Source: a virus. Taken from it: a stretch of 64,000 bases of DNA. The stretch's first letter is position 1, and the number at the start of each line of letters is the position of its first letter. The translations under genes were made by a program, and so were the position numbers. Shown piece by piece: positions 1 to 64,000 of the stretch. The notes beneath the pieces were generated by a model. It made no database searches, had not been told where the DNA came from, and worked only from the letters and a program-made list of their open reading frames with translations. The stretch spans positions 21,240 to 85,239 of the IMG/VR virus record IMGVR_UViG_3300010373_000040; one strand, 5' to 3'.

Positions 1-65
1 TAAAATCTAATATCTTCAGGATTTAGAGCATCTGCTAATCTTTCATTAGCATCTTTGATAAACAT
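1..65 (-). CDS. Partial hypothetical protein (5' end, MFIKDANERLADALNPEDIRF..., runs off window)
   Basis: Reverse-strand ATG at 65, open to position 1; co-oriented with upstream genes. Confidence 0.45.
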   Translation of the reverse strand, partial: MFIKDANERLADALNPEDIRF

Positions 66-87
66 TTTATAGGTATAATGTCCTCTC

Positions 88-606
88 TTATCTGTCATAA
101 CTTGTCCAAGTATTATGATTGAATTTATGAATTTTATCATCTTTAAATGCTAGATCACCATTGATTGGCTTATTAGTACTTAATCTAAATAGGTCATTTC
201 CGTCAATTTCAGATGCTTTTACTAAACGTCTATAAGCTTCTAGTTTTACACCTACACATAGATTGAAATAGATAAAAGTATCTTTAATTTCCATTATTTC
301 TGCTATTGTATCTTCATCATGATCTAAGTATCTCAAAGCTTCTGGTAATGTTGTACTACTTCTTAATACTTTGTTAAGTTTCTTCTCTTCAGATTTTAAC
401 CATGTTTGTACATCACATTTAATATCAGTAGTGATACCCATTACCCCTTTGCATCTATTACATGTCTTATAAATAAAACCTTTCTTAGACTTCTGTAGTC
501 TCTTCCAATAAGATTCTTCAGGATGAATGTTGTTACATGATGGACAAACAGCATCTGTGTTACAGACAGTAACCATAGCTCCTCCAATAATCTCTAGTCT
601 ACTCAT
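88..606 (-). CDS. Hypothetical protein with N-terminal Zn-ribbon (CxxC...CxxC)
   Basis: ORF track; CPSC and CNRC motifs. Confidence 0.65.
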   Translation of the reverse strand: MSRLEIIGGAMVTVCNTDAVCPSCNNIHPEESYWKRLQKSKKGFIYKTCNRCKGVMGITTDIKCDVQTWLKSEEKKLNKVLRSSTTLPEALRYLDHDEDTIAEIMEIKDTFIYFNLCVGVKLEAYRRLVKASEIDGNDLFRLSTNKPINGDLAFKDDKIHKFNHNTWTSYDR

Positions 607-616
607 AGTTAAACTT

Positions 617-650
617 TAAAATGAAAGGAGGGAGATTTCTCTCCACTCCC
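617..650 (-). terminator. Intrinsic terminator-like hairpin
   Basis: Minus strand GGAGTGGAGAG-AAA-TCTCCCTCC followed by TTTCATTTT. Confidence 0.5.
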
Positions 651-674
651 ACTGTTCACCTCTAAACAGCAATG

Positions 675-938
675 TTATAGTAATTTATTCTTAAATTCCT
701 CTAGAGAAGTCTTCTCAAAAATGGTCTTTAAAAATGCAATTTTATCTCTAGATTCCCAAGAGTCTGATGATAATACTTCTTCATAAATAGGGTCCTTAAT
801 AGGTACAATATTTAAATCAGGATTATCTTCAATAGCTTGTACTATTTTGAAAGCTTCGTCATTATCACAAAATTCAATAAAGTCTAGCACATCCTCTAGC
901 TCTATTTCTACACTTTTATCTTTACTTACGCTTGACAT
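675..938 (-). CDS. Acidic hypothetical protein
   Basis: ORF track; abuts polymerase gene. Confidence 0.65.
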   Translation of the reverse strand: MSSVSKDKSVEIELEDVLDFIEFCDNDEAFKIVQAIEDNPDLNIVPIKDPIYEEVLSSDSWESRDKIAFLKTIFEKTSLEEFKNKLL

Positions 939-939
939 A

Positions 940-2859
940 TTAAAACAGGTTTAATTGTTCTTTTTCAATTCCCCTCATAATCTCTCTCGCTTCATGTACA
1001 TAATATTCGTAATTTATCCTGTAGTCACTCATAGACTTCTCCACATAATCATTAAATATAATCACTCCAGAATCCTTTAAAAGATGCTCCATAGTCTTTC
1101 CATCTCCAGACTTATACAGATACCCAGCTTCTAATCCTTTAGCAGCATAGAACCTGTTAGTCTTGTTCAGGACCTTACCATTGTGATAAGCTTTGAAGGG
1201 CTTTTTGGTCTTCTTTGAAACTCCCATTCTCTCTGACATGCAGAAATCATAGATATTTTTATGATTTAAGATATAGTCTTCCAGTTTGGTTCCTTTAATA
1301 AAGTACTCAAAGAGGGCTTGTTTAACTACAGGGTATTTATATCCTTTAAGGAGAGACAGCTCTTTTTCAAAGAATCCTTTCCTTTTGACTACCAACTCTC
1401 CCTTATATAGCTTGTTTACGCCCTTCTTATCACACTTTACACTTAGATAGGAGTTAATATCTCTCCTGATCATCTTGCTGTAGAACTCCTCATCTAAAGT
1501 CATTCTGGAGTCTATTTCCCATTGTTTACAAATAGAATCAAAGAGCTCCTGCTGATCTTCTGGATAAAATACTTCCACAGAATCTGTGTTCATGCTAATA
1601 GGTGTAAATCCAGCCATTATAAATCTCTCCATCAGCATAGAAAGAAGTAACTGACCATTTATAGTCACCTGATAGAACTCTCTAACCCCGTATACAGGAG
1701 AGTATATGGAGTTTAATTGACCAAATACAGCATTGAGTGAAAGTTTATTTAATTCTGCAGTAAACTCATCTCCTTGCATCTTAGCTTTAATCCTTTGATC
1801 TCTTTTGTTAGAATAGATTTTATTCCATTCAGCTTTCAGATGTGGAGGACATAGTTCATATTTATCTATGATGCTTGGGTAAAATGAATTTACGTCTTTA
1901 CTAACAAACTTCCAGCCTTTTGGAGGTACTATCACTTCAGCAACTCCTCTGTCCGCATGAGCCCCTCCTAATCCATACTTACAAACTAGACCTTTAGGAT
2001 GTATAAGCTTATATACAAATCTATCCTTTTTAGGCATCTTCATAATCCTCTCAAATGTCATAGTGTTATAAGCATCTAAAACATTTTGAAATTCTTTAGT
2101 TTGGAACTTTATATTAGGGAAAATACACTCTGAAAGAGTCAAGTTTCCTAGATAGGTGTATTTAAGCTTTTCAGGCAGTTTCTTAGCAGGTTTCCTATTG
2201 TTGTATAGGAACCTTTCTTTAAACTCCTTATGTCCTGTAACCTTAGTATACTCCTGCATCAATAGTGCCACTCCAATATTAACACCATCCATACTTCTAG
2301 TATCTATAGAGGTAATTTCATTAATCTTCTCTCTATTCTCAAAATCCTTCTTCTTTAGCTTACAGACATGCTTCAATGATTCAACATCATTAATACAATA
2401 TTCTATACACTTGTCAAAGTCTTCTAAGGGTAGAGGTGCATCCCAATCTACTTCAAACTCCTGTACCTTGTGCCATTGTGTAATGACCTGTAGATGCTTC
2501 AATGACACTCTAAGAGCAGATGAAGCAAGCATAGTCATTACATCAATGGAATCAAAGGTTTTACCATACTTCCAAGGTTTATAGTATTCATAGTCCTTGT
2601 CTATAACAGCTTTTGATAAAAGGTACAATTGTTCATTAGTAGCATCAGGATTCTTTAAGAGATAATTTAGAATGATGTCATCATAGCCTGACCCATTATA
2701 GTTCACAAGAACATAGTTAGCAGCTATAGTTTGAATCATCTTTATATCATTTCTTCTCTCACTGATTTCACAAACTATAGTTTTGTCAGAATCCATATCT
2801 TGGAATACCTTACAGAAGAAGTTTGGGAGCACCTCAGAATCTTCTACTACTTTTTTCAT
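940..2859 (-). CDS. polB: Family B DNA polymerase (crAss-like PolB) with 3'-5' exonuclease domain
   Basis: Exo motifs (DSE, YNGSGYD, YCINDV); Pol motifs A DVNSFYPSII, B KLSLNAVFG, C NTDSV. Confidence 0.92.
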   Translation of the reverse strand: MKKVVEDSEVLPNFFCKVFQDMDSDKTIVCEISERRNDIKMIQTIAANYVLVNYNGSGYDDIILNYLLKNPDATNEQLYLLSKAVIDKDYEYYKPWKYGKTFDSIDVMTMLASSALRVSLKHLQVITQWHKVQEFEVDWDAPLPLEDFDKCIEYCINDVESLKHVCKLKKKDFENREKINEITSIDTRSMDGVNIGVALLMQEYTKVTGHKEFKERFLYNNRKPAKKLPEKLKYTYLGNLTLSECIFPNIKFQTKEFQNVLDAYNTMTFERIMKMPKKDRFVYKLIHPKGLVCKYGLGGAHADRGVAEVIVPPKGWKFVSKDVNSFYPSIIDKYELCPPHLKAEWNKIYSNKRDQRIKAKMQGDEFTAELNKLSLNAVFGQLNSIYSPVYGVREFYQVTINGQLLLSMLMERFIMAGFTPISMNTDSVEVFYPEDQQELFDSICKQWEIDSRMTLDEEFYSKMIRRDINSYLSVKCDKKGVNKLYKGELVVKRKGFFEKELSLLKGYKYPVVKQALFEYFIKGTKLEDYILNHKNIYDFCMSERMGVSKKTKKPFKAYHNGKVLNKTNRFYAAKGLEAGYLYKSGDGKTMEHLLKDSGVIIFNDYVEKSMSDYRINYEYYVHEAREIMRGIEKEQLNLF

Positions 2860-3713
2860 TAGTTATTTCTTTCATTAACTACTAGCTCATCTGAAGCTTC
2901 ATCACCCCATTTAGATACTACTAAATATCCTCCAGCCACAGGTTGTAATACAATAGGATCTGGAATATCTTTTAAACGATAACCATCTAATTGCATTTTA
3001 GTTGTATCCATATCTTTAATAGGAGCACAGATTTTTAGACCTTGTTGTACTAAATTATAATGAAATTCTCCTCTTCTGTTATCATCAGGATAACCATAAA
3101 ATCTGAAAAATCCTCTGTTTTTATACTCACTTACTCCCATTTGAAAAGCTTTCTTTTTTGTTTTCTTATGAAAGAAGTGGTAATAACCTCCTTCTATTTT
3201 AATTTCATATTCTTCAGCATCAAATATAAGTTTTTTATCATCACCAATTCCTCCCGTTCCAATCCAAATATTAAATTTATACTTTTCTTTAAATTTAGAA
3301 ATTTCTTTTAAGTTTTCTTTAGGAACAAATCCTTTGTATAAAGATACATCGCCACACACAAGACTGTATTTCTTACAAATCTCGCCAACCATATCTTCAG
3401 TAATGAATTTATTATTGGGATATTTAAAAGAATATTCGTGTATAAGCTTTGCAGTTTGTTCAGCTAAAACTTTTTTGGTTTTGACCTCTTCTACTGCTTT
3501 AGCTTGAGGTGTTTGAGTAAAACCAAGACTAGCTAACAATTCTCCTTTTGCTAAATCTTTGGTTTTACAATCTTCTAAAACAGCTAAAGCTTCTTTTAAG
3601 AGAGTTTCTCCAGCTATATTAAATTCATTATGGATTTGCTCAATTTCAGGAGCATATTTAGATGCGGAAACTAATTTAATTTCATCATTTTTCTTGAATA
3701 GTTTTTCAAACAT
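2859..3713 (-). CDS. Conserved phage hypothetical protein
   Basis: ORF track; C-terminal PDPIVLQPV..GYLVVSKWGDEA recalled from Bacteroidota phage proteins. Confidence 0.75.
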   Translation of the reverse strand: MFEKLFKKNDEIKLVSASKYAPEIEQIHNEFNIAGETLLKEALAVLEDCKTKDLAKGELLASLGFTQTPQAKAVEEVKTKKVLAEQTAKLIHEYSFKYPNNKFITEDMVGEICKKYSLVCGDVSLYKGFVPKENLKEISKFKEKYKFNIWIGTGGIGDDKKLIFDAEEYEIKIEGGYYHFFHKKTKKKAFQMGVSEYKNRGFFRFYGYPDDNRRGEFHYNLVQQGLKICAPIKDMDTTKMQLDGYRLKDIPDPIVLQPVAGGYLVVSKWGDEASDELVVNERNN

Positions 3714-3744
3714 AATATTAGGGTTTAGGTGTGTTTACTATTTG

Positions 3745-3996
3745 TTATTCTCCATAACTCTCCCATTTCTGGGTTTTAATTTCATCTGATATTTCACCAG
3801 CATTATGATTATTCTCAATCCATGTATAGATAGCTGAGAGATCACGCACAGTAGCTGTAGACTCAATTGGAATATCACCATTGATAGTATTGATCCAAAT
3901 ATCTAATTCTCCATTAACTACAGATAGATCATAATCTACCAAGTATTCATCATCCTCTGTTCCAAGAATGGTATTTACAAAATTAAGCTTGCTCAT
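3745..3996 (-). CDS. Hypothetical protein
   Basis: ORF track, operon-like packing. Confidence 0.6.
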   Translation of the reverse strand: MSKLNFVNTILGTEDDEYLVDYDLSVVNGELDIWINTINGDIPIESTATVRDLSAIYTWIENNHNAGEISDEIKTQKWESYGE

Positions 3997-3999
3997 AGT

Positions 4000-4197
4000 T
4001 TATTGTTTAGATAGATTTTCTAGAACTTCTTTAGCAGTTTTAAATATTGCTTGCCTCTCCTCTTCAGTTAAAGAAAGCCCTTTTAGATAAGTGTGAATAT
4101 CATGAATCTTATCTACTACTGAGGACTCATAGTATCCAAATAAACCATGTTTCATTTCAGCCTCCTCATCTCTATCAAAATTGATTATTATTCCCAT
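4000..4197 (-). CDS. Hypothetical protein
   Basis: ORF track, operon-like packing. Confidence 0.6.
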   Translation of the reverse strand: MGIIINFDRDEEAEMKHGLFGYYESSVVDKIHDIHTYLKGLSLTEEERQAIFKTAKEVLENLSKQ

Positions 4198-4198
4198 A

Positions 4199-4351
4199 TT
4201 AGTAAAAGATTATTTTATGTTGAACTCCTTTTTTATCTACAGCATATCCAGCATTGAAATTCTGTTTATACTTGCAAAGTTGAGCAGGATGTTGTCCTAC
4301 TGCTACTTTAATTTGATCTTTGGTTCCTTTGAAAGTGCTGTATAGGCTCAT
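4199..4351 (-). CDS. Small hypothetical protein (50 aa, MSLYSTFKGTKDQIKVAVGQHPAQ...)
   Basis: Read manually; fills the gap exactly, with an ATGA overlap to the upstream gene. Confidence 0.6.
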   Translation of the reverse strand: MSLYSTFKGTKDQIKVAVGQHPAQLCKYKQNFNAGYAVDKKGVQHKIIFY

Positions 4352-4755
4352 ATTCCTAGCTGAGACATGAGCTTTTTAAGCTCTGATTTATTTTTGATTC
4401 TACCCATGAAGACAGTATTGTTATTAGGAGATACTATTGAGCTAATCTCACCATGATTTAATTCAAAGTAGTCTCTTACTATAAACTTATCTGATTTCGG
4501 AGGATAATAAAGATACCTAGTATCAAATCCTGATATTTCATCTCCTATCCATCCTAAACTTTCAATACACTCTCTGGATAGATATTTAACTCTGAACATT
4601 TCAGGATTATCTCTCAGGTTTTCAAATACTCTCTCAATTCTATTATTGTCTAGAACAAAAGGTTTCCATGTAGTGCCTCCAGTTAGGAATTGAAATTCAA
4701 AGCCTAGATGGAACTCCTCTGAAGTTGGCGTGTAATACTTTTCTTTAATATTCAT
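4348..4755 (-). CDS. Hypothetical phage protein
   Basis: ORF track; KYYTP..EEFH.GFE N-terminus and IKNKSELKKLM C-terminus. Confidence 0.7.
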   Translation of the reverse strand: MNIKEKYYTPTSEEFHLGFEFQFLTGGTTWKPFVLDNNRIERVFENLRDNPEMFRVKYLSRECIESLGWIGDEISGFDTRYLYYPPKSDKFIVRDYFELNHGEISSIVSPNNNTVFMGRIKNKSELKKLMSQLGI

Positions 4756-5134
4756 AAGTTACATTTTTAAGAACTGTTATTTGAACGCCACAATTTTCCC
4801 TACTAACTTCATATCCTAAGAAATGAGGCTTGACATAAGTCATACAATCATCAGGAAGCCAACCATGCTCCTGCATTAGATCTAGTGGTGCTTGGCAAAT
4901 GTTAACATAGTCGAACTTCCTCTTATCTTTTCTGATAAAATAAAACCCAATGTGATACGGAGGATCTAAACCTTCAAGCATCTTTAGGAATTTCTCTCTG
5001 TTAATATTCCAGAGTAGAAAAGTATTTTTCTTATAGTCTAATGTAAGTTTAGATGATATAAGTCTCTTACCAACAATCCGTTTTGAGTTTTTTTGTGATG
5101 GAGTTGAAAGAGGGATAAAGATACTATTCTGCAT
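4745..5134 (-). CDS. RusA-like Holliday junction resolvase
   Basis: PSQKNSKR, RKFDYVN..QAPLDLM...GWLPDD motifs; start moved to ATG of MQNSIF. Confidence 0.7.
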   Translation of the reverse strand: MQNSIFIPLSTPSQKNSKRIVGKRLISSKLTLDYKKNTFLLWNINREKFLKMLEGLDPPYHIGFYFIRKDKRKFDYVNICQAPLDLMQEHGWLPDDCMTYVKPHFLGYEVSRENCGVQITVLKNVTYEY

Positions 5135-5227
5135 AATAAGGCATGTAATAATAGTGAAGAACCTCAAACCAATGAGATTTATTTCTAGTGAGAAAGTAGA
5201 TCAGAGAATGTTTCATAATTCTATACC

Positions 5228-5653
5228 TCATAATCTTCTATGTTCAAAACATTCCTGAGTTTCTAACTGACAATTTCCTGGAATAAAAGAAACAGGTTTA
5301 TTGAACTTACTGCAATCACCATAGCTTATAAGACAAGATTTGTCAAATTCAAAATGATAATTGTTAGCTATTCTCAACAGAGATATTCTACTCTTCTCTT
5401 CAGGATGATTTAAAGCATCATCTATTAGTTTAGCTTTAGTCTCACCAAAAGAAATCATCTGTAACCACCTATTCCATTCTTTCCACACATCAAAGTTAGC
5501 TAGATCTCTAACCATGTGCTTACAGTTAGTGCAGTTACAATCTAATAACTCCAACTCTATGCAAGGTTTGAATGTTACATCAATCTTAGGTCTTTCAGTA
5601 TCACTGATCTCCCAATATCTTTTGTAATATTCTTTTTGAGTTTCTTCTCTCAT
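5228..5653 (-). CDS. Cys-rich hypothetical protein
   Basis: ORF track; DCNCTNCKHM and CQLETQECFEHR. Confidence 0.65.
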   Translation of the reverse strand: MREETQKEYYKRYWEISDTERPKIDVTFKPCIELELLDCNCTNCKHMVRDLANFDVWKEWNRWLQMISFGETKAKLIDDALNHPEEKSRISLLRIANNYHFEFDKSCLISYGDCSKFNKPVSFIPGNCQLETQECFEHRRL

Positions 5654-5865
5654 TTCTTAGTCTTAATATAAACAATGGCATTATTGATTTCCTCTAGCTG
5701 AATCCTAAGATCATCTTTAATCTTACAAGCCATCTCAAACCCACTTTCAATCTCTATCTTAACTTTCTCTAGAGGTTCTAATAAATGAGAGCCATCTACT
5801 TTTTCTGATATTACAAAGTTGTTAAACTCTTGTTTCCAATTTTTCCGTAGTTCCATATTATTCAA
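5650..5865 (-). CDS. Hypothetical protein
   Basis: ORF track, overlapping start/stop coupling. Confidence 0.6.
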   Translation of the reverse strand: MNNMELRKNWKQEFNNFVISEKVDGSHLLEPLEKVKIEIESGFEMACKIKDDLRIQLEEINNAIVYIKTKK

Positions 5866-6307
5866 TAGTTAATTCTTCTTTAGTCAAAGCATAATATAAA
5901 TTCTGTAACTCATGGACATATCTATAATTACTAGGAATATAAATAGTGTCATAATCCATAGCCACATTCATCATATACTCATCTCCAGTAAATAATAAAG
6001 CAGTACCGTTTTCTAGAGTTATTCTTAAAGCTCCTCCATCAAAGTCTTTTGTGTAGAAGTCATAAGGCTCATTGAAAGTGTAAACTTTTGGTTTATACTT
6101 CACAAACCCAAACTTAGTTAACCATTCTTCTGTAATAACAATAGGTATCACAAGTTCCAAATCCATTGTACATTCTCCTAATCCATACCAATCTCTAGCA
6201 TCCCATTGAAAATCAAAACAATCTTCAATATTCTTATCACTTCTATAAGACCAGCCTATATTATGATGGAACCAGTTACCAATTCTTATTTCTTTTTCAT
6301 CAATCAT
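5858..6307 (-). CDS. Conserved Bacteroidota phage protein (YopX-like)
   Basis: EIRIGNW...PIVITEEWLTKFGF...YVHELQNLYYALT pattern. Confidence 0.7.
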   Translation of the reverse strand: MIDEKEIRIGNWFHHNIGWSYRSDKNIEDCFDFQWDARDWYGLGECTMDLELVIPIVITEEWLTKFGFVKYKPKVYTFNEPYDFYTKDFDGGALRITLENGTALLFTGDEYMMNVAMDYDTIYIPSNYRYVHELQNLYYALTKEELTIE

Positions 6308-7275
6308 AATCCTAATTGTTCTAATATTTTCATTGATTCTTCAGGTCCATACAGGTAAGCAAAATCTGAGAGATCCTTACATTCAGTATTTAAAGGCATA
6401 CTTACAAATGGTATTTGATATTGATCATAGTACTTATTCATTGTAGCTAATCCTGCAATATCACTATCTAGAAAGCTTACTATTCTTTTGAATCTACCCT
6501 TAATATTATCTACTAAAGGTTGTGATAAGTTAGTTGTTTCTGAGCATAAAGCAAAGGCATCATAACCAAATTCTCGTAGTAAACAAACATCTTTGTAAGC
6601 TTTAGAGATGATCAACAAATCTCCTGTGAAAGGTAACTGTGTCCAGCCCTGAATATCCGTAATTCTACAATTACTAATCCACTTAGCTTTTGGATTAAGT
6701 GGTTGATAGATCTTGTAATTAGAACCTATCAAATACCTTATTACAGGACTCTTATCACTATAGACTGAATAGAGCTTATCATTCAACCAAACCTCCTTAG
6801 CGGCTCTTATATTATATAATTCTAGGGTCTTCTTAGATATGCAGAAACTATTCCAATATTCATAGAAACTCTCAGGGTCCTTGTCAAATAACACCACTTC
6901 AATTTTAGCAGGTTTTGATGGCTTGTACACAAAAGACTGGATAGGAGTATTAGTTAGAGGAAAGTTATTATAGACTAATGCTACCGCCTCCTTATAATTT
7001 ATACAATTAAAATCTGATACCATTTGTATAGCATCACCTGATTTTCCAGAACTAAAGCAATGATACCTCAATCTCTCTTTAACTTGGATAAAACAAAAGC
7101 TAGGATTACTGTCTTTAGTATAAGGGGATTTGTATTTTTTCCTTAACTCAGGATAATAACCCAGTATTCTAAAGTAAATATCCAAATCTGATATATAATC
7201 ATATATGGAGCCATTGGGGTACTTACTATTAGGATATTTATTAGTCTGCTCCTTAGCATTCTCAAAGTTTAGCAT
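6304..7275 (-). CDS. DNA primase (Zn-finger-like N-terminus + TOPRIM)
   Basis: SPYTKDSNPSF...CFSSGKSGDAI; IISKAYKDV; LDSDIAG; KDLSD. Confidence 0.88.
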   Translation of the reverse strand: MLNFENAKEQTNKYPNSKYPNGSIYDYISDLDIYFRILGYYPELRKKYKSPYTKDSNPSFCFIQVKERLRYHCFSSGKSGDAIQMVSDFNCINYKEAVALVYNNFPLTNTPIQSFVYKPSKPAKIEVVLFDKDPESFYEYWNSFCISKKTLELYNIRAAKEVWLNDKLYSVYSDKSPVIRYLIGSNYKIYQPLNPKAKWISNCRITDIQGWTQLPFTGDLLIISKAYKDVCLLREFGYDAFALCSETTNLSQPLVDNIKGRFKRIVSFLDSDIAGLATMNKYYDQYQIPFVSMPLNTECKDLSDFAYLYGPEESMKILEQLGL

Positions 7276-7282
7276 AGGCAGA

Positions 7283-7317
7283 AAATAAAGCCCTAGAAGT
7301 AATTCTCCTAGGGCTAT
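7283..7317 (-). terminator. Intrinsic terminator
   Basis: AGCCCTAG...CTAGGGCT stem with T-rich tail on the minus strand. Confidence 0.6.
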
Positions 7318-7350
7318 TGTTATTATAAACTATTGATAATCAACTAGTTA

Positions 7351-7986
7351 TCAGAAAGGCAAATCTGTAGTTTCATCTTCACTACTTGCAGCTTTCTCTA
7401 CAGGTCCAGAAGGAACATCTAAAGTAGCTTCTGATTTAGCGTTGTACTTAATCTGAGACTTCTCAAAAGGAACATCAGCAGGCTCACAAATTACAGAATT
7501 ATAGTAACCTGCAAGGTTAACGTGTTTCTTTGTTTTATCAGCAATGAACTTCATTCTAGTAAATCTACCTACTAAGGGCTGTAGCTTAACAGCAAGTTGT
7601 TCCATGCTAATATCACCCCAGCTTCTAATACTCTTCTCTGTAGCTTCTAAAGCAGCACTAGAAGAGATGTTTTTAAGGATGGTGAAGAATCTATTAAGTT
7701 GATCCTCATTCTGAGGAGTAAGCAAACCAATAACATTCTTAGCTCCTACGCAATCTACTCCAGCAAGCGTTTTAGTAGTCTCTACTTCAATAAGAAGTTG
7801 TTCAATAGAATAGTGTCTAGGACCTTCTTTAAGAGTCTCACCAAGTACTGAATCACCTACAGGTTGGTAAGCAATTCTTAGCACTTTTACATTATGGATA
7901 CCAGTGGTAAACTTAATGAATTTAGTGAAGTTAGAATTTTCATTAACTACGTTCTCTTGTTGTTTGGCATCTTTAAAATTCAGCAT
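7351..7986 (-). CDS. Putative single-stranded DNA-binding protein
   Basis: Acidic C-terminal tail ending DETTDLPF; lies between primase and AAA ATPase. Confidence 0.6.
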   Translation of the reverse strand: MLNFKDAKQQENVVNENSNFTKFIKFTTGIHNVKVLRIAYQPVGDSVLGETLKEGPRHYSIEQLLIEVETTKTLAGVDCVGAKNVIGLLTPQNEDQLNRFFTILKNISSSAALEATEKSIRSWGDISMEQLAVKLQPLVGRFTRMKFIADKTKKHVNLAGYYNSVICEPADVPFEKSQIKYNAKSEATLDVPSGPVEKAASSEDETTDLPF

Positions 7987-8009
7987 ATTATATTTGGTTT
8001 AGGATTTAC

Positions 8010-8741
8010 TTATTTAGTTGTTGTAGGTTTTACTTCTGTGATTCCATAGTATTGTCTAATTGTACTATCTACCAGAGATAGGCTATTTGGTATTAAAAAC
8101 TCTTGGAACATTCCTAATGGAGTTTTTGACGAGGATTTATTCTTCTTAGTCTCAAACCTAAATAGGTTATCCCCATTTAAGCCGGATTCTATATTAGTGA
8201 ATAAAACAATAGGCATCAAGCTTTCAGGGAAGATCTTTTTCAATTTCTTACCTGTTGTAGCTAACACTTTTTCAGTAGTCCCATCCACATTATCTACAAG
8301 TTCCACATGACCAAATAGATAGGCAATTTGATCAGGTCTGAGCTTAGTATTACATAAGTCTACTAATTCAATAATATCAAGAGCCATGTCTTTCCATTGA
8401 TCATGAGTCATTTTCTTTCTATCATTAAACTCTTTGAAAGTCAAATAACTATTTAACGTATCAAAAGCAATAGATTTGAATTTAGGTGTTTTAGCTACAT
8501 GTTCTAAGCATTTAAGAGCTATATCATAGCTATCAGTAGACACATAATTACCTTTTTCTTTGCTCCATCTTCCACCAGGGAAAGGGAGTGTCTTTTTATC
8601 AAAATTAATGATAAAATGTGTTTCAGGGTCCATCCCCTTATAGCCCTCTGGAGTAAAATCAAAACCTCCATCAGGATTCACTATTGTACTTGTTGTTTTT
8701 CCATCTCCAGAACTTCCGAAGATTCCGCAAATTACGCCCAT
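8010..8741 (-). CDS. AAA-family ATPase (Sak4-like recombination/annealing protein)
   Basis: Walker A GSSGDGKTT, Walker B IAFDT, C-terminal KTPLGMF...IPNSL. Confidence 0.8.
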   Translation of the reverse strand: MGVICGIFGSSGDGKTTSTIVNPDGGFDFTPEGYKGMDPETHFIINFDKKTLPFPGGRWSKEKGNYVSTDSYDIALKCLEHVAKTPKFKSIAFDTLNSYLTFKEFNDRKKMTHDQWKDMALDIIELVDLCNTKLRPDQIAYLFGHVELVDNVDGTTEKVLATTGKKLKKIFPESLMPIVLFTNIESGLNGDNLFRFETKKNKSSSKTPLGMFQEFLIPNSLSLVDSTIRQYYGITEVKPTTTK

Positions 8742-8748
8742 TTTTACT

Positions 8749-9849
8749 TTATTTTAAGTTAGTTATTCTATTATACATATCGTCTGTCATTAAATCAGGT
8801 CTAGGAATTTCAAAGAATAGCGAGCTTTCTCCCAAATATCCATAACCTGCAGCTATGTTAGAAGCCCCCCATCTATTCTTCATTATCCCAATAATCCTAA
8901 CTCTATCCTTCAATCTCTCCACATCATACCCCATGAACTCCTTAATCCCATAGTTATGTGGTGCAAACCCATAAATTACATAATCAGAAGACTCATAGAG
9001 ATTACCTGTGCCTTTTAGATCAGAGGCTTGGGGAAGTAAGAGATCATAGTTCCTATTCTTTTCTGATTTACCATGCATGTTCCTTTCTGCATTGTCCAAG
9101 GACCTATTAAGCTGGGAGAGTACTGTAAAACTGGCTCCAAATCTATTTCTACCATATACAGCTTTCTCACAGAATAGGTCTATTTTAGCTTTACTAGTAG
9201 TGGCATCCTTTTCTTGCTTAATACAATCAGAGTGATCTAGCATAAAGTTTCTGACAGCTTTAGGGTTATTAGGGATATACTTTGATCTCTTAGCATTCTC
9301 TTTGGAGCATTCTAATCCATTTTCATCAAAATATATCAAATATCCTTCTCCCATCATTACTTCCTGAACTTTCTTTGAAATACCTGTAGGATTAGTAGGC
9401 TCTTCTATAAACTCTACCATATCGTCAAGTCTCTCAAAGTAGCCTCTGTATCCTGAGATAAGTTTATAGAGCTCATCATTGAGTCTATTTTTAGCATTTC
9501 TGGTAGCAATAATATCAGGAGGAACAACAAGTTTATGATCTTTAAATAACTTCAAAGATATAAGCTTTAACAAAACAGAAACTTTATCAATCTCCATTGT
9601 GTAAAATATGCATTTGTAGTCTATATCAGGTTCCTTCAACATGTGCTCATAGGGAGAGTAGATATAGGAGTACAAAGCCATACTCGTCTTCCCCACGCCA
9701 CTACCCATAGCAAGTGTGGTAAACTTCTTAGGTTGTATATTAGGAATAAAACTTGAGAGTTTAGTAAGACCAAAGTCTACTCCAGTGTTCAACCCTTCTC
9801 TACCTCTATCTATCTCTTCTAAAGCATCATCAAATGTACTTCTTCCCAT
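8749..9849 (-). CDS. dnaB: DnaB-like replicative helicase
   Basis: Walker A GSGVGKT, TMEI, LSQLNR, SDLKGTG, KNRWG. Confidence 0.88.
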   Translation of the reverse strand: MGRSTFDDALEEIDRGREGLNTGVDFGLTKLSSFIPNIQPKKFTTLAMGSGVGKTSMALYSYIYSPYEHMLKEPDIDYKCIFYTMEIDKVSVLLKLISLKLFKDHKLVVPPDIIATRNAKNRLNDELYKLISGYRGYFERLDDMVEFIEEPTNPTGISKKVQEVMMGEGYLIYFDENGLECSKENAKRSKYIPNNPKAVRNFMLDHSDCIKQEKDATTSKAKIDLFCEKAVYGRNRFGASFTVLSQLNRSLDNAERNMHGKSEKNRNYDLLLPQASDLKGTGNLYESSDYVIYGFAPHNYGIKEFMGYDVERLKDRVRIIGIMKNRWGASNIAAGYGYLGESSLFFEIPRPDLMTDDMYNRITNLK

Positions 9850-10460
9850 TATATAACAGTTTTTGTTGTTTCAGACTTACTATTGCTGTCACCAATCAAA
9901 TCATCTAAACTACCCCACATCTCATCAAATATAAATGATCTGAGAGTAAAGTTTAATACTCCTAATTCTTTAGCTTTTCTAACTTTTGATACAATACTTT
10001 GATGAAGCTCTTTATTACTACCAATCTTTTTAGAATACATTAGTATTAAAGCATCTTTATCCCAATAGGTATCACCAATTTTCTCACCCTTCTTTAGAAT
10101 CACTGATCTACCATCAATTATAGTAGTATTAGGATAAGCATCCCAAAGCTCTTCTCCTGCTGTATTAGAATCAACATAGTAAGCTTCTTGAAACTCATCT
10201 GTAAGATAGATATTAGCAAAATTAAGATCATCAGGAGTCTTAATAAATCTACCATCAATAATACCTTTATCAATCATCTCCTGTACACCATCCTTACTAA
10301 ACTTACCTTTTCCTAATTGATCTAGTATAATCTTAATAAATTCTAAGTATTCTGGATGCTGCTCATTAGCCATAAAAGCACAGTGAGCAAGAAGAAGACC
10401 CTCAATACTATGAAGGTCATACTTCTTCATTATTTTTGTCAATTGTTTTACGTCTATCAT
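9849..10460 (-). CDS. Putative replication initiation/helicase-loader protein
   Basis: ELWDAYP motif; coupled to DnaB as in crAss-like phages. Confidence 0.55.
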   Translation of the reverse strand: MIDVKQLTKIMKKYDLHSIEGLLLAHCAFMANEQHPEYLEFIKIILDQLGKGKFSKDGVQEMIDKGIIDGRFIKTPDDLNFANIYLTDEFQEAYYVDSNTAGEELWDAYPNTTIIDGRSVILKKGEKIGDTYWDKDALILMYSKKIGSNKELHQSIVSKVRKAKELGVLNFTLRSFIFDEMWGSLDDLIGDSNSKSETTKTVI

Positions 10461-10690
10461 TATTTCTTTTCCCTATCTTTTAAAACCTTTCTAGCCATTT
10501 CCTCTAATGGAGGATAATTATCAAAAGCTTCTATCAACAGAGACATCATACCCATAGAATAACATTTTAAATACATTTGAGTATCTTTAAACTCTTTGGG
10601 TTGTGCTATTAAAATATAGGACTCATAAGTACTATCTAATAGCTTTTTCATCACATCATCTTCCATCCAATCTTTTCTTAAAATTCTCAA
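10460..10690 (-). CDS. Hypothetical protein
   Basis: ORF track. Confidence 0.55.
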   Translation of the reverse strand: MRILRKDWMEDDVMKKLLDSTYESYILIAQPKEFKDTQMYLKCYSMGMMSLLIEAFDNYPPLEEMARKVLKDREKK

Positions 10691-11975
10691 CTAATTCACT
10701 AATACTATTCACTTTAATAATTCCTTTTTTACCTTTCTGACATGACTTGAGCCAATGTTCGTCCTTACTATCCTTCAAGTAAACATTCACAATCAAAGCC
10801 AACTTATCCTCTCCTTCATGTCTAGTAGATCTCCATTCCCTTTGAGAGTTCTTCTCTGGTTTAGAATTTCTACCATATACTATAGAAGCGTTACATCCTG
10901 AGATGTCCAAACCTAAGTCAGCAGCTCTCACAGTATTAAGTCTAGTAAAATCTCCAGCATTAAACATCTTGATGTAAAGCTCTCTAACTTTCTTAGCTCC
11001 TAGTTTAGTAGCAGAACCTTTCTTACCAACTTTAAACCCATATTTCTCCAATAACTCATTAGGAAGTTCCTGACCTTTTATCTGACTGTGGTAAGTCTTA
11101 CTATTAGGAAGAAGTTCTGTAAGCTTCTCAGCAGCATCTATTGAAGCTCCAAAGGTAATAGCTTTCCTATCTGGTAGAGCCTTTAGAATCTCTGCTACAG
11201 TCTTGATCTTACCTAGATGATTCTGGATAAACTTAACTCTCTTTTGAGTAGCATCTTGCCAGATATTAGCTTTCCTTGAATATTCCTTAGCTAGAATCTC
11301 ATAAGAAGGTCCTTGAATCCCGTTAGCTTTGACATAGTTTAAAGCTCCTCCATAGGTTAGGCATTCCATAGCAGTATGAAAGTCTTGTCCAAATGTGGCA
11401 AATGTCTCATCTACTACTATGTTATTCTTATCATAGTATTCTCTCTCTGGGAGGGTTAGTTCTAATCCTAGATTGTATTCTATACTATCAGATACCCACC
11501 CCTTCTCTAAAGCTTCCTGCTTAGTTAAAGTATAAGCACAAGGTAGGAATGATCCTATGATTCTTTTATTATCGCTAGACCATGTACCACTGAGTGCAAC
11601 TAAATAGGCTCCATTAGCTAATTCAAATATCCTTGAGAATACACGTCCTATGCAGAACAATGCTGCCTCATCAATGATAGTTATCTCAGTATTGAGAGGT
11701 TCATTCTTTATAGTAACACCATTAATAACTAGAACTTGGTAGTTAGTCACATTCCATTTAGGAAGTTCTAGCTCCCATTGTTCTTTCAAATTATCTGTAG
11801 GAACTATTACAGACACTCTATAAGCAGGTCTAAGGGCTTGAACTCTTAGAATGAATAGTATAGCCATTCTGGTCTTGCCAGCCGCACCTACGACATCTAA
11901 ATAGCATCTACCCTTATGTTTAATAATGGATTCAACCACCTCCTCCTGCATTATGTCTTTTGAAGATTTAATCAT
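10656..11975 (-). CDS. Superfamily 2 helicase
   Basis: GAAGKT, VIVPT, IIDEA, LSGT, DLGLDI motifs. Confidence 0.82.
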   Translation of the reverse strand: MIKSSKDIMQEEVVESIIKHKGRCYLDVVGAAGKTRMAILFILRVQALRPAYRVSVIVPTDNLKEQWELELPKWNVTNYQVLVINGVTIKNEPLNTEITIIDEAALFCIGRVFSRIFELANGAYLVALSGTWSSDNKRIIGSFLPCAYTLTKQEALEKGWVSDSIEYNLGLELTLPEREYYDKNNIVVDETFATFGQDFHTAMECLTYGGALNYVKANGIQGPSYEILAKEYSRKANIWQDATQKRVKFIQNHLGKIKTVAEILKALPDRKAITFGASIDAAEKLTELLPNSKTYHSQIKGQELPNELLEKYGFKVGKKGSATKLGAKKVRELYIKMFNAGDFTRLNTVRAADLGLDISGCNASIVYGRNSKPEKNSQREWRSTRHEGEDKLALIVNVYLKDSKDEHWLKSCQKGKKGIIKVNSISELVENFKKRLDGR

Positions 11976-11977
11976 AA

Positions 11978-12556
11978 TTATTCCTTAATACTAACATTAA
12001 TTTGATGTGGAGCAGTTCTATTCCCTCCAAAATAAGGATAAAGCATGTAATGAACAGCCCTCTGTTCCGAACAACCCCTATATTTTAATACTTTTAGATT
12101 GCCGTTGTAATTAAAATTATATGAATCACCTACAATGTAAATGCTGTAACTCCCTTCCTGTCCTAGTTCAGCGTAACCCATTGAAATTACTTTATCGTTA
12201 GGACTGACGATCTGTCCAGCCTTATGAATGTAAGCCAATATTTCTATTTTGTTCATTGAAGCTACCCAACGCCAACCGAATCTTGCAGAGTTGGTTTCAT
12301 GGTCACAGTTACAGTCTGAGAAGCCGTATAGCTTATTAATGTCGTTCTGGTCTTTAGATTGTAAGTCATAAATACAAGTCTCGTCAAAACGGGCTTTAAA
12401 GTCCAAATGATCAGTGGTAAGAGTTGCTATGTGTAAACCTTCTGATTCGTGATTACCTTCTTTAATATGGTAGATTTTCCACTCGTGAATGCCTAACAGT
12501 CTTTGAAGATCGGATTTGCAGGATGAAAGCACTAACAATAATAACACATATCTCAT
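11978..12556 (-). CDS. Predicted lipoprotein (Bacteroidota-type)
   Basis: Lipobox MRYVLLLLVLSS-C; C-terminal LYPYFGGNRTAPH. Confidence 0.7.
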   Translation of the reverse strand: MRYVLLLLVLSSCKSDLQRLLGIHEWKIYHIKEGNHESEGLHIATLTTDHLDFKARFDETCIYDLQSKDQNDINKLYGFSDCNCDHETNSARFGWRWVASMNKIEILAYIHKAGQIVSPNDKVISMGYAELGQEGSYSIYIVGDSYNFNYNGNLKVLKYRGCSEQRAVHYMLYPYFGGNRTAPHQINVSIKE

Positions 12557-12885
12557 AATGCAAGTGATAACCAAATTAGACCAGTAAATATAACTCCAAT
12601 ACCAAAAGGCATACCAAGTAATTGTCTATTCTCACGTTCTAAAATCCCTGTAGCAGAGTAAACGCTTTTGAAATGTTTCTTGCCTATTTTGTGTGTTACA
12701 ACGTAGTAAGACTCATTGCCTGTTTGATCTATGTGCTTGGTCACTGATTTTATTTCATGCCCGTATAAGCTCTCTGAAATGCATACAGGGGCATCGTCTA
12801 TCTCAATGGTTTGCTTTTTGAAGTCAGAAGCGTTTGCTAATGAGTAAGTGAATATTAATGCGAGGGTGAATATTATTTTTTTCAT
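12553..12885 (-). CDS. Secreted/membrane-anchored protein
   Basis: Signal peptide (SLANA) and C-terminal hydrophobic segment. Confidence 0.65.
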   Translation of the reverse strand: MKKIIFTLALIFTYSLANASDFKKQTIEIDDAPVCISESLYGHEIKSVTKHIDQTGNESYYVVTHKIGKKHFKSVYSATGILERENRQLLGMPFGIGVIFTGLIWLSLAL

Positions 12886-12896
12886 GTTAGTTTTGT

Positions 12897-13106
12897 TTAC
12901 TCTGTGTCTTTAACTTCTTCTAAGAGGTCGTGTTTGGTTGTTTCATTAGATAACCGATACCTGTATTTACCATCTGAATTATAACCTAATCTTTCACCAA
13001 TAGGATTGATTCCTGAATATAAATCGCCAACACGGCTTTCTATAGTGACTCGCTTAAGCCATCCATTGAAATAAACTTTTCCGACTTCTATTTTGAGTTG
13101 TGCCAT
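12897..13106 (-). CDS. Hypothetical protein
   Basis: ORF track. Confidence 0.6.
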   Translation of the reverse strand: MAQLKIEVGKVYFNGWLKRVTIESRVGDLYSGINPIGERLGYNSDGKYRYRLSNETTKHDLLEEVKDTE

Positions 13107-13109
13107 AAG

Positions 13110-13520
13110 CTATTTAGTGGTTAATGATGGTTGAGGTAAGGGCATCCAGTGGGTATGAGATAGCTTAAAATTACCTTCTGATTGAAATAATCCCATAGCC
13201 CATGATTCATTAGACCAGTAGTCAATACAATACGTCCCGCTTTGACCGATGCATAATACTCGTTCGTGTACTTTTGGCATGCCATCTTCCACGCTTATCC
13301 ACTTCGGAATCTCCTCTTGCATAAACTTCATTTCTTGCTCGTGAAATAGTTGTAGGGCTTTAAATTCCAATTGAAGTAATTCATAACCAAAGTCTCTATC
13401 ACCTGTCCAAGCCTGTACAACCTGTTCATAAAATTCATAATCAGTTTCAGTGTTGGTTATATGATCCTGCCACTGCTCACGCGTCAATCGCTCACTGGGG
13501 TTTTGTGGTTCTTTTTTCAT
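13110..13520 (-). CDS. DUF551-domain protein
   Basis: WISVEDGMP...THWMPLPQP. Confidence 0.75.
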   Translation of the reverse strand: MKKEPQNPSERLTREQWQDHITNTETDYEFYEQVVQAWTGDRDFGYELLQLEFKALQLFHEQEMKFMQEEIPKWISVEDGMPKVHERVLCIGQSGTYCIDYWSNESWAMGLFQSEGNFKLSHTHWMPLPQPSLTTK

Positions 13521-13522
13521 GG

Positions 13523-13711
13523 TTATACGTTTTTCAAATTAAAATAATTGCCTTTGTGAGACTGCTTACTTTCTATTTCTTCCACTGTTGCTAATCTCCA
13601 TTTCTGGCTAACTATAGGCCTTTCCGATGAATAAGACATCATCCTGCCTTTAGGAATATCAATCCCCTCATAAGAATAGGATTGAACACAAATAACCCAA
13701 TAACTTTTCAT
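13523..13711 (-). CDS. Hypothetical protein
   Basis: ORF track. Confidence 0.55.
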   Translation of the reverse strand: MKSYWVICVQSYSYEGIDIPKGRMMSYSSERPIVSQKWRLATVEEIESKQSHKGNYFNLKNV

Positions 13712-13736
13712 CTTACTTCTTATTTAGTTCCTGTGA

Positions 13737-14147
13737 TTACTTTTTAACTCGTTTATAAGTACCATTGCCTTGATCTATCCACTCACTTAACATATTGATC
13801 TCAAGTTTTGCTTTGAATGCCTTAGCGATGTCATGAGGTGTTAAGCCGTTCCAAGGGACAAGTACACCGATAGAGCGGAGGTAGTCGATCATTTCATAAG
13901 TCATACTTATAAAATCTTGACTTATTCCATCGTGACAATGAAATACCTCGTCTAACATAGCATTGAAATGGCTTTCTTCTTCATCCGTGAGGCTTTCGAT
14001 TGACCGGAGAGATAGGTGATCAGTTCTCCAAATTGTTTCTTGTCCGATCTCCAATAAACCGCATGGGTAATTCATACAAGCTATCGATTGCCCCCAATAA
14101 TTGGCGAAAAACTTCGCTTTATTCTCTGGTGTGTTTTCTGGTTTCAT
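13737..14147 (-). CDS. Hypothetical phage protein
   Basis: ENKAKFFANYWGQ...DYLRSIG. Confidence 0.65.
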   Translation of the reverse strand: MKPENTPENKAKFFANYWGQSIACMNYPCGLLEIGQETIWRTDHLSLRSIESLTDEEESHFNAMLDEVFHCHDGISQDFISMTYEMIDYLRSIGVLVPWNGLTPHDIAKAFKAKLEINMLSEWIDQGNGTYKRVKK

Positions 14148-14434
14148 AGTTTATTTTTTAAATAAGTATACATTTCAGAAGCTATCGTTCCTATCTCTTT
14201 AAGATCTTCACGAGTTTTCAAATTAGGATTATGAATCATCGATATAATTCCTACCACATTTTGAACCAACTCTTCATCATCATGAATAGGAAACACACAC
14301 TTATCTATCATCTTCTGATTACGGGCAGCGTGATAAGCTTCTGCTGTCTCAAAAGGGAAATTAAAGTAGTCCTCTTTTTCGCAAATACGATTCCATGTCT
14401 CTTCGGGTGTCTCTTCTCTGTTTGTATCTGGCAT
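14144..14434 (-). CDS. Hypothetical protein
   Basis: ORF track. Confidence 0.55.
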   Translation of the reverse strand: MPDTNREETPEETWNRICEKEDYFNFPFETAEAYHAARNQKMIDKCVFPIHDDEELVQNVVGIISMIHNPNLKTREDLKEIGTIASEMYTYLKNKL

Positions 14435-14443
14435 AATGGTTAA

Positions 14444-14740
14444 TTAATATGATTTATGTGCATCCCAACTTTGATCATCATCGAAGTCGCCGCTTTCTTC
14501 ACGATATTGTTGCCATCTTTCAGTGAAAGCTTTACTTGCAGGTGAAATCCTGGTTGTATTATTTTTCTTCTTTGGATCTACAGTATTCCAATAGGCATCT
14601 TTACAAATAGTTCCTGATTTTGTCTTGCAAAAAGCTTGCTGATAACTACTTTTTATAAAATGACTATTACATGAGGGGCAGATAAGAGTAGCACCAACTT
14701 TAGAAATTTTATTTAAAGTATACCTATTTTTGATCTTCAT
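14444..14740 (-). CDS. Zn-finger hypothetical protein
   Basis: CPSC...FC......CKDAYWN. Confidence 0.65.
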   Translation of the reverse strand: MKIKNRYTLNKISKVGATLICPSCNSHFIKSSYQQAFCKTKSGTICKDAYWNTVDPKKKNNTTRISPASKAFTERWQQYREESGDFDDDQSWDAHKSY

Positions 14741-14768
14741 ACTTCTCTTGTTTATTCCCTATGGGAGG

Positions 14769-14963
14769 TTAATCTTTATAAACTTCTTTAAAATCACTAC
14801 TCTTCAATCTTCTAATCTTATCCTTAGCATACTCCAGAGAAGCTACTGAATACAAATCAACATCTTTATAATCAAACATCCACCAAAGCCTATATTGAAC
14901 CTTATATGCTTCTTCATTATTCTGCTTTAGAACTCTATATCTAACTCTAAATAGATTTCTCAT
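14769..14963 (-). CDS. Hypothetical protein
   Basis: ORF track. Confidence 0.55.
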   Translation of the reverse strand: MRNLFRVRYRVLKQNNEEAYKVQYRLWWMFDYKDVDLYSVASLEYAKDKIRRLKSSDFKEVYKD

Positions 14964-15328
14964 ATCACTTCACAATAGTACAAATATCCACTACCTGAGC
15001 CATCAGTGATAATTATAATCACTTCACTATTCTTATCAAATAGAACAGTAGCATAGTACTTCCTTCTATGATCATAGTAAACAAATGTTAAATAACTATC
15101 CCCTTTTACTTCTTCATAAGCTTTCTCTTTTATATCAAAAGCTTTATCATGATTAGAGAACTTCAAGAAAGCTCCATCTATAGAAATCTGTTGACCATTC
15201 CCCTCAATCTTACCTCCTACATCTTTAAGGTCTACCTGCTTAATCTTAGATATAACCCTAAAATGTATTGATTCTGCCTGTCCTACTACTGATAGCAAGA
15301 CCAAACAAAGTGTTATAATGTGTTTCAT
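14960..15328 (-). CDS. Predicted secreted protein
   Basis: Signal peptide MKHIITLCLVLLSVVGQA. Confidence 0.6.
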   Translation of the reverse strand: MKHIITLCLVLLSVVGQAESIHFRVISKIKQVDLKDVGGKIEGNGQQISIDGAFLKFSNHDKAFDIKEKAYEEVKGDSYLTFVYYDHRRKYYATVLFDKNSEVIIIITDGSGSGYLYYCEVI

Positions 15329-15330
15329 TA

Positions 15331-15594
15331 TTATTCTAGTATGTTTTTAGGAACTAAGTTCTGTTCTTCTTCATCAAATTCTTTCAAATATACTTCTTTT
15401 AGAGAGCTATAATGATTCATTAAAGCTTCTGTAACATCCCAAGACTCATAAGACTTCTCCAGTAATGCTATAAAATATGCAACATCATCATGGTCTATAA
15501 TATCCTGTATTCTAAATACCAATTCTTCAATTGTTAACTCCTCTCTTGTAGCAAGAGATACAGTTTTCATGTATTTTTTATTTGTTTTTTTCAT
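15331..15594 (-). CDS. Hypothetical protein
   Basis: ORF track. Confidence 0.6.
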   Translation of the reverse strand: MKKTNKKYMKTVSLATREELTIEELVFRIQDIIDHDDVAYFIALLEKSYESWDVTEALMNHYSSLKEVYLKEFDEEEQNLVPKNILE

Positions 15595-15597
15595 AAC

Positions 15598-15942
15598 CTA
15601 CCCAATAAAACCTTCCATATCTTTAGCAATCATTTGTTCATGCCTTTTATTCATGTAGCTAACCATAGCTTTTTGTTGAATCTCAATCAATGTAGACTGG
15701 TACAAGAACCTAATCTCTGAGAGATTCTTATAATGTTCTCCATTAAACTCTTTTAGCAAATACAAATAAGCTGAATCATTCTCTTCCTCTGGATAATCTT
15801 GATCCAGTACTCTCTTAATCATGTTGCTGAAAGCTACCCTAGGGCAACTACTGTACCCAGGGTAGAACTCTTCTATAAACTCTTGTGATAATGCTTCTTC
15901 ATTTGATTCCATCTTGTCCTTGTTTATAGCTCCAATACCCAC
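15598..15942 (-). CDS. Hypothetical protein
   Basis: ORF track; true start may be at MESNEE. Confidence 0.55.
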   Translation of the reverse strand: MGIGAINKDKMESNEEALSQEFIEEFYPGYSSCPRVAFSNMIKRVLDQDYPEEENDSAYLYLLKEFNGEHYKNLSEIRFLYQSTLIEIQQKAMVSYMNKRHEQMIAKDMEGFIG

Positions 15943-16102
15943 TGTAAGCAGTATAGAGAGCTGATAAGAACGCCACTAAGAAACCACTAAAAGGATCTTT
16001 ACCTGTATGCAATGCTGTAGTAAGCCATCCTAATCCAGCAGCAATACCAATTAATCCTATTAACCAACTTGTGTTGATAATCTTTACAATTTTCTCTTTC
16101 AT
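15899..16102 (-). CDS. Small two-TM membrane protein
   Basis: Two hydrophobic segments. Confidence 0.55.
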   Translation of the reverse strand: MKEKIVKIINTSWLIGLIGIAAGLGWLTTALHTGKDPFSGFLVAFLSALYTAYSGYWSYKQGQDGIK

Positions 16103-16114
16103 ATTTCTATACTT

Positions 16115-16486
16115 TTATTCTCCGTGCAATAAACAATCTGTGTTTCTAATACTATAACCAGTCCCATAAGAATCTTCATTATCCATTTTAGGACAACTAC
16201 ATTTTGGTAATAGCCAGAATTTATGAAAACTAGAATCTTTTTCAAACTTCCAAAGTTCTTGTAAACAATATTCTACGTTAGTTATATTGAGAGCTATCTT
16301 TTTAAGTTTAACTGGATCATTAGTTTTTCTTATCATATCTATATGAGCTTCCTTCAATATATGATAAGCTTTAATAGCTTCTACATTTGGGGTGTCAAGT
16401 CTCTTTAGTTTTATAAGATTGGAGTTTAGGACACTTATCACATCTCCATTATATATAACATTTAAATCCATAATCACACTAACCAT
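16115..16486 (-). CDS. Conserved phage protein with Cys/His cluster
   Basis: LQELWKF...FHKFW.LPKCSCPKMDN...CLLHG. Confidence 0.7.
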   Translation of the reverse strand: MVSVIMDLNVIYNGDVISVLNSNLIKLKRLDTPNVEAIKAYHILKEAHIDMIRKTNDPVKLKKIALNITNVEYCLQELWKFEKDSSFHKFWLLPKCSCPKMDNEDSYGTGYSIRNTDCLLHGE

Positions 16487-16866
16487 ATTAAAATTCCTAT
16501 ACTTATTAAAAACATTGTAGCTCTTAGCCAGAATGATAGCTCTAGCTTTGATGTACTCTCAGTACTCTGACTAAAGAAGTTATACGAAGGAACGTCTATA
16601 TAATACCTACCTTCATAATAAGCACCATTATGCCAGAACGAATAAGACATACTACAGGCTATTAGGAGCCAGCACATTTGTTCTAAACTATAATCCATGT
16701 ATCTAGCTTCAGCTACCATAGAGGCTGTTAGAACTATGAATAAATCAAACAGGGTGTGTATATCCCATGAGAAAGCTTTAGAAGCCTTACCAGAAAATAA
16801 TACTGCATGGATTACACCAAAGGTCATAGACCATAATGCAAAGTTTGTGAATAGTAAGTATTTCAT
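16474..16866 (-). CDS. Membrane protein
   Basis: Several hydrophobic segments; FWHNGAYY. Confidence 0.6.
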   Translation of the reverse strand: MKYLLFTNFALWSMTFGVIHAVLFSGKASKAFSWDIHTLFDLFIVLTASMVAEARYMDYSLEQMCWLLIACSMSYSFWHNGAYYEGRYYIDVPSYNFFSQSTESTSKLELSFWLRATMFLISIGILIWLV

Positions 16867-16996
16867 ATCAACAACATTTTAATTTCACTCTCTGAAAACC
16901 CTTCCATCTTCAGATAATACACTAGTTTGGGTTTATTAGAAGTATATCTCATACTCCAGTAAACCCTCTCTAATAGCTCATAGAATCTTTCTTCCA

Positions 16997-17224
16997 TCAT
17001 TTAAACCATTTATAATTGTGACACTTGGTACATAAAGCTTTGTACTTAACTTTAAAAGGAATCCATCTTATATGGATGTGAGAATCTATACATTGTTTCT
17101 TACACTCAGGACATTTGAGATTATCCATTTTCTGTAGAAGCGTGTAGATAATTATAAAGATAATACCTAGAGAAATCAAAACAAAGACAATTATTGTTAA
17201 TCCAAAATTTGGTACTGTATTCAT
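16997..17224 (-). CDS. Membrane-anchored Zn-ribbon protein
   Basis: TM helix followed by CPEC...CTKC. Confidence 0.55.
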   Translation of the reverse strand: MNTVPNFGLTIIVFVLISLGIIFIIIYTLLQKMDNLKCPECKKQCIDSHIHIRWIPFKVKYKALCTKCHNYKWFK

Positions 17225-17264
17225 AACTTTTTATTAAGGAGGGCTATTCACCCTCCATATTTTG

Positions 17265-17447
17265 TTAAAATGTTTCTACGTCTGCTTTTATTACTAAGAG
17301 CCTTTCTTGTTTTGTCATATCTTTCCAACAATCCCAGCATGTAACTGGTACATCATGAACATATATTCCATCTTCAGGATGTTTGAAGTAGCAACCACAA
17401 TTTTGGCAGCAACTTCCGTCTAGCATGTCTTCTGCAATTTGTCCCAT
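17265..17447 (-). CDS. Small Cys-rich phage protein
   Basis: MGQIAEDMLDGSCCQNCG...CWDC. Confidence 0.65.
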   Translation of the reverse strand: MGQIAEDMLDGSCCQNCGCYFKHPEDGIYVHDVPVTCWDCWKDMTKQERLLVIKADVETF

Positions 17448-17939
17448 TTAGTCTTCAATCTCTTTAATTTCAAATAAATGGTCTGCCAGCACAGGTGATA
17501 AGAAATCTACCAGTATATTAGTTCTTTGGTGCTTCAAATATTCACCCATAAATTCATGAAGAAACTCTCTATCTGTAGCATTAAGCTGTTCCCATGTTTT
17601 AACTCTTTCAAGCTCTCTAGGGCTAGTCACTTTAATCTGAGACTTTAGATATTGATGATAGGGCTTACTGTCCCACAGCACTCCCTGACCATCTACAATA
17701 GCACTTTGCTTAATGATGGACATGTAAGACTTCAGTTTCTCCTGAGTCTCTGTATGTCTCTCTATTACACTGGGAAGATGTTCTTGTAACTTAATTGCAT
17801 CTTCATTCTTTACAAACCATTTTTGAATTTGCTCTAGTTTAGCAATTTTGAATGATTTACTGGTTCCAATAAGGGAGATAACTTGATCTCCTAATTTGAT
17901 TGTTAGGTTCATAGTTTTAGGGTTTAAGTTTCTTAGCAA
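17448..17939 (-). CDS. Hypothetical protein
   Basis: ORF track; true start likely MNLTIK. Confidence 0.6.
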   Translation of the reverse strand: MLRNLNPKTMNLTIKLGDQVISLIGTSKSFKIAKLEQIQKWFVKNEDAIKLQEHLPSVIERHTETQEKLKSYMSIIKQSAIVDGQGVLWDSKPYHQYLKSQIKVTSPRELERVKTWEQLNATDREFLHEFMGEYLKHQRTNILVDFLSPVLADHLFEIKEIED

Positions 17940-18053
17940 TAAAACATGTGTGAGTATCTTTAGACTTATATCCGTAATACTTCACTTCATGTACTATATA
18001 CTTGTTACCATTCTTGTATAGGATTGATCCTATATCATGGTTGTTAGGTATTT

Positions 18054-18359
18054 TTATGTAGAACTTAGGCATTTTTCTAAATCTTTAATAGTGCCTACCC
18101 ATGATTTACTACTGTTAAAACTGATGGTGATGAGAGCTTCTTCTCTTTGTTCATAAGTTGCTCCTGCTCCTTTATATCCATCAACAACAATACTTTTCCC
18201 TTCTGATTTTAAATCACTAATAAGTATCTTAACCTGACCTTTTCTTAAAAGCTCGCTGGGTCTAGTACCGAGTATAGAGATTGTAGAATATAATACTCTT
18301 TCCATAATATTAGGGGTTAGGTTGTCTACCTTCTGTTTTAATAAACATTGGTTTTTCAC
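18054..18359 (-). CDS. Hypothetical protein
   Basis: ORF track; true start likely MERVLY. Confidence 0.55.
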   Translation of the reverse strand: MKNQCLLKQKVDNLTPNIMERVLYSTISILGTRPSELLRKGQVKILISDLKSEGKSIVVDGYKGAGATYEQREEALITISFNSSKSWVGTIKDLEKCLSST

Positions 18360-18654
18360 TCCAATACTCTTCTTCTATAAGCCTTACACATAAATAAACT
18401 CGTGTTAATGTATCTATAGCATTATAATCAGTGTATCTAGAATCACGCATGTATGTGTTAGTTTTCCAAAATCCTACTAATTTGTCAAAGTCTTCCAATT
18501 TAGGAAAGAAGCTTTTATATTCAGATTTTATTTCTATAATACTCTCACAATAGCAAACGGCATCACCACTGTCTTCATCAGAAGTATGGTCTATTATAAG
18601 GTCTTTAATACCACTGAATATCTCAGGGTAAAACGATTTAGTTATCTTGTTCAT
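18310..18654 (-). CDS. Hypothetical protein
   Basis: ORF track. Confidence 0.6.
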   Translation of the reverse strand: MNKITKSFYPEIFSGIKDLIIDHTSDEDSGDAVCYCESIIEIKSEYKSFFPKLEDFDKLVGFWKTNTYMRDSRYTDYNAIDTLTRVYLCVRLIEEEYWSEKPMFIKTEGRQPNP

Positions 18655-19029
18655 TTAGTTTAAGTTTTAGGTTATTAACAGAAGGCACATGCCCATGAAT
18701 CACTTGAAGCATTATAGTGATAGTTTATTGTTTTACATTGGGGACATCTTTGAGTGCTAGGTTGAGTTCTATCAGTTCTTATAGACTGTAGAAACTCCAA
18801 AGCTTTTATGTGTTTCAGTTTTTCTTTAGTTATTTCGTCTTCTACTGTTCTCATAGATTTTAGAATTTTACATAAATCTCTAGCAATTTCTCAATATTTA
18901 AGAGATGAATAGCAGCAGCTACAACATCTCCTTTAGCATAAGCACTTTCCATGTTTAGAATCTCACTACATGTAGATTCATAAATTAATGTTGGTGTGTA
19001 ATAGAACATAATAGTGTGTTTAAGGTGAA

Positions 19030-19341
19030 TTACTTCTTTTTCTTACGTTTCTTTTTTGCTGGTGTAAATCTAGGCCCTCTTTTACTAGAGGGATAGTTAA
19101 ACAATTCTGGTTGAAAGGTATTGTTTATCATATAAGGTTCTTGCATAAATAAATTATGAGAAGACTTGATCTCTTTAATCTCATTACTATCTATCATAAT
19201 AATATCTACAGTACCTTGAGCATGCATTTCAGCAATATGTGAAGCTACACCCATATCCGGGTGCGCAATTACTACAGGTTTTGGATTATAATGTTCCATA
19301 AGATTTAAATTTAGTTCTTCTGACTCTACTTGAAAGAGCAT
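19030..19341 (-). CDS. Hypothetical protein with basic C-terminal tail
   Basis: ORF track; ends PAKKKRKKKK; true start likely MEHYNP. Confidence 0.55.
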   Translation of the reverse strand: MLFQVESEELNLNLMEHYNPKPVVIAHPDMGVASHIAEMHAQGTVDIIMIDSNEIKEIKSSHNLFMQEPYMINNTFQPELFNYPSSKRGPRFTPAKKKRKKKK

Positions 19342-19401
19342 AATCTCAGGCGGCAGATTGTTTTACTTAAACTACAGAAGATCCCTTGACTAAGGGGATT
19401 A

Positions 19402-19761
19402 TTAGAATCTTTCTTTCAAAAGATTATTGTAGAACTCTAATGAGTCTTCTACTTGTTTTAAAGCCTCTTCTTTTGCTTCTACAGCTTCTTTAGCTCTGAT
19501 AATACCAGAAGCATAAGCTTTACCATCTCCAATCAGTACTGTAGGATAGATAGCATTCTCATAAGCTTCTTTAGCATCTTCTAAAGCTGATTTAGCATCT
19601 ACCTCAGAAGAACTCAATAAGGCAATCTGTAGGTGAATAGCTGATCTAGCTTTGATCTCATTCTTAGCTGCCAACTCTTCTACTTTGTCACCTTCAATTC
19701 TAGCTTTTACTGCTTTAACAAATGATGTTAGGTCTTTCACTGCATTTTCTACTTTTGTCAT
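19402..19761 (-). CDS. Coiled-coil hypothetical protein
   Basis: ORF track; Ala/Glu/Lys-rich; followed by a hairpin. Confidence 0.7.
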   Translation of the reverse strand: MTKVENAVKDLTSFVKAVKARIEGDKVEELAAKNEIKARSAIHLQIALLSSSEVDAKSALEDAKEAYENAIYPTVLIGDGKAYASGIIRAKEAVEAKEEALKQVEDSLEFYNNLLKERF

Positions 19762-19780
19762 TTTGTATTTGGTTTAGGGG

Positions 19781-20758
19781 TTATAAAACTATTATTTTGT
19801 TACTTGTTTTTACTTTACTAATTAGAATTGGTTGTTCATCTTGTTGGCTATGTAAATCTACTAAATCATCCCATACAGCAATTTTTGCTTTATCTGATTC
19901 ATCTAAAGGTATGCCTATACGCATTTTCATATCTATTTTAAAATCTGGTATAAACCATTCCTCTATTTTAGGAGCTGGTGTTACAATAGTAGCCCACCCA
20001 TATCTATCTGACCAGATTAAACCATCTCCAAATTCAGAAACGATTCTTTTGCTACCATTGTATATATCCTGATATATAGGACCTTTTACTACCCCCTTTA
20101 ATTTTCTATTTATATTATCCCACTCTGAGAATTGAAATTCACTACCTTCAACAAACCCTCTTCTAATAGCTTCTTGAATTAGTTCTTGTTCTGTAGGTTC
20201 TTTTGAGTCTTCTATAACAATACCTTGATTTAGCACAGATTCAAAAGCAGTCTCATCTTTAGGTTTAGTAACAGAAGCTATTTCTTCTGGAGTTGCTTTT
20301 CTATAAGTTTCTTTAGGAAAACAGTATCCTGTTACAAAGGCATTATTATTTTTAATAATTTCTGCTTTTTGTAAACTACCTACAGTAAACGGTGAACCAA
20401 ATGAACTTAACAACACTATATAATTCTCAGGTATTTTTCCATCTTTAACTATCAAATCAGGATGCCCTTCTGGTAAGTACTGCTGGATTTCAAACTCAGG
20501 CTCTTTACTCTTACCTTTCTGAGCTAAATATTCAGCTTCTGTTATAAACCATTCTTTAGGTTTAAAGCAGGTAGTTAGACTAGTACCTAATACTTCTGTT
20601 TTTGTATTGTGTCCATTCACACTATAAGTGTAAGAATCTATACATGTTATTGGATAGGCTGTGTCTTTTGTTAAATCTCTTCTAAAAGATTCTAACTGGC
20701 TCCAAGATTCTAGTGTCTCTATATCTGATCTTAAATATACTATATCTCCATTTTTCAT
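19781..20758 (-). CDS. Multi-domain hypothetical protein
   Basis: ORF track; start moved to MKNGDI, downstream of a hairpin. Confidence 0.65.
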   Translation of the reverse strand: MKNGDIVYLRSDIETLESWSQLESFRRDLTKDTAYPITCIDSYTYSVNGHNTKTEVLGTSLTTCFKPKEWFITEAEYLAQKGKSKEPEFEIQQYLPEGHPDLIVKDGKIPENYIVLLSSFGSPFTVGSLQKAEIIKNNNAFVTGYCFPKETYRKATPEEIASVTKPKDETAFESVLNQGIVIEDSKEPTEQELIQEAIRRGFVEGSEFQFSEWDNINRKLKGVVKGPIYQDIYNGSKRIVSEFGDGLIWSDRYGWATIVTPAPKIEEWFIPDFKIDMKMRIGIPLDESDKAKIAVWDDLVDLHSQQDEQPILISKVKTSNKIIVL

Positions 20759-20860
20759 ATTCTTTAGTTTAAAGTAAATAAGAGGTTGATACATAATACC
20801 AACCTCTCTAACCTCTATTACAAATGAAAAACAGGGTGAATACCCACCCTGTAAATCTAA

Positions 20861-21232
20861 CTATTGCACTGTATAGTAACTAGTATCATTAGGAGGGCAA
20901 TATAAATCAAAGTCCCTCACTACTGTACTATCACTATTCCATAGATGATAGGATATTGTTCTACCATTAGGATAGCATTGGTTGCCGGCATTCACACTAT
21001 ATGAAGCAGGATTACCATAACTAATTAGAGTATCTCTATAGACCATTGGATATGGTCTAATGATATACTCCATATTCCAATCCTGAGAATAGTTAACGGT
21101 GTTGTATGCAATAGCACATCCACTAACATTATTACTAGGCTTTGGATCATTTTTCTTCTTACATGAAGAGAGGTTTAATATAGTAGATAGTACTACTATA
21201 AACATTACGAGCATTAACAATTGTTTTTTCAT
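20861..21232 (-). CDS. Predicted lipoprotein
   Basis: Lipobox ILNLSS-CKKK typical of Bacteroidota lipoproteins. Confidence 0.7.
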   Translation of the reverse strand: MKKQLLMLVMFIVVLSTILNLSSCKKKNDPKPSNNVSGCAIAYNTVNYSQDWNMEYIIRPYPMVYRDTLISYGNPASYSVNAGNQCYPNGRTISYHLWNSDSTVVRDFDLYCPPNDTSYYTVQ

Positions 21233-21286
21233 TTTTACTTAATTTAGAGGTTAACTTATTTATAATCACAGGGTATTCTGTGATAG

Positions 21287-21395
21287 TCATCTATCAAGGT
21301 TTCGATCCTTGTAATAATAGAATTAACCCTGAAACTTCACTCATTGAGCTACTCAAGAACTATTAAAGCCACCCTACTTAAAAGGCACTAGATGA
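21287..21395 (-). ncRNA. tRNA-like structured RNA with expanded anticodon arm
   Basis: Acceptor-like TCATCTA/TAGATGA; T-arm CAAGG-ATCGAAA-CCTTG; GCC/GGC and TAATAG/CTATTA stems. Confidence 0.45.
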
Positions 21396-21480
21396 TATCT
21401 TCAATTCAATTTAATCTGTTTTACTAACCAATCCATAAGGATTACAAAAGCTAAGAAACATGTTAAGAATAGTATCATAT

Positions 21481-21684
21481 TTACACATAGTTAGGTACGT
21501 CATTCACTGATTCATACTTATCCATTATCTGGTCAAAATCTTCATCTAAAGGATAACCTTTTTCTAATAGAGTGACAGCATTGTTTAATTGTTCTTTTCC
21601 TAGCATTTTACCTATCATTGTGTCTCCATTCTCAATGAGGTTTATTCTAGCATTTTGCAGGATTTCTAAGATTGAAATTGACAT
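21481..21684 (-). CDS. Hypothetical protein
   Basis: ORF track. Confidence 0.65.
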   Translation of the reverse strand: MSISILEILQNARINLIENGDTMIGKMLGKEQLNNAVTLLEKGYPLDEDFDQIMDKYESVNDVPNYV

Positions 21685-21864
21685 AGTTTTACAAGTTAAA
21701 GATTATTGAATTACTAAACAACTACCCACATACATAGACCTATAATTGATCTTATCATGGATATTAAAGCTTTTAGAGCCACTTTTGAAGTACTTATCCA
21801 TAACCTCTGAGGTTTGGTAGTACTTATACTGTTGAGAGTTTCCGTAGATGAACATGGTTATTTA

Positions 21865-22128
21865 CTATTTAGAGGCTATACATGCTTTAACATCACAAAC
21901 ATTAACATATCTGCCCCATAATGTAGGAACAGCTTGTTTATAGGTATCAATAGAGCCAGAGTTAGGCTGGTATCTACACCACTCCTTAATAGCAATAGGC
22001 TCTCTATTATCACAAAAGTATATTGTTACTAAGTATAGCTTCTTTTCAGGTAGGCTAGAGTGTATCCAGAATATTAATCCTGCTATCCCAATAACTATTC
22101 CTAGAATCCATTTTGATACTTCATTCAT
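21865..22128 (-). CDS. Membrane-anchored hypothetical protein
   Basis: N-terminal TM helix. Confidence 0.6.
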   Translation of the reverse strand: MNEVSKWILGIVIGIAGLIFWIHSSLPEKKLYLVTIYFCDNREPIAIKEWCRYQPNSGSIDTYKQAVPTLWGRYVNVCDVKACIASK

Positions 22129-22130
22129 AA

Positions 22131-22346
22131 CTATTCATTTAAAATGTGATTTTCAACAAAGTCAACCAACTGGTCAACTGTAATACTATTGGTATCATCC
22201 TGTAGATCATGGTCTAATAGGTATGTTTGATAGATTTTGTAGTATTCTACTATTGTAGATACTTTTAATGGTTCTTTTACTTTAGTAAATAAAGGTTTTC
22301 TTTCTTCTGGATCTTCTTGTTCAAATCCTACAATCTGTATAGTCAT
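22131..22346 (-). CDS. Hypothetical protein
   Basis: ORF track. Confidence 0.55.
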   Translation of the reverse strand: MTIQIVGFEQEDPEERKPLFTKVKEPLKVSTIVEYYKIYQTYLLDHDLQDDTNSITVDQLVDFVENHILNE

Positions 22347-22359
22347 AACAATAAGGGTT

Positions 22360-22386
22360 TAAAAGCCCTCAATTAAGAGGGCTTAG
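22360..22386 (-). terminator. Intrinsic terminator
   Basis: AAGCCCTC-aattaa-GAGGGCTT with T tail on the minus strand. Confidence 0.6.
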
Positions 22387-22474
22387 GTTTAACACAAATA
22401 CAATTTAACAATACCCATCATAAGAGTGTGCCTGTTAATACAAATGTGCTGTCTAGTTTTTAGTTTGATTCTTT

Positions 22475-22774
22475 TCATAACATCGAAGGATAATCCATAA
22501 TAATAAGTGATTGTGGTTTTGGGTTTTCGGTCCAGACATTTAGTATTCTCCATTTGTAGCCATTATTTAAGGTTTCAACATTAATAAATGACAATGGTTT
22601 TCTACCATTAAAAGAATCAATTTCTTCTTCATAAGGCTCTGTTAGAATCTTTACAGCCATTTGTTCTCTGTATGGTACAGTTGTTCCTGCTGGATAATCT
22701 TTGCAGTCTGGATTAGTGAAGCATATTCTATAAGAGTTATCACAGGGATATACTATTTTTCCAATATTTGACAT
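22475..22774 (-). CDS. Hypothetical protein
   Basis: ORF track. Confidence 0.6.
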   Translation of the reverse strand: MSNIGKIVYPCDNSYRICFTNPDCKDYPAGTTVPYREQMAVKILTEPYEEEIDSFNGRKPLSFINVETLNNGYKWRILNVWTENPKPQSLIIMDYPSML

Positions 22775-22852
22775 AATTTTATAGTTTAAGGTGAAACAAG
22801 TAATCCTGTAAGGTTATAAACCTTAGTCTGCTATGCACAGGATTATTAATAG

Positions 22853-23374
22853 TTAAACAGCAGAAGGGTTCTCTTTAACCCATGTCTTTAAAGAATCAAT
22901 GTTCTTAGCAGGTAGATATTGACCATTATGCGCTAGAGTTTCTTTAGGTACAAGTTTAAAAGCTTCCTTAAAGTCTGTTTCAAGTCTTTTGAGTGTTTTG
23001 AAAGCTAAAATAGCTTCTGCAAGCTCACTCTTTTTCTTTTTAATGTCAGCTTTATCTGCTAGGTATTGCTTAATAAGCTCTAATACAGGTGCTTGATCTT
23101 CTTTTAACAAGTCTTTAACTTCCATATTATAATGAGAGTTTGACGGCATGTTTAAAGCAATGTAATCCAACTCATAAGAGTGGTTAAATCTTCTTTTGTG
23201 ACCAAAGTATTCAGGATGTTCTTTGTAAGCTTTCATTAAGCTTGCAGGAACTAATTTCTTAGCTTTATCTTGTATTTCTTTTTCTAGTGCTGTGAATTGC
23301 TTTTTTAAAGCATCTTCTTTAGGTTTAGATAATTGATTTGCTAGGCTTTCAGCTAGTTGTTTAGTGATTTTCAT
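22853..23374 (-). CDS. Phage protein, possibly Nmad5-like
   Basis: Helical; MKITKQLAESLA...KTLKRLETDFKEA...LPA pattern. Confidence 0.5.
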   Translation of the reverse strand: MKITKQLAESLANQLSKPKEDALKKQFTALEKEIQDKAKKLVPASLMKAYKEHPEYFGHKRRFNHSYELDYIALNMPSNSHYNMEVKDLLKEDQAPVLELIKQYLADKADIKKKKSELAEAILAFKTLKRLETDFKEAFKLVPKETLAHNGQYLPAKNIDSLKTWVKENPSAV

Positions 23375-23735
23375 ACGATAGTGATTAAATGGTTAAACAG
23401 GATTACAAAAACATTGGTAGATCCTGTATCTTTTACCTAGTAGCCTGTTAATTCAGGCCAGTCTACCAATGTTATCAAATCTATTAGCAGTAGGTCTTCA
23501 TCCTATTAAGGATATATGCTATACACAGAATTGATTGAGTTTTAAGAACCAAAGTTCTCAATAAGATATTTAAGTTCAGCTTGTGAACTATAGGTAAATA
23601 CTACATTGTTTATACTCATTAGAGTGTCGGAAATGATTTTAATACTCATAGTTTTAGGTGTTTAGAGGTTAGTTTTACATTAATTCAGCTAGCAATTCCA
23701 AATTACTATCAGTTATTAGGATTGTTTGAGGCATT

Positions 23736-24083
23736 TTATTTACAAGCATCTAATACTCTGTTTAAAGCCCAATATTCAGGATTGAAATAACCATTTACTA
23801 CAAATGATATGCAAGCAATAGCTATACATAAGAATATTAAATATATAATTACTAGACAGCCCATAATAATCCAAGTTGCATCATTGTCATAAGCTTCTGA
23901 TTCATTAAATTTTACATGTAATTTGAATAGTGCATATCCTAACAATAGTGTGAATATGATCTGAATTAGAGAGATTGTTGCATCTATAGGTGCTTGTTTA
24001 AGTAAGATAGACCACAAATATTGTGAGGTGGTACCCATTTTAGCTGCAAGTTGTTCCAGAAGTTCTTTAGTGTTTGAATCCAT
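23736..24083 (-). CDS. Conserved phage membrane protein
   Basis: LEQLAAKMGTTSQYLWSILLKQA, two TMs, NPEYWAL. Confidence 0.7.
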   Translation of the reverse strand: MDSNTKELLEQLAAKMGTTSQYLWSILLKQAPIDATISLIQIIFTLLLGYALFKLHVKFNESEAYDNDATWIIMGCLVIIYLIFLCIAIACISFVVNGYFNPEYWALNRVLDACK

Positions 24084-24094
24084 ATTTGTAAGGT

Positions 24095-24466
24095 TTAAAT
24101 AATCTCAATTATATTGTATTTATAAGTATCAGATACTTTCCCAGTTATCTCACTCGTATAGCCCCCAATCTTATCTAATTTTTTGTTAATAATTACATTC
24201 ATTCCTACTAATTCTAGTAGTATTTTAGCTAAAGAGCTATTAATCACCACATAAAACTGTTTAGATTTACTCTCTGCTAACTTAGCCCTACAGTATTTAC
24301 CAGTCATGGATTTATTATCACAGACTTCAATACTTAATAGCTGTACAATACTATCACCCTCAGGTAAAGAGTTGGACCAACTAGCTTTCCCCACACTATA
24401 CAATAGGTGTTGATTTAGCTTGGTTAACTGTATTACCTGAGGATTAGCAGTATTAGTAGATACCAT
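24095..24466 (-). CDS. Hypothetical protein (may begin further upstream)
   Basis: ORF track. Confidence 0.55.
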   Translation of the reverse strand: MVSTNTANPQVIQLTKLNQHLLYSVGKASWSNSLPEGDSIVQLLSIEVCDNKSMTGKYCRAKLAESKSKQFYVVINSSLAKILLELVGMNVIINKKLDKIGGYTSEITGKVSDTYKYNIIEII

Positions 24467-24817
24467 AAGCAGGATTTGAACCCTCTAAATAGTCTGTAAA
24501 TTCAGTAAAGGCATCATTCCAATGCATTACTATTTCTTCATCTGTAGTATTAGAAGGAGCTGAGGCGAATATGATTTCTAATTGATTCATGGTTTTAGTG
24601 GTTAGAGGTTTAATTACGCTTCTGATATTTCTATAAGTTCTTTAACATCAGCTATTTCTTCTAGCTGACCAATGGCACCTGAGTATTGAGACTGTAAATA
24701 CATTAGTTTGTATTTCAAAAGAGCTATATATTCAGAGTTTAGGATTTGTATTGTATAGTCACTTGGTTCCATAGTGTTTTAGTTTAAATGTGAGTAATCC
24801 ATAATATGTACCTGGAT

Positions 24818-25033
24818 TTAGGTGTTATTTATGGTTTTTATTAAGTTAGGATTAGTTATGTAGTCATTATTATCTCTAACTAATCTCTTTCTTTTAGTTT
24901 TAGGTTCATGTATCTTACAGTCTACCTTCTCTAGTGAAATTGTATTAGTTTTATGACTTCCACGCTTTTCTACAAGATTATAGATGTTAGTTTTCATATT
25001 GAGTCTAGTTAACAAAATGCACAACACCAGCAA
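24818..25033 (-). CDS. Small basic hypothetical protein
   Basis: ORF track; true start likely MKTNIY. Confidence 0.45.
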   Translation of the reverse strand: MLVLCILLTRLNMKTNIYNLVEKRGSHKTNTISLEKVDCKIHEPKTKRKRLVRDNNDYITNPNLIKTINNT

Positions 25034-25768
25034 TCAGTATCAGCATAGTAATGATAGTTTTTAGTGTTACACTCAGGACACACTTTAAATGCTGGTTCAT
25101 CTAAGTCTTTTGTTATAGCCTGTAGTTTGGCTATTTCTTCAAAGTGTTTATCTATTGCTTGTTGTATTTTATCTTTTACAGTTTTCATAACTATTTATTT
25201 CTTAGATGTTTAAGTATTTCTCTTATATTATAGCTTATGATTAGTAAGACAATTGTGTTCACTGTAGCTATATATGCTATTAGGTTTAGTTCAGGTGTCA
25301 TAGATTTGTTATTTACAATAGTGTGAATAGATGTTTACAGATTGATAGTTTATGCAACAGAGTTGCAATAAGATGATGATAGTAGAATGTTTTGGTGGTA
25401 ATTCTCAGGATAATGTATCAGTTGTGTGGTAATTGCACCATTTAATTTTGCCAACCCACTAGTATAGCCAAATTATATTCTGTAGAAATATTTAAAAACC
25501 ATAGAATATTCTGTTCACCAAATATTATTCTGTCAAAACTATTAATTACAATAGATTATTTGGTTTATAAATTAACTCTCACAAAGTTGCACCTTGCTAT
25601 GTCTTCAGACTTATCCCGTTACTCAATAGAGGCAAATTGGATGAGAGTTAATACATAATTGCATAACCGCATAAGCAGTTTTGCACTTGACATTCATTAA
25701 AACATAGAGTACTATAGATCAATCACATATAAGATGCAATCAAACTATAGTACTATTTAATCTAAAGA

Positions 25769-26149
25769 TTACTCAATAGATTGTAATTCATCCATACAGT
25801 CAGAGAATAATTTCTCAACAGCAGTAAACTCTTTTAATACAGCCTTATAAGTCTTTCTAGCTTTAATACTGTCATCACTGTAGCCAAACTCATAGCAGAA
25901 GTTCTTAAAATCCCCTGGATGATATTTAGTTAAGCACTCAATAATATCACAGATATTTGGAGCCTTACCTCTGAGTACAATAGCTTGACCATATTTAAAG
26001 GTGTAAGACTTTCCATTCCTACTAATTTTAACTTTGAATATAGATCTCTCATGAGAATCATCATCAAAGTATTTACCATAAGACTCATCCAATATAGAGA
26101 GCTTTACATTGTGCTTCTTAGCAAAGTCATAATGACTGATAGTTTCCAT
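25769..26149 (-). CDS. Conserved early phage protein
   Basis: CLTKYHPGDFKNFCYEFGYSDDSIKA pattern. Confidence 0.7.
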   Translation of the reverse strand: METISHYDFAKKHNVKLSILDESYGKYFDDDSHERSIFKVKISRNGKSYTFKYGQAIVLRGKAPNICDIIECLTKYHPGDFKNFCYEFGYSDDSIKARKTYKAVLKEFTAVEKLFSDCMDELQSIE

Positions 26150-26177
26150 AATGTTTTATATTAAAATGAATAATGAT

Positions 26178-26432
26178 TTACAGTTTGTTCAATACTTTAT
26201 ATATACCTATTAAACAAAGAATTGTATATGCTATAAATGGTATTAGCATTTTATCAGTATTTGGTATAAAGAATAACGCTATTATTCCGATTAATACCAT
26301 AATAGATAGTATTGTTGTGAATAGTACTTGCAACAGCCTAATTACTATTGTTAATACATTTGTTTTTATGTCTTTCATATTTTTCATTGGTTGTCTTAAA
26401 GGATGAAAATTTAATATAAGTGAGCTATGCAA
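26178..26432 (-). CDS. Small two-TM membrane protein
   Basis: Hydrophobic segments; true start probably MKNMKD. Confidence 0.5.
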   Translation of the reverse strand: MHSSLILNFHPLRQPMKNMKDIKTNVLTIVIRLLQVLFTTILSIMVLIGIIALFFIPNTDKMLIPFIAYTILCLIGIYKVLNKL

Positions 26433-26820
26433 AGAATATCACAAGTCTCTAAGACTGTTGGATAATACTCAAATACATAGCTCTCAAAGCTTCTCACAAG
26501 CTTTTATCAATTTCTGCACTAATACTAACTAATATTAGCTGTATAAAATTTCCAGTTTTACAACTGAGTTAGAAATAATAATTTAGAAAACACCCGGGGG
26601 TACTTCTTCCTTACCATACTTGTATGGGGTGGGGGTTAGGTGGTCCAACCATGTGCCTATCTGGAGGATATTTATAGAACTAGTAGGGGATATAATAAAG
26701 AACCCCTAATCAATAAACTCTAAGGTCTATACAACTAGGGGTAACTTCATCAGGCCATAAAGGACTGGTACTTTGTTCAATACTAGAGTTTTTTTCGAGA
26801 TCTCTATGTAAATATAATAA

Positions 26821-27150
26821 TTATTTCTTATAAATATACTTCTTTTTAAAATCTTCAGTAGTGATAATAGTAACTGGTTCTCCTGCATTAAGAGCTTCCC
26901 AAGCCTCCTTACTCATTATAAGATCAGCTATATGGTCCTTACCAATACCAATAACTACATTTACAGATTCTACAAAGAACTCTGTTTTAAACCCTGGATT
27001 ATTAATAGTAATGTTAGCTTTAGGGGAGATCTTAATCTCTCTACCTAGTCTACCATAGTGATTAATTGAGTAGTCATAGGTCCTTGTGGGATCTGTGGAT
27101 TCTAAAGTAAAGTTCTCTACTTGTATAGATTCTCTGGTTAATTTATTCAT
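26821..27150 (-). CDS. Hypothetical protein
   Basis: ORF track; last minus-strand gene before the strand switch. Confidence 0.65.
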   Translation of the reverse strand: MNKLTRESIQVENFTLESTDPTRTYDYSINHYGRLGREIKISPKANITINNPGFKTEFFVESVNVVIGIGKDHIADLIMSKEAWEALNAGEPVTIITTEDFKKKYIYKK

Positions 27151-27335
27151 TTCTGTATGGGTTTTAGTAATTCTAGACCTAAATATAGAAAAATATTCCC
27201 ATAATTACAAAAATAAAAACACTCTACTTTGAGTATATCCAGGGAGCAGAGTGAAAGTCTATAGGTGTATTCAGAGAAGTTTAGCTGAAACCAATCTGAA
27301 TAGCCTAATACTATCCAAACTTTATGCCACAACAC

Positions 27336-27370
27336 TTGACTTTAGTAAGACATTGTCTTACATTTATACT
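27336..27370 (+). promoter_or_regulatory. Promoter-like sequence overlapped by perfect palindromic operator GTAAGACA-T-TGTCTTAC
   Basis: TTGACT (27336) N17 TACATT (27359); 8-bp inverted repeat at 27345-27361. Confidence 0.6.
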
Positions 27371-27386
27371 ATAACTATTAACCTAT

Positions 27387-27557
27387 ATGAAGAAAAAGGA
27401 AGAATCAATTACAGTAAGGGTAGAAGAAGGAACTAAAGAACTTCTACAGAAGATTGCTGATAGTCTAGATAGGGATCTATCAGACTATCTAAGAGTGGTA
27501 TTTAAAGAGGAAATCAGACACTATAAAGAGGAAGGAGTATTAGATGGAACAGTATAG
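27387..27557 (+). CDS. Ribbon-helix-helix (CopG/Arc-like) DNA-binding protein, 56 aa
   Basis: Manual translation MKKKEESITVRVEEGTKELLQKIADSLDRDLSDYLRVVFKEEI...; alternating beta strand then two helices; below the ORF-track cutoff. Confidence 0.8.
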   Translation: MKKKEESITVRVEEGTKELLQKIADSLDRDLSDYLRVVFKEEIRHYKEEGVLDGTV

Positions 27558-27864
27558 TAACCCTAACTCTGAGATATTCAAAAAGTATGCTAAAGAAGCA
27601 TTTGAATTAATGAAGACAGATAAGTTATGGCCCTCTTATGTGGTAAATAAATGTACAGACTACGCCTTAGCTAGTAAGATCTTCCCAGACTATGAAGATT
27701 GGGAGTATGTAGCTTATCTAATTAACTACAAGAAAGCCTGGGCTTATCTGCAGGTAGGAAGATACATTGGATTAGCTAAGTCCAAGGGGTTAATCTTTGA
27801 AAAACCTACTAAGCCAATACCTAAACCTAAAGAACCTAAGCAGCCTAAAATTGAATGGTTCTAA
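27544..27864 (+). CDS. Hypothetical protein
   Basis: ORF track; overlaps end of RHH gene. Confidence 0.65.
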   Translation: MEQYSNPNSEIFKKYAKEAFELMKTDKLWPSYVVNKCTDYALASKIFPDYEDWEYVAYLINYKKAWAYLQVGRYIGLAKSKGLIFEKPTKPIPKPKEPKQPKIEWF

Positions 27865-27918
27865 TAATCAAGTGCTTATAAATACTTTGAAAATAAATAT
27901 GAAATATAGCTTGACAGA

Positions 27919-27950
27919 TTTGGATACCACCTTTCCAGCAATTATATTTG
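27919..27950 (+). promoter_or_regulatory. Bacteroidota primary-sigma promoter
   Basis: TTTG (27919-22) N20 TATATTTG (27943-50). Confidence 0.6.
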
Positions 27951-28245
27951 CACGGAGTATTTATGAGTACAAATATCCTACACTGCGATTTAAGGGAAGA
28001 TAAGCTAAAGATTAGAAGAGTAGCAATAAGAGATGTATTATACTCCTGAGTTTGACCACGAGATCCGTCCAATCCATACTCATATAAATAAACTAAGATA
28101 GAATATAACTATATGGGTTTTATAAAAACTAAAATTACAAGTAGAGCGAGAGCTATAGGATCATCAACATTAAAGTACAAGTTTTTAAAATCAAATTCAT
28201 CAACCACAACTATAAATACACCGCTACATAAATTAAAATACAAGT

Positions 28246-28668
28246 ATGATTAAAGCAATAGTAGATTCAGTAAGTGTTAGTAATGGAGAAGTAACCAAGT
28301 TCTCAGTAATAGATGATGCTAGAGGTACTGTAGGAAGCTTTCAGTTGTTTGAGAGTGATGAGAGTAAATATGGACAGTATAAGGTTGGTGATGAGTTTAG
28401 CTTAGAGTTATTCCCTACTGGGTTTGTTATGCCTGAATACAAACATAAAGAACCTACTTCAGTGGTTGAGCCTATACCAGAGCCTGTAGAAGAACCAACC
28501 TTTATAGATAAGGTGAAAGACTTTTTCACCCCAGCTTCTACTACAGAAAGCCCAGAAACAGTATCTATCACTCCAGAGGTTGTAGTTCCTCCTGTAGAAC
28601 CAACTCCAGGATTAGATGCTCCTACATTTACAGCACCAACTACTGATAGTCCTGCTCCTACAGTATAA
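28246..28668 (+). CDS. Hypothetical protein with Pro/Thr/Glu-rich C-terminal tail
   Basis: ORF track. Confidence 0.7.
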   Translation: MIKAIVDSVSVSNGEVTKFSVIDDARGTVGSFQLFESDESKYGQYKVGDEFSLELFPTGFVMPEYKHKEPTSVVEPIPEPVEEPTFIDKVKDFFTPASTTESPETVSITPEVVVPPVEPTPGLDAPTFTAPTTDSPAPTV

Positions 28669-28779
28669 TCAATATACTTATTCTGCATCCCATTAGAACT
28701 GCACGCTTAGAATAAGTCTTATGTTAACCCCTCCCTAGATAGTATCTTTGGACCCCATCCTATCTCGAATTAGGAAACT

Positions 28780-28820
28780 ATCCCTCTGAGGTTAAAATCT
28801 TAGAGGGATTTGTTTGTTTA
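28780..28820 (+). terminator. Intrinsic terminator insulating the tRNA operon promoter
   Basis: ATCCCTCTGAG...CTTAGAGGGAT stem followed by TTGTTTGTTT. Confidence 0.7.
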
Positions 28821-28843
28821 TATTAATCTATCTACTATATTTG
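28813..28843 (+). promoter_or_regulatory. Bacteroidota primary-sigma promoter of the leader-tRNA operon
   Basis: TTTG (28813-16) N19 TATATTTG (28836-43); expected TSS at or near ATG 28848. Confidence 0.75.
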
Positions 28844-28847
28844 TTGC

Positions 28848-28922
28848 ATGAACAATTTATCACTACATCTTCAACCGCAGCGCACTCCCTTATCTAGGGA
28901 AGCAAGTGGTTATTGTGTGTAG
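28848..28922 (+). CDS. Putative attenuator leader peptide MNNLSLHLQPQRTPLSREASGYCV (24 aa)
   Basis: Starts 4 nt after the promoter element; codons 6-12 CTA CAT CTT CAA CCG CAG CGC; ends TAG TAG TAA. Confidence 0.75.
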   Translation: MNNLSLHLQPQRTPLSREASGYCV

Positions 28923-28947
28923 TAGTAAAAAAGCTCCAACATTATTT

Positions 28948-28982
28948 ATCCCCTTGCTGAGAAGTTAGGGGATTTCTGTTTT
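28948..28982 (+). terminator. Attenuator terminator upstream of the tRNA array
   Basis: ATCCCCT-TGCT-GAGA-AGTT-AGGGGAT + TTCTGTTTT; 5' arm CTTGCT can alternatively pair with AGCAAG (28901-06). Confidence 0.75.
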
Positions 28983-28990
28983 ATATACAT

Positions 28991-29064
28991 ATAGTGGGAT
29001 AACGGTCAGGTTGTTTACCTGCCTTGGAAGCAGGAGGTCGAGGGTTCAAATCCCTCCCACTATA
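28991..29064 (+). tRNA. tRNA-Pro(TGG)
   Basis: Acceptor ATAGTGG/CCACTAT; anticodon arm CCTGC-CTTGGAA-GCAGG; T-arm GAGGG-TTCAAAT-CCCTC; atypical D-arm; no CCA. Confidence 0.85.
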
Positions 29065-29065
29065 C

Positions 29066-29139
29066 GACACAGGTTTTACGTACTGTCACCTGCCGAGAAA
29101 CAAAAAAGACAACGATACAGTTAGGGAGAGACCTAAACA
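29066..29139 (+). ncRNA. Unidentified structured RNA in tRNA spacer (pseudoknot + hairpin)
   Basis: CAGGT/ACCTG stem; loop ACTGT complementary to ACAGT (29117-21); TTAGG-GAGAGA-CCTAA hairpin. Confidence 0.4.
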
Positions 29140-29140
29140 T

Positions 29141-29212
29141 TTTCCTGTATGCTAATTGGCAGGCAATCTGACTTTGACTCAGATGGTACAAGTTCGAATC
29201 TTGTCGGGAAAA
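29141..29212 (+). tRNA. tRNA-Gln(TTG)
   Basis: TTTCCTG/CGGGAAA; TCTGA-CTTTGAC-TCAGA; ACAAG-TTCGAAT-CTTGT. Confidence 0.92.
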
Positions 29213-29214
29213 CT

Positions 29215-29287
29215 GTAGAGTTGCGCTAAGTGGTTAAGCGGACTGCCTGTGAAGCAGTTTATATGAGTTCGAGCCTCATACTCTACC
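29215..29287 (+). tRNA. tRNA-His(GTG)
   Basis: GTAGAGT/ACTCTAC; ACTGC-CTGTGAA-GCAGT; ATGAG-TTCGAGC-CTCAT; C73. Confidence 0.92.
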
Positions 29288-29290
29288 CAC

Positions 29291-29362
29291 ATCTCTGTAG
29301 ATCAATGAATAGATCAAGTAGCTACGAACTACTAGATAGAGGTTTGAATCCTCTCGGAGATA
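29291..29362 (+). tRNA. tRNA-Arg(ACG)
   Basis: ATCTCTG/CGGAGAT; AGTAG-CTACGAA-CTACT; AGAGG-TTTGAAT-CCTCT. Confidence 0.9.
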
Positions 29363-29365
29363 CCT

Positions 29366-29439
29366 GCCCAATTGGTGGAATTGGTAGACACACAGGTCTT
29401 AGAAACCTGTTTTTATAGGTTCGATTCCTATATTGGGTA
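29366..29439 (+). tRNA. tRNA-Leu(TAG) with short variable loop
   Basis: GCCCAAT/ATTGGGT; Leu-type D-arm GGTGGAATTGGTAGACAC; CAGGT-CTTAGAA-ACCTG; ATAGG-TTCGATT-CCTAT. Confidence 0.9.
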
Positions 29440-29449
29440 CTTTAAAATT

Positions 29450-29487
29450 AAAGGTATGTTCTCTTGTGAGTATGCCTTTTTTTATTT
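29450..29487 (+). terminator. Terminator closing the tRNA operon
   Basis: AAAGGTATG...TATGCCTTT stem followed by a T run. Confidence 0.7.
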
Positions 29488-29562
29488 ACTATTGTACATA
29501 ATCACATATAGGTAAACACCTAAGTACATATATGTGAATAACACCTAAACACTAAACTTATT

Positions 29563-29898
29563 ATGGAAACACTAATGACTTTTGGAGAAGCTCTTGAACT
29601 TGTTAAACAAGGGAAATTGATTTCTAGACAAGGTTGGAATGGTAAAGGTATGTTCATCTTCCAAAGACCTGAAGACAGCATTCACATCAGTACTGTAATT
29701 ACTCAAGTAAAATCGCTCCCTGCTGCAGTAAAGAGCTTTTATACTTCTAGAGTATGGGCTGATTCTGAGAACCAGATGGTTAAATTCACTCCATACTTGT
29801 GTATGAAAGCTGCTGATGATAGCATTGTAAATGGTTGGTTAGCATCTCAGACTGATATGTTGGCTAATGATTGGTCTGAGTTCAGCTACGGAGTATAA
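29563..29898 (+). CDS. tad2: DUF2829 / Thoeris anti-defence 2 (Tad2)-like signal-sponge protein
   Basis: MTFGEALELVKQGKLISRQGWNGKGMF...GWLASQTDMLANDW signature of DUF2829. Confidence 0.85.
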   Translation: METLMTFGEALELVKQGKLISRQGWNGKGMFIFQRPEDSIHISTVITQVKSLPAAVKSFYTSRVWADSENQMVKFTPYLCMKAADDSIVNGWLASQTDMLANDWSEFSYGV

Positions 29899-29977
29899 AC
29901 ATTTACCGTATGATGGCTAAGGAGATCTTGGTCTGGGCCTGTAAACCTCATGAAACAAAGGTAATTTTAACACTAGA

Positions 29978-30229
29978 ATGAATATCCCAAAAGAAGCAGT
30001 AGAGAAGTTTAAGACCATAGTTGAATTACGACTCTACTGCTATATTTGTGATAACTCTTTTGAAGGTATGTGGCAACTCACCTGGATAGAGAAGATGGAA
30101 TTGAAAGATCAATACTTCATTAAAGCCAATCAAATCCCTAGAGCTTTAGAGAACCTAGTAAAAGAAGGAGTATTGAGTAGAGTTAAAAAAGGGGTTTATA
30201 AACTAGAAACACTTAATGAAGCCATATAA
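29978..30229 (+). CDS. Putative winged-helix DNA-binding protein
   Basis: IPRALENLVKEGVLSRVKKGVYKL helix-wing pattern. Confidence 0.55.
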   Translation: MNIPKEAVEKFKTIVELRLYCYICDNSFEGMWQLTWIEKMELKDQYFIKANQIPRALENLVKEGVLSRVKKGVYKLETLNEAI

Positions 30230-30605
30230 AACCTATCACTTTGAGATACCTTTACACATCTATCCTTTTAAGGTGTTGTTTAGTATGGGTGAATCAGATG
30301 AGGTCCTTCTCAAGAAATTGAAGAAGTATGGAGAGTTTCATCAAGAAGAGTCTGACAATCTCAAATTGACAGGTGTTGGAAGATGTATAATGTGTTTTGA
30401 TTATAGGCTGGTAATTATAAGAATAGACCCATTGTTTTCTGAGAAGCATGAAACATTAGGAACTATTAATCATGAAATACTCCATGCTGTTATCTATATA
30501 TTAGATGCTTGTGGAGTTAAGTTAGAGAAAGGAGTTAGTGATGAGGCTTTTACTTACTTAATGGGGTACATATCTGCAGAAATCCACAAGAAAATCAAAC
30601 TTTAG
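30216..30605 (+). CDS. Phage protein with HExxH metallopeptidase-like motif
   Basis: NHEILHAV...DEAFTYLMGY. Confidence 0.65.
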   Translation: MKPYKTYHFEIPLHIYPFKVLFSMGESDEVLLKKLKKYGEFHQEESDNLKLTGVGRCIMCFDYRLVIIRIDPLFSEKHETLGTINHEILHAVIYILDACGVKLEKGVSDEAFTYLMGYISAEIHKKIKL

Positions 30606-30625
30606 AAACACTTAAACAATAATAT

Positions 30626-30913
30626 ATGACAATTCTATTTCAACCTGACAGAGGGCATTTGATCTTAACAAAGCCAGCAGAGCCTACAGAAAAGGAGCTT
30701 AAATTACCAGACCATCTTACTAAATCAAAAGTGAAGATATGGGATGTAGTAGCTTCTAATCCAGGTAATGTTCACCAAGTTGGTGAAAAGATTATTCTTA
30801 CAGATGGGGCTAAAGTATTTACAATATCATTGCCTACTACAGAAGGTTCTATGGAATTCTGTACAGTGGATGATGACTGGGTATTTGGTAAAGTGGAAGA
30901 TGTCGCTATCTAA
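30626..30913 (+). CDS. GroES-like co-chaperonin
   Basis: FQPDRGHLIL...LKLP...VVA....VGEKII...DWVFGKV, ~95 aa. Confidence 0.6.
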   Translation: MTILFQPDRGHLILTKPAEPTEKELKLPDHLTKSKVKIWDVVASNPGNVHQVGEKIILTDGAKVFTISLPTTEGSMEFCTVDDDWVFGKVEDVAI

Positions 30914-31121
30914 CCTTCCAGAGGCTATAGTATCGAGGATTCAGAAAGCTAGAGGTTTAGCAACTGAATCCTCTTTATCTTTGCAGAAACAAAGGTTAGA
31001 GATTTGTGATAAGTGTCCTGAGAAGAAAATGATAGGGACTGAGGTTTGTGGCCTCTGTGGCTGTTTTTTGCAGCTCAAGACATTAGTAGAAGATGAACAT
31101 TGTCAAATTAAGAAATGGTAG
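30900..31121 (+). CDS. Cys-rich Zn-binding protein (DUF6171-like)
   Basis: RLEICDKC...CGLCGC.LQLKT.....C..KKW; start moved to MSLSNL. Confidence 0.65.
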   Translation: MSLSNLPEAIVSRIQKARGLATESSLSLQKQRLEICDKCPEKKMIGTEVCGLCGCFLQLKTLVEDEHCQIKKW

Positions 31122-31675
31122 ATATAGAAGAAATTACTATAGACAAGCTTATAAACGAATATGGAGGAATTCATATTAGAGGGTATGAAGATTATATAGT
31201 CCTTCCGACAAGTGAAATATTTTCTATAAAGTTCAATACTATAAGAAAATTAGTTCCTCAGATATTACATAAAAATGGAAAACCTTCGGCCTATAGACAA
31301 ATTGTGGTAAGACAGCAGGGCAAAGACCCTGCCAGGAGGTTGATTCACAGAATTGTAGCAGAGACATTCATACCTAATCCAGAAAACAAACCTCAAGTGA
31401 ATCACAAAGATGGTAATGGGTCTAATAACCATGTTGACAACTTAGAGTGGTGTACAGGTCATGAAAATATGGCTCATAGCTTCAGAATATTAAAAAGAAG
31501 AATGGCTGTAGGAGAAAAAGTACATTTAAGTAAACTTACAGAAGAAGAGGTTATAATGATACGAAAAATATATCCAAAGGGACATGCTACACAACAAGAG
31601 TTAGCCAAAATATTCAATTGTCATCCAACAACAATATATTCTGTTTTAAGTTACATAACATGGAAACATATTTAA
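31115..31675 (+). CDS. HNH homing endonuclease with C-terminal HTH
   Basis: IHRIVAETFIPNPENKPQVNHKDGNGSNNHVDNLEWCT; SKLTEEEV...QQELAKIF. Confidence 0.9.
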   Translation: MVDIEEITIDKLINEYGGIHIRGYEDYIVLPTSEIFSIKFNTIRKLVPQILHKNGKPSAYRQIVVRQQGKDPARRLIHRIVAETFIPNPENKPQVNHKDGNGSNNHVDNLEWCTGHENMAHSFRILKRRMAVGEKVHLSKLTEEEVIMIRKIYPKGHATQQELAKIFNCHPTTIYSVLSYITWKHI

Positions 31676-32466
31676 ATAGACCTACGTTTTTCGAGAAAGA
31701 TCATAAATATTTAAATTTAACCACTGGTGAACAATACACGAGTGTTACACAACTACTCCATAAGTATGCTCCAAAATTTGATGCTGATGTCATAGCTCAG
31801 AAATATGTAGCTAAAAGAACTGAAAACAAGCTTATAGCTGATTTAATGGCTAAATACGTAATTTCTAAGGATTCTTTATTGGAGTCATTTGAGAATATTG
31901 GTTATGTAGAGACAGTAAAGCTTCTTTGGAGAGAAGAGAATGAGAGATCTTGTATTTCTGGTACAGCTTATCATAAGAAGAAAGAAAACATTGATTTAGC
32001 TACTATTGAAGTAGGTCAAGTCCCTGTAGAAATAGAGGATCTATACCAATTAATTGACGGCACATATTTAGAGTTACTTATTTGGTCTAATGAATTAGGT
32101 ATTGCAGGTCAGGCAGATAAGGTGATTATTGAGACTATTGGAGAAGACAGATTTGTAACCATAATTGATTATAAAACAAACAAAGAGATTAAGAACTATA
32201 ACTACCTTAACAAAAGAGATGGTACTCCAGTAATTAATGAGTATCTTTTAGCTCCAGTGAACCATCTATGTAATTGTAATTATAACTTGTACCAATTACA
32301 ACTAAATTTGTATGCGTATCTTTTGGTACAGTTTGGCTTTAAGATTAAAGGTGGAAAGATCATCCATGTTACAGATAATGATAAGATTTATCCTTTAAAT
32401 AATCATCAAGCAGATATTGAAGCTATTATAGAAGACTATCGAAATGGTTCAAAAAGAGATAATTAA
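31660..32466 (+). CDS. PD-(D/E)XK (Cas4/RecB-like) exonuclease
   Basis: YTSVTQLL, GTAYH, IAGQAD...IIDYKT, YQLQLNLY; start at METYL. Confidence 0.85.
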   Translation: METYLNRPTFFEKDHKYLNLTTGEQYTSVTQLLHKYAPKFDADVIAQKYVAKRTENKLIADLMAKYVISKDSLLESFENIGYVETVKLLWREENERSCISGTAYHKKKENIDLATIEVGQVPVEIEDLYQLIDGTYLELLIWSNELGIAGQADKVIIETIGEDRFVTIIDYKTNKEIKNYNYLNKRDGTPVINEYLLAPVNHLCNCNYNLYQLQLNLYAYLLVQFGFKIKGGKIIHVTDNDKIYPLNNHQADIEAIIEDYRNGSKRDN

Positions 32467-32968
32467 GAAGATTGCTGAAAGAGAAGAGCTTACAGAAAAG
32501 CAGGTTGAGGAAATAATCAAATCTCAAGGTGACTTTACTGTAAAGTCTATGAAAGAGGGAAAATCTATTAAATTGAGTAGGTATGGGAAGTTAGTCCCTA
32601 TTGCCAGATTGAGAGATTATAGAGAGGGTAATATGCCTAAACCTAGTAGAAGGGTTAGAATTAGAGCTAAACTTGATACTCCAACTAGTAAGAAGCTTCC
32701 TACCTACAGAAGTATTATTGATCCTGATAAGTTAGTAAGAGCGTTCTGGATAGATTCTATTGCTACAGATGATAACTTCTGTGAGCTGTTCTTGTCTCAA
32801 GAGGAAGTAGAATTAGAATATTCTAAATCCTTTACTACAACAAAGATATTTTACATGGATCATAAGCCTAGAGAACAGGAAGGATTCTTTGTCTTGGGTT
32901 TAGAAGGGGTTATGAGCTATGTGATAGAAAGTGAGTTTAAAGCTAAATATGAAAGAATTTATGATTGA
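32444..32968 (+). CDS. HU/IHF-like DNA-binding protein with C-terminal extension
   Basis: KEIIKKIAEREELTEKQVEEII...EGKSIKLSRYGK. Confidence 0.65.
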   Translation: MVQKEIIKKIAEREELTEKQVEEIIKSQGDFTVKSMKEGKSIKLSRYGKLVPIARLRDYREGNMPKPSRRVRIRAKLDTPTSKKLPTYRSIIDPDKLVRAFWIDSIATDDNFCELFLSQEEVELEYSKSFTTTKIFYMDHKPREQEGFFVLGLEGVMSYVIESEFKAKYERIYD

Positions 32969-33224
32969 GTATAAGACTTATAGAAATAGATTTCATGGAT
33001 TTACCATAGAAGCTTTTAAAATAATGGGGGCTTCTTGGGATGGTGAAGTAGCTAGAGTATTCACAGAGAATGGTACAGTGAGTAACGGTGGCTTTGTAAC
33101 CGTTTCTGAGGATTTTTATAATAAGAATCTATCTGAATTAGTTTTTGGGTATCTTATAAAAGACGAAGAAAATATGATAACTCGTGATGAGTTTTCAAAA
33201 ACTTACACACCTGTAACAGAATGA
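32961..33224 (+). CDS. Hypothetical protein
   Basis: ORF track; start moved to MIEYK. Confidence 0.55.
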   Translation: MIEYKTYRNRFHGFTIEAFKIMGASWDGEVARVFTENGTVSNGGFVTVSEDFYNKNLSELVFGYLIKDEENMITRDEFSKTYTPVTE

Positions 33225-33805
33225 TTAAGTTATTTGAAGTAAATGATCAAGGAATACCTGAGATTTCTACAGAAGCTAGGACTATTCAGGTGTTTAAGAA
33301 GCTAATTACCAGAGATAAGGGTAGTGAAGGTGATCATGATGGTAGAAAGAAACATCAAGCTACTAAAGAATTAGCTTTTATTTACTTCTATGCTAAGTTT
33401 GATAGTCCTTATGAGCAGTTTACAGTGGAGTCTGATAAGGTCCTACAGATTAAAAAAGCTGTTGGATTGGAAGATAAGTGGAAAATAGACTCAGATATAA
33501 AAGAGGCTATAGCTTATTTCCAGATGATTCAGAATACTAGATCAATGAAGCATTTAGCTTCTGTAGAAAATGCTATAGATAGCTTGTCTGATTATTTAAG
33601 AGATACTGATGTAAATGAAAGGATTAAAATAGGACCTAAGTCAGGGGAACTGGTGCATGATCTCAACAAGTATAAGTCCTTGGCTAAGGAGATGCCTGAT
33701 CTTATAGAGGCTTATCATAAGACTAAAGACCTTGTTAGAAAAGAATTACAAGAAGAACAACAGTTAAGAGCTGGGAGAACTACTAATAAGTATACCGAAG
33801 GTTGA
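33221..33805 (+). CDS. Conserved crAss-like protein upstream of TerL (possible small terminase)
   Basis: FKKLITRDK...ATKELAFIYF..KFDSPY; synteny. Confidence 0.65.
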   Translation: MIKLFEVNDQGIPEISTEARTIQVFKKLITRDKGSEGDHDGRKKHQATKELAFIYFYAKFDSPYEQFTVESDKVLQIKKAVGLEDKWKIDSDIKEAIAYFQMIQNTRSMKHLASVENAIDSLSDYLRDTDVNERIKIGPKSGELVHDLNKYKSLAKEMPDLIEAYHKTKDLVRKELQEEQQLRAGRTTNKYTEG

Positions 33806-35859
33806 TGAGTAAACAAGACTTCAAGTTTAAAAGTACCTGGAAATTTAGGGAAGCTGCTATCCACTTTGAGAAGCATAAGTGCTACACCTTTCATATTCCA
33901 GGTACTTTTAGTTATTTTGAGTTTTGGGATGAAGAAAAGAGAAGATGTACAGAAGGTTATATTGTAGGTGGTGTCAGAATTACAGGATACCACTATTTTT
34001 ATCTTAACTACTGTCCTATCATACAGGTAAAGGCTATTGGAGTAAATGATGGTCTTAAAAAACAAGCTGCAGAAAGGATTGAAGGGTTCCCTAAGTTTTG
34101 GGACCTAGATTGGAGGTACTTTACAGCTCTGGATATTGCTGAGTATGGTATATCAGAGGAAGACTATGCTAAACTCCCTGTAGAAATAGATATAGTATTA
34201 GATGAAGATAACACTTCTGGGGGTAAGCACTTTATCTGGTTAAAACCTAGAGGGGTTGGAGCTTCTTGGAAAGGTGCTTCTATGCCAGCCAGAAACTTCT
34301 TCTTTGTTAAGAATTCAAAATCTTACATGTTTGCTGAAAGTACTGAATATCTTAATAAGGATGGTATTTTCAGTAAATTTTTGCTTTATAAGAACTTTAT
34401 AAATGAACATACTCCCTTCTACAAATACACAGATGTAAAGAATGATCTAAACAAAATGCACCTCAGAGCTTCTCACAAAGATATGAAGGGGAATGAGATT
34501 GGGTTTATGTCAGAGGTGATGGGAGTTGCTGTAGAAGGTAAGGATGATAAGGTCCGTGGGAAAAGGGGTAAGATTACTTTATTTGAAGAGTTTGGAGCAT
34601 TTACTAATGCTGATAAATGTATAGAAGTTTCTAAGTCTTCTCATGAAGAAGGTAACTTGGTCTTTGGTACTATGGTCTGTTTTGGTACTGGAGGTACTGA
34701 GGGTAAGGCATTTGAATCTATGGAGAAGTTATTCTTCAATCCTATTTCTCAAGGAATGCTTAGATTCCACAACGTCTATGATGATGACTTAATTGGGACT
34801 GAATGTGGATTCTTCACTCCAGCTACATTCAACGTAGCATTTATAGATGAGGAAGGAAATACTGATAGAGTTAAGTCTAAAGCATTTTTAGATAAGGAAA
34901 GAGAGAAGAAATTAAAGTCTCCAGATCCTAATGATGCTGCCAGAGCAAAAGCAGAACATCCTTATACTCCTCAGGAAGCTCTACTAAGAACCAGCAGTAA
35001 CATCTTCCCTAAAGCAGAATTACTATCTTGGAAGACTGAATTAGTTTCTACTAGAAAAGCTGTAAATCTTGCTATTTATGGAGATTTAGAGGATACTAAA
35101 ACAGGGGTCAAATTCAGACCTAATCCTGATGCCAGGCCTGTTATGAAATATCCTCATGATAAGAAAGAAGATAATACTGGTTGTATAACTATATGGGAAA
35201 CACCTTTTAGGAAGGATGGGATAATATATGACAACATGTATATCCTAGTAGTCGATCCATATATGCATGATACCACTACAGGAGATTCCTTGGGAGCAGC
35301 CTATGTTATTAAGAACATAAACCCTTTATCTAAACCAGATGATATTATAGTAGCTTCTTTGGTTGGAAGACCTGCTACAATGGATATTTTTCATAAAAAA
35401 GTTAGACAATTATCAGAATACTACAATGCTAAAATTGGATTTGAAAACAACGCTGGTCAAGCTTTATTGGCCTACTTTAAGGCTAATAGAAAAATGCAAC
35501 TACTTGCTCCAGAGTTCTCTCTAGGGTTCAATGAAAATATCCCTAAATCTGGAGTCAGAAGAGGATATGGTATGCATATAGACCAAAGAAGAAAAGATAT
35601 AGGTCTTAGCTATTTAGCTGATTGGCTTATTAAAGAATGGACTGTAACTGAAGAAGGAGAAGTTCTGTATAATTATCATAAAATCTATGATATAGGTCTA
35701 TTAGAGGAGTTGATTAAGTTCAATCCTGATAGTAACTATGATAGAATTTCTGCTATGGTAGTTGGAATGTTCCACCAAAAGGAGATTGAGTGGAAATATG
35801 GTAATAAGGCTTTCGCTAAAACCCAATCTTCTGCCTTTTTTACCAACGTTCATTACTAG
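33805..35859 (+). CDS. terL: Terminase large subunit
   Basis: ITGYHYFYLNY, Walker A-like LKPRGVGASW, Walker B LFEEFG, GTGG, nuclease VDPY...DRISA. Confidence 0.93.
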   Translation: MSKQDFKFKSTWKFREAAIHFEKHKCYTFHIPGTFSYFEFWDEEKRRCTEGYIVGGVRITGYHYFYLNYCPIIQVKAIGVNDGLKKQAAERIEGFPKFWDLDWRYFTALDIAEYGISEEDYAKLPVEIDIVLDEDNTSGGKHFIWLKPRGVGASWKGASMPARNFFFVKNSKSYMFAESTEYLNKDGIFSKFLLYKNFINEHTPFYKYTDVKNDLNKMHLRASHKDMKGNEIGFMSEVMGVAVEGKDDKVRGKRGKITLFEEFGAFTNADKCIEVSKSSHEEGNLVFGTMVCFGTGGTEGKAFESMEKLFFNPISQGMLRFHNVYDDDLIGTECGFFTPATFNVAFIDEEGNTDRVKSKAFLDKEREKKLKSPDPNDAARAKAEHPYTPQEALLRTSSNIFPKAELLSWKTELVSTRKAVNLAIYGDLEDTKTGVKFRPNPDARPVMKYPHDKKEDNTGCITIWETPFRKDGIIYDNMYILVVDPYMHDTTTGDSLGAAYVIKNINPLSKPDDIIVASLVGRPATMDIFHKKVRQLSEYYNAKIGFENNAGQALLAYFKANRKMQLLAPEFSLGFNENIPKSGVRRGYGMHIDQRRKDIGLSYLADWLIKEWTVTEEGEVLYNYHKIYDIGLLEELIKFNPDSNYDRISAMVVGMFHQKEIEWKYGNKAFAKTQSSAFFTNVHY

Positions 35860-35870
35860 TAATATTTGTA

Positions 35871-35878
35871 TATATTTG
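35871..35878 (+). promoter_or_regulatory. TAnnTTTG promoter element before portal
   Basis: TATATTTG 15 nt upstream of ATG. Confidence 0.5.
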
Positions 35879-35893
35879 TAAAAATCACTACTC

Positions 35894-38329
35894 ATGGCTA
35901 AAGCTACCAGACAGAAATTACTATATTCTAAGAAAAATAAAGATTGGAGAAGGGAGTCTGTAGCATATTACTACCAGAGATGTAGACCAAACAATATACT
36001 TTTTCAGACATTATATAAAGCAGCTAATGGTGAGATAGATACTACTGACTATTCCTACATAACTAATCCTTATGGGAATGCTGTAGCTACTAGACCTGAA
36101 TTACAATCATATCCTGCTAAACTTAGAAACTATCCTATTATCCCAGAGATCATCCAATTGTTATTGGGAGAAAAGAGAGATAGACCTCTTTTAAGTTCTG
36201 TAATAGCTATTAATCCAGATACTATCAATAGAAAGAAAGCTGAGCAAGTTATTGCCATGAAAGGAGCTTTACAGCAAACCTTTGTAAATACTCTTAATGC
36301 TTTAGGGATGGATACTGGATTAGATACTAAACCAGTTCCTCCTTTAGATGAGTTTATGACTTCTCTGGATGATAATTGGGCTGATCAGAGATCTGTAGTA
36401 GGTCAGGAAGTACTTAATTACATCATTGAGGACCTAGATATTCCTGAGAAGTTTATACAGGCTTTTAAACATTGGTTAGTAACAGCTACTACCTATACTA
36501 TTAAAGATGTAATCAATGAAGATATTGTCTATAGAATCCTAAACCCTAAACATGTTGGATTTATAGCAGATGAAAATACTGAATATGTAGAGGATGCTGA
36601 AGCTGTCTGTGTGGATGAGTACATGTCCAAAGCTTCATTTTTAGACAGATATTGGTCTTTAATTCAAGAAACTATTATAGCTAATCCTGATCAGACAGAA
36701 AAGCAAACTAGAGAAGACCTTACTGATACTATAGATAGAGATGATAGATATACTACTAATAATCTTATCACAACCTTTGGCTCTTCCAGTAATTTATCTT
36801 CTGGTTTTTCTACAAGTTTGTATGATACTAACTTGTCTAGCTCTCAATTTATAGGGGTACTCGGTGAGAACATTAAGGTCAGTTATGTGAACTGGACCTC
36901 AATGAAGCTTATTAAGAAAGTAGCTATAATGAATGAAACAGGAGAATTAGAGACTATAATGGTTCCTGATGATTATAAAGTAGAACCAGCTTTTGGTGAA
37001 ACTCTTATTGAAGAGTACTGGGTAAATGAGAAGTGGGAGGGGTATGTAGTAGATAATGATAAATTCTATTTTGGGGTACAACCTATCCCTATTCAAAGAA
37101 ATGGTATCAATAATAAATCTTCTTGTAAGAATCTTATTAATGGTAGAATCAGAAGAATGGGTGATAGAAAGGCTTTATCTGTTGTAGAGCTTTTAATGCC
37201 TTTCCAACATCTATATAACTTTGGTCACTATAAGTTAAATAACATCTTAGCTAAGAATAAGGAGAAATTACTTCTTATGCCAATGGGATTAATGCCTGAT
37301 AAAAATGGCTGGGATATGTATACTACTATGTATCATGCAGATGCTAATGGTTTTATGTGGGTTGATGAAACCAAAGAGAACTTTATTACTGCAGTAAACG
37401 CTATTAAAGCTATTGATCTAGGTCTTGGTAATTATATAGAGTTTATGTATAGGTATCTACAGAATATTAAAGCTGAGGCTGAAGGAGTGGTAGGTATCAA
37501 TCCTCAAAGAAAGGCTGCTGTATCTGCTGGAGATGGATTAGGTACTACACAAACTGCTATAGCTCAATCTAGTGTTATTACTGCAGATCTATTTGAAGAC
37601 TTTGAGAAGTTCCAGGAGAAAGATCTTTGTGGGCTTTTGGACCTATCTAAATTTGCTTACATCAGTGGTAAGAAAGCAGCTTATTTGAACTCTGCAGGTA
37701 GAACAGCTTTCCTTGAGATTAATGCTGAAGATGAAGACTTCTCTGAATCTGAGTTTGGTGTTAAGGTATCTTCTTCTGCTAAAGAGAAAGAGAAGTTTGA
37801 TAAGATGAAGCAATTTGCTGAGACTTTAGCTAGTCAGAAAGTTAAAGCTTCTCAATTAGCTGCTATACTTAATGCTGAATCTAACTTTGGTAAGTTAGTT
37901 ACAGAACTTAAAGAAATTGAAGCTCAAGAAGATGCTCTAGCGCAACAAACTGCTCAAGCAGAAGCTGACTTCAAGAACCAAGAGCTACAGAGTAAAATGC
38001 AGTTAGAGCAACAGAAGATTAATCTTAAAATGTATGAGATTGATCAGAATAACATCACTGCTGAGAAGGTAGCTCTTATTCAGTCTGAGACTCAATTATT
38101 AGGATTGGATAAGAATCTTAATGGGGTAGATGATTCTCTAGAGGTAGAGAAAAATGCTTTAGCTAGAGATAAGCATCTTAATGAGATGGGTTTAAAGCAA
38201 AGAGAGCTTGATATGAAAGCTAGTGAAACTAAGATAAAGGCCGATACAGAGATATATAAAGCTGATACAATGCTTAAAATCGCCCAGGAAAACCAAAATA
38301 AAGCAGAAATTAAAGCTAAAAAGAAATAA
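35894..38329 (+). CDS. Portal protein
   Basis: 811 aa after TerL; PAKLRNYPII..IIQLLLGE, WVNEKWEG, GINPQR; coiled-coil C-terminus. Confidence 0.9.
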   Translation: MAKATRQKLLYSKKNKDWRRESVAYYYQRCRPNNILFQTLYKAANGEIDTTDYSYITNPYGNAVATRPELQSYPAKLRNYPIIPEIIQLLLGEKRDRPLLSSVIAINPDTINRKKAEQVIAMKGALQQTFVNTLNALGMDTGLDTKPVPPLDEFMTSLDDNWADQRSVVGQEVLNYIIEDLDIPEKFIQAFKHWLVTATTYTIKDVINEDIVYRILNPKHVGFIADENTEYVEDAEAVCVDEYMSKASFLDRYWSLIQETIIANPDQTEKQTREDLTDTIDRDDRYTTNNLITTFGSSSNLSSGFSTSLYDTNLSSSQFIGVLGENIKVSYVNWTSMKLIKKVAIMNETGELETIMVPDDYKVEPAFGETLIEEYWVNEKWEGYVVDNDKFYFGVQPIPIQRNGINNKSSCKNLINGRIRRMGDRKALSVVELLMPFQHLYNFGHYKLNNILAKNKEKLLLMPMGLMPDKNGWDMYTTMYHADANGFMWVDETKENFITAVNAIKAIDLGLGNYIEFMYRYLQNIKAEAEGVVGINPQRKAAVSAGDGLGTTQTAIAQSSVITADLFEDFEKFQEKDLCGLLDLSKFAYISGKKAAYLNSAGRTAFLEINAEDEDFSESEFGVKVSSSAKEKEKFDKMKQFAETLASQKVKASQLAAILNAESNFGKLVTELKEIEAQEDALAQQTAQAEADFKNQELQSKMQLEQQKINLKMYEIDQNNITAEKVALIQSETQLLGLDKNLNGVDDSLEVEKNALARDKHLNEMGLKQRELDMKASETKIKADTEIYKADTMLKIAQENQNKAEIKAKKK

Positions 38330-38330
38330 G

Positions 38331-38537
38331 ATGAAAAAACTAAGAGATATTCCTACAGATGCTTATACTAAGTATGCTAAGGGTGGCATTCATATCAAAG
38401 CTGCCAACAAAGGGAAATTTGACGCCACTAAAAAGAGGACTGGAGAGTCTACTGAAGAGTTAACTCATTCTAAAAATCCAGTCACAAAGAAGCGGGCTAT
38501 ATTTGCTCAAAACGCCTCTCACTGGAAAAAGAAATAG
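38331..38537 (+). CDS. Small basic (probable virion) protein
   Basis: YAKGGIHIK..NKGKF...KKRAIFAQNASHW. Confidence 0.7.
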   Translation: MKKLRDIPTDAYTKYAKGGIHIKAANKGKFDATKKRTGESTEELTHSKNPVTKKRAIFAQNASHWKKK

Positions 38538-38539
38538 TT

Positions 38540-39256
38540 ATGCCAGATAATAAGCCAAAGAAAAAAGCTGCAGCAACTCCTAAACCTAGTGTTTTAAGAA
38601 TAGCTGATTATAATGAATATGTCTCTAGAAAAAGAGCCTATGATGATAGTTCCACCACCTATCAGAACTCTATAGACAATCATAATAAACTTTTAGCTAT
38701 AGGCATGAAGAAGACAGGCTCTTCTAAACCCACAAAAGATGAAGCTGATGAAATGCTAGTTACTGGTGGAACCATGAATAATTTTAAGCATTCTTATACA
38801 GATGAATCAGGTAATACAGTAAATAAGAAAGCTAAACTTTTTCAAACCACATCTTCTAAAATAGCTCCAGTTAAAACTAATACCTATACAGGAAAAGCTT
38901 TAACAGATGCTGATGGGGTATCTTATCAACAAGAAACTACCATTCCTATTTATAAAGCTCCTTCTCAGAGAGTAGCTTATGATGATTCTATTGATAGAAA
39001 GGCAGCAGAGATAGTTAAACAACAAGCTCCTGCAGAAAAGGCTAGAGATCTTCATGCTAAAAGAAGTGTAGGGGGCTATAAGAAGGTAGCTTCTTCTGAT
39101 CCTAAATATAAGAATTTGAGAGAATATTCTACCTACAAACAGAATTCTGATAGTTTGGTAGAAGATCCATTTAAGAAGAAAATGATTGAAAATAGAAATA
39201 AGACACTTTCTAAACCTACTACAAAGGCACTTCCTAAGAGAAATTCTGGAACTTGA
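38540..39256 (+). CDS. Basic hypothetical protein
   Basis: ORF track; within head module. Confidence 0.65.
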   Translation: MPDNKPKKKAAATPKPSVLRIADYNEYVSRKRAYDDSSTTYQNSIDNHNKLLAIGMKKTGSSKPTKDEADEMLVTGGTMNNFKHSYTDESGNTVNKKAKLFQTTSSKIAPVKTNTYTGKALTDADGVSYQQETTIPIYKAPSQRVAYDDSIDRKAAEIVKQQAPAEKARDLHAKRSVGGYKKVASSDPKYKNLREYSTYKQNSDSLVEDPFKKKMIENRNKTLSKPTTKALPKRNSGT

Positions 39257-39323
39257 TAAGAAATAGGATAATAGAGTTTCTAGATTTTAAAAATAACAGA
39301 GGTTTTAACACAAACCTATTTTA

Positions 39324-39331
39324 TATATTTG
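39324..39331 (+). promoter_or_regulatory. TAnnTTTG promoter element before scaffold/capsid operon
   Basis: TATATTTG in intergenic region. Confidence 0.55.
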
Positions 39332-39358
39332 AGTACCTACACACTAAACTAAACACTT

Positions 39359-40435
39359 ATGAGTACTAAAGATAAAGATCCTTTAGAGGATATTGATTAT
39401 GCTAAGTTAAATGAACTTAGTACTACAGGAGGAACTAATGATGAATATCTACATCCTGAAGAAGAAACTGAGGAAACAGAAGAAACTACTGAAGAAGAGG
39501 TAGAAGAACAAGCTGAAGAAGGAAATATACCAGAAACTGTTTTAGACAGCACTGAAGAAAGTGGTATAGAGTTCTTTATTAGTGATTTTCAAACTAAAAC
39601 AGGTTTGGAGTTTTCTGATGAAGAATTAGAGGTAGCTGCTGGATTAGGAGAAGATATTGAATCACTTAGTGAATTAGCTCTATTAGCTGGTAGAAAGATA
39701 GCAAATGCAGAATTAGAAGGATTCTATGCAAAAAACCCTGACTTATATGAAGCACTTCTTTATAAGCAAGCTAATGGCTCTCTTAGTGGATTCGGTAAAG
39801 AAGTTGGTAGTCCCGACTATTCCACTTTAGATCTAGATGAGGTAGATAATCAAAAATTGATTTATACTGAATACAGGAGGTTAAAAGGAGATACTGATGA
39901 AGAAATTGCTGAAGCTATTGAGTTAGCTGAAACAAAGAATATTCTTCAAAAGAAAGCTGAGGATGCTAAAGAAGTAGTAACTAAACATTTTGCTAAAGCA
40001 GAAGAAACTAGAAAGAAGAATCTAGAGATTACTATAGCAAAAGAAAGAGAAGAAGAACAAGCTATTGTAAAGCAGGTCTTTGATATTATTGATACTGGAA
40101 AGATAATGGGTGTTCAATTATCTAAGAAGGAGCAACAAGAATTTAAGGACTTCTTAGCTAAACCTGTAGATAAAGATGCTAATACAGCAAAAAGTTTAGC
40201 TTACGATAAGCTGACTATTGAGCAAGAACTTCTTATTGATATGTTTGTAAAGAATGGGTTTAAGAACATAGCTGCAATTGAAAAACCAACTGTAGATAAG
40301 CTTAAAAAACTTAAAGAAAACCTAAAAAATAGAATTCCTCCGGTGGGTGATACCAAGAAAGGTCAAGATTTGAAGCAAGGGACAGGAGCTGATGAATTTG
40401 ACTTTAAGGCAATGGAGGAGATGCTTAAAAAGTAA
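39359..40435 (+). CDS. Putative capsid scaffolding protein
   Basis: Acidic N-terminus, coiled coil, directly upstream of MCP. Confidence 0.7.
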   Translation: MSTKDKDPLEDIDYAKLNELSTTGGTNDEYLHPEEETEETEETTEEEVEEQAEEGNIPETVLDSTEESGIEFFISDFQTKTGLEFSDEELEVAAGLGEDIESLSELALLAGRKIANAELEGFYAKNPDLYEALLYKQANGSLSGFGKEVGSPDYSTLDLDEVDNQKLIYTEYRRLKGDTDEEIAEAIELAETKNILQKKAEDAKEVVTKHFAKAEETRKKNLEITIAKEREEEQAIVKQVFDIIDTGKIMGVQLSKKEQQEFKDFLAKPVDKDANTAKSLAYDKLTIEQELLIDMFVKNGFKNIAAIEKPTVDKLKKLKENLKNRIPPVGDTKKGQDLKQGTGADEFDFKAMEEMLKK

Positions 40436-40458
40436 AAACTAAATTTAATATATAAACT

Positions 40459-41907
40459 ATGGCTAATTTTAATCAGAAACTCAGCTTATATACAGATACG
40501 TATAATACGGATAAGTATACCAGCATTAACTACCTAGCTGCTGGAAAGCTTGCAGCTGCTGAGGAGTTAACCACTACAGTTGTTCAATTGTATGGTAACT
40601 GGTCAGACAGGTTCCCTCTTTATCTATCTACAAAAGGTAGAAAAGGTGGTACTAAAATGATCAAGTCTCCAGATGCTTTGTTCACTATCCCTATTATGGG
40701 TAAACCAAAGAAGTCTTCCTCTATTGCTAAAACAATCTATGCTGCTACAGATAAGATTGGTGCTGGTAAAGCAGAGTTCTACATCTACATGGTAGATAAG
40801 TGGTTGAAAAAAGGTGACATTGTTGAAACATACAAAAAGAATAAACTTAAAATCCAAGAACAAGATAGAGAAGAAGGTGGCTATTACAGGTATATTGCTC
40901 AAGTAGTAGGTGCTGATTCTTTGAACTACCTTACTAATGATGAGATTTCTCCAGGTAGAAAACTAGCTGTGATGTACCAAGGTGCTGGTCTTGTTAATTC
41001 TAGAGGTAGAGAATCCCGTTCTCAAGCTCCTGCTAGAATGCAGAACCAATGTGCTTTCTTGAGAAATTCTTATAATTGGAAAGGCAATATTGAAAATAAA
41101 GTTATGGCTATTGATTTGCCTACAATGAGTGGTACTACTACTTTGTGGCAACAATGGGAGTTGTTTCAATTGGAACTTCACCAAATGGAAGAGACTGAAA
41201 ACTACTTGTGGTATTCAGAATGGAACAGATCCCCTGAAGGTATTGTAATGGATACAGATCCTGATACTGGAGAGAAAATGCCATTTGGTTCTGGTTTGCT
41301 AGAACAAATCCCTAATCAATCTACTTATGGTCAATTGACTGTAGAGAAGATTAAAAGAGTAGTGCGTGATGTAATGTATAACTCTGCTGCTGATAAAGTA
41401 CGTGAAATTACTCTTTATACAGGTAGAGGTGGTCAAGAACAATTTGACCTTGCAATGAAATCAGATCTAGTAGGAATGGGTTACCAATATCAACAATCTA
41501 CTAAACAGATCTCAGGAACTCCAAACTCTCATGATCTAGTTTACGGATCTTACTTTGGTACTTTCAAACATGTTGATGGTCACACAGTATCTATCAAGTA
41601 TCTACCATTACTAGATCTTGGTGCTAGAGCTGAAGCTGCTCCTAAACATCCTTTGTCAGGTCTTCCAATTACATCTTATGATATGTATTTTGTAGATGAG
41701 TCAGTGATTGATGGTATGCCAAACATCCAGTATGTTCAAGAAGAAGGTAGACAAGAAATCAAGAAATTCATTTATGGTTTGAATGCTAAAGACCAAAATA
41801 TAATATCTTCTGATGCAGATGCTTCTTCTGTACAAATGGGTAGATCAGTGGGTATCCACATGTTTAATCCTATCAACTCATTCAAGTTAATTTGTAACTT
41901 GTCTTAA
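40459..41907 (+). CDS. Major capsid protein (crAss-like)
   Basis: 482 aa; GSGLLEQIPN, LYTGRGG.EQFD, YGSYF..FKHVDGH, HPLSGLP; strong terminator follows. Confidence 0.9.
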   Translation: MANFNQKLSLYTDTYNTDKYTSINYLAAGKLAAAEELTTTVVQLYGNWSDRFPLYLSTKGRKGGTKMIKSPDALFTIPIMGKPKKSSSIAKTIYAATDKIGAGKAEFYIYMVDKWLKKGDIVETYKKNKLKIQEQDREEGGYYRYIAQVVGADSLNYLTNDEISPGRKLAVMYQGAGLVNSRGRESRSQAPARMQNQCAFLRNSYNWKGNIENKVMAIDLPTMSGTTTLWQQWELFQLELHQMEETENYLWYSEWNRSPEGIVMDTDPDTGEKMPFGSGLLEQIPNQSTYGQLTVEKIKRVVRDVMYNSAADKVREITLYTGRGGQEQFDLAMKSDLVGMGYQYQQSTKQISGTPNSHDLVYGSYFGTFKHVDGHTVSIKYLPLLDLGARAEAAPKHPLSGLPITSYDMYFVDESVIDGMPNIQYVQEEGRQEIKKFIYGLNAKDQNIISSDADASSVQMGRSVGIHMFNPINSFKLICNLS

Positions 41908-41929
41908 TTATCAATAAGTACACAATAAG

Positions 41930-41961
41930 AAAGGGGAGCATAAACAACTCCCCTTTTATTT
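41930..41961 (+). terminator. Intrinsic terminator after MCP
   Basis: AAAGGGGAG-cataaacaa-CTCCCCTTTTATTT. Confidence 0.8.
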
Positions 41962-41983
41962 ATAACCTAAACCAAATACTAAA

Positions 41984-42886
41984 ATGACTGAGCAAAAATT
42001 TGTAACACTTAGAGTAAAACCTAATGGTAGAATCCCTGCAGAAATTCATTCTGACACTAAATACTACTTAGGTAGTGGTTTTGATTCTGAAACTAATGAT
42101 GTTTTGAGAGGGCTTACTCTAGATGAAGAAAGAGTTCTACTACCTACTATGAAAGGTATTGGTTGTACTGCAGATTCCCCAGAGTTCTATGATAAAGTAA
42201 GGACATTCTGGAATAACATTGATATAGAAATAGATCCCGTATTAGGCAAGAAACTTAATGTAACTACTACAGAAGCAGAGGTTAAGTTTGTAAGAGATGG
42301 TAAGCAAATTACTGAAAAAATGCAAATGCCAGTAAATAAGGTTGATTATATTCATTACAGGTTAGCATTGAAGCATTCAGAAGTGGCTCCTAATCTTGCA
42401 GAATGTAGATCTAGAAAACAATTCATGTGCTATATTGAAGATCTTGGAGCTGAAACCAAATCCAAAACAGAAGCTTTAGCTATCAGAAATAAAGCAAGAA
42501 CTAAATATTTGGAAATTGCTGGAGGTGAAGTTAAGGATGAATCTGTATTAAGGTCTATTGCTGTAGCTATGAAGGACATTCATAATATGACAATTCCTTC
42601 TACTAAGGAAGGATTACTTATATTTATTGAAGAAGTTTCAGAGAAATATCCAGAAGCATTTACCGCTACTGCTTCAGATCCTAATCTAAAAGATAGAGCT
42701 TTTGTAATGGAGTTGTTGAATTACAACATCATTACTTCTGTAGCTAATAGTATTTTTGATGAGGCTTTAGGTATAGATGCAGTAGCTGATTCTCTAGATG
42801 CCTACATTAAACTAATTAACCTGGAGGGCAGATCTACCTACAAAGGGCAGAAGAAAGCACAACTACAAGCTAAAAAAGGTAAATAA
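41984..42886 (+). CDS. Conserved crAss-like protein downstream of MCP
   Basis: Synteny; FW.NI.I and P.N..DYI.YR.AL.H..VA. Confidence 0.7.
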   Translation: MTEQKFVTLRVKPNGRIPAEIHSDTKYYLGSGFDSETNDVLRGLTLDEERVLLPTMKGIGCTADSPEFYDKVRTFWNNIDIEIDPVLGKKLNVTTTEAEVKFVRDGKQITEKMQMPVNKVDYIHYRLALKHSEVAPNLAECRSRKQFMCYIEDLGAETKSKTEALAIRNKARTKYLEIAGGEVKDESVLRSIAVAMKDIHNMTIPSTKEGLLIFIEEVSEKYPEAFTATASDPNLKDRAFVMELLNYNIITSVANSIFDEALGIDAVADSLDAYIKLINLEGRSTYKGQKKAQLQAKKGK

Positions 42887-43575
42887 TGAAAATATCCGAG
42901 ATATTTTATGAGGTTGACCAGAATATGCAAAATATGGGGAGTTATGTTTTTGGAAACATGCTACCTCAAGAACTTGCATTACAATGGGATAGAACTGTAA
43001 ATAAATACTTGGATAGCTATCTTAAACCTAGTGTAGCAGGGAATCTAGAGGGTATTGATGAAATTCAAATAGACATTGATACCCTCAGATTACTTAAAAT
43101 CATAGATGCTCCAATAACACTAACAGCAGGTGTCGGCACTCTACCAGCAGATTACAGAAACTTACTAAATGACAGAAGTCTTGTTACAGTATGTGGGAAT
43201 CCTCAGATTGTACCTAATAGGTTATTTGGAGATGAGGATTTATATCAAATTTTACAGAATCCTTTCACAAAGCCTAAATTACTCAGTCCTATCTCTCGCA
43301 TTTATGGTAATAGCATCAAAATCTACACAGACAACTTTGTTGTCCCAACTGTGTATATAGACTATATTCGTAAGCCAGTAAGTCTAACAGATTTAGGTTT
43401 AACATTTCCTAATACCTACTATGACACTGGATTTATGAATTATGACTACCAGGAATTCCCAACACAAGCCCTGCAAGTTATAATAGACAATATGAGAGAC
43501 AGATTGTTAGAGCTGGTAGAATCAGATAGATTGCCTTCAGCAGTTCAAGAAAGTCAGGATTTTGGTAAAAAGTAA
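42886..43575 (+). CDS. Head-tail ring/connector protein
   Basis: LPADYR, YIDYIRKP motifs; synteny. Confidence 0.65.
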   Translation: MKISEIFYEVDQNMQNMGSYVFGNMLPQELALQWDRTVNKYLDSYLKPSVAGNLEGIDEIQIDIDTLRLLKIIDAPITLTAGVGTLPADYRNLLNDRSLVTVCGNPQIVPNRLFGDEDLYQILQNPFTKPKLLSPISRIYGNSIKIYTDNFVVPTVYIDYIRKPVSLTDLGLTFPNTYYDTGFMNYDYQEFPTQALQVIIDNMRDRLLELVESDRLPSAVQESQDFGKK

Positions 43576-43596
43576 AAACTATAAAAACGATAAACT

Positions 43597-44916
43597 ATGA
43601 AGGAATTCTTAATTTCAAAAGCCACAGTATACGCTGGCTCTAAAGCTGCACCAACAACTGTTAGTTCAGCTACAACTCCTGATCTATTAGCTGATGGAGC
43701 TGTAGGTATTTATTACAGAGATCTATCTACTGGTACAGGTAAATTAGTCTTATTGACTGCTGCTGTAACTGGTAACATCTCTGAGACAGATATTATCTTC
43801 GCTCAAGGTACAGCCTCTGGTTGTGTAGTATGTAAAACGGTAAAAGCTAAGAATGCTATTAGTGTATACGCTGCTGAATATGCTGCTACTATTAAACAAG
43901 TATCTTTCTTAGGTTTTAATGGTGTTGCTGGTTCTTTAAATTTGAACCTTGCTACATTAGTAGACTATACTGATGCTGGTGTAGAAATTATCTCTAGGTT
44001 GGGTAAACCAAATCCTGAAGATGATTATACTTCTTCTTCTGCAACACTTATGGCTGTTGACACAGCTTACACTGCTGCTGGAAAAGTATCTGCTGCTATT
44101 AACAACGACAAGAAAGCTTTCTCTTATGTGATTGCCAATCTTCAAGTAGGAGCTGTAACAGCTACTGCTGCTTCTGGAGCAACATTCTTAAAAGGCTCTG
44201 CTTCTGTAACAGGTATTACTGCTGGTCTTACTACTGGTAACTATCTTACTCTTACAGTTGATCCTCAGACAGGTCTTATTGTAGCTATTGCTACTGCAAA
44301 CTCTATCTCTCAGCTTTATAAACTGACTGTATCTGGATCTACTGTTACATTAGATAGACCGTTTGAAGGTGCTTCTCAAACAGTATCTGCTACAGCTTTC
44401 AATGCTGCTACTACATCTTCTGGTACTGCTCCTACATCTGTAGGTCTTGCTATAGTAGGTGCTGTATCTCAATACCAACAATTCTCTGCTCTTGGAGAAG
44501 GTGCTTTTGTAAATGCTACTAGAACTCAACCTTCTGATGGTGCGCCTGCAGTAGGAATGTTCCCTGGAGCTGGTACAGTAGATCAAGTTCAAGCCTTAGA
44601 AGCAACCTACTTCCAAAATGCTGGATTCTGGGATACAGCAGATAAGTACATTAGAGGTCCAGTATCTCAAGTAGATACTACTAAGATTTATGATGTATAC
44701 TTCATGAAATTTGCTAACGTGTTTAATTCTTATGCTCCTCAAGAAGCTAGACTTACTGAAGAATATGAGATTAGACTTGCTGTAGTAGGTGGATCAGGTA
44801 ACCCCGCTGGTAATGCTATTATAGATGCAATCATTGTGTCATTGTTCTCTACTACTACTACTCCGGTATCTGTAGGTGAAACAATTAAAGAAGGACCTTT
44901 GAATCCTGCAGCTTAA
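43597..44916 (+). CDS. Putative auxiliary capsid/decoration protein
   Basis: Ala/Thr/Gly-rich; GAGTVDQVQALE, YDVY near C-terminus; own terminator. Confidence 0.6.
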   Translation: MKEFLISKATVYAGSKAAPTTVSSATTPDLLADGAVGIYYRDLSTGTGKLVLLTAAVTGNISETDIIFAQGTASGCVVCKTVKAKNAISVYAAEYAATIKQVSFLGFNGVAGSLNLNLATLVDYTDAGVEIISRLGKPNPEDDYTSSSATLMAVDTAYTAAGKVSAAINNDKKAFSYVIANLQVGAVTATAASGATFLKGSASVTGITAGLTTGNYLTLTVDPQTGLIVAIATANSISQLYKLTVSGSTVTLDRPFEGASQTVSATAFNAATTSSGTAPTSVGLAIVGAVSQYQQFSALGEGAFVNATRTQPSDGAPAVGMFPGAGTVDQVQALEATYFQNAGFWDTADKYIRGPVSQVDTTKIYDVYFMKFANVFNSYAPQEARLTEEYEIRLAVVGGSGNPAGNAIIDAIIVSLFSTTTTPVSVGETIKEGPLNPAA

Positions 44917-44938
44917 TCTCTTTAGTGTTTAGGTGTTT

Positions 44939-44975
44939 AAGGGCAGTTGGATTAAATATCTGGCTGCCCTTTTTT
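44939..44975 (+). terminator. Intrinsic terminator
   Basis: AAGGGCAGTTGGA-ttaaata-TCTGGCTGCCCTTTTTT. Confidence 0.8.
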
Positions 44976-44994
44976 ACAGTTTAAAGAAAGTATT

Positions 44995-45657
44995 ATGGTA
45001 GAAGCTAATATTAGCCTAAACAAATTGGCATATAATTTTGCACTTGTTAGAAATAGACAGTATGATAACTATTTTATAGAGAAGGTGAAAATGGACTGCA
45101 TTGGTGTGCGGGCTATGTTGATTAGGAGAGATCTTGAGAGAAATGGTATCTCTAGGGAGTTTCTACAATCGTTAGGTTGTATACCTTTGGTGTGTGCTGA
45201 TCCTAAAGAATGTTGTGTAGGTCTTCCTGCAGAATATGAACTGTTAAGAACAGATAGAAAAGTCCCTAAACCAGCTAGAACTAAAGACTCTGATAGTTTT
45301 TATTTTGTAGGAACTGTAGATAAGAGAAAATCATTCTATGAGATTCCTTTTGAGCTTTATGATTTTGTAGGTTATAATAAGTATACAGGAAATTTAACTT
45401 ACTATATCTACATGAATGATTATGTATATATAGTAAACCCTCCTACAGATACATTCAAATGGCTTAATATTACTTCTGTATTTGCAGATCCTAGACAAAT
45501 AGCTGATTTTCAAACATGTGAAGGAGATTGCTATTCAGATGATGATCCTTTCCCTTTATCAGAAGATTTGTTACCTTTACTTATGGCTGAGTTACTTAGA
45601 ATGTATTCTCAAGATCTGCCTACTGAAGACAAAGAAGTAAGGGTTAATAATAACTAA
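44995..45657 (+). CDS. Tail ring protein
   Basis: QSLGCIPL, NKYT...YYIYMNDYVYI, VFADP, DDPFPL; synteny. Confidence 0.7.
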   Translation: MVEANISLNKLAYNFALVRNRQYDNYFIEKVKMDCIGVRAMLIRRDLERNGISREFLQSLGCIPLVCADPKECCVGLPAEYELLRTDRKVPKPARTKDSDSFYFVGTVDKRKSFYEIPFELYDFVGYNKYTGNLTYYIYMNDYVYIVNPPTDTFKWLNITSVFADPRQIADFQTCEGDCYSDDDPFPLSEDLLPLLMAELLRMYSQDLPTEDKEVRVNNN

Positions 45658-45659
45658 AT

Positions 45660-46166
45660 ATGAAGAAAAAGAGGATTCTTTCAGATATTGTAAACAAAGA
45701 TTTCTATAGAAACTATTGTGCTACAGTTAAAAGTCCAGTATCTGAAAAAGTCTTTACTAGAGTATTAGATGCTCATAATGTTGAAATGTATAACTTAGTA
45801 GTAGATGGTTTTAGAGTCTATTTCCACAAAGGATTAAGTACATTTTCCATTATAGAGAAAAAGAGATATTTCAGAACTATGAAGAATGGAGAACCTATTC
45901 TTCCTGTTAACTGGAGTCTCACTAAATCTAGAAATGAGTATGATGAAAAAGGTTTCTTAGTAAGACAGTATATAATTGAAGATTACTATTATAAAGTAGC
46001 ATGGTATAAGTATTATGCTGAATATGCTATTAAGTATAAATTTATTCCTTGTAAAGCCTTTAGAATGAGCATATTTCAAAGAATAAAAGCTGATCCTTTG
46101 ATCAAGTTTAAATATAGAAGTAATGTTAGTGAAGTGAGACACTACGGTAAAGATAAAAACGTATGA
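45660..46166 (+). CDS. IHF-like protein of the crAss tail module
   Basis: PVNW..TK, YKFIPC motifs; synteny. Confidence 0.6.
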   Translation: MKKKRILSDIVNKDFYRNYCATVKSPVSEKVFTRVLDAHNVEMYNLVVDGFRVYFHKGLSTFSIIEKKRYFRTMKNGEPILPVNWSLTKSRNEYDEKGFLVRQYIIEDYYYKVAWYKYYAEYAIKYKFIPCKAFRMSIFQRIKADPLIKFKYRSNVSEVRHYGKDKNV

Positions 46167-46927
46167 TATACAAAACCACCTCTTATAAGCAAGTAGTTAC
46201 AAAGGTACAGAGAGACTTTAATCTTACAGGTGGGAATTGGGTTGCCGCTACTCCTGAATGGATAGGCGAGTGCTTGGCTGAGATAGGTTGTCATGCTCAC
46301 TTAGAGAGAATATCATGTGAATTAGAGGTGAGTAATCATAGAGTACCTTATCCGTGTAATCTGGAATCTACATTAGCTATTGAATATCATGGTCATAATT
46401 TGAAGAAAGGAGGTAGTTTAAGAGCTGGTTCTTTTAAAAGACCTTATGTATCAGAAGATGGTTTTTATGGTGGAGTTTTTCCATTAGTAGATCCAGACAC
46501 TAATTCTGTAGAGGAACAAAAAGTGATGAGTCTTGGTAGATATACTGAGAATTATTATATGGAAAATCCTGACTACATTATCACATCTTTTGAATGTGGT
46601 ACTATAACTTTACATTATCAGGGTTATAAATTAGATGAAGATGGTATGCCAGTGGTTCCAGATTCTTCTGAACATAGAGAAGCATTAGCTTTTTATATCC
46701 TCTATAAATATCTTAGTAGAGGTAATCAACATAAAGTGTGGGGTGTTAAAGATGCCTATGATATGTGGGTTAAATATAAAGCTAAGGCTCAGAATATGGC
46801 TAAATTCCCAGATATTCAATCTATGGAAAGATTTACTAATATGTGGGCCAGAATCAAAACTGATCATTTCTTGAATGATAAGTTTTTTGAGAGTAGTGAG
46901 CATAAGGGCAGCAATTACAATATATAA
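46163..46927 (+). CDS. Tail ring (tubular) protein
   Basis: EWIGE.L..IG, ITSFE.G.I.L.Y...LDEDGMP.VPD, W..Y...A. Confidence 0.75.
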   Translation: MIYKTTSYKQVVTKVQRDFNLTGGNWVAATPEWIGECLAEIGCHAHLERISCELEVSNHRVPYPCNLESTLAIEYHGHNLKKGGSLRAGSFKRPYVSEDGFYGGVFPLVDPDTNSVEEQKVMSLGRYTENYYMENPDYIITSFECGTITLHYQGYKLDEDGMPVVPDSSEHREALAFYILYKYLSRGNQHKVWGVKDAYDMWVKYKAKAQNMAKFPDIQSMERFTNMWARIKTDHFLNDKFFESSEHKGSNYNI

Positions 46928-46929
46928 GT

Positions 46930-49900
46930 ATGGATCTACTAGGAGGGCTTAATCAAGACGAATTATATAGTAATCAACCATTGTCTACTTATAGATGGGC
47001 TTTAAATTGGGTTGTAAATCTTAAAGAAGGAACACTGCAAAGTGAGCCTGGATTTGATTTTCAGTTTAAGCTTAGAAATAATTTACAACCTATTGGTATG
47101 GTAGAACTTGCTGATGGGGTTGTAATATTCTCTACAAATCCTGATGGTACAGACTGTGAGATAGGTCTTTTCACAGAAACACCTAAAACTCAGTGGGCTT
47201 TAGATGCTACAACTACTGTAGACTATCCTGCTAATACCTATATTCCTGTACTTAATAATTCTATTGTAACTACTTTAAATGGTACTGCTACAGAGACAGG
47301 ACTTAACTTTAGTCCTTTACATCAAATACAGGGAGTCTATAGATATAATAATATCAGAGAGCTTGAAGTAGCTTTTACTGATTGGTTTAATATTCCTAGG
47401 GTGTTTTATTTAGGAGATTACAATACTTTAGTGAGATATTACCAACCCTACAGTGCTGGAAATCTAGACATTTTCCAAAGGTTTACTGTAGCTAATGTAG
47501 ATAGAAAGATCACTGCTTCTGGGGCTATACCTTCAGGAACTTACTTCTTATTCTATAGATACCAAAATGCTGATTTATCAACCACTCAAACTGTAGTAGT
47601 TGACAGACCTATCTACATTACATCTTTTAATGATGATAGACCAGGGAATACTTGGGGTGATTCTATTATAGCCACTCCTACTAGTAAAGGGATAGCTGTA
47701 AATTTTAAAGATCTTGATATATCTTTCCCTAATTTACAGATAGGCTTATTTAGAGTAAATGATAACAAAGCTGTTATTATAACCTCTCAATCTATTAATG
47801 GACCTATACTACCAGAGATAGTTTTAAAAGCTTTTCAGGGTGATGGTACATTTGGCTCTGGAGATTTAGCAGGAGGTAACCTTAATGTCTTAGTACAGCA
47901 AATTAGGTATATTAGAGCTAAGACTGTAGCCACACAAGGCTCTAGGCTGTACTTTGGTAATCTTATAGGTAATGATTCTACTCAATTAGGTATTTCTCAG
48001 AAATATGTAAACTCATCTAAAATGCAATGGGTTTTAGATATTATTGATACTACTTCTGAAGTACTAGATAATGGTAAGGAGAATAACATAAAAAGTTATA
48101 ATAACTATTATGATCAAAATTTCACTAAGTCTTTTCAGGCAGGTGAGGTCTATGCATTCTTTTGTAGAGCTAGATTAAAAGATGGTACATTATCTCCTTG
48201 GTTTCATGTACCAGGAAATGAGCCTACCAATTTTGATATGCTAATTGTTCCTCCTACATTAACTTCAGCCCCTACTTCTGTAAATATAGCTCAGGATGCT
48301 AATATTAATGATTTACCTATAGTTACAGAAGGGTTGGATGAATTTACTATGGATAAGGAGATCTCAGGTGGAGATCCTTTGGCTAAAGTATACCAGTTGA
48401 GAGATACTGTATCTTATAATACTACTGTAGCATTTAATGCTTTTAGTGGTCAGCCTAATGATTTTGGATATTGGGAGAATCAAGGAGAGTCTTATACTCA
48501 ATATTTCTTAGATGAAGATTTGGATGTTATAGATGCTACAGCTTATGCTAGTGGTGTTGTAACTAAAAGGCTTACTGGGAATGTGAAGCATTTTAGATTC
48601 CCATCTAACTACTGGATCAATAATGCTTATCATTTGAATAATAACACTCTATTCTATGATAGAGATATGACATTTAGGAATCATGCTCTAAATCCTACAC
48701 ATGATCTATTTGTCACTAAGATTCCTAGATTAGGTATTAAGTTCACACCTCCTTTCTTACCTCCAGATATACAAGATACTGTAGATTATTGGGAGTTAGG
48801 ATATGCTGGTAGAGATGGTCAAAATTGTACTGTAATAGGTCAGGATCTATCATTATTTGCTACAGCTAGTTCTAAGAATGATGGTAATTCTGCTGCAGTT
48901 ATACAAGATATAGAAGGGGGTTCTAGAGGACTTTATACTCATACTAGAGAATTTGATTTAAGTAATAAATTCCCTTCTGGGGTATTTTATACAGGTGGAA
49001 CACCTCTCACAGGATATGCTTGGACTAATAATATTGATAGTCAAAGTACATACAATGCTACTTATTATGGTGATAATCCTCCAAATCAAACATTTGATGT
49101 AAATGGTAATCCTGGATTTATATTAGAAGCTGATGGTGGTATTCCTAAATTACCTAAAGCTCAGATGATTGTTCATCCTGACGTTGTAGATATTGGGACT
49201 GATTCTGGATTCAGTATAGATTATGTTTCTTATGAGGTATTTCTTGGAGAAAGAGTGGTTAATCCTAATGCTACAGCCAATAATCCAGGACTGACCACAC
49301 TTGGCAAAAGACCTGATTTAGGTATATCTTATGTATATCCCCCATTTATGCTACCTGATATTCCTACAGATGGTAGTGTTACAAGTATTACCACGGTAAA
49401 ATCATTAGCTGATCCTACTAAAACAGTAGATTTAAAATATGATGATTACCCTGGTAGAGGAGTTTTAATAAAAGATAATCCTGAATACCCTAATCATATT
49501 AGTCCTACTTATGGTATTGAATCATTTTCAGATACTTCTTTATCTTCTATTTCTTTAAATAGAAAAGTTGCTGGAAGTCCTTTAAATATAGATTTAGATA
49601 GTTCTACAACACTAGCTCAATTTATTCCGGGTTATCCTGATTTACAGGTTACTAGTGGCAACCCTATAGAAGGGTATCAGGTAGATACTCAAGTTAAAAT
49701 ACCTTCATCTCAGATATATAAGCTATCATTTAATCCTCCAGTAGTACTTAATAAATTTCCTTATGTTTTAGGACCTTTGGGTGGCAGATCAGCACAACAT
49801 TATGGTGGGATTTCCACTTTTAGTACAGATATATCATTTGACCCTAATAACTTCTCAGATGCTGCTGACTTCTTATCTCACATGGATAGACCTCCAGCTA

Positions 49901-51867
49901 CAGCAGCTCATCCTTCTAATGGGAGGATCTACCCATTAACTACAGATGATAGCTTATTAGGAAATAGGTTTACTAATGGGCATAGCTTTAGTCAAAGTGG
50001 TGTAGGCAATCATTCTAGAAAAGACATGATTTGTACCTATAGAAGGTATACTAATAACGTCTATTCTGGATTATTTAATAGTCTAGGAATTATAAAAGCC
50101 GGGGAGACTAATAAAGAAGATGTGATTTATTTTGGAGATGTATTTTTGAATAAGGTTAATTACAAATTCAGAGGTATGTCAAGATCTAATGATGCAGAAT
50201 TAACAGTTCAAACAACAATAAGTGGTAGTAGATCAGGAGCTTCTTTTGTTGGAGGGATAACCACCCCTTATTTCTTTGCCTATACTGTAGGAGAAGGTAC
50301 ATATAAGAAGATCTCTTTTAGGAATATTGTAAAAGTAACAGAGTTTAACTTCTTTGGAACCACAAGAAAGAATTTAGCATATAGGGATTTAGCTAATTAT
50401 AATTTAGGCTATCCTGATTGTAATAGATCTAACATTAACTATGACATACAGAATTCATTCTTTCCTAAAACTGAAACATCTATTAAGACATTAGATAGTG
50501 CTGCCTTAGCTGGTAAGTATCCTTTTAGATTAATATTTGGTCAAGAACAAGGGACTGATGCTAAAGTTAATAACTGGAGACAATTCTTATCTACAGATCT
50601 TTATGAGATGGATAAGGTAAAAGGAGAGATTGTAAATTTACAAGGGTATGATGAGCAACTACTTATTCATACAGAAAGAGCTTTATGGATTACTAGACCT
50701 GTAAGTAGATTAGCTTTAGCTGATGGATCTAATTATGAGGCTATATTAGGCACAGGCTCTCTATTTGATCCTACACCTAATGAAATATCTCCTTCACCAT
50801 TAGGTACAGGAGGGACTGTACATCAATTCTCCTGTAAGCTTAGTAAGCTAGGTTATTCTTTTATAAATGCTAATACTGGTAGATTCTATCTATATAGAAA
50901 AGATTTTAATGGTATAGGTAATTTAGGAGATTTAGGTATGTATCAATTCTTGCAAACCTATGCTAATATTGGTAGAAATGACTTCTCTAATAATAGAGCT
51001 GCAGGTATTTCAGCATTCTGTTCATGGTATGATCCACATCTTAAAAGACTAGTATTTGGCTATAATCAGGTATCAGAGAATGTAGATACTACTCCTAATG
51101 GAGATTATGAGAGAAGTAAGGAAGCTGGATTTCAACCTTATACACTATCAGTATCTGAGGTAGAAAATGAGAAGTTGGCTTTCACATCTTTTCATGATTA
51201 TCATCCTACATTGGCTATATCCACTATGTTTCAAGTGTATTCATTTGATGGTCAGAATTTCTATAGACATAATAGCCCAGATAGTATTAATAAATTCTAT
51301 GATGGAGATGTGTTTAACTCTATAATAGATGTAGTATTTAATACTACCAAAATTAGAACCCAAGACGGAGGTACTGTAGAAGGAGCTAAAAATGCATTCA
51401 AGGAATTTCAGAACTTTAAATGGATGACAGAAGTAGGTCTTTTAGGTCCTAATCCTCCTTCTAGTCAAGAAAGGCAAAGATACCTGGAGACTTTTGATTT
51501 TGCTACTGTGTACAATACTGTACAATTATCAGAAAGAATGGCTTTAGTTCCTTTTCAGACTATTAGAGTATTTGATGGATATTGGAATTTTAATGCTTTT
51601 AGAGATAATCTTCAGAGAAATAGCTATCCTTCTGCTAATAAATTCGAGGATTTTCCTAAATTTATAGGAGATCCTATTACAGGTTATAGTTTGGATTACA
51701 CTAAGTTAGATCCTACAAAACCTTATAACAAGAGATTTGTAAATACGTATAGTATACTTAGGTTGGAAGCTAATCCTTTATACACTCCACAAGGTGGTTC
51801 TCCACAACCTATAAAGCAAATATCTATTATAGATATAGATTCATTAAATAAAACTGTTACAAAGTAA
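46930..51867 (+). CDS. Tail muzzle/stabilisation protein
   Basis: 1645 aa; GGLNQD start, FTDWFNIPR, SFQAGEVYAF, FGYWEN..E.Y, VKHFRFP, SFHDY.P. Confidence 0.8.
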   Translation: MDLLGGLNQDELYSNQPLSTYRWALNWVVNLKEGTLQSEPGFDFQFKLRNNLQPIGMVELADGVVIFSTNPDGTDCEIGLFTETPKTQWALDATTTVDYPANTYIPVLNNSIVTTLNGTATETGLNFSPLHQIQGVYRYNNIRELEVAFTDWFNIPRVFYLGDYNTLVRYYQPYSAGNLDIFQRFTVANVDRKITASGAIPSGTYFLFYRYQNADLSTTQTVVVDRPIYITSFNDDRPGNTWGDSIIATPTSKGIAVNFKDLDISFPNLQIGLFRVNDNKAVIITSQSINGPILPEIVLKAFQGDGTFGSGDLAGGNLNVLVQQIRYIRAKTVATQGSRLYFGNLIGNDSTQLGISQKYVNSSKMQWVLDIIDTTSEVLDNGKENNIKSYNNYYDQNFTKSFQAGEVYAFFCRARLKDGTLSPWFHVPGNEPTNFDMLIVPPTLTSAPTSVNIAQDANINDLPIVTEGLDEFTMDKEISGGDPLAKVYQLRDTVSYNTTVAFNAFSGQPNDFGYWENQGESYTQYFLDEDLDVIDATAYASGVVTKRLTGNVKHFRFPSNYWINNAYHLNNNTLFYDRDMTFRNHALNPTHDLFVTKIPRLGIKFTPPFLPPDIQDTVDYWELGYAGRDGQNCTVIGQDLSLFATASSKNDGNSAAVIQDIEGGSRGLYTHTREFDLSNKFPSGVFYTGGTPLTGYAWTNNIDSQSTYNATYYGDNPPNQTFDVNGNPGFILEADGGIPKLPKAQMIVHPDVVDIGTDSGFSIDYVSYEVFLGERVVNPNATANNPGLTTLGKRPDLGISYVYPPFMLPDIPTDGSVTSITTVKSLADPTKTVDLKYDDYPGRGVLIKDNPEYPNHISPTYGIESFSDTSLSSISLNRKVAGSPLNIDLDSSTTLAQFIPGYPDLQVTSGNPIEGYQVDTQVKIPSSQIYKLSFNPPVVLNKFPYVLGPLGGRSAQHYGGISTFSTDISFDPNNFSDAADFLSHMDRPPATAAHPSNGRIYPLTTDDSLLGNRFTNGHSFSQSGVGNHSRKDMICTYRRYTNNVYSGLFNSLGIIKAGETNKEDVIYFGDVFLNKVNYKFRGMSRSNDAELTVQTTISGSRSGASFVGGITTPYFFAYTVGEGTYKKISFRNIVKVTEFNFFGTTRKNLAYRDLANYNLGYPDCNRSNINYDIQNSFFPKTETSIKTLDSAALAGKYPFRLIFGQEQGTDAKVNNWRQFLSTDLYEMDKVKGEIVNLQGYDEQLLIHTERALWITRPVSRLALADGSNYEAILGTGSLFDPTPNEISPSPLGTGGTVHQFSCKLSKLGYSFINANTGRFYLYRKDFNGIGNLGDLGMYQFLQTYANIGRNDFSNNRAAGISAFCSWYDPHLKRLVFGYNQVSENVDTTPNGDYERSKEAGFQPYTLSVSEVENEKLAFTSFHDYHPTLAISTMFQVYSFDGQNFYRHNSPDSINKFYDGDVFNSIIDVVFNTTKIRTQDGGTVEGAKNAFKEFQNFKWMTEVGLLGPNPPSSQERQRYLETFDFATVYNTVQLSERMALVPFQTIRVFDGYWNFNAFRDNLQRNSYPSANKFEDFPKFIGDPITGYSLDYTKLDPTKPYNKRFVNTYSILRLEANPLYTPQGGSPQPIKQISIIDIDSLNKTVTK

Positions 51868-53810
51868 TGCTGAAACCAAGAAAATCTAAAATAGGTAAGA
51901 TCTTTAAAGCTGCTCAAGGTGGTATTTATGATCAGAATGGTAACTTAACTACTAATGTAGCTCAATTAGGTGGTAATCCTATGTATGGTGCTACAGGAAA
52001 TAGTCTATCTCCTGTTCCTAAGATTAAGGTTAATCAGGATAATACTAACTATGTACAACAATATGCTTTAAAAGGAGCTACTGCTGGAGCTTCCTTAATG
52101 GCAGTTAATCCTGTAGTAGGTTTAGCCGCTACTGCTGTGGGAGCTACTGCTGGAGCTATAGGAGGTGCTATTAAGCAATCTAAAGCTCAAGGTCAGAATA
52201 GAAATATGATGAGAGAAGCTGCTACACAACAGATAGCTCAGAATAAAGCTTGGAATAATGATTCTATTAATGTAGCTAAACAAAATGATCTTAGAAATGC
52301 TCAATTACAAAAGCAACAATCTATAGGGGCTAAGACATCATTTTATGGAGATTATAATTTGGCTAAGAAAGGTATGAAGGTTGTTAAGGCTGAGGATGGT
52401 TTATTCTCTAATAAGAATCTAGGTATTTCTTCAGTTAATACTCCCTATGAAGCACCTACTCCAACAGGAAATACTTTGCCTGGAAATAATAAAAGGTCCT
52501 TTAATATAGGGAATGCTGGAGCCTATGCTAATGCAGCAATAGGTTTAGTAGGAGGTATTATGGATTATTCTCAACCTACTACAGGTTATATTTACAAAGC
52601 TAAGAATGGTATAAAGTTAGCTAAAGGAGGAAGTTTAGATAAAATGGCTTCTGATTCAGTAGCTATTAACGGACCTTCTCATGAGAATGGTGGGGTGGAT
52701 ATGACAGAGGTTGTAGATAGTCCAGATGAAGAAAAGTTAGAAGCAGAAGGAGGAGAATCTATGAAAGACTCTGATGATGCTACTATGATATTTTCAGATA
52801 CTTTAAAGATCCCAGGGAGTAAATTAACATTTGCAGATGTACATAAATCATTGGCTACTAAAAGAGGCTCTATGGAAAAGAAGATATTAAAATATGCTCA
52901 AAGACCTTCTATTGATAATAAAACAGCTATTAAAGCTTTGGGAGCTAAAACAGCTAAAATAGATCAACAGGAGAACATGTTATTTCAACTACAGCAACAA
53001 ATGAATGGTAATCATTCTAATGAGAATACTGCTAGAAAAGGAATGCATGTGACTAAGGCTGCTAATGGGGCTGCTTTCAATACTGGCTTATCTGTATTGG
53101 GAGGAGGTTTAGAATACTTTAATCTGGAAAATAGAGTTAGACAGAATCAGAAAGCTAGAGCCAATGCTGTAGATCAGATTGCTGGCTTACAGATTCCTCA
53201 GCAAAAAAGACTTGATAATATCACTTTAGGATATGCTAGAAATGATGTAGCTAGAGCTGATATTAATACACAACTTCAAAATGCTACTAATATTGTAGGT
53301 AAATCTACTTCGGGTAATCAAGTAGGAGCTGCTTTAACAGGCTTATTAGGAAAAGGTTTAGAACAGAATGCTGCTCTTATTCAGGAACAACAAAATAATA
53401 TGGTTCAAGCTGGTAATGAAACTAAGTTGCAAAACCTAAGTATTAATCAAATTAATAATCAGAATGCCTACCAATCTCAATTGATGAATCTTGAAAGAAA
53501 CAAGGATGTCATTAATGATAAAGCTAACCTAGTTACTGATTACAATAAGGAGCATTCTGAATATGTTACAGATAATTTCAGAAAAGAGAAATATGCTGAT
53601 AAGTCTTTAGCTATTCAGTATGCTGGTTTAGATACTCAAAGTCAAAACTATCTTAAAAACATGGGATTATCTCCAGATCATTGGACTGATCCTACAAATA
53701 GAGTTTTAGGGTCTTTTAAGAAGGGCGGTAGTATCTTGAAGAATAGATGTGGAGGTAAGCTTGTAAAAGCAGGATTAGGTGCTAAATTGCAGAAAGATTG
53801 TGGTTGTTAA
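51867..53810 (+). CDS. Virion cargo (ejection) protein
   Basis: Gly/Ala-rich hydrophobic helices; GPSHENGG and EAEGGE motifs; repeated KAxxG(G). Confidence 0.7.
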   Translation: MLKPRKSKIGKIFKAAQGGIYDQNGNLTTNVAQLGGNPMYGATGNSLSPVPKIKVNQDNTNYVQQYALKGATAGASLMAVNPVVGLAATAVGATAGAIGGAIKQSKAQGQNRNMMREAATQQIAQNKAWNNDSINVAKQNDLRNAQLQKQQSIGAKTSFYGDYNLAKKGMKVVKAEDGLFSNKNLGISSVNTPYEAPTPTGNTLPGNNKRSFNIGNAGAYANAAIGLVGGIMDYSQPTTGYIYKAKNGIKLAKGGSLDKMASDSVAINGPSHENGGVDMTEVVDSPDEEKLEAEGGESMKDSDDATMIFSDTLKIPGSKLTFADVHKSLATKRGSMEKKILKYAQRPSIDNKTAIKALGAKTAKIDQQENMLFQLQQQMNGNHSNENTARKGMHVTKAANGAAFNTGLSVLGGGLEYFNLENRVRQNQKARANAVDQIAGLQIPQQKRLDNITLGYARNDVARADINTQLQNATNIVGKSTSGNQVGAALTGLLGKGLEQNAALIQEQQNNMVQAGNETKLQNLSINQINNQNAYQSQLMNLERNKDVINDKANLVTDYNKEHSEYVTDNFRKEKYADKSLAIQYAGLDTQSQNYLKNMGLSPDHWTDPTNRVLGSFKKGGSILKNRCGGKLVKAGLGAKLQKDCGC

Positions 53811-53813
53811 TTT

Positions 53814-55829
53814 ATGGGAAATTTCTCTTTAGATAAATATCAAGCAATGAAGCCCCTCTTTGTAGAGGCTTTAGATGCTTCTAAGACTGTTGACATTTTA
53901 AATCATGCTCAAAAGGAAGCTGCTTTATCTGCTAATATTAAGAGAACTCCTGCAGTTGAGGGAGTTGATCTTAAAAATAGAGATATTATACATGATCAAT
54001 ATGGTAACATTATAAACCAAGCTGCAGATGCTGAAGGCAACCCTTTGGATAAAGCTTCTTATGTAAGAAAACTAGGTGCTGAATATGTCAATAATCCTTT
54101 GCTAGAAGCTTATGGCAAAAGTGATGCTCAAAGAAATGATTATAATTCAGCTTTAGTAGATAGAGTTAAGAAAGCTGATATTAAAGCTGAGGATGCTGAT
54201 TTAGCATCTCAGGCTGCTTTATTAAAGCATAACTATAAAGGTGGTACTAATCCTCAAACAGGTAATTACTTTGCTAATTCATTATATAATGTCCCTAATG
54301 TTGTAGATGAACAAGGTATTGTAAAAGATATTGTAGCTACTCCAGATGGCTATAGAACAGAGAATCAATCTATAATCAAGTATGATTCTGCTACAGGAGA
54401 AATATTTTCTAGATCTGTAGTTAATGGGAAAGAGTATTTTCAGCAAGGCAGAGAAGTGGGGGAATATTTATATGCTAATAATGAGAAAGGTATCAGAGAT
54501 AGACATATATGGGATGCTAAAAAAGAAGTAGCTAGACAGTTAGTAAATGATGGTAAGTATAGAAATGAAGCTGAAGCTTTTATTGCTGTAGATCAAAATG
54601 CTAATGGTGACTTCACCAACAGACTTACTGAAAGAATGAAAGAAAAGAAATCTAGATTTATTAATAGTTTAGTTGCTCAGAAAGACTTCTTACAACAAGA
54701 AAGAGCTACTAAAGAATCTATAAATCCTGCTGCAGTAGGTGGTGCTGGAGCTACTAAAGAGCCTACTGAATTAGTTATAGATACTAGATCTGATGTTCAT
54801 ACTTTATCATTCAATGATGATGAACTTAATAACTTAGATCTTGATAAGTTTGTACAAGAATATAAAACTGCTCAAGCATCTAGTATTAATGAAGATTCTA
54901 AAATGTCTCAAGCTCAAGCAGCTAGATTAGGTTTAGTAGGAGGTATATATGGACCTAATGACCCTAATATGGTTAAACAGGCTAAGGCTAAACATGCTGA
55001 GTTTATTAAAACAGTAGAAGACTTTAGAGCTGGTAGATCAGAAGTATTAAAGAAATACGGATTTTCACAGGAGGTATGGAAAGGGTTATCTAAAGAAGAA
55101 CAAGATATTAAAATTAAAGATCTTATTAGACAGAGAAGAAATACTACATCCAGTGTTGGTATTCTAGAAGCTAATAATACCAATGTATACAAAGGAGCAT
55201 TAGATAATGCTAGTGAGATATTTGTGTTTGATCACAATAAGAATAACTATGAGAAGGTAGACAGGAAAGACTTTAAATCTAAATATTTAAATAATGGAGG
55301 TTGGTTTAGCTCTTCATTGTCTGAGCAAGATATGAAACAATTAAAACAAAATTCAGGGTTTAAATCTAACAATGAGTCAGCTAGTATAGACAGCTATGAA
55401 GAATATGCTGGACATGCTGCTAGTAAAACTCCTACTCTAGCTTTTGATTTTACTGGCTATAAAGTTAAACCCTATTTACAATTTAATGCTGGAGATAACA
55501 ACTCTTCTGTAAGAGTACCTATTTCAGATATTACTGAGAGTTCTTTAGTACCTATTCAGAATGCTTTCAAAGAGTTTAAGAATCCTACAGGCAATGAAGT
55601 TAAGATTGCTCCTCATATAGAGCTTTCTTCTGGAGGTCAATATAAAGAATACAATAATCTAACTGCTAGATGGGTAGATGGTACTTATACTATATTTGCA
55701 GAAGGTAAGCCTACTACTTTAACTCTAGAGAAACTTGCTGTGGGTATGGTAGGTAGACAGATTAATAATTTGAATACTACTGCTAATACTGTTAAAGTAA
55801 AATCCAACAAACCTGAAGGAGGTCAATAA
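53814..55829 (+). CDS. Virion cargo protein
   Basis: Synteny between muzzle and giant proteins; helical composition. Confidence 0.6.
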   Translation: MGNFSLDKYQAMKPLFVEALDASKTVDILNHAQKEAALSANIKRTPAVEGVDLKNRDIIHDQYGNIINQAADAEGNPLDKASYVRKLGAEYVNNPLLEAYGKSDAQRNDYNSALVDRVKKADIKAEDADLASQAALLKHNYKGGTNPQTGNYFANSLYNVPNVVDEQGIVKDIVATPDGYRTENQSIIKYDSATGEIFSRSVVNGKEYFQQGREVGEYLYANNEKGIRDRHIWDAKKEVARQLVNDGKYRNEAEAFIAVDQNANGDFTNRLTERMKEKKSRFINSLVAQKDFLQQERATKESINPAAVGGAGATKEPTELVIDTRSDVHTLSFNDDELNNLDLDKFVQEYKTAQASSINEDSKMSQAQAARLGLVGGIYGPNDPNMVKQAKAKHAEFIKTVEDFRAGRSEVLKKYGFSQEVWKGLSKEEQDIKIKDLIRQRRNTTSSVGILEANNTNVYKGALDNASEIFVFDHNKNNYEKVDRKDFKSKYLNNGGWFSSSLSEQDMKQLKQNSGFKSNNESASIDSYEEYAGHAASKTPTLAFDFTGYKVKPYLQFNAGDNNSSVRVPISDITESSLVPIQNAFKEFKNPTGNEVKIAPHIELSSGGQYKEYNNLTARWVDGTYTIFAEGKPTTLTLEKLAVGMVGRQINNLNTTANTVKVKSNKPEGGQ

Positions 55830-55832
55830 CCT

Positions 55833-58800
55833 ATGATACAACCTAATAAGGAAAATGCTATAACTCCTGAAGAAAATGTTGGTACTCCAGCTACCAAACA
55901 ACAAGCTAAAGAGTTTACTCAGCAGGAAGCTACTAGTCAACAGCAGTTTGGTTTAGATACCTCTAATACTAATAGGGCTGATTTTTGGGAAAGTGTAGGG
56001 GAAGCTGATTTTGGTTCTTCTAAGTTTGATACTCAAAAGCTTACCCTAGAAGATACTAGTGCTACTATACAACAACACAGGTATGAGAGTCAAGATAAAC
56101 TAGATAAAACAGCTAATACTATAGCTAGAACAGTAGCTGGCACAGGACTTAAAATGCTTGATGGAATAGCTTTTTCTGGAGCTATGATAGGTAATGGTAT
56201 TGAAGGAGAATTTGATGTTAATGATGCTGCTGAGAATGCAGTATCTAAAAAACTCCAGGATCTTGAACAAACTATAGATAAAGCACTACCTATCTATAAA
56301 CCAGCTAACTATGATAAGCTGGGGTTCTATGATAAGATTATGAATACTAATGGGGGCTTCTTTTTTGATGAAGTGGCTGAAGCTTTTGAATTTGTAGGAT
56401 CTACAGCTCTATCTACTTACTTAGGTTCGGGAATGATTAATGCTGGTTTGAGAAGTGCTAGACTAGCAGCAACCACTGCTGGTAATGTAAACAAGATTAA
56501 GAAAACAGCTAGTCTTTTAAATAAAGCCTCTAAAACATTTGGTACTTCTGAGATAGGAGCTGTTGTATCTAAAGCCAAGAACCTCTCTGTATTTGGTGAA
56601 GCTCAGACTGCTGTATACAAAGAAGCTTATGATGCATCTAAGACATTCTTAAAGAATAATGTTCTTACTAAAGAGACTGCTTTAAACATTTACAATACTG
56701 CTGTAGAAGCAGGGATGGAAGGTCATGAAGTAGCTAAACAATATTTAGATTCTGTAGAAGCAGACATTAATGCTAAACAAGCACAGCAGTTTAAAATAGC
56801 TTCTGATAAAATCATGAGTGCTGTTGGTATTAGTGATGAAGAAAAACAACAAACACTGGAAGCTTTAAAATTAGATCAATCTAAAGAAAAAGAAGACATA
56901 CTAACTAAATCTTTAGATGAAGCTAAAAGAAGAGCTAATAATACTTTTGTATTGAATGCTGTAGCTTTGTATGGGCCTAATATGATCCAAACCAAAGCTT
57001 TACTAGGATCTATGGGAGCCAGTAGATCTGGAATTCAGAAATATGGTAAAGACTTAGCTGAAGTAAAAACCAACTTGCAAAAAGTTAAACCTTCTTATTT
57101 CTCTGAATTAGGAAAAAGTTATGCTACTAACTATCCTAGTGAATTAGGACAGGAAATTATACAGAAAGGTATTACCGATTACCAATTAGAATCTCATCCT
57201 GATACTAATAAAGGGTATTTAGAATCTGGTATTGATCAGGTGAGAGGTAGTATTACAAGTGCTATTAAAGGTATAGCTACTCAAGAGACTGCTGAAACAG
57301 CTCTGATTACAGCCCTTATTACAGCCCCTACTACATTTATAGATGCTAGTCATAGAACTAAGGCTGCTGAAGGAGAAGTTAAATCAATGTCTACTTTATT
57401 AGACAGTGCTGATAAGATCTATACTAATTACAGAGCTGATGTAAAATCAGTATATAAAACTGATGCAGAAGGTGAGGTACTTACAGATAGAGATAATAAT
57501 CCTATTGTAGATCAAGATGTAATTGACAGAAATGTATATGGTCAGATTGCAGATTTTGCTACAGCTCTAGAGACTTCTGATGCTATACTTAATAATGATG
57601 AGACTAGATTGAATCTTGTAAGAGGAAGATCATTAGCTGTATTGGCCCATGATTATGCTTCTATGGGAGAGAATGGTAGGGAATTAGCTAAGATGGTTAT
57701 AGATGATAAAGCTAATGAAGCTCAAGATAATGGTGATCAAGAAGAAGCTAGGTATTTACAAAATCAGAAGAAATATATTGATCAGTATATTGATACTTAT
57801 CATAAGATTGAAACATCTGAAGGAGATAGTACTGATCTTCTAGAACCTTCTAATGACAAAGAGGAAACTCAGGCTGCTAGAGATTTTGCTTTCCATAAGA
57901 AATATAAGAAGTCTTTATATCATCAAGCTGCTACTAGGTTAAACTTACAGAATGCTATAGCTGAAAATAATAATAAAATAGTAAGTCTTGAGAAAGATCT
58001 TGATGGTAAGCCTAGAGATGCTAAAACCAATGAAAAACTAGCCTCTGAAAATGAGAAGTTAGGTAAGGCTTTGGAACAATCTTTTGCTATTTCTAATAGC
58101 ATTAGAGAAAACTATGATAAGCTCAAAAAAGATTATTATAACAAAGTAGATTCTACTATTAAGATTCAAAAAGAGGTTAAAGCTCTTAATGATAAAGTTA
58201 AAGCTTTAGAAGTTGAAAGAACTACAGCTACTCCTGAAAGACAAATAGAAATTGACTCTGAAATACAAGATTCTAAGAATAAAGCATTAGGAGCTTCTCA
58301 GATATTAAATCAGAATGCTAAATATTCTGGTACAGCTTTTACAGATGCTCAGGATATAGTTAGGCAACCTTTCTCTAATATTGAAGATACTACTAATGAT
58401 TATGCTGAGAAAACTGTTAGTAGAAGTAAATTCTTTGATAAGAGGTATAAGATTCTACAAGCTCAATATAATGATGCTAGACAGAATGGTTTAATCCAAG
58501 AGCAAAAGAATCTGAGAGAACAATTAGAAGATTTAGCTAAGAAGATCCCTGCCGCTCAAGAACAAGCTGCAGCTTATCAGGAGCAGCTAGAGGGTTTATC
58601 TGAGAAAGTCAATTCTAATGCTTTACAAGGTGAGGAGAAAGATCAGGTAGATCAAGCTTATGCTGAAGCAGAGCAAGGTTTAGCTGATGTATCTGCTAGT
58701 ATAGATAATATGCTTGATACACAATACAAAGCTCAAGATAAGCTTTATAGTATTGATCAGCATAATCCTATAGCTAAGAAAGTATTTCATGACTATGAGG

Positions 58801-61800
58801 ACCTAAGACAATTTGCTCAGGACTTCCAGAAACAAAATAAAGATAACTTTGATAATCATCTTATAAAGTCTGCTATAGGTTCTATTATAGATTCTTTTAG
58901 TGAAGATGCTATTGGTAACAATCCTATAGAAATCTATGAAGATGTCCTAGAGAGAATCAGACTTAGTAACATATCTGAAGATGATATTATAAAAGAACTA
59001 AAAGCTTCTTTACAGGGATTCCAGAAGTTTGAAGAACTAGCAGCAGAGATGCCTGATCCAGAAGAATTCACTAATAGTTTTGGTGATATTCAGACTATAG
59101 CTCAGAATATTCAAACATTAGTAGAATATGCATCTAAGGTTAAAGGTGATGTGAAATACAATATTCCTAGTAACAAGTTAGGGGACTTGTTTGTACAGCT
59201 AGAACATGAACAACTTTTAGACATTACAGAAGACTATGCTGTAAAAGGTTTGAACAATAAAGGTTTTGTAGATGTAGCAGGACTATCTACTTTAAAAGAT
59301 AGTTTAGTTGGATCAATAGAGAGTTTAAAACATCCTAGCAGAGCTGACTTAACTTCTTCTCCAGACTATTTAAAGTTTAAGAATAGTGAGGGTATTACAG
59401 CAAGACTAGAGAAGTCTTTAACTGCTGTGAATAATCTGCTTGATGTAGCAAAAGCTAACATGGCTAGAAAACAAGGACAACAGATTACTATCAGAACTGA
59501 GTATCCTTTACAACAAGCAGAACAGATTGATATTGAAGGTTCTCCTATGCCTGTGGTATTACAGAGATTCTTACCAGAGTACCAATCTATATTAGATGCT
59601 GATCCAGTAAATGGTGTAGCTGTATTATGGGAGAAAGTAAGAAGTTCTAATAATAAAGAGTTCTTAAAGCAGTTTAAAGAAGCTATTGCTTATAACAGAG
59701 ACATTGATAGGTACAAGACTGCTCAATTCTATACTGCAGGTGGAGAGTTGAATAGAGAAATGTTAAGAGAAGCTTATGGTTTAGATTCAGCTACAGAGCT
59801 TCCTAATATTAGATTCAGCTCTGATTTAAGGACTGACATCCCTTCTATCCTACCTTTATACAATAGTCTTAGAACTAAAGAAGCTCTGGATGCTATTGAG
59901 AAAGCTATTGATACAGACTATACCTATGCTACAGCATTAGGTGATGAATTAGCTGCTGTAGAAGGTTCAGCCTTAGCTCCATCTCCTGAGCAATTAATAT
60001 CTATCAGGGAACTTTTAATGGCTCTTACTTCTGATAATAAGAATATAAGCTTCTTACAAGGTTCTGCTGGTACTGGTAAGTCTTCTGTAGTTATTCCTAC
60101 AGTACTGAAAGTAGCTAAGAAGTTAGGAGTCATTACTTCAGATGATCAGGTTTATGCTTTTGGTCATACACAAAGAAGTTCTGAGAATATAGCCCAAACT
60201 AGTTCTGGAGTATTGGGTTCTACCAAAGAGTTCCTAGAGATGGAACCTTCAGAATTTGATAAATACTCTGTAATAGTTATAGACGAGTTCCCTATGATGG
60301 ACTACTCTTCTTATACTAGAAAGATTGATGAGATAGTAAAGCATAAGCCCTCTATTAAGATTATAGCTCTGGGAGATTATAACCAGAATGTAGCAGGTAC
60401 TACTTCAGAACTTACTACTCAGAGGTCTAATAAGAAGTTTAACTTCATTCATCCATTGACTATAAAATATAGATCAAATAATGAATCTATAAACAACCTC
60501 AGCGATTTCTTCCAGAATACCAGAAAGAAGGTAAACAAAGTATCTGGTACAACTACAGGACCTTTGGGTACTTCAGGAATACAAGGATCTATTGTAACTA
60601 ATAGACTACAGGACCTACAGACTCAGATTAATGCTGATGCTGGTAATGCTTCTAAGGTAGTTGTAATAGCTTCTTACTTCCCTCAAGAAGTAGAAGCTTA
60701 TAAGAGAATGTTTGAAGGTTCTGGAATTGAAGTATTATCTACAGAAGAAGCTCAAGGTATTACTGTGGAAAGAGTTTTTACTATAGCCTCTCAGGTTCCT
60801 AACAATACAGCAATCTATACAGCCATTAGTAGAGCTTCACACTTCTCAATGTTGTATATGCCTACTCTAGAAGAGTTCCAGAACTTCACCAATCCTTCTG
60901 ATGCTACATATTTAGATGCTGTGCAGAGAGAAAGAGATATTCAGCTAAAAGCTACTAGAGAGAACTACAATGAACAAGTATCAGAACTATCTGGACTACT
61001 TGATAGATTTGGTATTACAGCTAATGTTAAAGCTGATCCTATTGATGTAACACCTGTAGGAGAAGTGGTAGCTGATGAAGATGTAGAGATTGAAGAAGGT
61101 GAAAGCTATGATGCTCCAGTAGTAGGTAATACTCCTGTTACATCTAAAGGTGGTATAACTGTTACATGGCCTGAGTCTAGCCCTTTAAAATCTAGAATTA
61201 TTAAATCTGGAGATGAGGTTATTCTTACTGAAGGTGACAAAGGACCTGAAGGATATAGAATTACTCACAAAGAAACAGGAGCCTTATTAGGGTTTATTTC
61301 TAGAACAGATCTACCTAGTACAGTATTAAGAACCTTAGAGAAAGGCCCTGCTACTTTAGAAGTCAATGAAGCCAACTATACCAACTACTTATATAAAACT
61401 GGTACAGATGCTTTTGGGGATAATCTTATTGAAGATAAGATCACAGACTTTGTGAATGGTCTTTATAAAGAAGATGAGGAAAAGCCTACAGCTTCTCAGG
61501 TTCTACAGAAAGCTAGATTTAGTGTAGTAATGGATGATAAAACTCCAGAAGGTTATGCTAAAGGAAGTATTGAGCTTACAATGAAGCTACCTAAGAGAGG
61601 TGAGCATTCTTTGAACTTCAACCAGATTACTACTAAGAACTATAAAAATTCTATAGTTGAAACTAGAGTTAAACTGGTTCAAGATTTTACTGATAAGGTA
61701 GTTAAGCTTAACGAGTACTTGACTGAGAGTTCCCAATATGGTACTTCTGCTTTCACAATCCTAGTTAAAGCTGCTTCTAATAACCTTGAGATACAAGAAG

Positions 61801-62672
61801 GTGTAGTTAAAGACAAGACTGTACCAATGTCTTCTGAGGATTTCCAAGAAGTATTCCTAAGTCTTTCTGATGAAACTTATGATAAAACTCCTTTAAATCA
61901 AGCTTTGAAGTATGCTAAGGATCTGGAGGATATAATGTATGTAGCTACTGAGATAGCTAAACTTACTTATGGACCTAGAAATAGCAAGATTAATTTCTCT
62001 GATGTAGCTCAAGCAGATGCTGCAGGAACTATCAACCTAGATGCTCTTAAAGGATACCAGAAGAAGAAATATGATCTCTATGCTAGAGAGAAGTATTCCA
62101 ATGGTAATAAATTAAGTAAAGAGGGCTTCTTTGTAAATAAGGAAGGTAAGGTTGTAGAAATAGAAACTCTAGAGTTAGGTGATGGACCTGCTCAGAAAGC
62201 ATTCTCTAGTATAGTAAAGACCTCTCAAAGATTCCTAGAAAAAGGAGGTTTGAAATATACATATAATGCTAAGGTAGGAGAGAAGTCATTGCTTACAGGA
62301 CTACCTCTACTAAGTACCAATCAAAGTCTAGTTAACATAATGTCAGACTTTGCTGTTCTGTCTTTAGGCCATTTGAATAATTTATTAGAGGTCCATAATA
62401 CTGTAGGGCTTAAAATACCTCTTACTGTAGCTGAGGTAACTAAAGCTAATGATTCTTTAGAATCTAAGATTGAGCTAGGTAAGAAGCTTACCTCTAATTT
62501 CATTGGTGTTACTCCTGGAGCCTTGACTTTAAGAATGCCTGGATTTGCGGAAAAAAATATAATAGTCACTACTCCTGCTGAAGTAGCTCAAACAATTACT
62601 CCTAAAACAAGTGGTCTTACAGATAATATTAGTAATTTGCTAGACAATTCAGACAATTTTACTTGTGACTAA
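55833..62672 (+). CDS. Giant virion cargo protein with RecD-like SF1 helicase domain
   Basis: 2279 aa; GSAGTGKS, VIVIDEF, LGDYNQ, KYRS, STEEAQG, YTAISRA. Confidence 0.8.
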   Translation: MIQPNKENAITPEENVGTPATKQQAKEFTQQEATSQQQFGLDTSNTNRADFWESVGEADFGSSKFDTQKLTLEDTSATIQQHRYESQDKLDKTANTIARTVAGTGLKMLDGIAFSGAMIGNGIEGEFDVNDAAENAVSKKLQDLEQTIDKALPIYKPANYDKLGFYDKIMNTNGGFFFDEVAEAFEFVGSTALSTYLGSGMINAGLRSARLAATTAGNVNKIKKTASLLNKASKTFGTSEIGAVVSKAKNLSVFGEAQTAVYKEAYDASKTFLKNNVLTKETALNIYNTAVEAGMEGHEVAKQYLDSVEADINAKQAQQFKIASDKIMSAVGISDEEKQQTLEALKLDQSKEKEDILTKSLDEAKRRANNTFVLNAVALYGPNMIQTKALLGSMGASRSGIQKYGKDLAEVKTNLQKVKPSYFSELGKSYATNYPSELGQEIIQKGITDYQLESHPDTNKGYLESGIDQVRGSITSAIKGIATQETAETALITALITAPTTFIDASHRTKAAEGEVKSMSTLLDSADKIYTNYRADVKSVYKTDAEGEVLTDRDNNPIVDQDVIDRNVYGQIADFATALETSDAILNNDETRLNLVRGRSLAVLAHDYASMGENGRELAKMVIDDKANEAQDNGDQEEARYLQNQKKYIDQYIDTYHKIETSEGDSTDLLEPSNDKEETQAARDFAFHKKYKKSLYHQAATRLNLQNAIAENNNKIVSLEKDLDGKPRDAKTNEKLASENEKLGKALEQSFAISNSIRENYDKLKKDYYNKVDSTIKIQKEVKALNDKVKALEVERTTATPERQIEIDSEIQDSKNKALGASQILNQNAKYSGTAFTDAQDIVRQPFSNIEDTTNDYAEKTVSRSKFFDKRYKILQAQYNDARQNGLIQEQKNLREQLEDLAKKIPAAQEQAAAYQEQLEGLSEKVNSNALQGEEKDQVDQAYAEAEQGLADVSASIDNMLDTQYKAQDKLYSIDQHNPIAKKVFHDYEDLRQFAQDFQKQNKDNFDNHLIKSAIGSIIDSFSEDAIGNNPIEIYEDVLERIRLSNISEDDIIKELKASLQGFQKFEELAAEMPDPEEFTNSFGDIQTIAQNIQTLVEYASKVKGDVKYNIPSNKLGDLFVQLEHEQLLDITEDYAVKGLNNKGFVDVAGLSTLKDSLVGSIESLKHPSRADLTSSPDYLKFKNSEGITARLEKSLTAVNNLLDVAKANMARKQGQQITIRTEYPLQQAEQIDIEGSPMPVVLQRFLPEYQSILDADPVNGVAVLWEKVRSSNNKEFLKQFKEAIAYNRDIDRYKTAQFYTAGGELNREMLREAYGLDSATELPNIRFSSDLRTDIPSILPLYNSLRTKEALDAIEKAIDTDYTYATALGDELAAVEGSALAPSPEQLISIRELLMALTSDNKNISFLQGSAGTGKSSVVIPTVLKVAKKLGVITSDDQVYAFGHTQRSSENIAQTSSGVLGSTKEFLEMEPSEFDKYSVIVIDEFPMMDYSSYTRKIDEIVKHKPSIKIIALGDYNQNVAGTTSELTTQRSNKKFNFIHPLTIKYRSNNESINNLSDFFQNTRKKVNKVSGTTTGPLGTSGIQGSIVTNRLQDLQTQINADAGNASKVVVIASYFPQEVEAYKRMFEGSGIEVLSTEEAQGITVERVFTIASQVPNNTAIYTAISRASHFSMLYMPTLEEFQNFTNPSDATYLDAVQRERDIQLKATRENYNEQVSELSGLLDRFGITANVKADPIDVTPVGEVVADEDVEIEEGESYDAPVVGNTPVTSKGGITVTWPESSPLKSRIIKSGDEVILTEGDKGPEGYRITHKETGALLGFISRTDLPSTVLRTLEKGPATLEVNEANYTNYLYKTGTDAFGDNLIEDKITDFVNGLYKEDEEKPTASQVLQKARFSVVMDDKTPEGYAKGSIELTMKLPKRGEHSLNFNQITTKNYKNSIVETRVKLVQDFTDKVVKLNEYLTESSQYGTSAFTILVKAASNNLEIQEGVVKDKTVPMSSEDFQEVFLSLSDETYDKTPLNQALKYAKDLEDIMYVATEIAKLTYGPRNSKINFSDVAQADAAGTINLDALKGYQKKKYDLYAREKYSNGNKLSKEGFFVNKEGKVVEIETLELGDGPAQKAFSSIVKTSQRFLEKGGLKYTYNAKVGEKSLLTGLPLLSTNQSLVNIMSDFAVLSLGHLNNLLEVHNTVGLKIPLTVAEVTKANDSLESKIELGKKLTSNFIGVTPGALTLRMPGFAEKNIIVTTPAEVAQTITPKTSGLTDNISNLLDNSDNFTCD

Positions 62673-62674
62673 AA

Positions 62675-64000
62675 ATGGGATGTAAATTTGAACCTTTAGA
62701 TGGTGGACCTATTCTTTATTTTAAAGACAGATCTGAGGCCATTGAATTCTTTACTAAGAACCCTGAATATCAGAATCAATTAACTACTTCTGAATCAGGG
62801 TTTTATTACAATGGACCTAAAGATACTCTAGAGCCTAATACTAAGGACCTTGGAGAATTAATCTCTCAGGTGGAAGCTGTGAAGTTATTTAAAGAGCTTC
62901 TACCTTCTGCTGATACTAAAGATTTAGTATTCCTAAGTACTTTGTCAGATAAAGGTAGATACTACAAAGGGGTTATTCAGTTAGCTAATACAGGTAGAAT
63001 TAATGAGAATGTTGTAAGACATGAGGTATTTCATAAGATTTTTAATGAGTATCTTACAGAGTCTGAAAGACAAGACTATATAAATTATGCTAAGGAAATC
63101 TGGCCTACAGCAGATACCGCTATAGCAGAAGAATTACTAGCTAGAGATTTCCAAACCTATAGAAATAAGCCAGAATCTATCTCTTTAAAGATTGCTAAGA
63201 TCCTTAGAAGAATACTTAATCTATTGAACTTAGTTAGATCTACTCCACAGGAGAAGCTTAATAAGCTATACAATCAAATTAACAAAGGTAAGTACAAGAA
63301 GATTTCTGGTAATGGTTACTTAGATACTGCTGTTAAAAACTATAGTGGGTTTAAGAAAGACTTCCAGAGTCCCGAAGCCTATAAGAAAGCTTCTGCTACT
63401 TTAGATTTAGATATTTACAATAGGTCTAAGCTTGTGCATCCCGACCAGTTAAATTCCAAGAACATAGAAAACATATTAGGGGATACACTTGGGAAAAAGG
63501 ATGCCTTGCTTTTACTTCCTTATTTATACAAAGATAAGATAGCCTCTTTAACCAAAGAGCTATCCAGGGACTCTGTAGATGCTTCTACTAAGCTATCTAT
63601 TCAAGACTCTATTGAGAACCTAGAGAACATCCTTAAAAACTATGATAAGTTAGCCAAAGAACTATATCCTCAAGAATTTGCTGCTGTGGAAGAAGGTATT
63701 TCTGCAGCTATGAAAAATGATTTTAATGATGAAGTAGCTGTAAGAAATCATACAGAAGTTAAGCAATTTCCTGAAGTTGCAGAAGATCCAGATATAGACT
63801 CTGATGCTGTTACAGACTTTACAGATAGAGAAGATTCAGGAGCTATCTTTGCTTCTGAGATTGGAGATAACAATCAGAAGGATCTAGAGACTACTGTAAA
63901 TGAAGATGTAAAATGGTTTCTTAGTCATATACCTGATGGTAAAGGAGGCTTCTATAATTCTAGAAAAGTATTTCCCGTAGCTATTAAGCTAGTGAATACT
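62675..64000 (+). CDS. Giant virion polyprotein, N-terminal part with zincin domain (possibly the virion RNA polymerase gene); truncated
   Basis: ATG 62675 (MGCKFEPLDGG...); VRHEVFHKIF...AEELLARDF zincin motif; appears open to the window end. Confidence 0.7.
   Translation, partial: MGCKFEPLDGGPILYFKDRSEAIEFFTKNPEYQNQLTTSESGFYYNGPKDTLEPNTKDLGELISQVEAVKLFKELLPSADTKDLVFLSTLSDKGRYYKGVIQLANTGRINENVVRHEVFHKIFNEYLTESERQDYINYAKEIWPTADTAIAEELLARDFQTYRNKPESISLKIAKILRRILNLLNLVRSTPQEKLNKLYNQINKGKYKKISGNGYLDTAVKNYSGFKKDFQSPEAYKKASATLDLDIYNRSKLVHPDQLNSKNIENILGDTLGKKDALLLLPYLYKDKIASLTKELSRDSVDASTKLSIQDSIENLENILKNYDKLAKELYPQEFAAVEEGISAAMKNDFNDEVAVRNHTEVKQFPEVAEDPDIDSDAVTDFTDREDSGAIFASEIGDNNQKDLETTVNEDVKWFLSHIPDGKGGFYNSRKVFPVAIKLVNT

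Follow-up and report, generated by a model that had tools for sequence, protein, structure and literature searches.

We analysed a window of 64,000 nucleotides, corresponding to positions 21,240 to 85,239 of IMG/VR record IMGVR_UViG_3300010373_000040. The source phage is a crAss-like phage from soil with a Bacteroidota host. A tblastn search with its TerL returned 160 records (best identity 36%), almost all of them crAss-like phages of Bacteroides, Flavobacterium or Cellulophaga, and the matches of its TerL, portal and head protein to PHROG families place it in the Crassvirales. The window also contains very large open frames of 1645 and 2279 aa, in keeping with the very large virion proteins that crAss-like phages carry; in these phages, such proteins include an RNA polymerase. 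Shine-Dalgarno-like words precede 13 of the 111 genes in the phage gene set. On the plus strand, a promoter-like box, a short ORF, two hairpins and five tRNA genes lie between 28813 and 29479, next to a Tad2-like anti-defence gene.

The gene upstream of this group encodes a 140-aa protein and ends in an intrinsic terminator at 28780-28809 (13-pair stem, T-rich tail), which would insulate the cassette. It is followed at 28813-28843 by a predicted promoter of the Bacteroidota sigma-A type, in which the -33 TTTG (28813-28816) and the -7 box TATATTTG (28836-28843) are separated by a 19-base spacer. This arrangement agrees exactly with the known pattern (-33 TTTG and -7 TAnnTTTG, 19-21 bases apart), which occurs in the window at chance frequency (3 matches vs 2.4 expected). 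A second copy of the promoter spacer, located inside a coding region, was set aside as a chance match. Between 28800 and 28995, we found no second -7 box with up to one mismatch besides 28836-28843, and because no -7-like box lies between 28844 and 28995, the tRNA genes would depend on read-through past the terminator hairpin described below. The -7 box occupies positions -12 to -5 in Flavobacterium psychrophilum (PMC9723704); from this rule, we infer that transcription starts at A28848, which is the A of the ATG of the ORF, and the mRNA is probably leaderless. The same source reports 5.5% leaderless mRNAs and clues for leader-peptide attenuation in a Flavobacterium (PMC9723704), a precedent on the host side that favours an attenuator. 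The leaderless share of Bacteroidota mRNAs is reported as 3.7-5.5%; such mRNAs are hence rare, which counts against an attenuator here.

The candidate leaderless ORF (28848-28928) consists of 24 codons (28848-28919) followed by TAG TAG TAA (28920-28928). Its codons 6-12 (28863-28883) form an uninterrupted run of seven CNN codons, CTA CAT CTT CAA CCG CAG CGC, encoding Leu His Leu Gln Pro Gln Arg, and codon 14 is CCC. The frame, the run and the stacked stops are as the original prediction had described them. Its further remark that the run includes CpG codons avoided by this genome is correct for the coding genes (a rough gene set of 26,090 codons contains CGC 2 times and CCG 16 times) and would carry weight only if the ORF is translated. 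Five tRNA genes follow at 28991-29440: tRNA-Pro (TGG, 28991-29065, anticodon loop CTTGGAA with A37), tRNA-Gln (TTG, 29141-29213), tRNA-His (GTG, 29215-29288), tRNA-Arg (ACG, 29291-29364) and tRNA-Leu (TAG, 29366-29440, also with A37). All five have NNG anticodons, and they supply exactly the amino acids that had been predicted from the sequence; the amino acids of the run are all five of these and no others. The run thus matches what the downstream tRNAs supply, as the regulatory codons of an attenuator should. CTT, CCG and CAG in the run are not Watson-Crick codons of the phage anticodons. A terminator at 29450-29479 closes the cassette. Its right edge is marked at 29487-29545, where the -7-like box recurs (TACTATTG) with a palindrome element behind it.

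The run is unlikely to have arisen by chance. At least seven consecutive CNN triplets occurred in 0.07% (7e-4) of 20,000 dinucleotide shuffles of the leader, and in 0.015% when all five amino acids had to be present. When the C-rich 5' arm alone was shuffled, the corresponding values were 0.44% and 0.00075 (a fraction). Runs of at least seven were found in 0.85% of genomic 143-base windows; across the whole genome, on both strands, there are 12 such runs, and only 2 carry all five amino acids. Period-3 C runs are commoner in coding-derived sequence. The codon match over the whole ORF (11/23 codons, p 0.13) was not significant. The ORF offers no more than one or two sensor codons per tRNA, which counts against an attenuator.

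We then considered the predicted structures of the leader. A long imperfect hairpin (28856-28929, -24.2 kcal/mol) covers the ORF and comprises segments 1 and 2. Downstream of it, segments 3 and 4 form a terminator hairpin (28948-28973; stem of 7 + 3 pairs, GAGA loop, -14.1 kcal/mol) with a U-rich tail at 28974-28985, so that the whole element spans 28948-28985. These two hairpins together constitute the minimum-energy fold of the leader (z = -3.24). The terminator hairpin, which has an internal mismatch, was missed by a consensus terminator scan and was listed by a looser scan. A predicted intrinsic terminator therefore lies between the ORF and the tRNAs, and no promoter-like box follows it. 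In its 3' arm and tail, this terminator is similar to the upstream one (score 24 vs 14.7 +/- 2.8 in shuffles, P 0.012). At an E-value of at most 1, Rfam returned no family inside 28848-28990, its matches being the five tRNAs and three weak ones elsewhere, and no T-box covariance model matched the leader.

Of the alternative pairings that had been proposed, 1:2 and 3:4 are the ones that make up this fold. The third, in which segment 2 (28901-28912) would act as an antiterminator by pairing with segment 3, the 5' arm of the terminator (28947-28958), exists but is not clearly above chance: duplexes at least as strong as its best one (-10.9 kcal/mol) formed in 20% of 2000 shuffles and in 5% of genomic 43-mers. 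The original prediction had also suggested folding the leader with and without a masked ribosome. When the RNA was masked from its 5' end to the ribosome front, the modelled terminator-stem probability fell from 0.97 without a ribosome to 0.73, 0.52, 0.13 and 0.15 with the P-site on codons 5, 6, 7 and 8, respectively. With the P-site on codons 9-11 the ensemble still favoured the terminator (0.84-0.85), and from codon 14 to the stop the probability was at least 0.96. The terminator was thus lost at codons 7-8 under full 5' masking, but when only a 30-base footprint was masked, the minimum-energy fold kept it at 8/9 ribosome positions and switched at 1/9. A masking value as low as the observed one was reached by 6.7% of 300 shuffles of 28893-28946. 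The predicted antiterminator pairing is therefore barely better than chance (P 0.07-0.2).

Natural variants of the leader were then compared. All four runs compared with the leader were contigs, and no RNA runs containing the stretch were listed. The leader was covered only by a variant that is about 95% identical (X3) and by an identical copy (X2), and both keep all features. Over 281 bases, X3 differs by 11 substitutions and 3 gap letters. It has no changes in 28835-28885 or 28948-29060, and the spacer between these parts has diverged; the promoter box, the ATG, the CNN run, the ORF, TAG TAG, the long hairpin and the terminator are all retained. The four changes inside the long hairpin are all compatible with the structure. 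The ORF has four substitutions, of which three alter the amino acid. Both X3 and X6 carry the substitution T28947G, which costs the 2:3 pairing its end pair and makes the terminator stem longer; the terminator hairpin itself is unchanged in both.

The only related locus at this site was found on contig L097, where the neighbouring protein is 62% identical. The 140-aa protein has two homologues; the one contig recovered from metagenomes was L097, and none came from genome or viral collections. At the orthologous place, L097 carries the same upstream terminator, in which two of the three stem changes keep the pairing, and a TTTG-N19-TATCATTG box that keeps the promoter pattern with one mismatch. 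There, the promoter is directly followed by a palindrome element and a tRNA-Phe, with neither ORF nor terminator; the whole cassette is absent, so that everything from about 28846 to 29482 counts as inserted in comparison with L097. We considered whether the long hairpin might be an expanded copy of the L097 palindrome and dropped this idea, as the similarity of the leader to the right-hand promoter region (P 0.78) and to the palindrome of L097 (P 0.57) was at the level of chance.

Searches for more distant relatives returned no diverged homologue of the leader, either by blastn of 28700-29500 against 50,697 phage records or by exact-word scans of IMG/VR, and the latter found no match for the CNN run, the terminator hairpin or the Gln-His tRNA junction. 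A 22-base word of the CNN run in a Deltaproteobacteria MAG contig (L098) was a chance match, lying in an unrelated coding region without flanking similarity or a tRNA. Among 80 loci with a Tad2-like neighbour, none of the 60 scanned had tRNAs, and no such array was present in relatives with TerL at 40-42% identity. One contig with a related TerL (L083, 97% identical) begins inside TerL and does not reach the locus. No tRNA was found within reach in L084-L089; in the record behind L084, tRNAs Arg(TCT) and Leu(TAA) lie between genes, and no leader ORF was seen there.

To place the locus among phage tRNA arrays in general, the same codon-run test was applied to 248 tRNA blocks, taken from 120 IMG/VR loci plus the window. 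The window ranked 5/248 (p 0.004), and the far tail was over-filled, with 4 blocks at p<=0.002 vs 0.5 expected. A terminator followed the ORF in 5/7 blocks with p<=0.01 vs 59/241 others (Fisher 0.014; the window and two identical leaders are included). Three loci were set aside: L158 has a promoter-like TTGACA box after the terminator, and L204 and L161 appear to be part of a longer coding sequence, L161 also being without a terminator. The scan upstream of phage tRNA arrays, which the original prediction had recommended, thus revealed an excess of codon-matched blocks and one conserved family with this layout. In this family (L106, L124, L137, L168 and L211), a promoter, an ORF of about 20 codons with TGG and CCA, and a strong terminator precede Trp(CCA)-Pro(TGG) blocks. 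It resembles the window in having a promoter, a short ORF with codons of the first tRNAs of the block, a strong terminator and a tRNA block with no promoter in between. It differs in that its leaders have no sequence similarity to that of the window, its promoter is sigma-70-like, its ORF has a Shine-Dalgarno-like site instead of a leaderless start, its conserved peptide ends in Gly-Met-Ser, and its leader codons follow block content only loosely. A switch window appeared in the masking test in only 2/4 members. That an unrelated phage family shares this layout points to a general rule and away from an isolated case.

Taken together, several features of the locus point to a ribosome-mediated attenuator: the terminator is preceded by the sole promoter-like box, the ATG coincides with the predicted start, the run is improbable, the modelled terminator is lost only where the ribosome front covers the 5' arm, the variant preserves these elements and another phage family shares the layout. 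We give about an even chance to the reading in which 28813-29479 is a self-contained tRNA cassette gated by leader-peptide transcription attenuation, as judged from sequence and modelled folds. The promoter, ORF, pairings and tRNAs on which the original prediction built this reading are all present, and the anatomy fits a leader-peptide attenuator; the antiterminator step is its statistically insecure part, as 20% of duplex shuffles and 6.7% of masking shuffles match it.

Under the attenuator reading, host RNA polymerase would start at or next to A28848, so that the transcript begins with AUG. With no ribosome, or with a ribosome running to TAG TAG TAA, segment 2 would be paired with segment 1 or covered, the 28948-28973 hairpin and U-tract would form, and transcription would stop before tRNA-Pro. 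A ribosome lingering on the seven CNN codons (28863-28883) would instead hold the 5' arm of the long hairpin; the freed 3' arm (28901-28912) could then pair with the 5' arm of the terminator (28947-28958), and polymerase would read into the five tRNA genes. As these tRNAs together would decode the CNN quadrant, the circuit would exert negative feedback on CNN-decoding capacity.

The strongest competitor, which we regard as possible but clearly less probable, is a structured, non-translated 5' leader. Its role would be that of a constitutive partial terminator, an insulator or the target of a protein or RNA factor, and it would set the tRNA level from a strong resident promoter, with the ORF and CNN run being incidental to a C/A-rich arm paired to a G/U-rich arm. 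The strong fold (z -3.24), the hairpin changes in X3 that respect structure when most ORF substitutions change the amino acid, and an antiterminator not above chance are all consistent with this explanation. So is the promoter of L097, which serves a tRNA without any ORF. The composition of the C-rich arm raises the chance of the run about six-fold, and 0.85% of genomic windows contain period-3 C runs, but given that composition a run of seven still has P 0.0044, or 0.00075 with all five amino acids. This explanation is also opposed by the ATG, which sits exactly at the predicted start, by the stacked stops that end the frame at the foot of the hairpin, and by the modelled loss of the terminator, which is confined to ribosome positions inside the run.

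Improbable, in our assessment, is that the leader is a small RNA gene in its own right, about 130 nt long, which consists of a 5' hairpin, an A/U-rich single strand and an intrinsic terminator and lies ahead of the array by chance. Many bacterial small RNAs have this layout of promoter, hairpin, A/U-rich linker and terminator, and X3 shows no change in the terminator or in the first 38 bases. The tRNAs would then arise from leaky read-through or from transcription by a polymerase insensitive to the terminator, for which the phage's own very large virion proteins (the 1645- and 2279-aa frames) could be candidates. However, Rfam recognised no family at 28848-28990 (E<=1), no leader homologue was found in any collection searched, the match between the codons and the five tRNAs is left unexplained, and the tRNAs would be without a recognisable promoter. 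Least probable of all is a functionless relic of tRNA block capture, such as the end of a foreign gene with its terminator: the entire segment from about 28846 to 29482 is inserted relative to L097, its terminator resembles the upstream one (P 0.012) and period-3 C runs are commoner in coding-derived sequence, but no open frame of at least 20 aa other than the short ones listed spans the leader on either strand, the fold is far stronger than in shuffles, and the 5' part and terminator of X3 are unchanged while the spacer between them diverged.

The attenuator reading can be compared with systems already described. Enterobacteria have multivalent leader-peptide attenuators, such as the thr leader (Thr and Ile) and the ilvGMEDA leader (Ile/Leu/Val), as well as those of his, trp, leu and phe. 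Among these, pheL is listed in PMC3082878. The phage leader resembles them in having a short ORF near the promoter, codons for several amino acids clustered within segment 1, a stop at which a ribosome completing the ORF would cover segment 2, a U-tract terminator ahead of the genes to be regulated and a candidate 2:3 pairing as the alternative. Unlike them, it would regulate tRNAs rather than biosynthetic enzymes, so that the sensor would measure the decoding activity of its own product and not amino-acid supply. It is also probably leaderless, has one or two codons per tRNA, and its antiterminator is statistically insecure. The Salmonella mgtL/mgtP leaders contain Pro codons whose speed of decoding decides which of the alternative RNA structures forms, and they control chromosomal Mg2+ transporter genes, whereas the phage leader mixes five codon families and its targets are tRNAs.

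Closer in form are the leaderless polycysteine short ORFs of mycobacteria, which are cysteine-responsive attenuators (bioRxiv 10.1101/834739). As described in the part of that work used here, they too are leaderless short ORFs at the 5' end of a transcript whose codons sense supply and control downstream genes, but they belong to another phylum, sense one amino acid and target protein genes. In Anabaena PCC 7120, a silent long tRNA operon is induced under translational stress (PMC8421152, PMC10272220), an accessory tRNA array that is kept off and switched on when translation is impaired, as proposed here. Its control differs: it acts on the promoter and involves a repressor as well as direct repeats that cover the -10 box and the start site (PMC8421152); the terms 'attenuat', 'leader peptide' and 'terminator' have 0 occurrences in the main text of PMC8421152. 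Phage tRNAs have been reported to counter tRNA-cleaving defences (PMC10264068, PMC11464382, PMC11555353), and the passages of these papers on which we draw cover tRNA function and not a decoding-sensing switch upstream. The present array resembles such anti-defence tRNAs in lying beside a Tad2-like gene and in including a tRNA-Arg(ACG) for codons that the phage almost never uses (CGT, CGC and CGA make up 37/886 Arg codons). Our literature searches found no published account of a codon-matched leader-peptide attenuator ahead of a phage tRNA array.

A broader reading, which we consider doubtful, is that the cassette is a mobile rescue module for the CNN quadrant. Here, the leaderless 24-codon ORF would gauge the decoding of C-starting codons and open the terminator, and the five tRNAs would be made when NNG-anticodon tRNAs as a group are struck, either by a host defence or by a loss that the phage itself induces; the minimal five-tRNA set, all with G36 and A37, would read 15/16 CNN codons. 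The cassette would then be one instance of a general, undescribed rule that phage tRNA arrays are gated by codon-matched leader peptides. We know of no nuclease that targets all NNG-anticodon tRNAs. The more specific trigger named in the original prediction, host tRNAs that are cleaved, hypomodified (TrmD) or uncharged, was unsupported: among sampled phage tRNAs, A37 is common in Leu(TAG) (28/47) and not rare in Pro(TGG) (13/67).

Why and when phages use their tRNA genes is debated, the main positions being codon compensation and escape from tRNA-cleaving defences. If the attenuator reading is true, the cassette would represent a new use of classic attenuation, in which the regulated product is the very molecule sensed. 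The question of whether phage tRNAs are made on demand would become a simple reporter experiment, and the leader would provide a small, portable sensor for how well chosen codons can be decoded.

The window covers bases 21240-85239 of its source record, an 85,239-base IMG/VR virus with direct terminal repeats that originates from soil metagenomes, with one public run (X1) as the likely source. PHROG family matches were found for TerL, portal and major head protein, and a tblastn search with TerL returned 160 phage records, none of which reached 60% identity (best 36%); almost every one was a crAss-like phage of Bacteroides, Flavobacterium or Cellulophaga. In rough gene calls, 13 of 111 genes had a Shine-Dalgarno-like word upstream, and A/T-rich sequence preceded start codons. 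Given these protein matches, the few Shine-Dalgarno-like words and the A/T-rich pre-start regions, the phage is, judging from its sequence, crAss-like with a Bacteroidota host.

The original prediction placed a promoter, insulated by an upstream terminator, in front of a short leader ORF and a set of tRNA genes. Both control elements were present, the 13-pair upstream terminator at 28780-28809 and the promoter box TTTG-N19-TATATTTG at 28813-28843, with the promoter pattern itself at chance frequency in the window (3 matches, 2.4 expected). A 1,228-base metagenome contig (L097), the sole related locus recovered, carries a TTTG-N19-TATCATTG box at the equivalent position and the same upstream terminator, with pairing preserved in two of three stem changes. 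According to a Flavobacterium psychrophilum study, the sigma-A box TAnnTTTG occupies -12 to -5, leaderless mRNAs make up 5.5%, and there are "strong clues" of leader-peptide attenuation ahead of amino-acid operons (PMC9723704); under this box rule, the predicted start is A28848, the first base of the ATG. In Bacteroides thetaiotaomicron, very short 5' UTRs account for about 3.7% (PMC7366714). No further -7-like box with at most one mismatch was found in 28844-28995, so the host polymerase would meet the second leader hairpin before the tRNAs. A second exact promoter pattern, TTTG-N20-TATATTTG, lies in 27919-28049, and an ATG 13 bases on opens a 28-codon frame.

The candidate leader ORF runs for 24 codons from ATG 28848, ends TAG TAG TAA and, as originally described, contains seven consecutive C-starting codons (CNN run) at codons 6-12 (CTA CAT CTT CAA CCG CAG CGC; 28863-28883). 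ARAGORN and Rfam agreed on the five tRNAs claimed downstream, Pro(tgg), Gln(ttg), His(gtg), Arg(acg) and Leu(tag) (28991-29440); their amino acids are precisely the five encoded by the CNN row of the codon table. By standard wobble rules they could read six of the seven run codons, CTT requiring four-way wobble. The E. coli argX-hisR-leuT-proM operon likewise consists of CNN readers only. Period-3 C runs of at least seven are not rare, with 12 in the genome on both strands, mostly antisense to genes or out of frame; only two of these 12 carry all five amino acids. Among 20,000 dinucleotide shuffles of the leader, 0.07% had a run of seven or more, 0.01% had the run within an ORF, and 0.015% had a run with all five amino acids. 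A run of seven or more appeared in 0.44% of shuffles of the C-rich 5' arm alone and in 0.85% of genomic 143-base windows. Across 596 billion bases of prokaryote genomes, the 22-base CNN-run word had a single exact occurrence, at 3859-3880 of a Deltaproteobacteria MAG contig; this is an unrelated coding region, and we rejected it as a chance match.

All five anticodon loops read C-U-NNG-A (G36, A37). A37 is not exceptional among sampled phage tRNAs from 120 IMG/VR loci (13/67 for Pro(TGG), 28/47 for Leu(TAG)), and the suggestion that the leader senses TrmD-dependent decoding therefore carries little weight. The codons of tRNA-Arg(ACG) are rarely used by the phage (CGT, CGC and CGA together 37 of 886 Arg codons; CGN 45), and the next gene after the cassette, at 29563-29898, is Tad2-like (Thoeris anti-defence 2-like, PF11195; 86 bits against a cut-off of 25). 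These two features fit counter-defence more readily than they fit codon compensation; on the switch they are uninformative. An HNH endonuclease gene lies at 31115-31672. Between tRNA-Pro and tRNA-Gln is a 75-base spacer (29066-29140), the other tRNAs being 1-2 bases apart; it had no match by Rfam or ARAGORN and may be the remnant of a tRNA or serve in processing. The motif AACACCTAA occurs seven times in the window against 0.8 expected (29515-29548, 8482, 23654, 24818, 44929, 47178), often 10-25 bases ahead of a start codon on the gene's strand, with two copies before the Tad2-like gene and two in L097. This could be a motif of phage regulation or of initiation regions.

The 143-base leader folded at -38.7 kcal/mol (z -3.24), a value matched by none of 200 shuffles. 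The three alternative pairings proposed for it all exist: a long hairpin (1:2, 28856-28929), an antiterminator (2:3, 28901-12 with 28947-58) and a second hairpin (3:4, 28948-28973) with a GAGA loop and a U-rich tail. This second hairpin was listed as a terminator by a looser scan and was missed by a strict consensus scan because of an internal mismatch. The best 2:3 duplex (-10.9 kcal/mol) was reached by 20% of 2000 segment 2 shuffles and by 5% of genomic 43-mers, and the modelled antiterminator taken alone is weak evidence.

The leader was also folded with ribosome positions masked. When a 30-base footprint was masked alone, the minimum-energy fold was the antiterminator at one of nine ribosome positions. 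A second scheme masked all RNA from the 5' end up to the ribosome front, in our view the physically better model of a leaderless mRNA. Here the terminator-stem probability was 0.97 without a ribosome, at least 0.89 with codons 1-4 in the P site, and fell to 0.73, 0.52, 0.13 and 0.15 at codons 5-8. The minimum-energy fold was the antiterminator at codons 7-12, with the ensemble terminator back at 0.84-0.85 at codons 9-11, and the probability was at least 0.96 from codon 14 through the stops. Shuffling 28893-28946 (n = 300) gave a minimum of 0.15 or lower in 6.7% of cases, the native minimum being 0.118. On these folding and masking results, the predicted geometry is right for such a switch, and the predicted energies are of a size at which classic attenuators operate kinetically. 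The 3' arm and tail of the leader terminator (28944-28990) resemble those of the upstream terminator (28799-28823; local score 24 against 14.7 +/- 2.8 in shuffles, P 0.012), which could reflect duplication or convergence.

Comparison with L097, in which the homologue of the upstream 140-aa protein shares 62% identity, revealed that the leader, the five tRNAs and the closing terminator (about 28846 to 29482) form an insertion relative to L097 1060-1228. There the same promoter is followed directly by a palindrome element and a single tRNA-Phe(gaa), with neither leader ORF nor terminator ahead of it; in the window this element follows the closing terminator of the array. Since L097 carries tRNA-Phe where the window carries the inserted cassette, the site downstream of this promoter seems, from the two sequences, to be one where tRNA genes insert. 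The conserved palindrome (8-pair stem, loop of about 22 bases; window 29497-29535, L097 1097-1134) closely follows the promoter in L097 and, in the window, the promoter's right-hand copy; there a -7-like box, TACTATTG, is repeated at the cassette's right edge (29487-94). The palindrome may act as an operator or form a 5' stem-loop. In L097 a conserved upstream element abuts the start of the 140-aa gene (at about 465), whereas in the window some 140 additional bases, holding a 46-codon open frame, separate the two (28107-28245).

To guard against post hoc choice of statistic, we surveyed 120 IMG/VR loci with tRNA arrays (1,494 tRNAs called, 466 blocks). Blocks of a single tRNA (180) were left out, as were 38 that held over nine amino-acid types or had under 110 usable bases upstream; the remaining 248, including the window, were tested for the longest run of block-matching codons within an upstream ORF. 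The window ranked fifth (p 0.004). An excess of codon-matched blocks appeared in the far tail (four blocks at p<=0.002 against 0.5 expected; seven at p<=0.01 against 2.5) and was absent from the bulk (11 blocks at p<=0.05 against 12.4 expected). By a whole-ORF binomial statistic the window was not significant (11/23 codons matching, p 0.13). A terminator followed the ORF in 5/7 blocks at p<=0.01, a count that includes the window and a duplicate pair (L106, L211), against 59/241 others (Fisher 0.014).

The top ranks belonged to one conserved family, with ORFs at L106 42-110 (-), L124 95-154, L137 10174-10242, L168 155-217 and L211 3573-3641 (-), the L106 and L211 leaders being identical. In every member, a sigma-70-like promoter and a Shine-Dalgarno-like site precede an ORF of about 20 codons that contains TGG and CCA and terminates in Gly-Met-Ser; a small hairpin and a strong terminator (-18 to -21 kcal/mol) follow. 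The blocks start Trp(CCA)-Pro(TGG), with no promoter between terminator and block. L168, which alone in the family has Ile(TAT), carries two ATA codons in its leader; apart from these, the leaders track block content only loosely. Masking gave a switch window in two of four distinct members. These sequences indicate that a leader ORF plus terminator class exists beyond the window, with support largely from one family. A literature search found no published account of a leader peptide before a tRNA array, and the titles and abstract openings of the best matches held nothing on point for leader-peptide attenuation of phage tRNA operons. The nearest case is an Anabaena tRNA operon induced by translational stress through promoter-level control, whose main text mentions neither attenuation, leader peptide nor terminator (PMC8421152). 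In mycobacteria, leaderless polycysteine ORFs are reported to function as attenuators (10.1101/834739).

Direct homologues of the leader were scarce, and we compared contigs of four public sequencing runs over 28200-30000. An independent soil run (X2) yielded an identical 893-base contig. Another run (X3) yielded a 282-base contig across 28780-29060 with 11 substitutions and three gap letters. None fell in 28835-28885 (-7 box, ATG, CNN run) or 28948-29060 (terminator, tRNA-Pro), and ten clustered in 28886-28947. Within the ORF, one change was synonymous and three altered the amino acid (S16F, R17K, V24M), both TAG stops being retained. G-to-A at 28917 replaces a G-U pair by A-U, and with the three apex changes the hairpin tip can pair again in a shifted register; T28947G, which run X6 shares, abolishes the terminal 2:3 pair and extends the stem of the terminator. 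This pattern fits an attenuator, in which codons and structures would be kept while the peptide tail varies freely. At 95% identity, a leader that matters only for its structure, with an incidental ORF, would fit the variant as well; we consider this explanation less likely. That the element is a small RNA gene is more doubtful still, and a relic is very improbable.

Every element of the original observation is present in the sequence, and the observation as a whole is confirmed. The most likely reading, to which we give about an even chance, is a leaderless leader-peptide attenuator gating the five-tRNA cassette. If this holds, the attenuator would be a new variant of a known mechanism, because classic attenuation logic would here be applied to tRNA genes in a phage.

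Follow-up and report, generated by a model that had tools for sequence, protein, structure and literature searches.

Leader-peptide attenuators control trp, his, leu, thr, ilvGMEDA and pheST. The phage locus described here resembles these amino-acid operon attenuators in having a short ORF enriched in regulatory codons, followed by antiterminator and terminator hairpins that exclude each other. It differs from them in that the products under predicted control are tRNA genes and that the sensor is multivalent, its seven codons covering five amino acids. The products also bear on the methyltransferase TrmD. This enzyme methylates G37 and requires the dinucleotide G36-G37 in its tRNA substrates. 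The resulting m1G37 class of tRNAs is listed for Salmonella in a passage of a review. Phage tRNAs with altered anticodon loops have been proposed to escape host anticodon nucleases (PMC10264068; PMC11555353). The first of these studies (van den Berg 2023) describes loops that differ from the host's, proposes that such tRNAs replace depleted host tRNAs and states that codon compensation does not fit, all of which applies to our locus as well; the terms “position 37”, “A37” and “G37” are absent from its main text, and its supplements, which hold loop comparisons, might bear on the point. These studies of van den Berg and Azam are concerned with individual tRNAs and with nucleases that are named (VapC, PrrC, colicins D and E5, retron effectors), whereas the present array covers a whole quadrant of the code, shares one G37-to-A37 change and is apparently gated by a leader.

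Two further systems are close in part. VapC-mt11 of M. tuberculosis is reported to require a GG at nucleotides 36-37 and to cleave on the 3' side of the second G; in vitro it efficiently cuts tRNAs for Arg, Pro, Leu and Gln, i.e., CNN decoders, while in vivo two tRNAs and no more are cut (Cintron 2019, PMC6459853). A G37A change in tRNA-Pro shifted the cut by one base and did not abolish it (PMC6459853), so A37 would not protect Pro-UGG from this enzyme, which moreover belongs to another phylum and is a toxin-antitoxin toxin rather than a shown anti-phage system. The tRNA L-array of Anabaena is described as a spare set induced upon impaired translation (PMC8421152), but its control reportedly lies with the repressor TrcR rather than with a leader peptide (PMC10272220). 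Our literature search found no report on attenuator-controlled tRNA genes, and none that deals with A37 in phage tRNAs or with their independence from TrmD.

The stretch of DNA analysed here (henceforth the window; 64,000 nucleotides) belongs to a virus record of 85,239 bp with direct terminal repeats and an estimated completeness of 100%; it was present in two soil-metagenome DNA runs, which may be where it comes from, with no RNA run among those listed. ARAGORN and Rfam (RF00005) concur on five tRNAs at 28991-29440, namely Pro-UGG, Gln-UUG, His-GUG, Arg-ACG and Leu-UAG (Table 1). All five cover model positions 1-71 of 71 and score 50.1-63.8 bits (gathering cut-off 29 bits), and they are the only five matches in the complete phage genome. 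The array thus has a single tRNA for each CNN box or half-box, which bears out the original prediction of a minimal decoder set for this quadrant. The G36 and A37 residues, loops and positions that it had given were likewise recovered by ARAGORN, Rfam and a direct read of the sequence. Each tRNA has a 7-nt anticodon loop with U33, an anticodon that ends in G (G36) and A37.

Table 1. Features of the tRNA unit and its surroundings (positions in the window).
Feature	Position	Strand	Basis or detail
Terminator-like hairpin ending upstream ORF 28246-28668	28780..28809	+	Terminator scan: 13 pairs, T-rich tail
Promoter-like box TATATTTG, match to TAnnTTTG	28836..28843	+	4 nt before leader ATG
Leader ORF (predicted), 24 codons MNNLSLHLQPQRTPLSREASGYCV then stop	28848..28922	+	Start homologous to phi19:1 leader (alignment)
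Sensor run CTA CAT CTT CAA CCG CAG CGC	28863..28883	+	Seven consecutive CNN codons
Antiterminator segment (putative) GCAAGTGGTT	28902..28911	+	Constrained folds; shuffle control
Candidate attenuator terminator	28948..28984	+	Hairpin ATCCCCTTGCTGAGAAGTTAGGGGAT (28948-28973) and T-rich tail TTCTGTTTTAT (28974-28984)
tRNA-Pro(UGG)	28991..29065	+	Loop CTTGGAA, A37 at 29028; unusual D arm common to L134, L160, L161 and L155
Pro-Gln spacer motif GTTAGGGAGAGACCTAAAC, may form small hairpin	29120..29138	+	Alignment with phi19:1
tRNA-Gln(UUG)	29141..29213	+	Loop CTTTGAC, A37 at 29177
tRNA-His(GUG)	29215..29288	+	Loop CTGTGAA, A37 at 29252; C73; T at -1
tRNA-Arg(ACG)	29291..29364	+	Loop CTACGAA, A37 at 29327
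tRNA-Leu(UAG)	29366..29440	+	Loop CTTAGAA, A37 at 29403; 75 nt, 5-nt variable loop
Terminator-like hairpin with T tail, closing tRNA unit	29450..29479	+	Terminator scan
Tad2-like gene (Thoeris anti-defence 2-like domain), next downstream	29563..29898	+	Pfam PF11195, E = 2e-24, 86.4 bits

The tRNA-Leu(UAG) lacks a long variable arm and is therefore not a class II-type bacterial tRNA-Leu. We considered and rejected sense-codon reassignment by this armless tRNA: in alignments to relatives, CTN codons coincide with Leu in 31% of cases, as against 29% for TTR. The corresponding values for other codons were 46% (CCN-Pro), 35% (CAY-His) and 22% (CAR-Gln), while CGN offered 16 aligned positions, too few for a judgement. 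The spacer motif between tRNA-Pro and tRNA-Gln is partly kept in Cellulophaga phage phi19:1, where GGAGAGAC is invariant, and is possibly a processing element.

All five array tRNAs carry the G36 of a TrmD substrate and none carries the methyl-acceptor G37; since TrmD acts on G37, they cannot be its substrates. The TrmD (m1G37) independence claimed in the original prediction thus follows from A37 in five of five tRNAs when taken with the established specificity of the enzyme, and it follows equally from established knowledge that anything requiring G36-G37 or m1G37 cannot recognise these tRNAs.

The host is probably a member of the Bacteroidota, as suggested by a crAss-like TerL and by the tRNA-Arg, whose T arm (GGTTTGAATCC) and D loop (TGAATAG) are also those of one group of Arg-ACG tRNAs in Bacteroidota (16/16 with G37). 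We compared position 37 across 81 Bacteroidota genomes, by reading rows by eye, checking ambiguous ones with ARAGORN and excluding rows unlike tRNA as chance matches (for His, 7 “A” rows and a few off-type rows, each from a genome that also had a G37 row). G37 was found in 74 of the 81 genomes for His and in 78 for Gln-UUG (A37 only in 1, with 2 unmatched), in at least 71 for Leu-UAG (A37 in at least 1, among the matches listed), in 56 for Arg-ACG (A37 in 18) and in 46 for Pro-UGG (T32 pattern). In this phylum-level comparison, every array tRNA departs at position 37 from what most Bacteroidota have, and relative to the commonest host loops for Leu (CTTAGGA) and Arg (CTACGGA) this is the sole difference. 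In random prokaryotes Pro-UGG had G37 in 40 cases and A37 in 1, the latter located in an accessory, phage-like array. These counts agree with the claim that cellular Pro and Leu(UAG) tRNAs rarely have A37 and with the expected G37 in the His and Gln tRNAs of Bacteroidota and, for the most part, in their Arg(ACG) tRNA; the idea that position 37 would separate the array from its likely hosts held in that all five types are mostly G37, and fell short for Arg-ACG, given the 18 genomes with A37. In these hosts, then, the CNN class as a whole would appear to be mostly G36-G37.

The contrast in position 37 lies between the array and cells, not between the array and other phages, in which all-A37 sets are not rare. 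In viral contigs, Pro-UGG had A37 in 63 cases and G37 in 27 (in one scan order), and 107 of 119 viral-contig matches were confirmed to be Pro-UGG with A37. In phage arrays with Pro-A37, the ratio of A37 to G37 was 39:13 for Leu-UAG, 47:13 for Gln-UUG and 26:4 for Arg-ACG, with His having 30 A, 10 G and 1 C. Across contigs of 28-65% G+C, most G36 tRNAs of phages have A37, which may accordingly be a long-standing trait of phage lineages rather than an answer to this particular host. G37 and A37 versions of Pro-UGG occurred together in one locus in 12 arrays (hand count).

As to why these five anticodons were assembled, the classical view of phage tRNAs is that they serve codons which the phage uses more than its host, and CCT/CCA, CAA and CTT/CTA are indeed fairly common in this phage. 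However, of the 832 Arg codons in the phage ORF set only 38 are CGN (1.6 per 1000 codons), and a tRNA-Arg(ACG) is nonetheless kept; codon supply therefore does not explain the set. In addition, the most-used Leu and Arg codons (TTA and AGA) have no cognate phage tRNA, and CNN codons amount to 12.8% of phage codons, a figure for phage codon use alone. We consider ordinary codon supplementation very improbable: the make-up of the set tracks a chemical class, i.e., anticodons ending in G, and not codon use. As a rough guide to what chance would give, G36 is found in about 20% of tRNAs in large phage arrays (124/621), which gives about 3e-4 for five of five, although chance assembly is the wrong null here because the set is an inherited cassette (see phi19:1 below).

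The hairpin at 28780-28809 closes the upstream gene, so that the tRNA unit would start afresh, and as read from the sequence the array is a transcription unit of its own. TAnnTTTG is the consensus of the Bacteroidota -7 promoter box, and the position of the matching box suggests that transcription starts leaderless or nearly so. Since the window contains the motif about as often as expected (84 matches vs 77.6), a lone site is weak; by-eye reading placed it in front of the leader ATG, at a distance of 25 nt or less, in L273, L227 and phi19:1 as well.

The leader is a short start-to-stop ORF with a run of cognate codons, as in known attenuators: its seven-codon sensor run calls for all five amino acids that the array's tRNAs serve (Leu, His, Gln, Pro and Arg). 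A run of seven CNN codons was reached in a fraction of 0.002 of shuffles of the 260 nt upstream, and our amino-acid-set test gave p = 0.04 for this leader. Genome-wide, in six frames, there are 12 runs of seven or more C-starting triplets, one of which likewise spans all five amino acids. Taken alone, the leader of this window is thus only moderately significant. Two of its sensor codons are rare in the phage (CGC, n = 2; CCG, n = 14, in a crude ORF set).

Between the leader and tRNA-Pro lies a hairpin of -13.6 kcal/mol whose T-rich tail, an interrupted T tract, ends 6 nt before the tRNA; it is missing from the output of the consensus terminator scan, presumably because its 12-nt loop region exceeds the 3-8 nt limit of the tool. 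Folding in silico points to a switch. Specifically, GCAAGTGGTT folds onto the sensor region when there is no ribosome and onto the 5' arm of the terminator when a ribosome is stalled. With the ribosome stalled at any of codons 6-12, constrained folds (with terminator helix arms named by hand for this window and for L243) paired 8 of the 10 nt of the terminator 5' arm upstream, compared with 2/10 without a ribosome and 4/10 with a ribosome at the stop codon. The switch was reproduced in 3 of 400 shuffles, and the fold z-score was -3.6. In silico, then, an antiterminator that depends on ribosome position excludes the candidate terminator, and the leader, with its predicted translation, resembles a trp-type attenuator together with these two elements.

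A homologous cassette is present in the cultured phage phi19:1 (KC821607.1, about 31057-31495), which has Pro, Gln, His, Leu and Arg tRNAs, all with A37. The two phages have identical anticodons (Pro-UGG, Gln-UUG, His-GUG, Leu-UAG, Arg-ACG), a 75-nt Leu-UAG tRNA without the long arm and a homologous leader start (ATGAACAAT ... CAT.TTCAAC). In phi19:1 the leader continues with the run CAA CGA CTT CCG CAA CCG, followed by a terminator just ahead of tRNA-Pro, and in silico it follows the same logic from stall to antiterminator. The window phage has all the parts of this cassette, i.e., the five anticodons, A37 and a homologous CNN-rich leader with a terminator. The phages themselves differ: phi19:1 is a marine siphovirus of the Assiduviridae whose host is Cellulophaga baltica #19, whereas the window phage is crAss-like and from soil, and Leu and Arg are in swapped order. 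In KC821607.1 one of the five tRNAs and the leader are left unannotated, and our literature search found nothing in print on its A37 set or attenuator.

Searches for further copies yielded little. Blastn with the array found no cultured phage at E <= 1e-5, and only single-tRNA fragments at E <= 10; with the L201 array as query it did not reach phi19:1. The exact tRNA-Pro pattern was unmatched in metagenome contigs, and a pattern for the Pro D arm gave 1 true tRNA among 7 matches. A leader-start pattern gave 10 matches, phi19:1 alone being true, and a Gln pattern returned generic Gln tRNAs and 4 loci without a tRNA by ARAGORN or Rfam. Among viral and metagenome contigs from relatives with 97-98% TerL identity, none spans the tRNA array (L001 and L342 begin inside TerL, and L343 has only about 3.4 kb upstream of it). 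One complete relative, with 40% identity in TerL, is devoid of tRNAs.

One reading of this distribution is that the cassette moves between Bacteroidota phages as a unit, with A37 and the CNN set being ancestral and of little present function. Its occurrence in the unrelated phi19:1 and its lack in relatives of the window phage (G003 has 0 tRNAs, G002 two other ones) are in keeping with such inherited baggage. On the other hand, the five tRNAs score well in RF00005, and both phages retain an intact leader, antiterminator and terminator; such retention despite diverged sequence argues for selection, and we regard a cassette of little function as improbable.

On balance, we lean somewhat towards a mobile and self-contained operon of back-up tRNAs that serves the C-starting quarter of the code and is gated by ribosome stalling. 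Under normal decoding of CNN codons, the ribosome would reach the stop codon of the leader, the terminator would form and the array would be kept low. If ribosomes slowed on CNN codons, a stalled ribosome would free GCAAGTGGTT to pair with the 5' arm of the terminator, and transcription would continue into the five tRNA genes, whose A37 may let the phage keep translating if the host versions fail.

Leaders that mirror the tRNAs of their own arrays were also found elsewhere, with L227, L272, L285 and L243 being independent replicates. In the amino-acid-set test, which superseded a cruder cognate-run test, 3 of 93 arrays reached p <= 0.001 (0.09 expected); the cruder test had shown a weak global excess over 270 tRNA clusters (6 at p <= 0.01 vs 2.7 expected), and one of its top matches, in L218, lay inside a terminator stem, not an ORF. 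Further leader cases are L273, L218, L155 and phi19:1. L243 had no clear switch (6/11 in every ribosome state), and the leaders of the large arrays L134 and L160 were uninformative, with 31 of 45 residues in a 13-amino-acid set by hand count, which is about chance. Other attenuator-gated arrays carry Tyr, Ser, Glu, Lys, Gly and Thr tRNAs, and the design is therefore not specific to G36.

That such arrays exist for non-CNN sets fits an explanation that involves no defence: tRNAs made in a burst would outrun TrmD, A37 versions would work at once and the attenuator would match supply to demand. When G37 lacks its methyl group, tRNAs are charged poorly (Pro) and tend to frameshift, and Pro-UGG and Leu-UAG with A37 occur commonly in viral contigs across a wide range of G+C. 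However, maturation independence leaves the CNN-only make-up unexplained, including a decoder for the hardly used CGN codons, as well as the 12 arrays with both G37 and A37 Pro-UGG. It also does not account for homologous tRNAs beside RNA-repair genes: in bacterial chromosomal accessory arrays, such tRNAs adjoin Rnl2-type RNA ligase, cREC_REC, phosphoesterase, R2K ATP-grasp and RNase T. We judge it unlikely, while giving it serious weight.

For the stall-gated back-up operon, the most likely cause of a shortage would be a tRNA-targeting defence that damages or depletes host G36-G37 tRNAs, to which we assign somewhat less than an even chance; the next most likely would be plain demand in a burst of late translation, where A37 would spare the new tRNAs the wait for TrmD. 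A defence attacking G36-G37 tRNAs, as the original prediction had proposed, is plausible in view of the CNN leader, the Tad2-like neighbour, the homologues beside RNA-repair genes and the precedent of VapC-mt11. The Tad2-like gene is a neighbour of the array, and adjacency does not imply joint action with the tRNAs. The A37 state found across phages, the A37 of Arg-ACG in 18 of 81 Bacteroidota genomes and the non-CNN attenuator arrays are points against specificity for m1G37, as is the lack of a tRNA-directed enzyme among the 30 minus-strand ORFs scanned with Pfam (see below). We know of no nuclease targeting G36-G37 in Bacteroidota; a VapC-mt11-like enzyme there would strike the whole CNN class.

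In its boldest form, this reading posits a new Bacteroidota immune effector (nuclease or modifier) that reads the G36-G37 or m1G37 loop, with the A37 cassette as antidote and the leader as attack sensor, exchanged between unrelated phage families. Such an effector would silence a quarter of the code at once, because all CNN decoders carry G37 in Bacteroidota. We put this forward tentatively, as rather unlikely in this full form.

The original prediction had offered, as an alternative, that the phage itself disables host m1G37 tRNAs or TrmD, to which the A37 set would be immune. This is logically consistent with the set, yet phage shut-off would gain nothing selective, since host and phage mRNAs use the same codons. 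Pfam weighs weakly against it too: no tRNA nuclease, methyltransferase or SAM-degrading domain was found in 10 ORFs near the array, nor in the 30 longer of the 42 minus-strand ORFs of a crude ORF call, 4 of these 30 having families (primase zinc ribbon, DnaB-like, helicase, DUF551); the scan covered a minority of the plus-strand genes, and most ORFs had no family. We consider shut-off highly improbable.

Why phages carry tRNAs has been asked for more than 50 years, and codon use fails as an answer for this set. All five of its members carry a single base change that ends dependence on an essential host methyltransferase, and the array's own predicted sensor of slow CNN decoding points to an on-demand tRNA back-up and makes this idea testable. 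The cultured pair of Cellulophaga baltica and phi19:1, with its homologous cassette, brings experiments within reach. As TrmD is studied as an antibiotic target, A37 tRNAs are also relevant as a natural bypass. If there is a defence against the m1G37 class of tRNAs, it would represent a novel form of anti-phage immunity.

Both ARAGORN and the Rfam tRNA model (scores of 50.1–63.8 bits; cut-off 29) called five plus-strand tRNA genes in this soil crAss-like phage (see table below), and the loop sequences give G36 and A37 in all five, confirming the original prediction in both position and anticodon loop. As had also been proposed, it follows from A37 in the sequence that the five tRNAs are independent of TrmD, the enzyme that makes m1G37. 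A whole-genome Rfam tRNA search found no further tRNA in the complete 85,239-bp genome (direct terminal repeats present; completeness rated 100%; G+C ~34%), and neither this search nor ARAGORN gave a tRNA in the minus-strand early genes (19315-25652). The stretch is present in two soil-metagenome DNA runs. Its large terminase gave 160 records, including Flavobacterium and Cellulophaga phages, with 34–36% identity to crAss-like phages; a relative at 40% terminase identity with a complete genome has 0 tRNAs.

Features of the tRNA unit, its surroundings and the related chromosomal arrays
Feature	Position	Strand	Basis or detail
Terminator-like hairpin closing upstream gene	28780-28809	+	terminator scan
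-7-box-like TATATTTG	28836-28843	+	4 nt upstream of leader ATG
Leader ORF, reads MNNLSLHLQPQRTPLSREASGYCV	28848-28922	+	ORF
Sensor codons 6-12	within leader ORF	+	CTA CAT CTT CAA CCG CAG CGC
Antiterminator segment GCAAGTGGTT	28902-28911	+	constrained folds
Putative attenuator hairpin	28948-28973	+	-13.6 kcal/mol; tail TTCTGTTTTAT; 6 nt before tRNA-Pro
tRNA-Pro(UGG)	28991-29065	+	ARAGORN, Rfam; loop CTTGGAA
Pro-Gln spacer motif around GGAGAGAC	29120-29138		alignment; ~655-675 in the phi19:1 locus (L354); small, hairpin-like
tRNA-Gln(UUG)	29141-29213	+	ARAGORN, Rfam; loop CTTTGAC
tRNA-His(GUG)	29215-29288	+	ARAGORN, Rfam; loop CTGTGAA
tRNA-Arg(ACG)	29291-29364	+	ARAGORN, Rfam; loop CTACGAA
tRNA-Leu(UAG)	29366-29440	+	ARAGORN, Rfam; loop CTTAGAA
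Second terminator, closes tRNA unit	29450-29479	+	terminator scan
Tad2-like (Thoeris anti-defence 2-like) gene	29563-29898		PF11195, E = 2e-24; next downstream of tRNA unit
HNH endonuclease with HTH domain	31115-31675		PF13392; phrog_59
Accessory array L134	G006:C2:21800-30800
Accessory array L160	G033:C3:445000-453000
Accessory array L161	G101:C1:222000-230000

At 75 nt with a 5-nt variable loop, tRNA-Leu(UAG) thus lacks the long arm typical of bacterial tRNA-Leu; short Leu(tag) is frequent in the viral sample (30/56 are at most 78 nt; loci L174-L341), and phage CTN codons align with Leu in relatives despite the armless tRNA. In tRNA-His, C73 is present and a T precedes G1 (29214-29288), so that G-1 is not encoded in the usual register; bacterial HisRS normally requires G-1.

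To place A37 among cellular tRNAs, we used 120 prokaryotic loci from random genomes, selected by a Pro-UGG pattern, in which ARAGORN gave Pro-UGG with G37 40 times and with A37 once. The sole A37 copy belongs to an accessory array of 15 tRNAs in a Chryseobacterium genome (L134); among the housekeeping tRNAs of that genome, those for Leu-GAG, Leu-UAG, Arg-ACG, Arg-UCG, His and Gln carry G37. We also surveyed 81 evenly sampled Bacteroidota genomes with loop-plus-T-arm patterns, reading printed matches by eye and confirming ambiguous rows by ARAGORN. G37 was found in 74/81 for His (no tRNA-like A37 row), 78/81 for Gln-UUG (A37 in 1, no match in 2 genomes), at least 71/81 for long-armed Leu-UAG (A37 in 1), 56/81 for Arg-ACG (A37 in 18/81) and 46/81 for Pro-UGG (T32 pattern only). 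Pro-UGG with A37 was confined to accessory arrays, in three genomes by ARAGORN (G006, G033, G101) and in G113 by pattern only. These counts therefore bear out the earlier proposal that Bacteroidota His, Gln and Arg tRNAs have G37, for Arg-ACG mostly; judged from sequence, the CNN-reading class of the phylum is mostly G36-G37, with Arg-ACG at 18/81 A37. In Leu and Arg, position 37 is the sole difference between the phage loop and the commonest Bacteroidota loop. The phage Arg tRNA has an odd T arm, GGTTTGAATCC, which it shares, together with its D loop, with 16 surveyed genomes that form one group, every one of them with G37 in that tRNA.

When viral contigs were scanned for Pro-UGG carrying A37, at least 119 matches came up, and ARAGORN confirmed 107 of the 119 listed. 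In a separate scan that allowed R at position 37, the first 119 matches comprised 70 of A type, 63 of them confirmed, and 49 of G type, which divided into 27 confirmed Pro-UGG, 5 Pro-GGG and 17 others. In the Pro-A37 viral loci listed, which range in G+C from 0.28 to 0.65, the remaining G36 tRNAs were mostly A37 too. Viral and cellular counts together thus show A37 beside G36 to be widespread in phages and almost missing from cells: A37 in CNN tRNAs is unusual relative to cells, but in the window set it is not unusual relative to other phages, and the contrast with Bacteroidota hosts stands in a phylum-level survey. Both G37 and A37 Pro-UGG occurred in 12 viral loci listed (L179, L183, L194, L198, L209, L217, L220, L227, L228, L243, L261 and L275), adjacent in several, a hint of separate roles for the two forms.

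Codon use was counted over 24,454 codons in 84 crudely called ORFs. CGN made up 38/832 Arg codons and was almost avoided, AGA and AGG accounting for 95%; CGC occurred twice, and CNN codons had a share of 12.8%. The CGN, CGC and CNN figures make codon supply a very unlikely reason for the set. Small Pro-A37 arrays were enriched in other G36 tRNAs (38/103 vs 124/621 in arrays of at least 15; Fisher p = 3e-4), and 11 of the Pro-A37 viral loci listed were CNN-only.

Stall-dependent induction is predicted from the leader in front of the array. Upstream of its ATG, TATATTTG fits the Bacteroidota -7 box (consensus TAnnTTTG), a motif that showed no enrichment in the window. The sensor consists of seven CNN codons encoding exactly the array's five amino acids. 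The putative attenuator hairpin was not listed by the consensus terminator scan. We folded the nascent RNA under constraint, varying ribosome position and reading out pairing of the terminator 5' arm. With the ribosome stalled on any of the seven sensor codons, 8/10 nucleotides of this arm paired with GCAAGTGGTT; without a ribosome, GCAAGTGGTT was held by the sensor region and 2/10 were paired, and with a ribosome at the leader stop codon, 4/10. Stalling on the CNN sensor codons would thus pair GCAAGTGGTT with the 5' arm and permit read-through into the tRNAs. The switch behaviour was reproduced in only 3/400 shuffles of the upstream part. Since 12 runs of at least seven C-triplets occur in the genome, the sensor run is by itself no rarity; the amino-acid-set test gave p = 0.04 for this leader.

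A homologous cassette is found in Cellulophaga phage phi19:1 (KC821607.1), which, like the window, encodes tRNAs for Pro, Gln, His, Leu and Arg, each with A37 (the annotation covers only four of five), with a Leu-UAG of the same length, 75 nt. Its leader, MNNNTIHIQRLPQPKRF..., is followed by a terminator directly before tRNA-Pro, and its stall logic is the same in silico (9/9 nt paired when stalled, 0/9 with the ribosome at the stop). The two align over the leader start and portions of the tRNAs and spacer, and the conserved GGAGAGAC motif may be a processing signal. This likeness makes the cassette common to unrelated phage families.

Other phage arrays have the same leader design, with leader codons matching their own tRNAs: PQPQQHPQ for Gln, His, Pro (L227, where GAATGGGG complements the terminator arm exactly); LQQLLP for Pro, Leu-UAA, Leu-UAG, Gln (L272); LPSSYLSLSPSYS for Pro, Leu, Tyr, Leu, Ser (L285); QRLPEH for Arg, His, Gln, Glu, Pro (L273); YQQPEP for Pro, Tyr, Gln, Glu (L155); and 17 matching codons for Pro, Gln, Tyr, Glu, Lys, Gly, Thr (L243). 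Across 93 arrays with 2–8 amino-acid types, the set test reached p <= 0.001 in 3 (0.09 expected) and p <= 0.01 in 4 (0.93 expected). A literature search found no attenuator-controlled tRNA genes in print; relative to the literature searched, the A37 class signature and leader gate are unreported.

The HNH endonuclease gene is one of the small genes that separate the tRNA unit from the terminase. Pfam gave no tRNA-directed enzyme in the ORFs scanned, 30 of the 42 on the minus strand and 10 near the array. The odd tRNA-Pro(A37), with its unusual D arm, and the armless Leu-UAG also occur in accessory, phage-like arrays on Bacteroidota chromosomes. Of these, L134 and L160, covered by the flank scan, are followed by Rnl2-type RNA ligase, cREC_REC (a cyclic-phosphate-processing receiver domain), metallophosphoesterase, R2K ATP-grasp and RNase T genes, and a MoxR-vWA ternary-system gene precedes one accessory array; such company is what would be expected of tRNA damage and repair. 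The specificity that a G36-G37 defence would require is that of a published nuclease, VapC-mt11, which requires GG at nucleotides 36-37, cleaves 3' of 37 and efficiently cut Arg, Pro, Leu and Gln tRNAs, while G37A in a tRNA-Pro shifted the cut and did not abolish it (PMC6459853).

The best reading of these sequences is that the array would be induced by stalling as a back-up for CNN codons, needing no m1G37, and that it probably comes into use when damage or shortage affects host G36-G37 tRNAs. A plain supply-and-maturation reading is a serious rival to one in which a host defence, a plausible cause, brings about that shortage.
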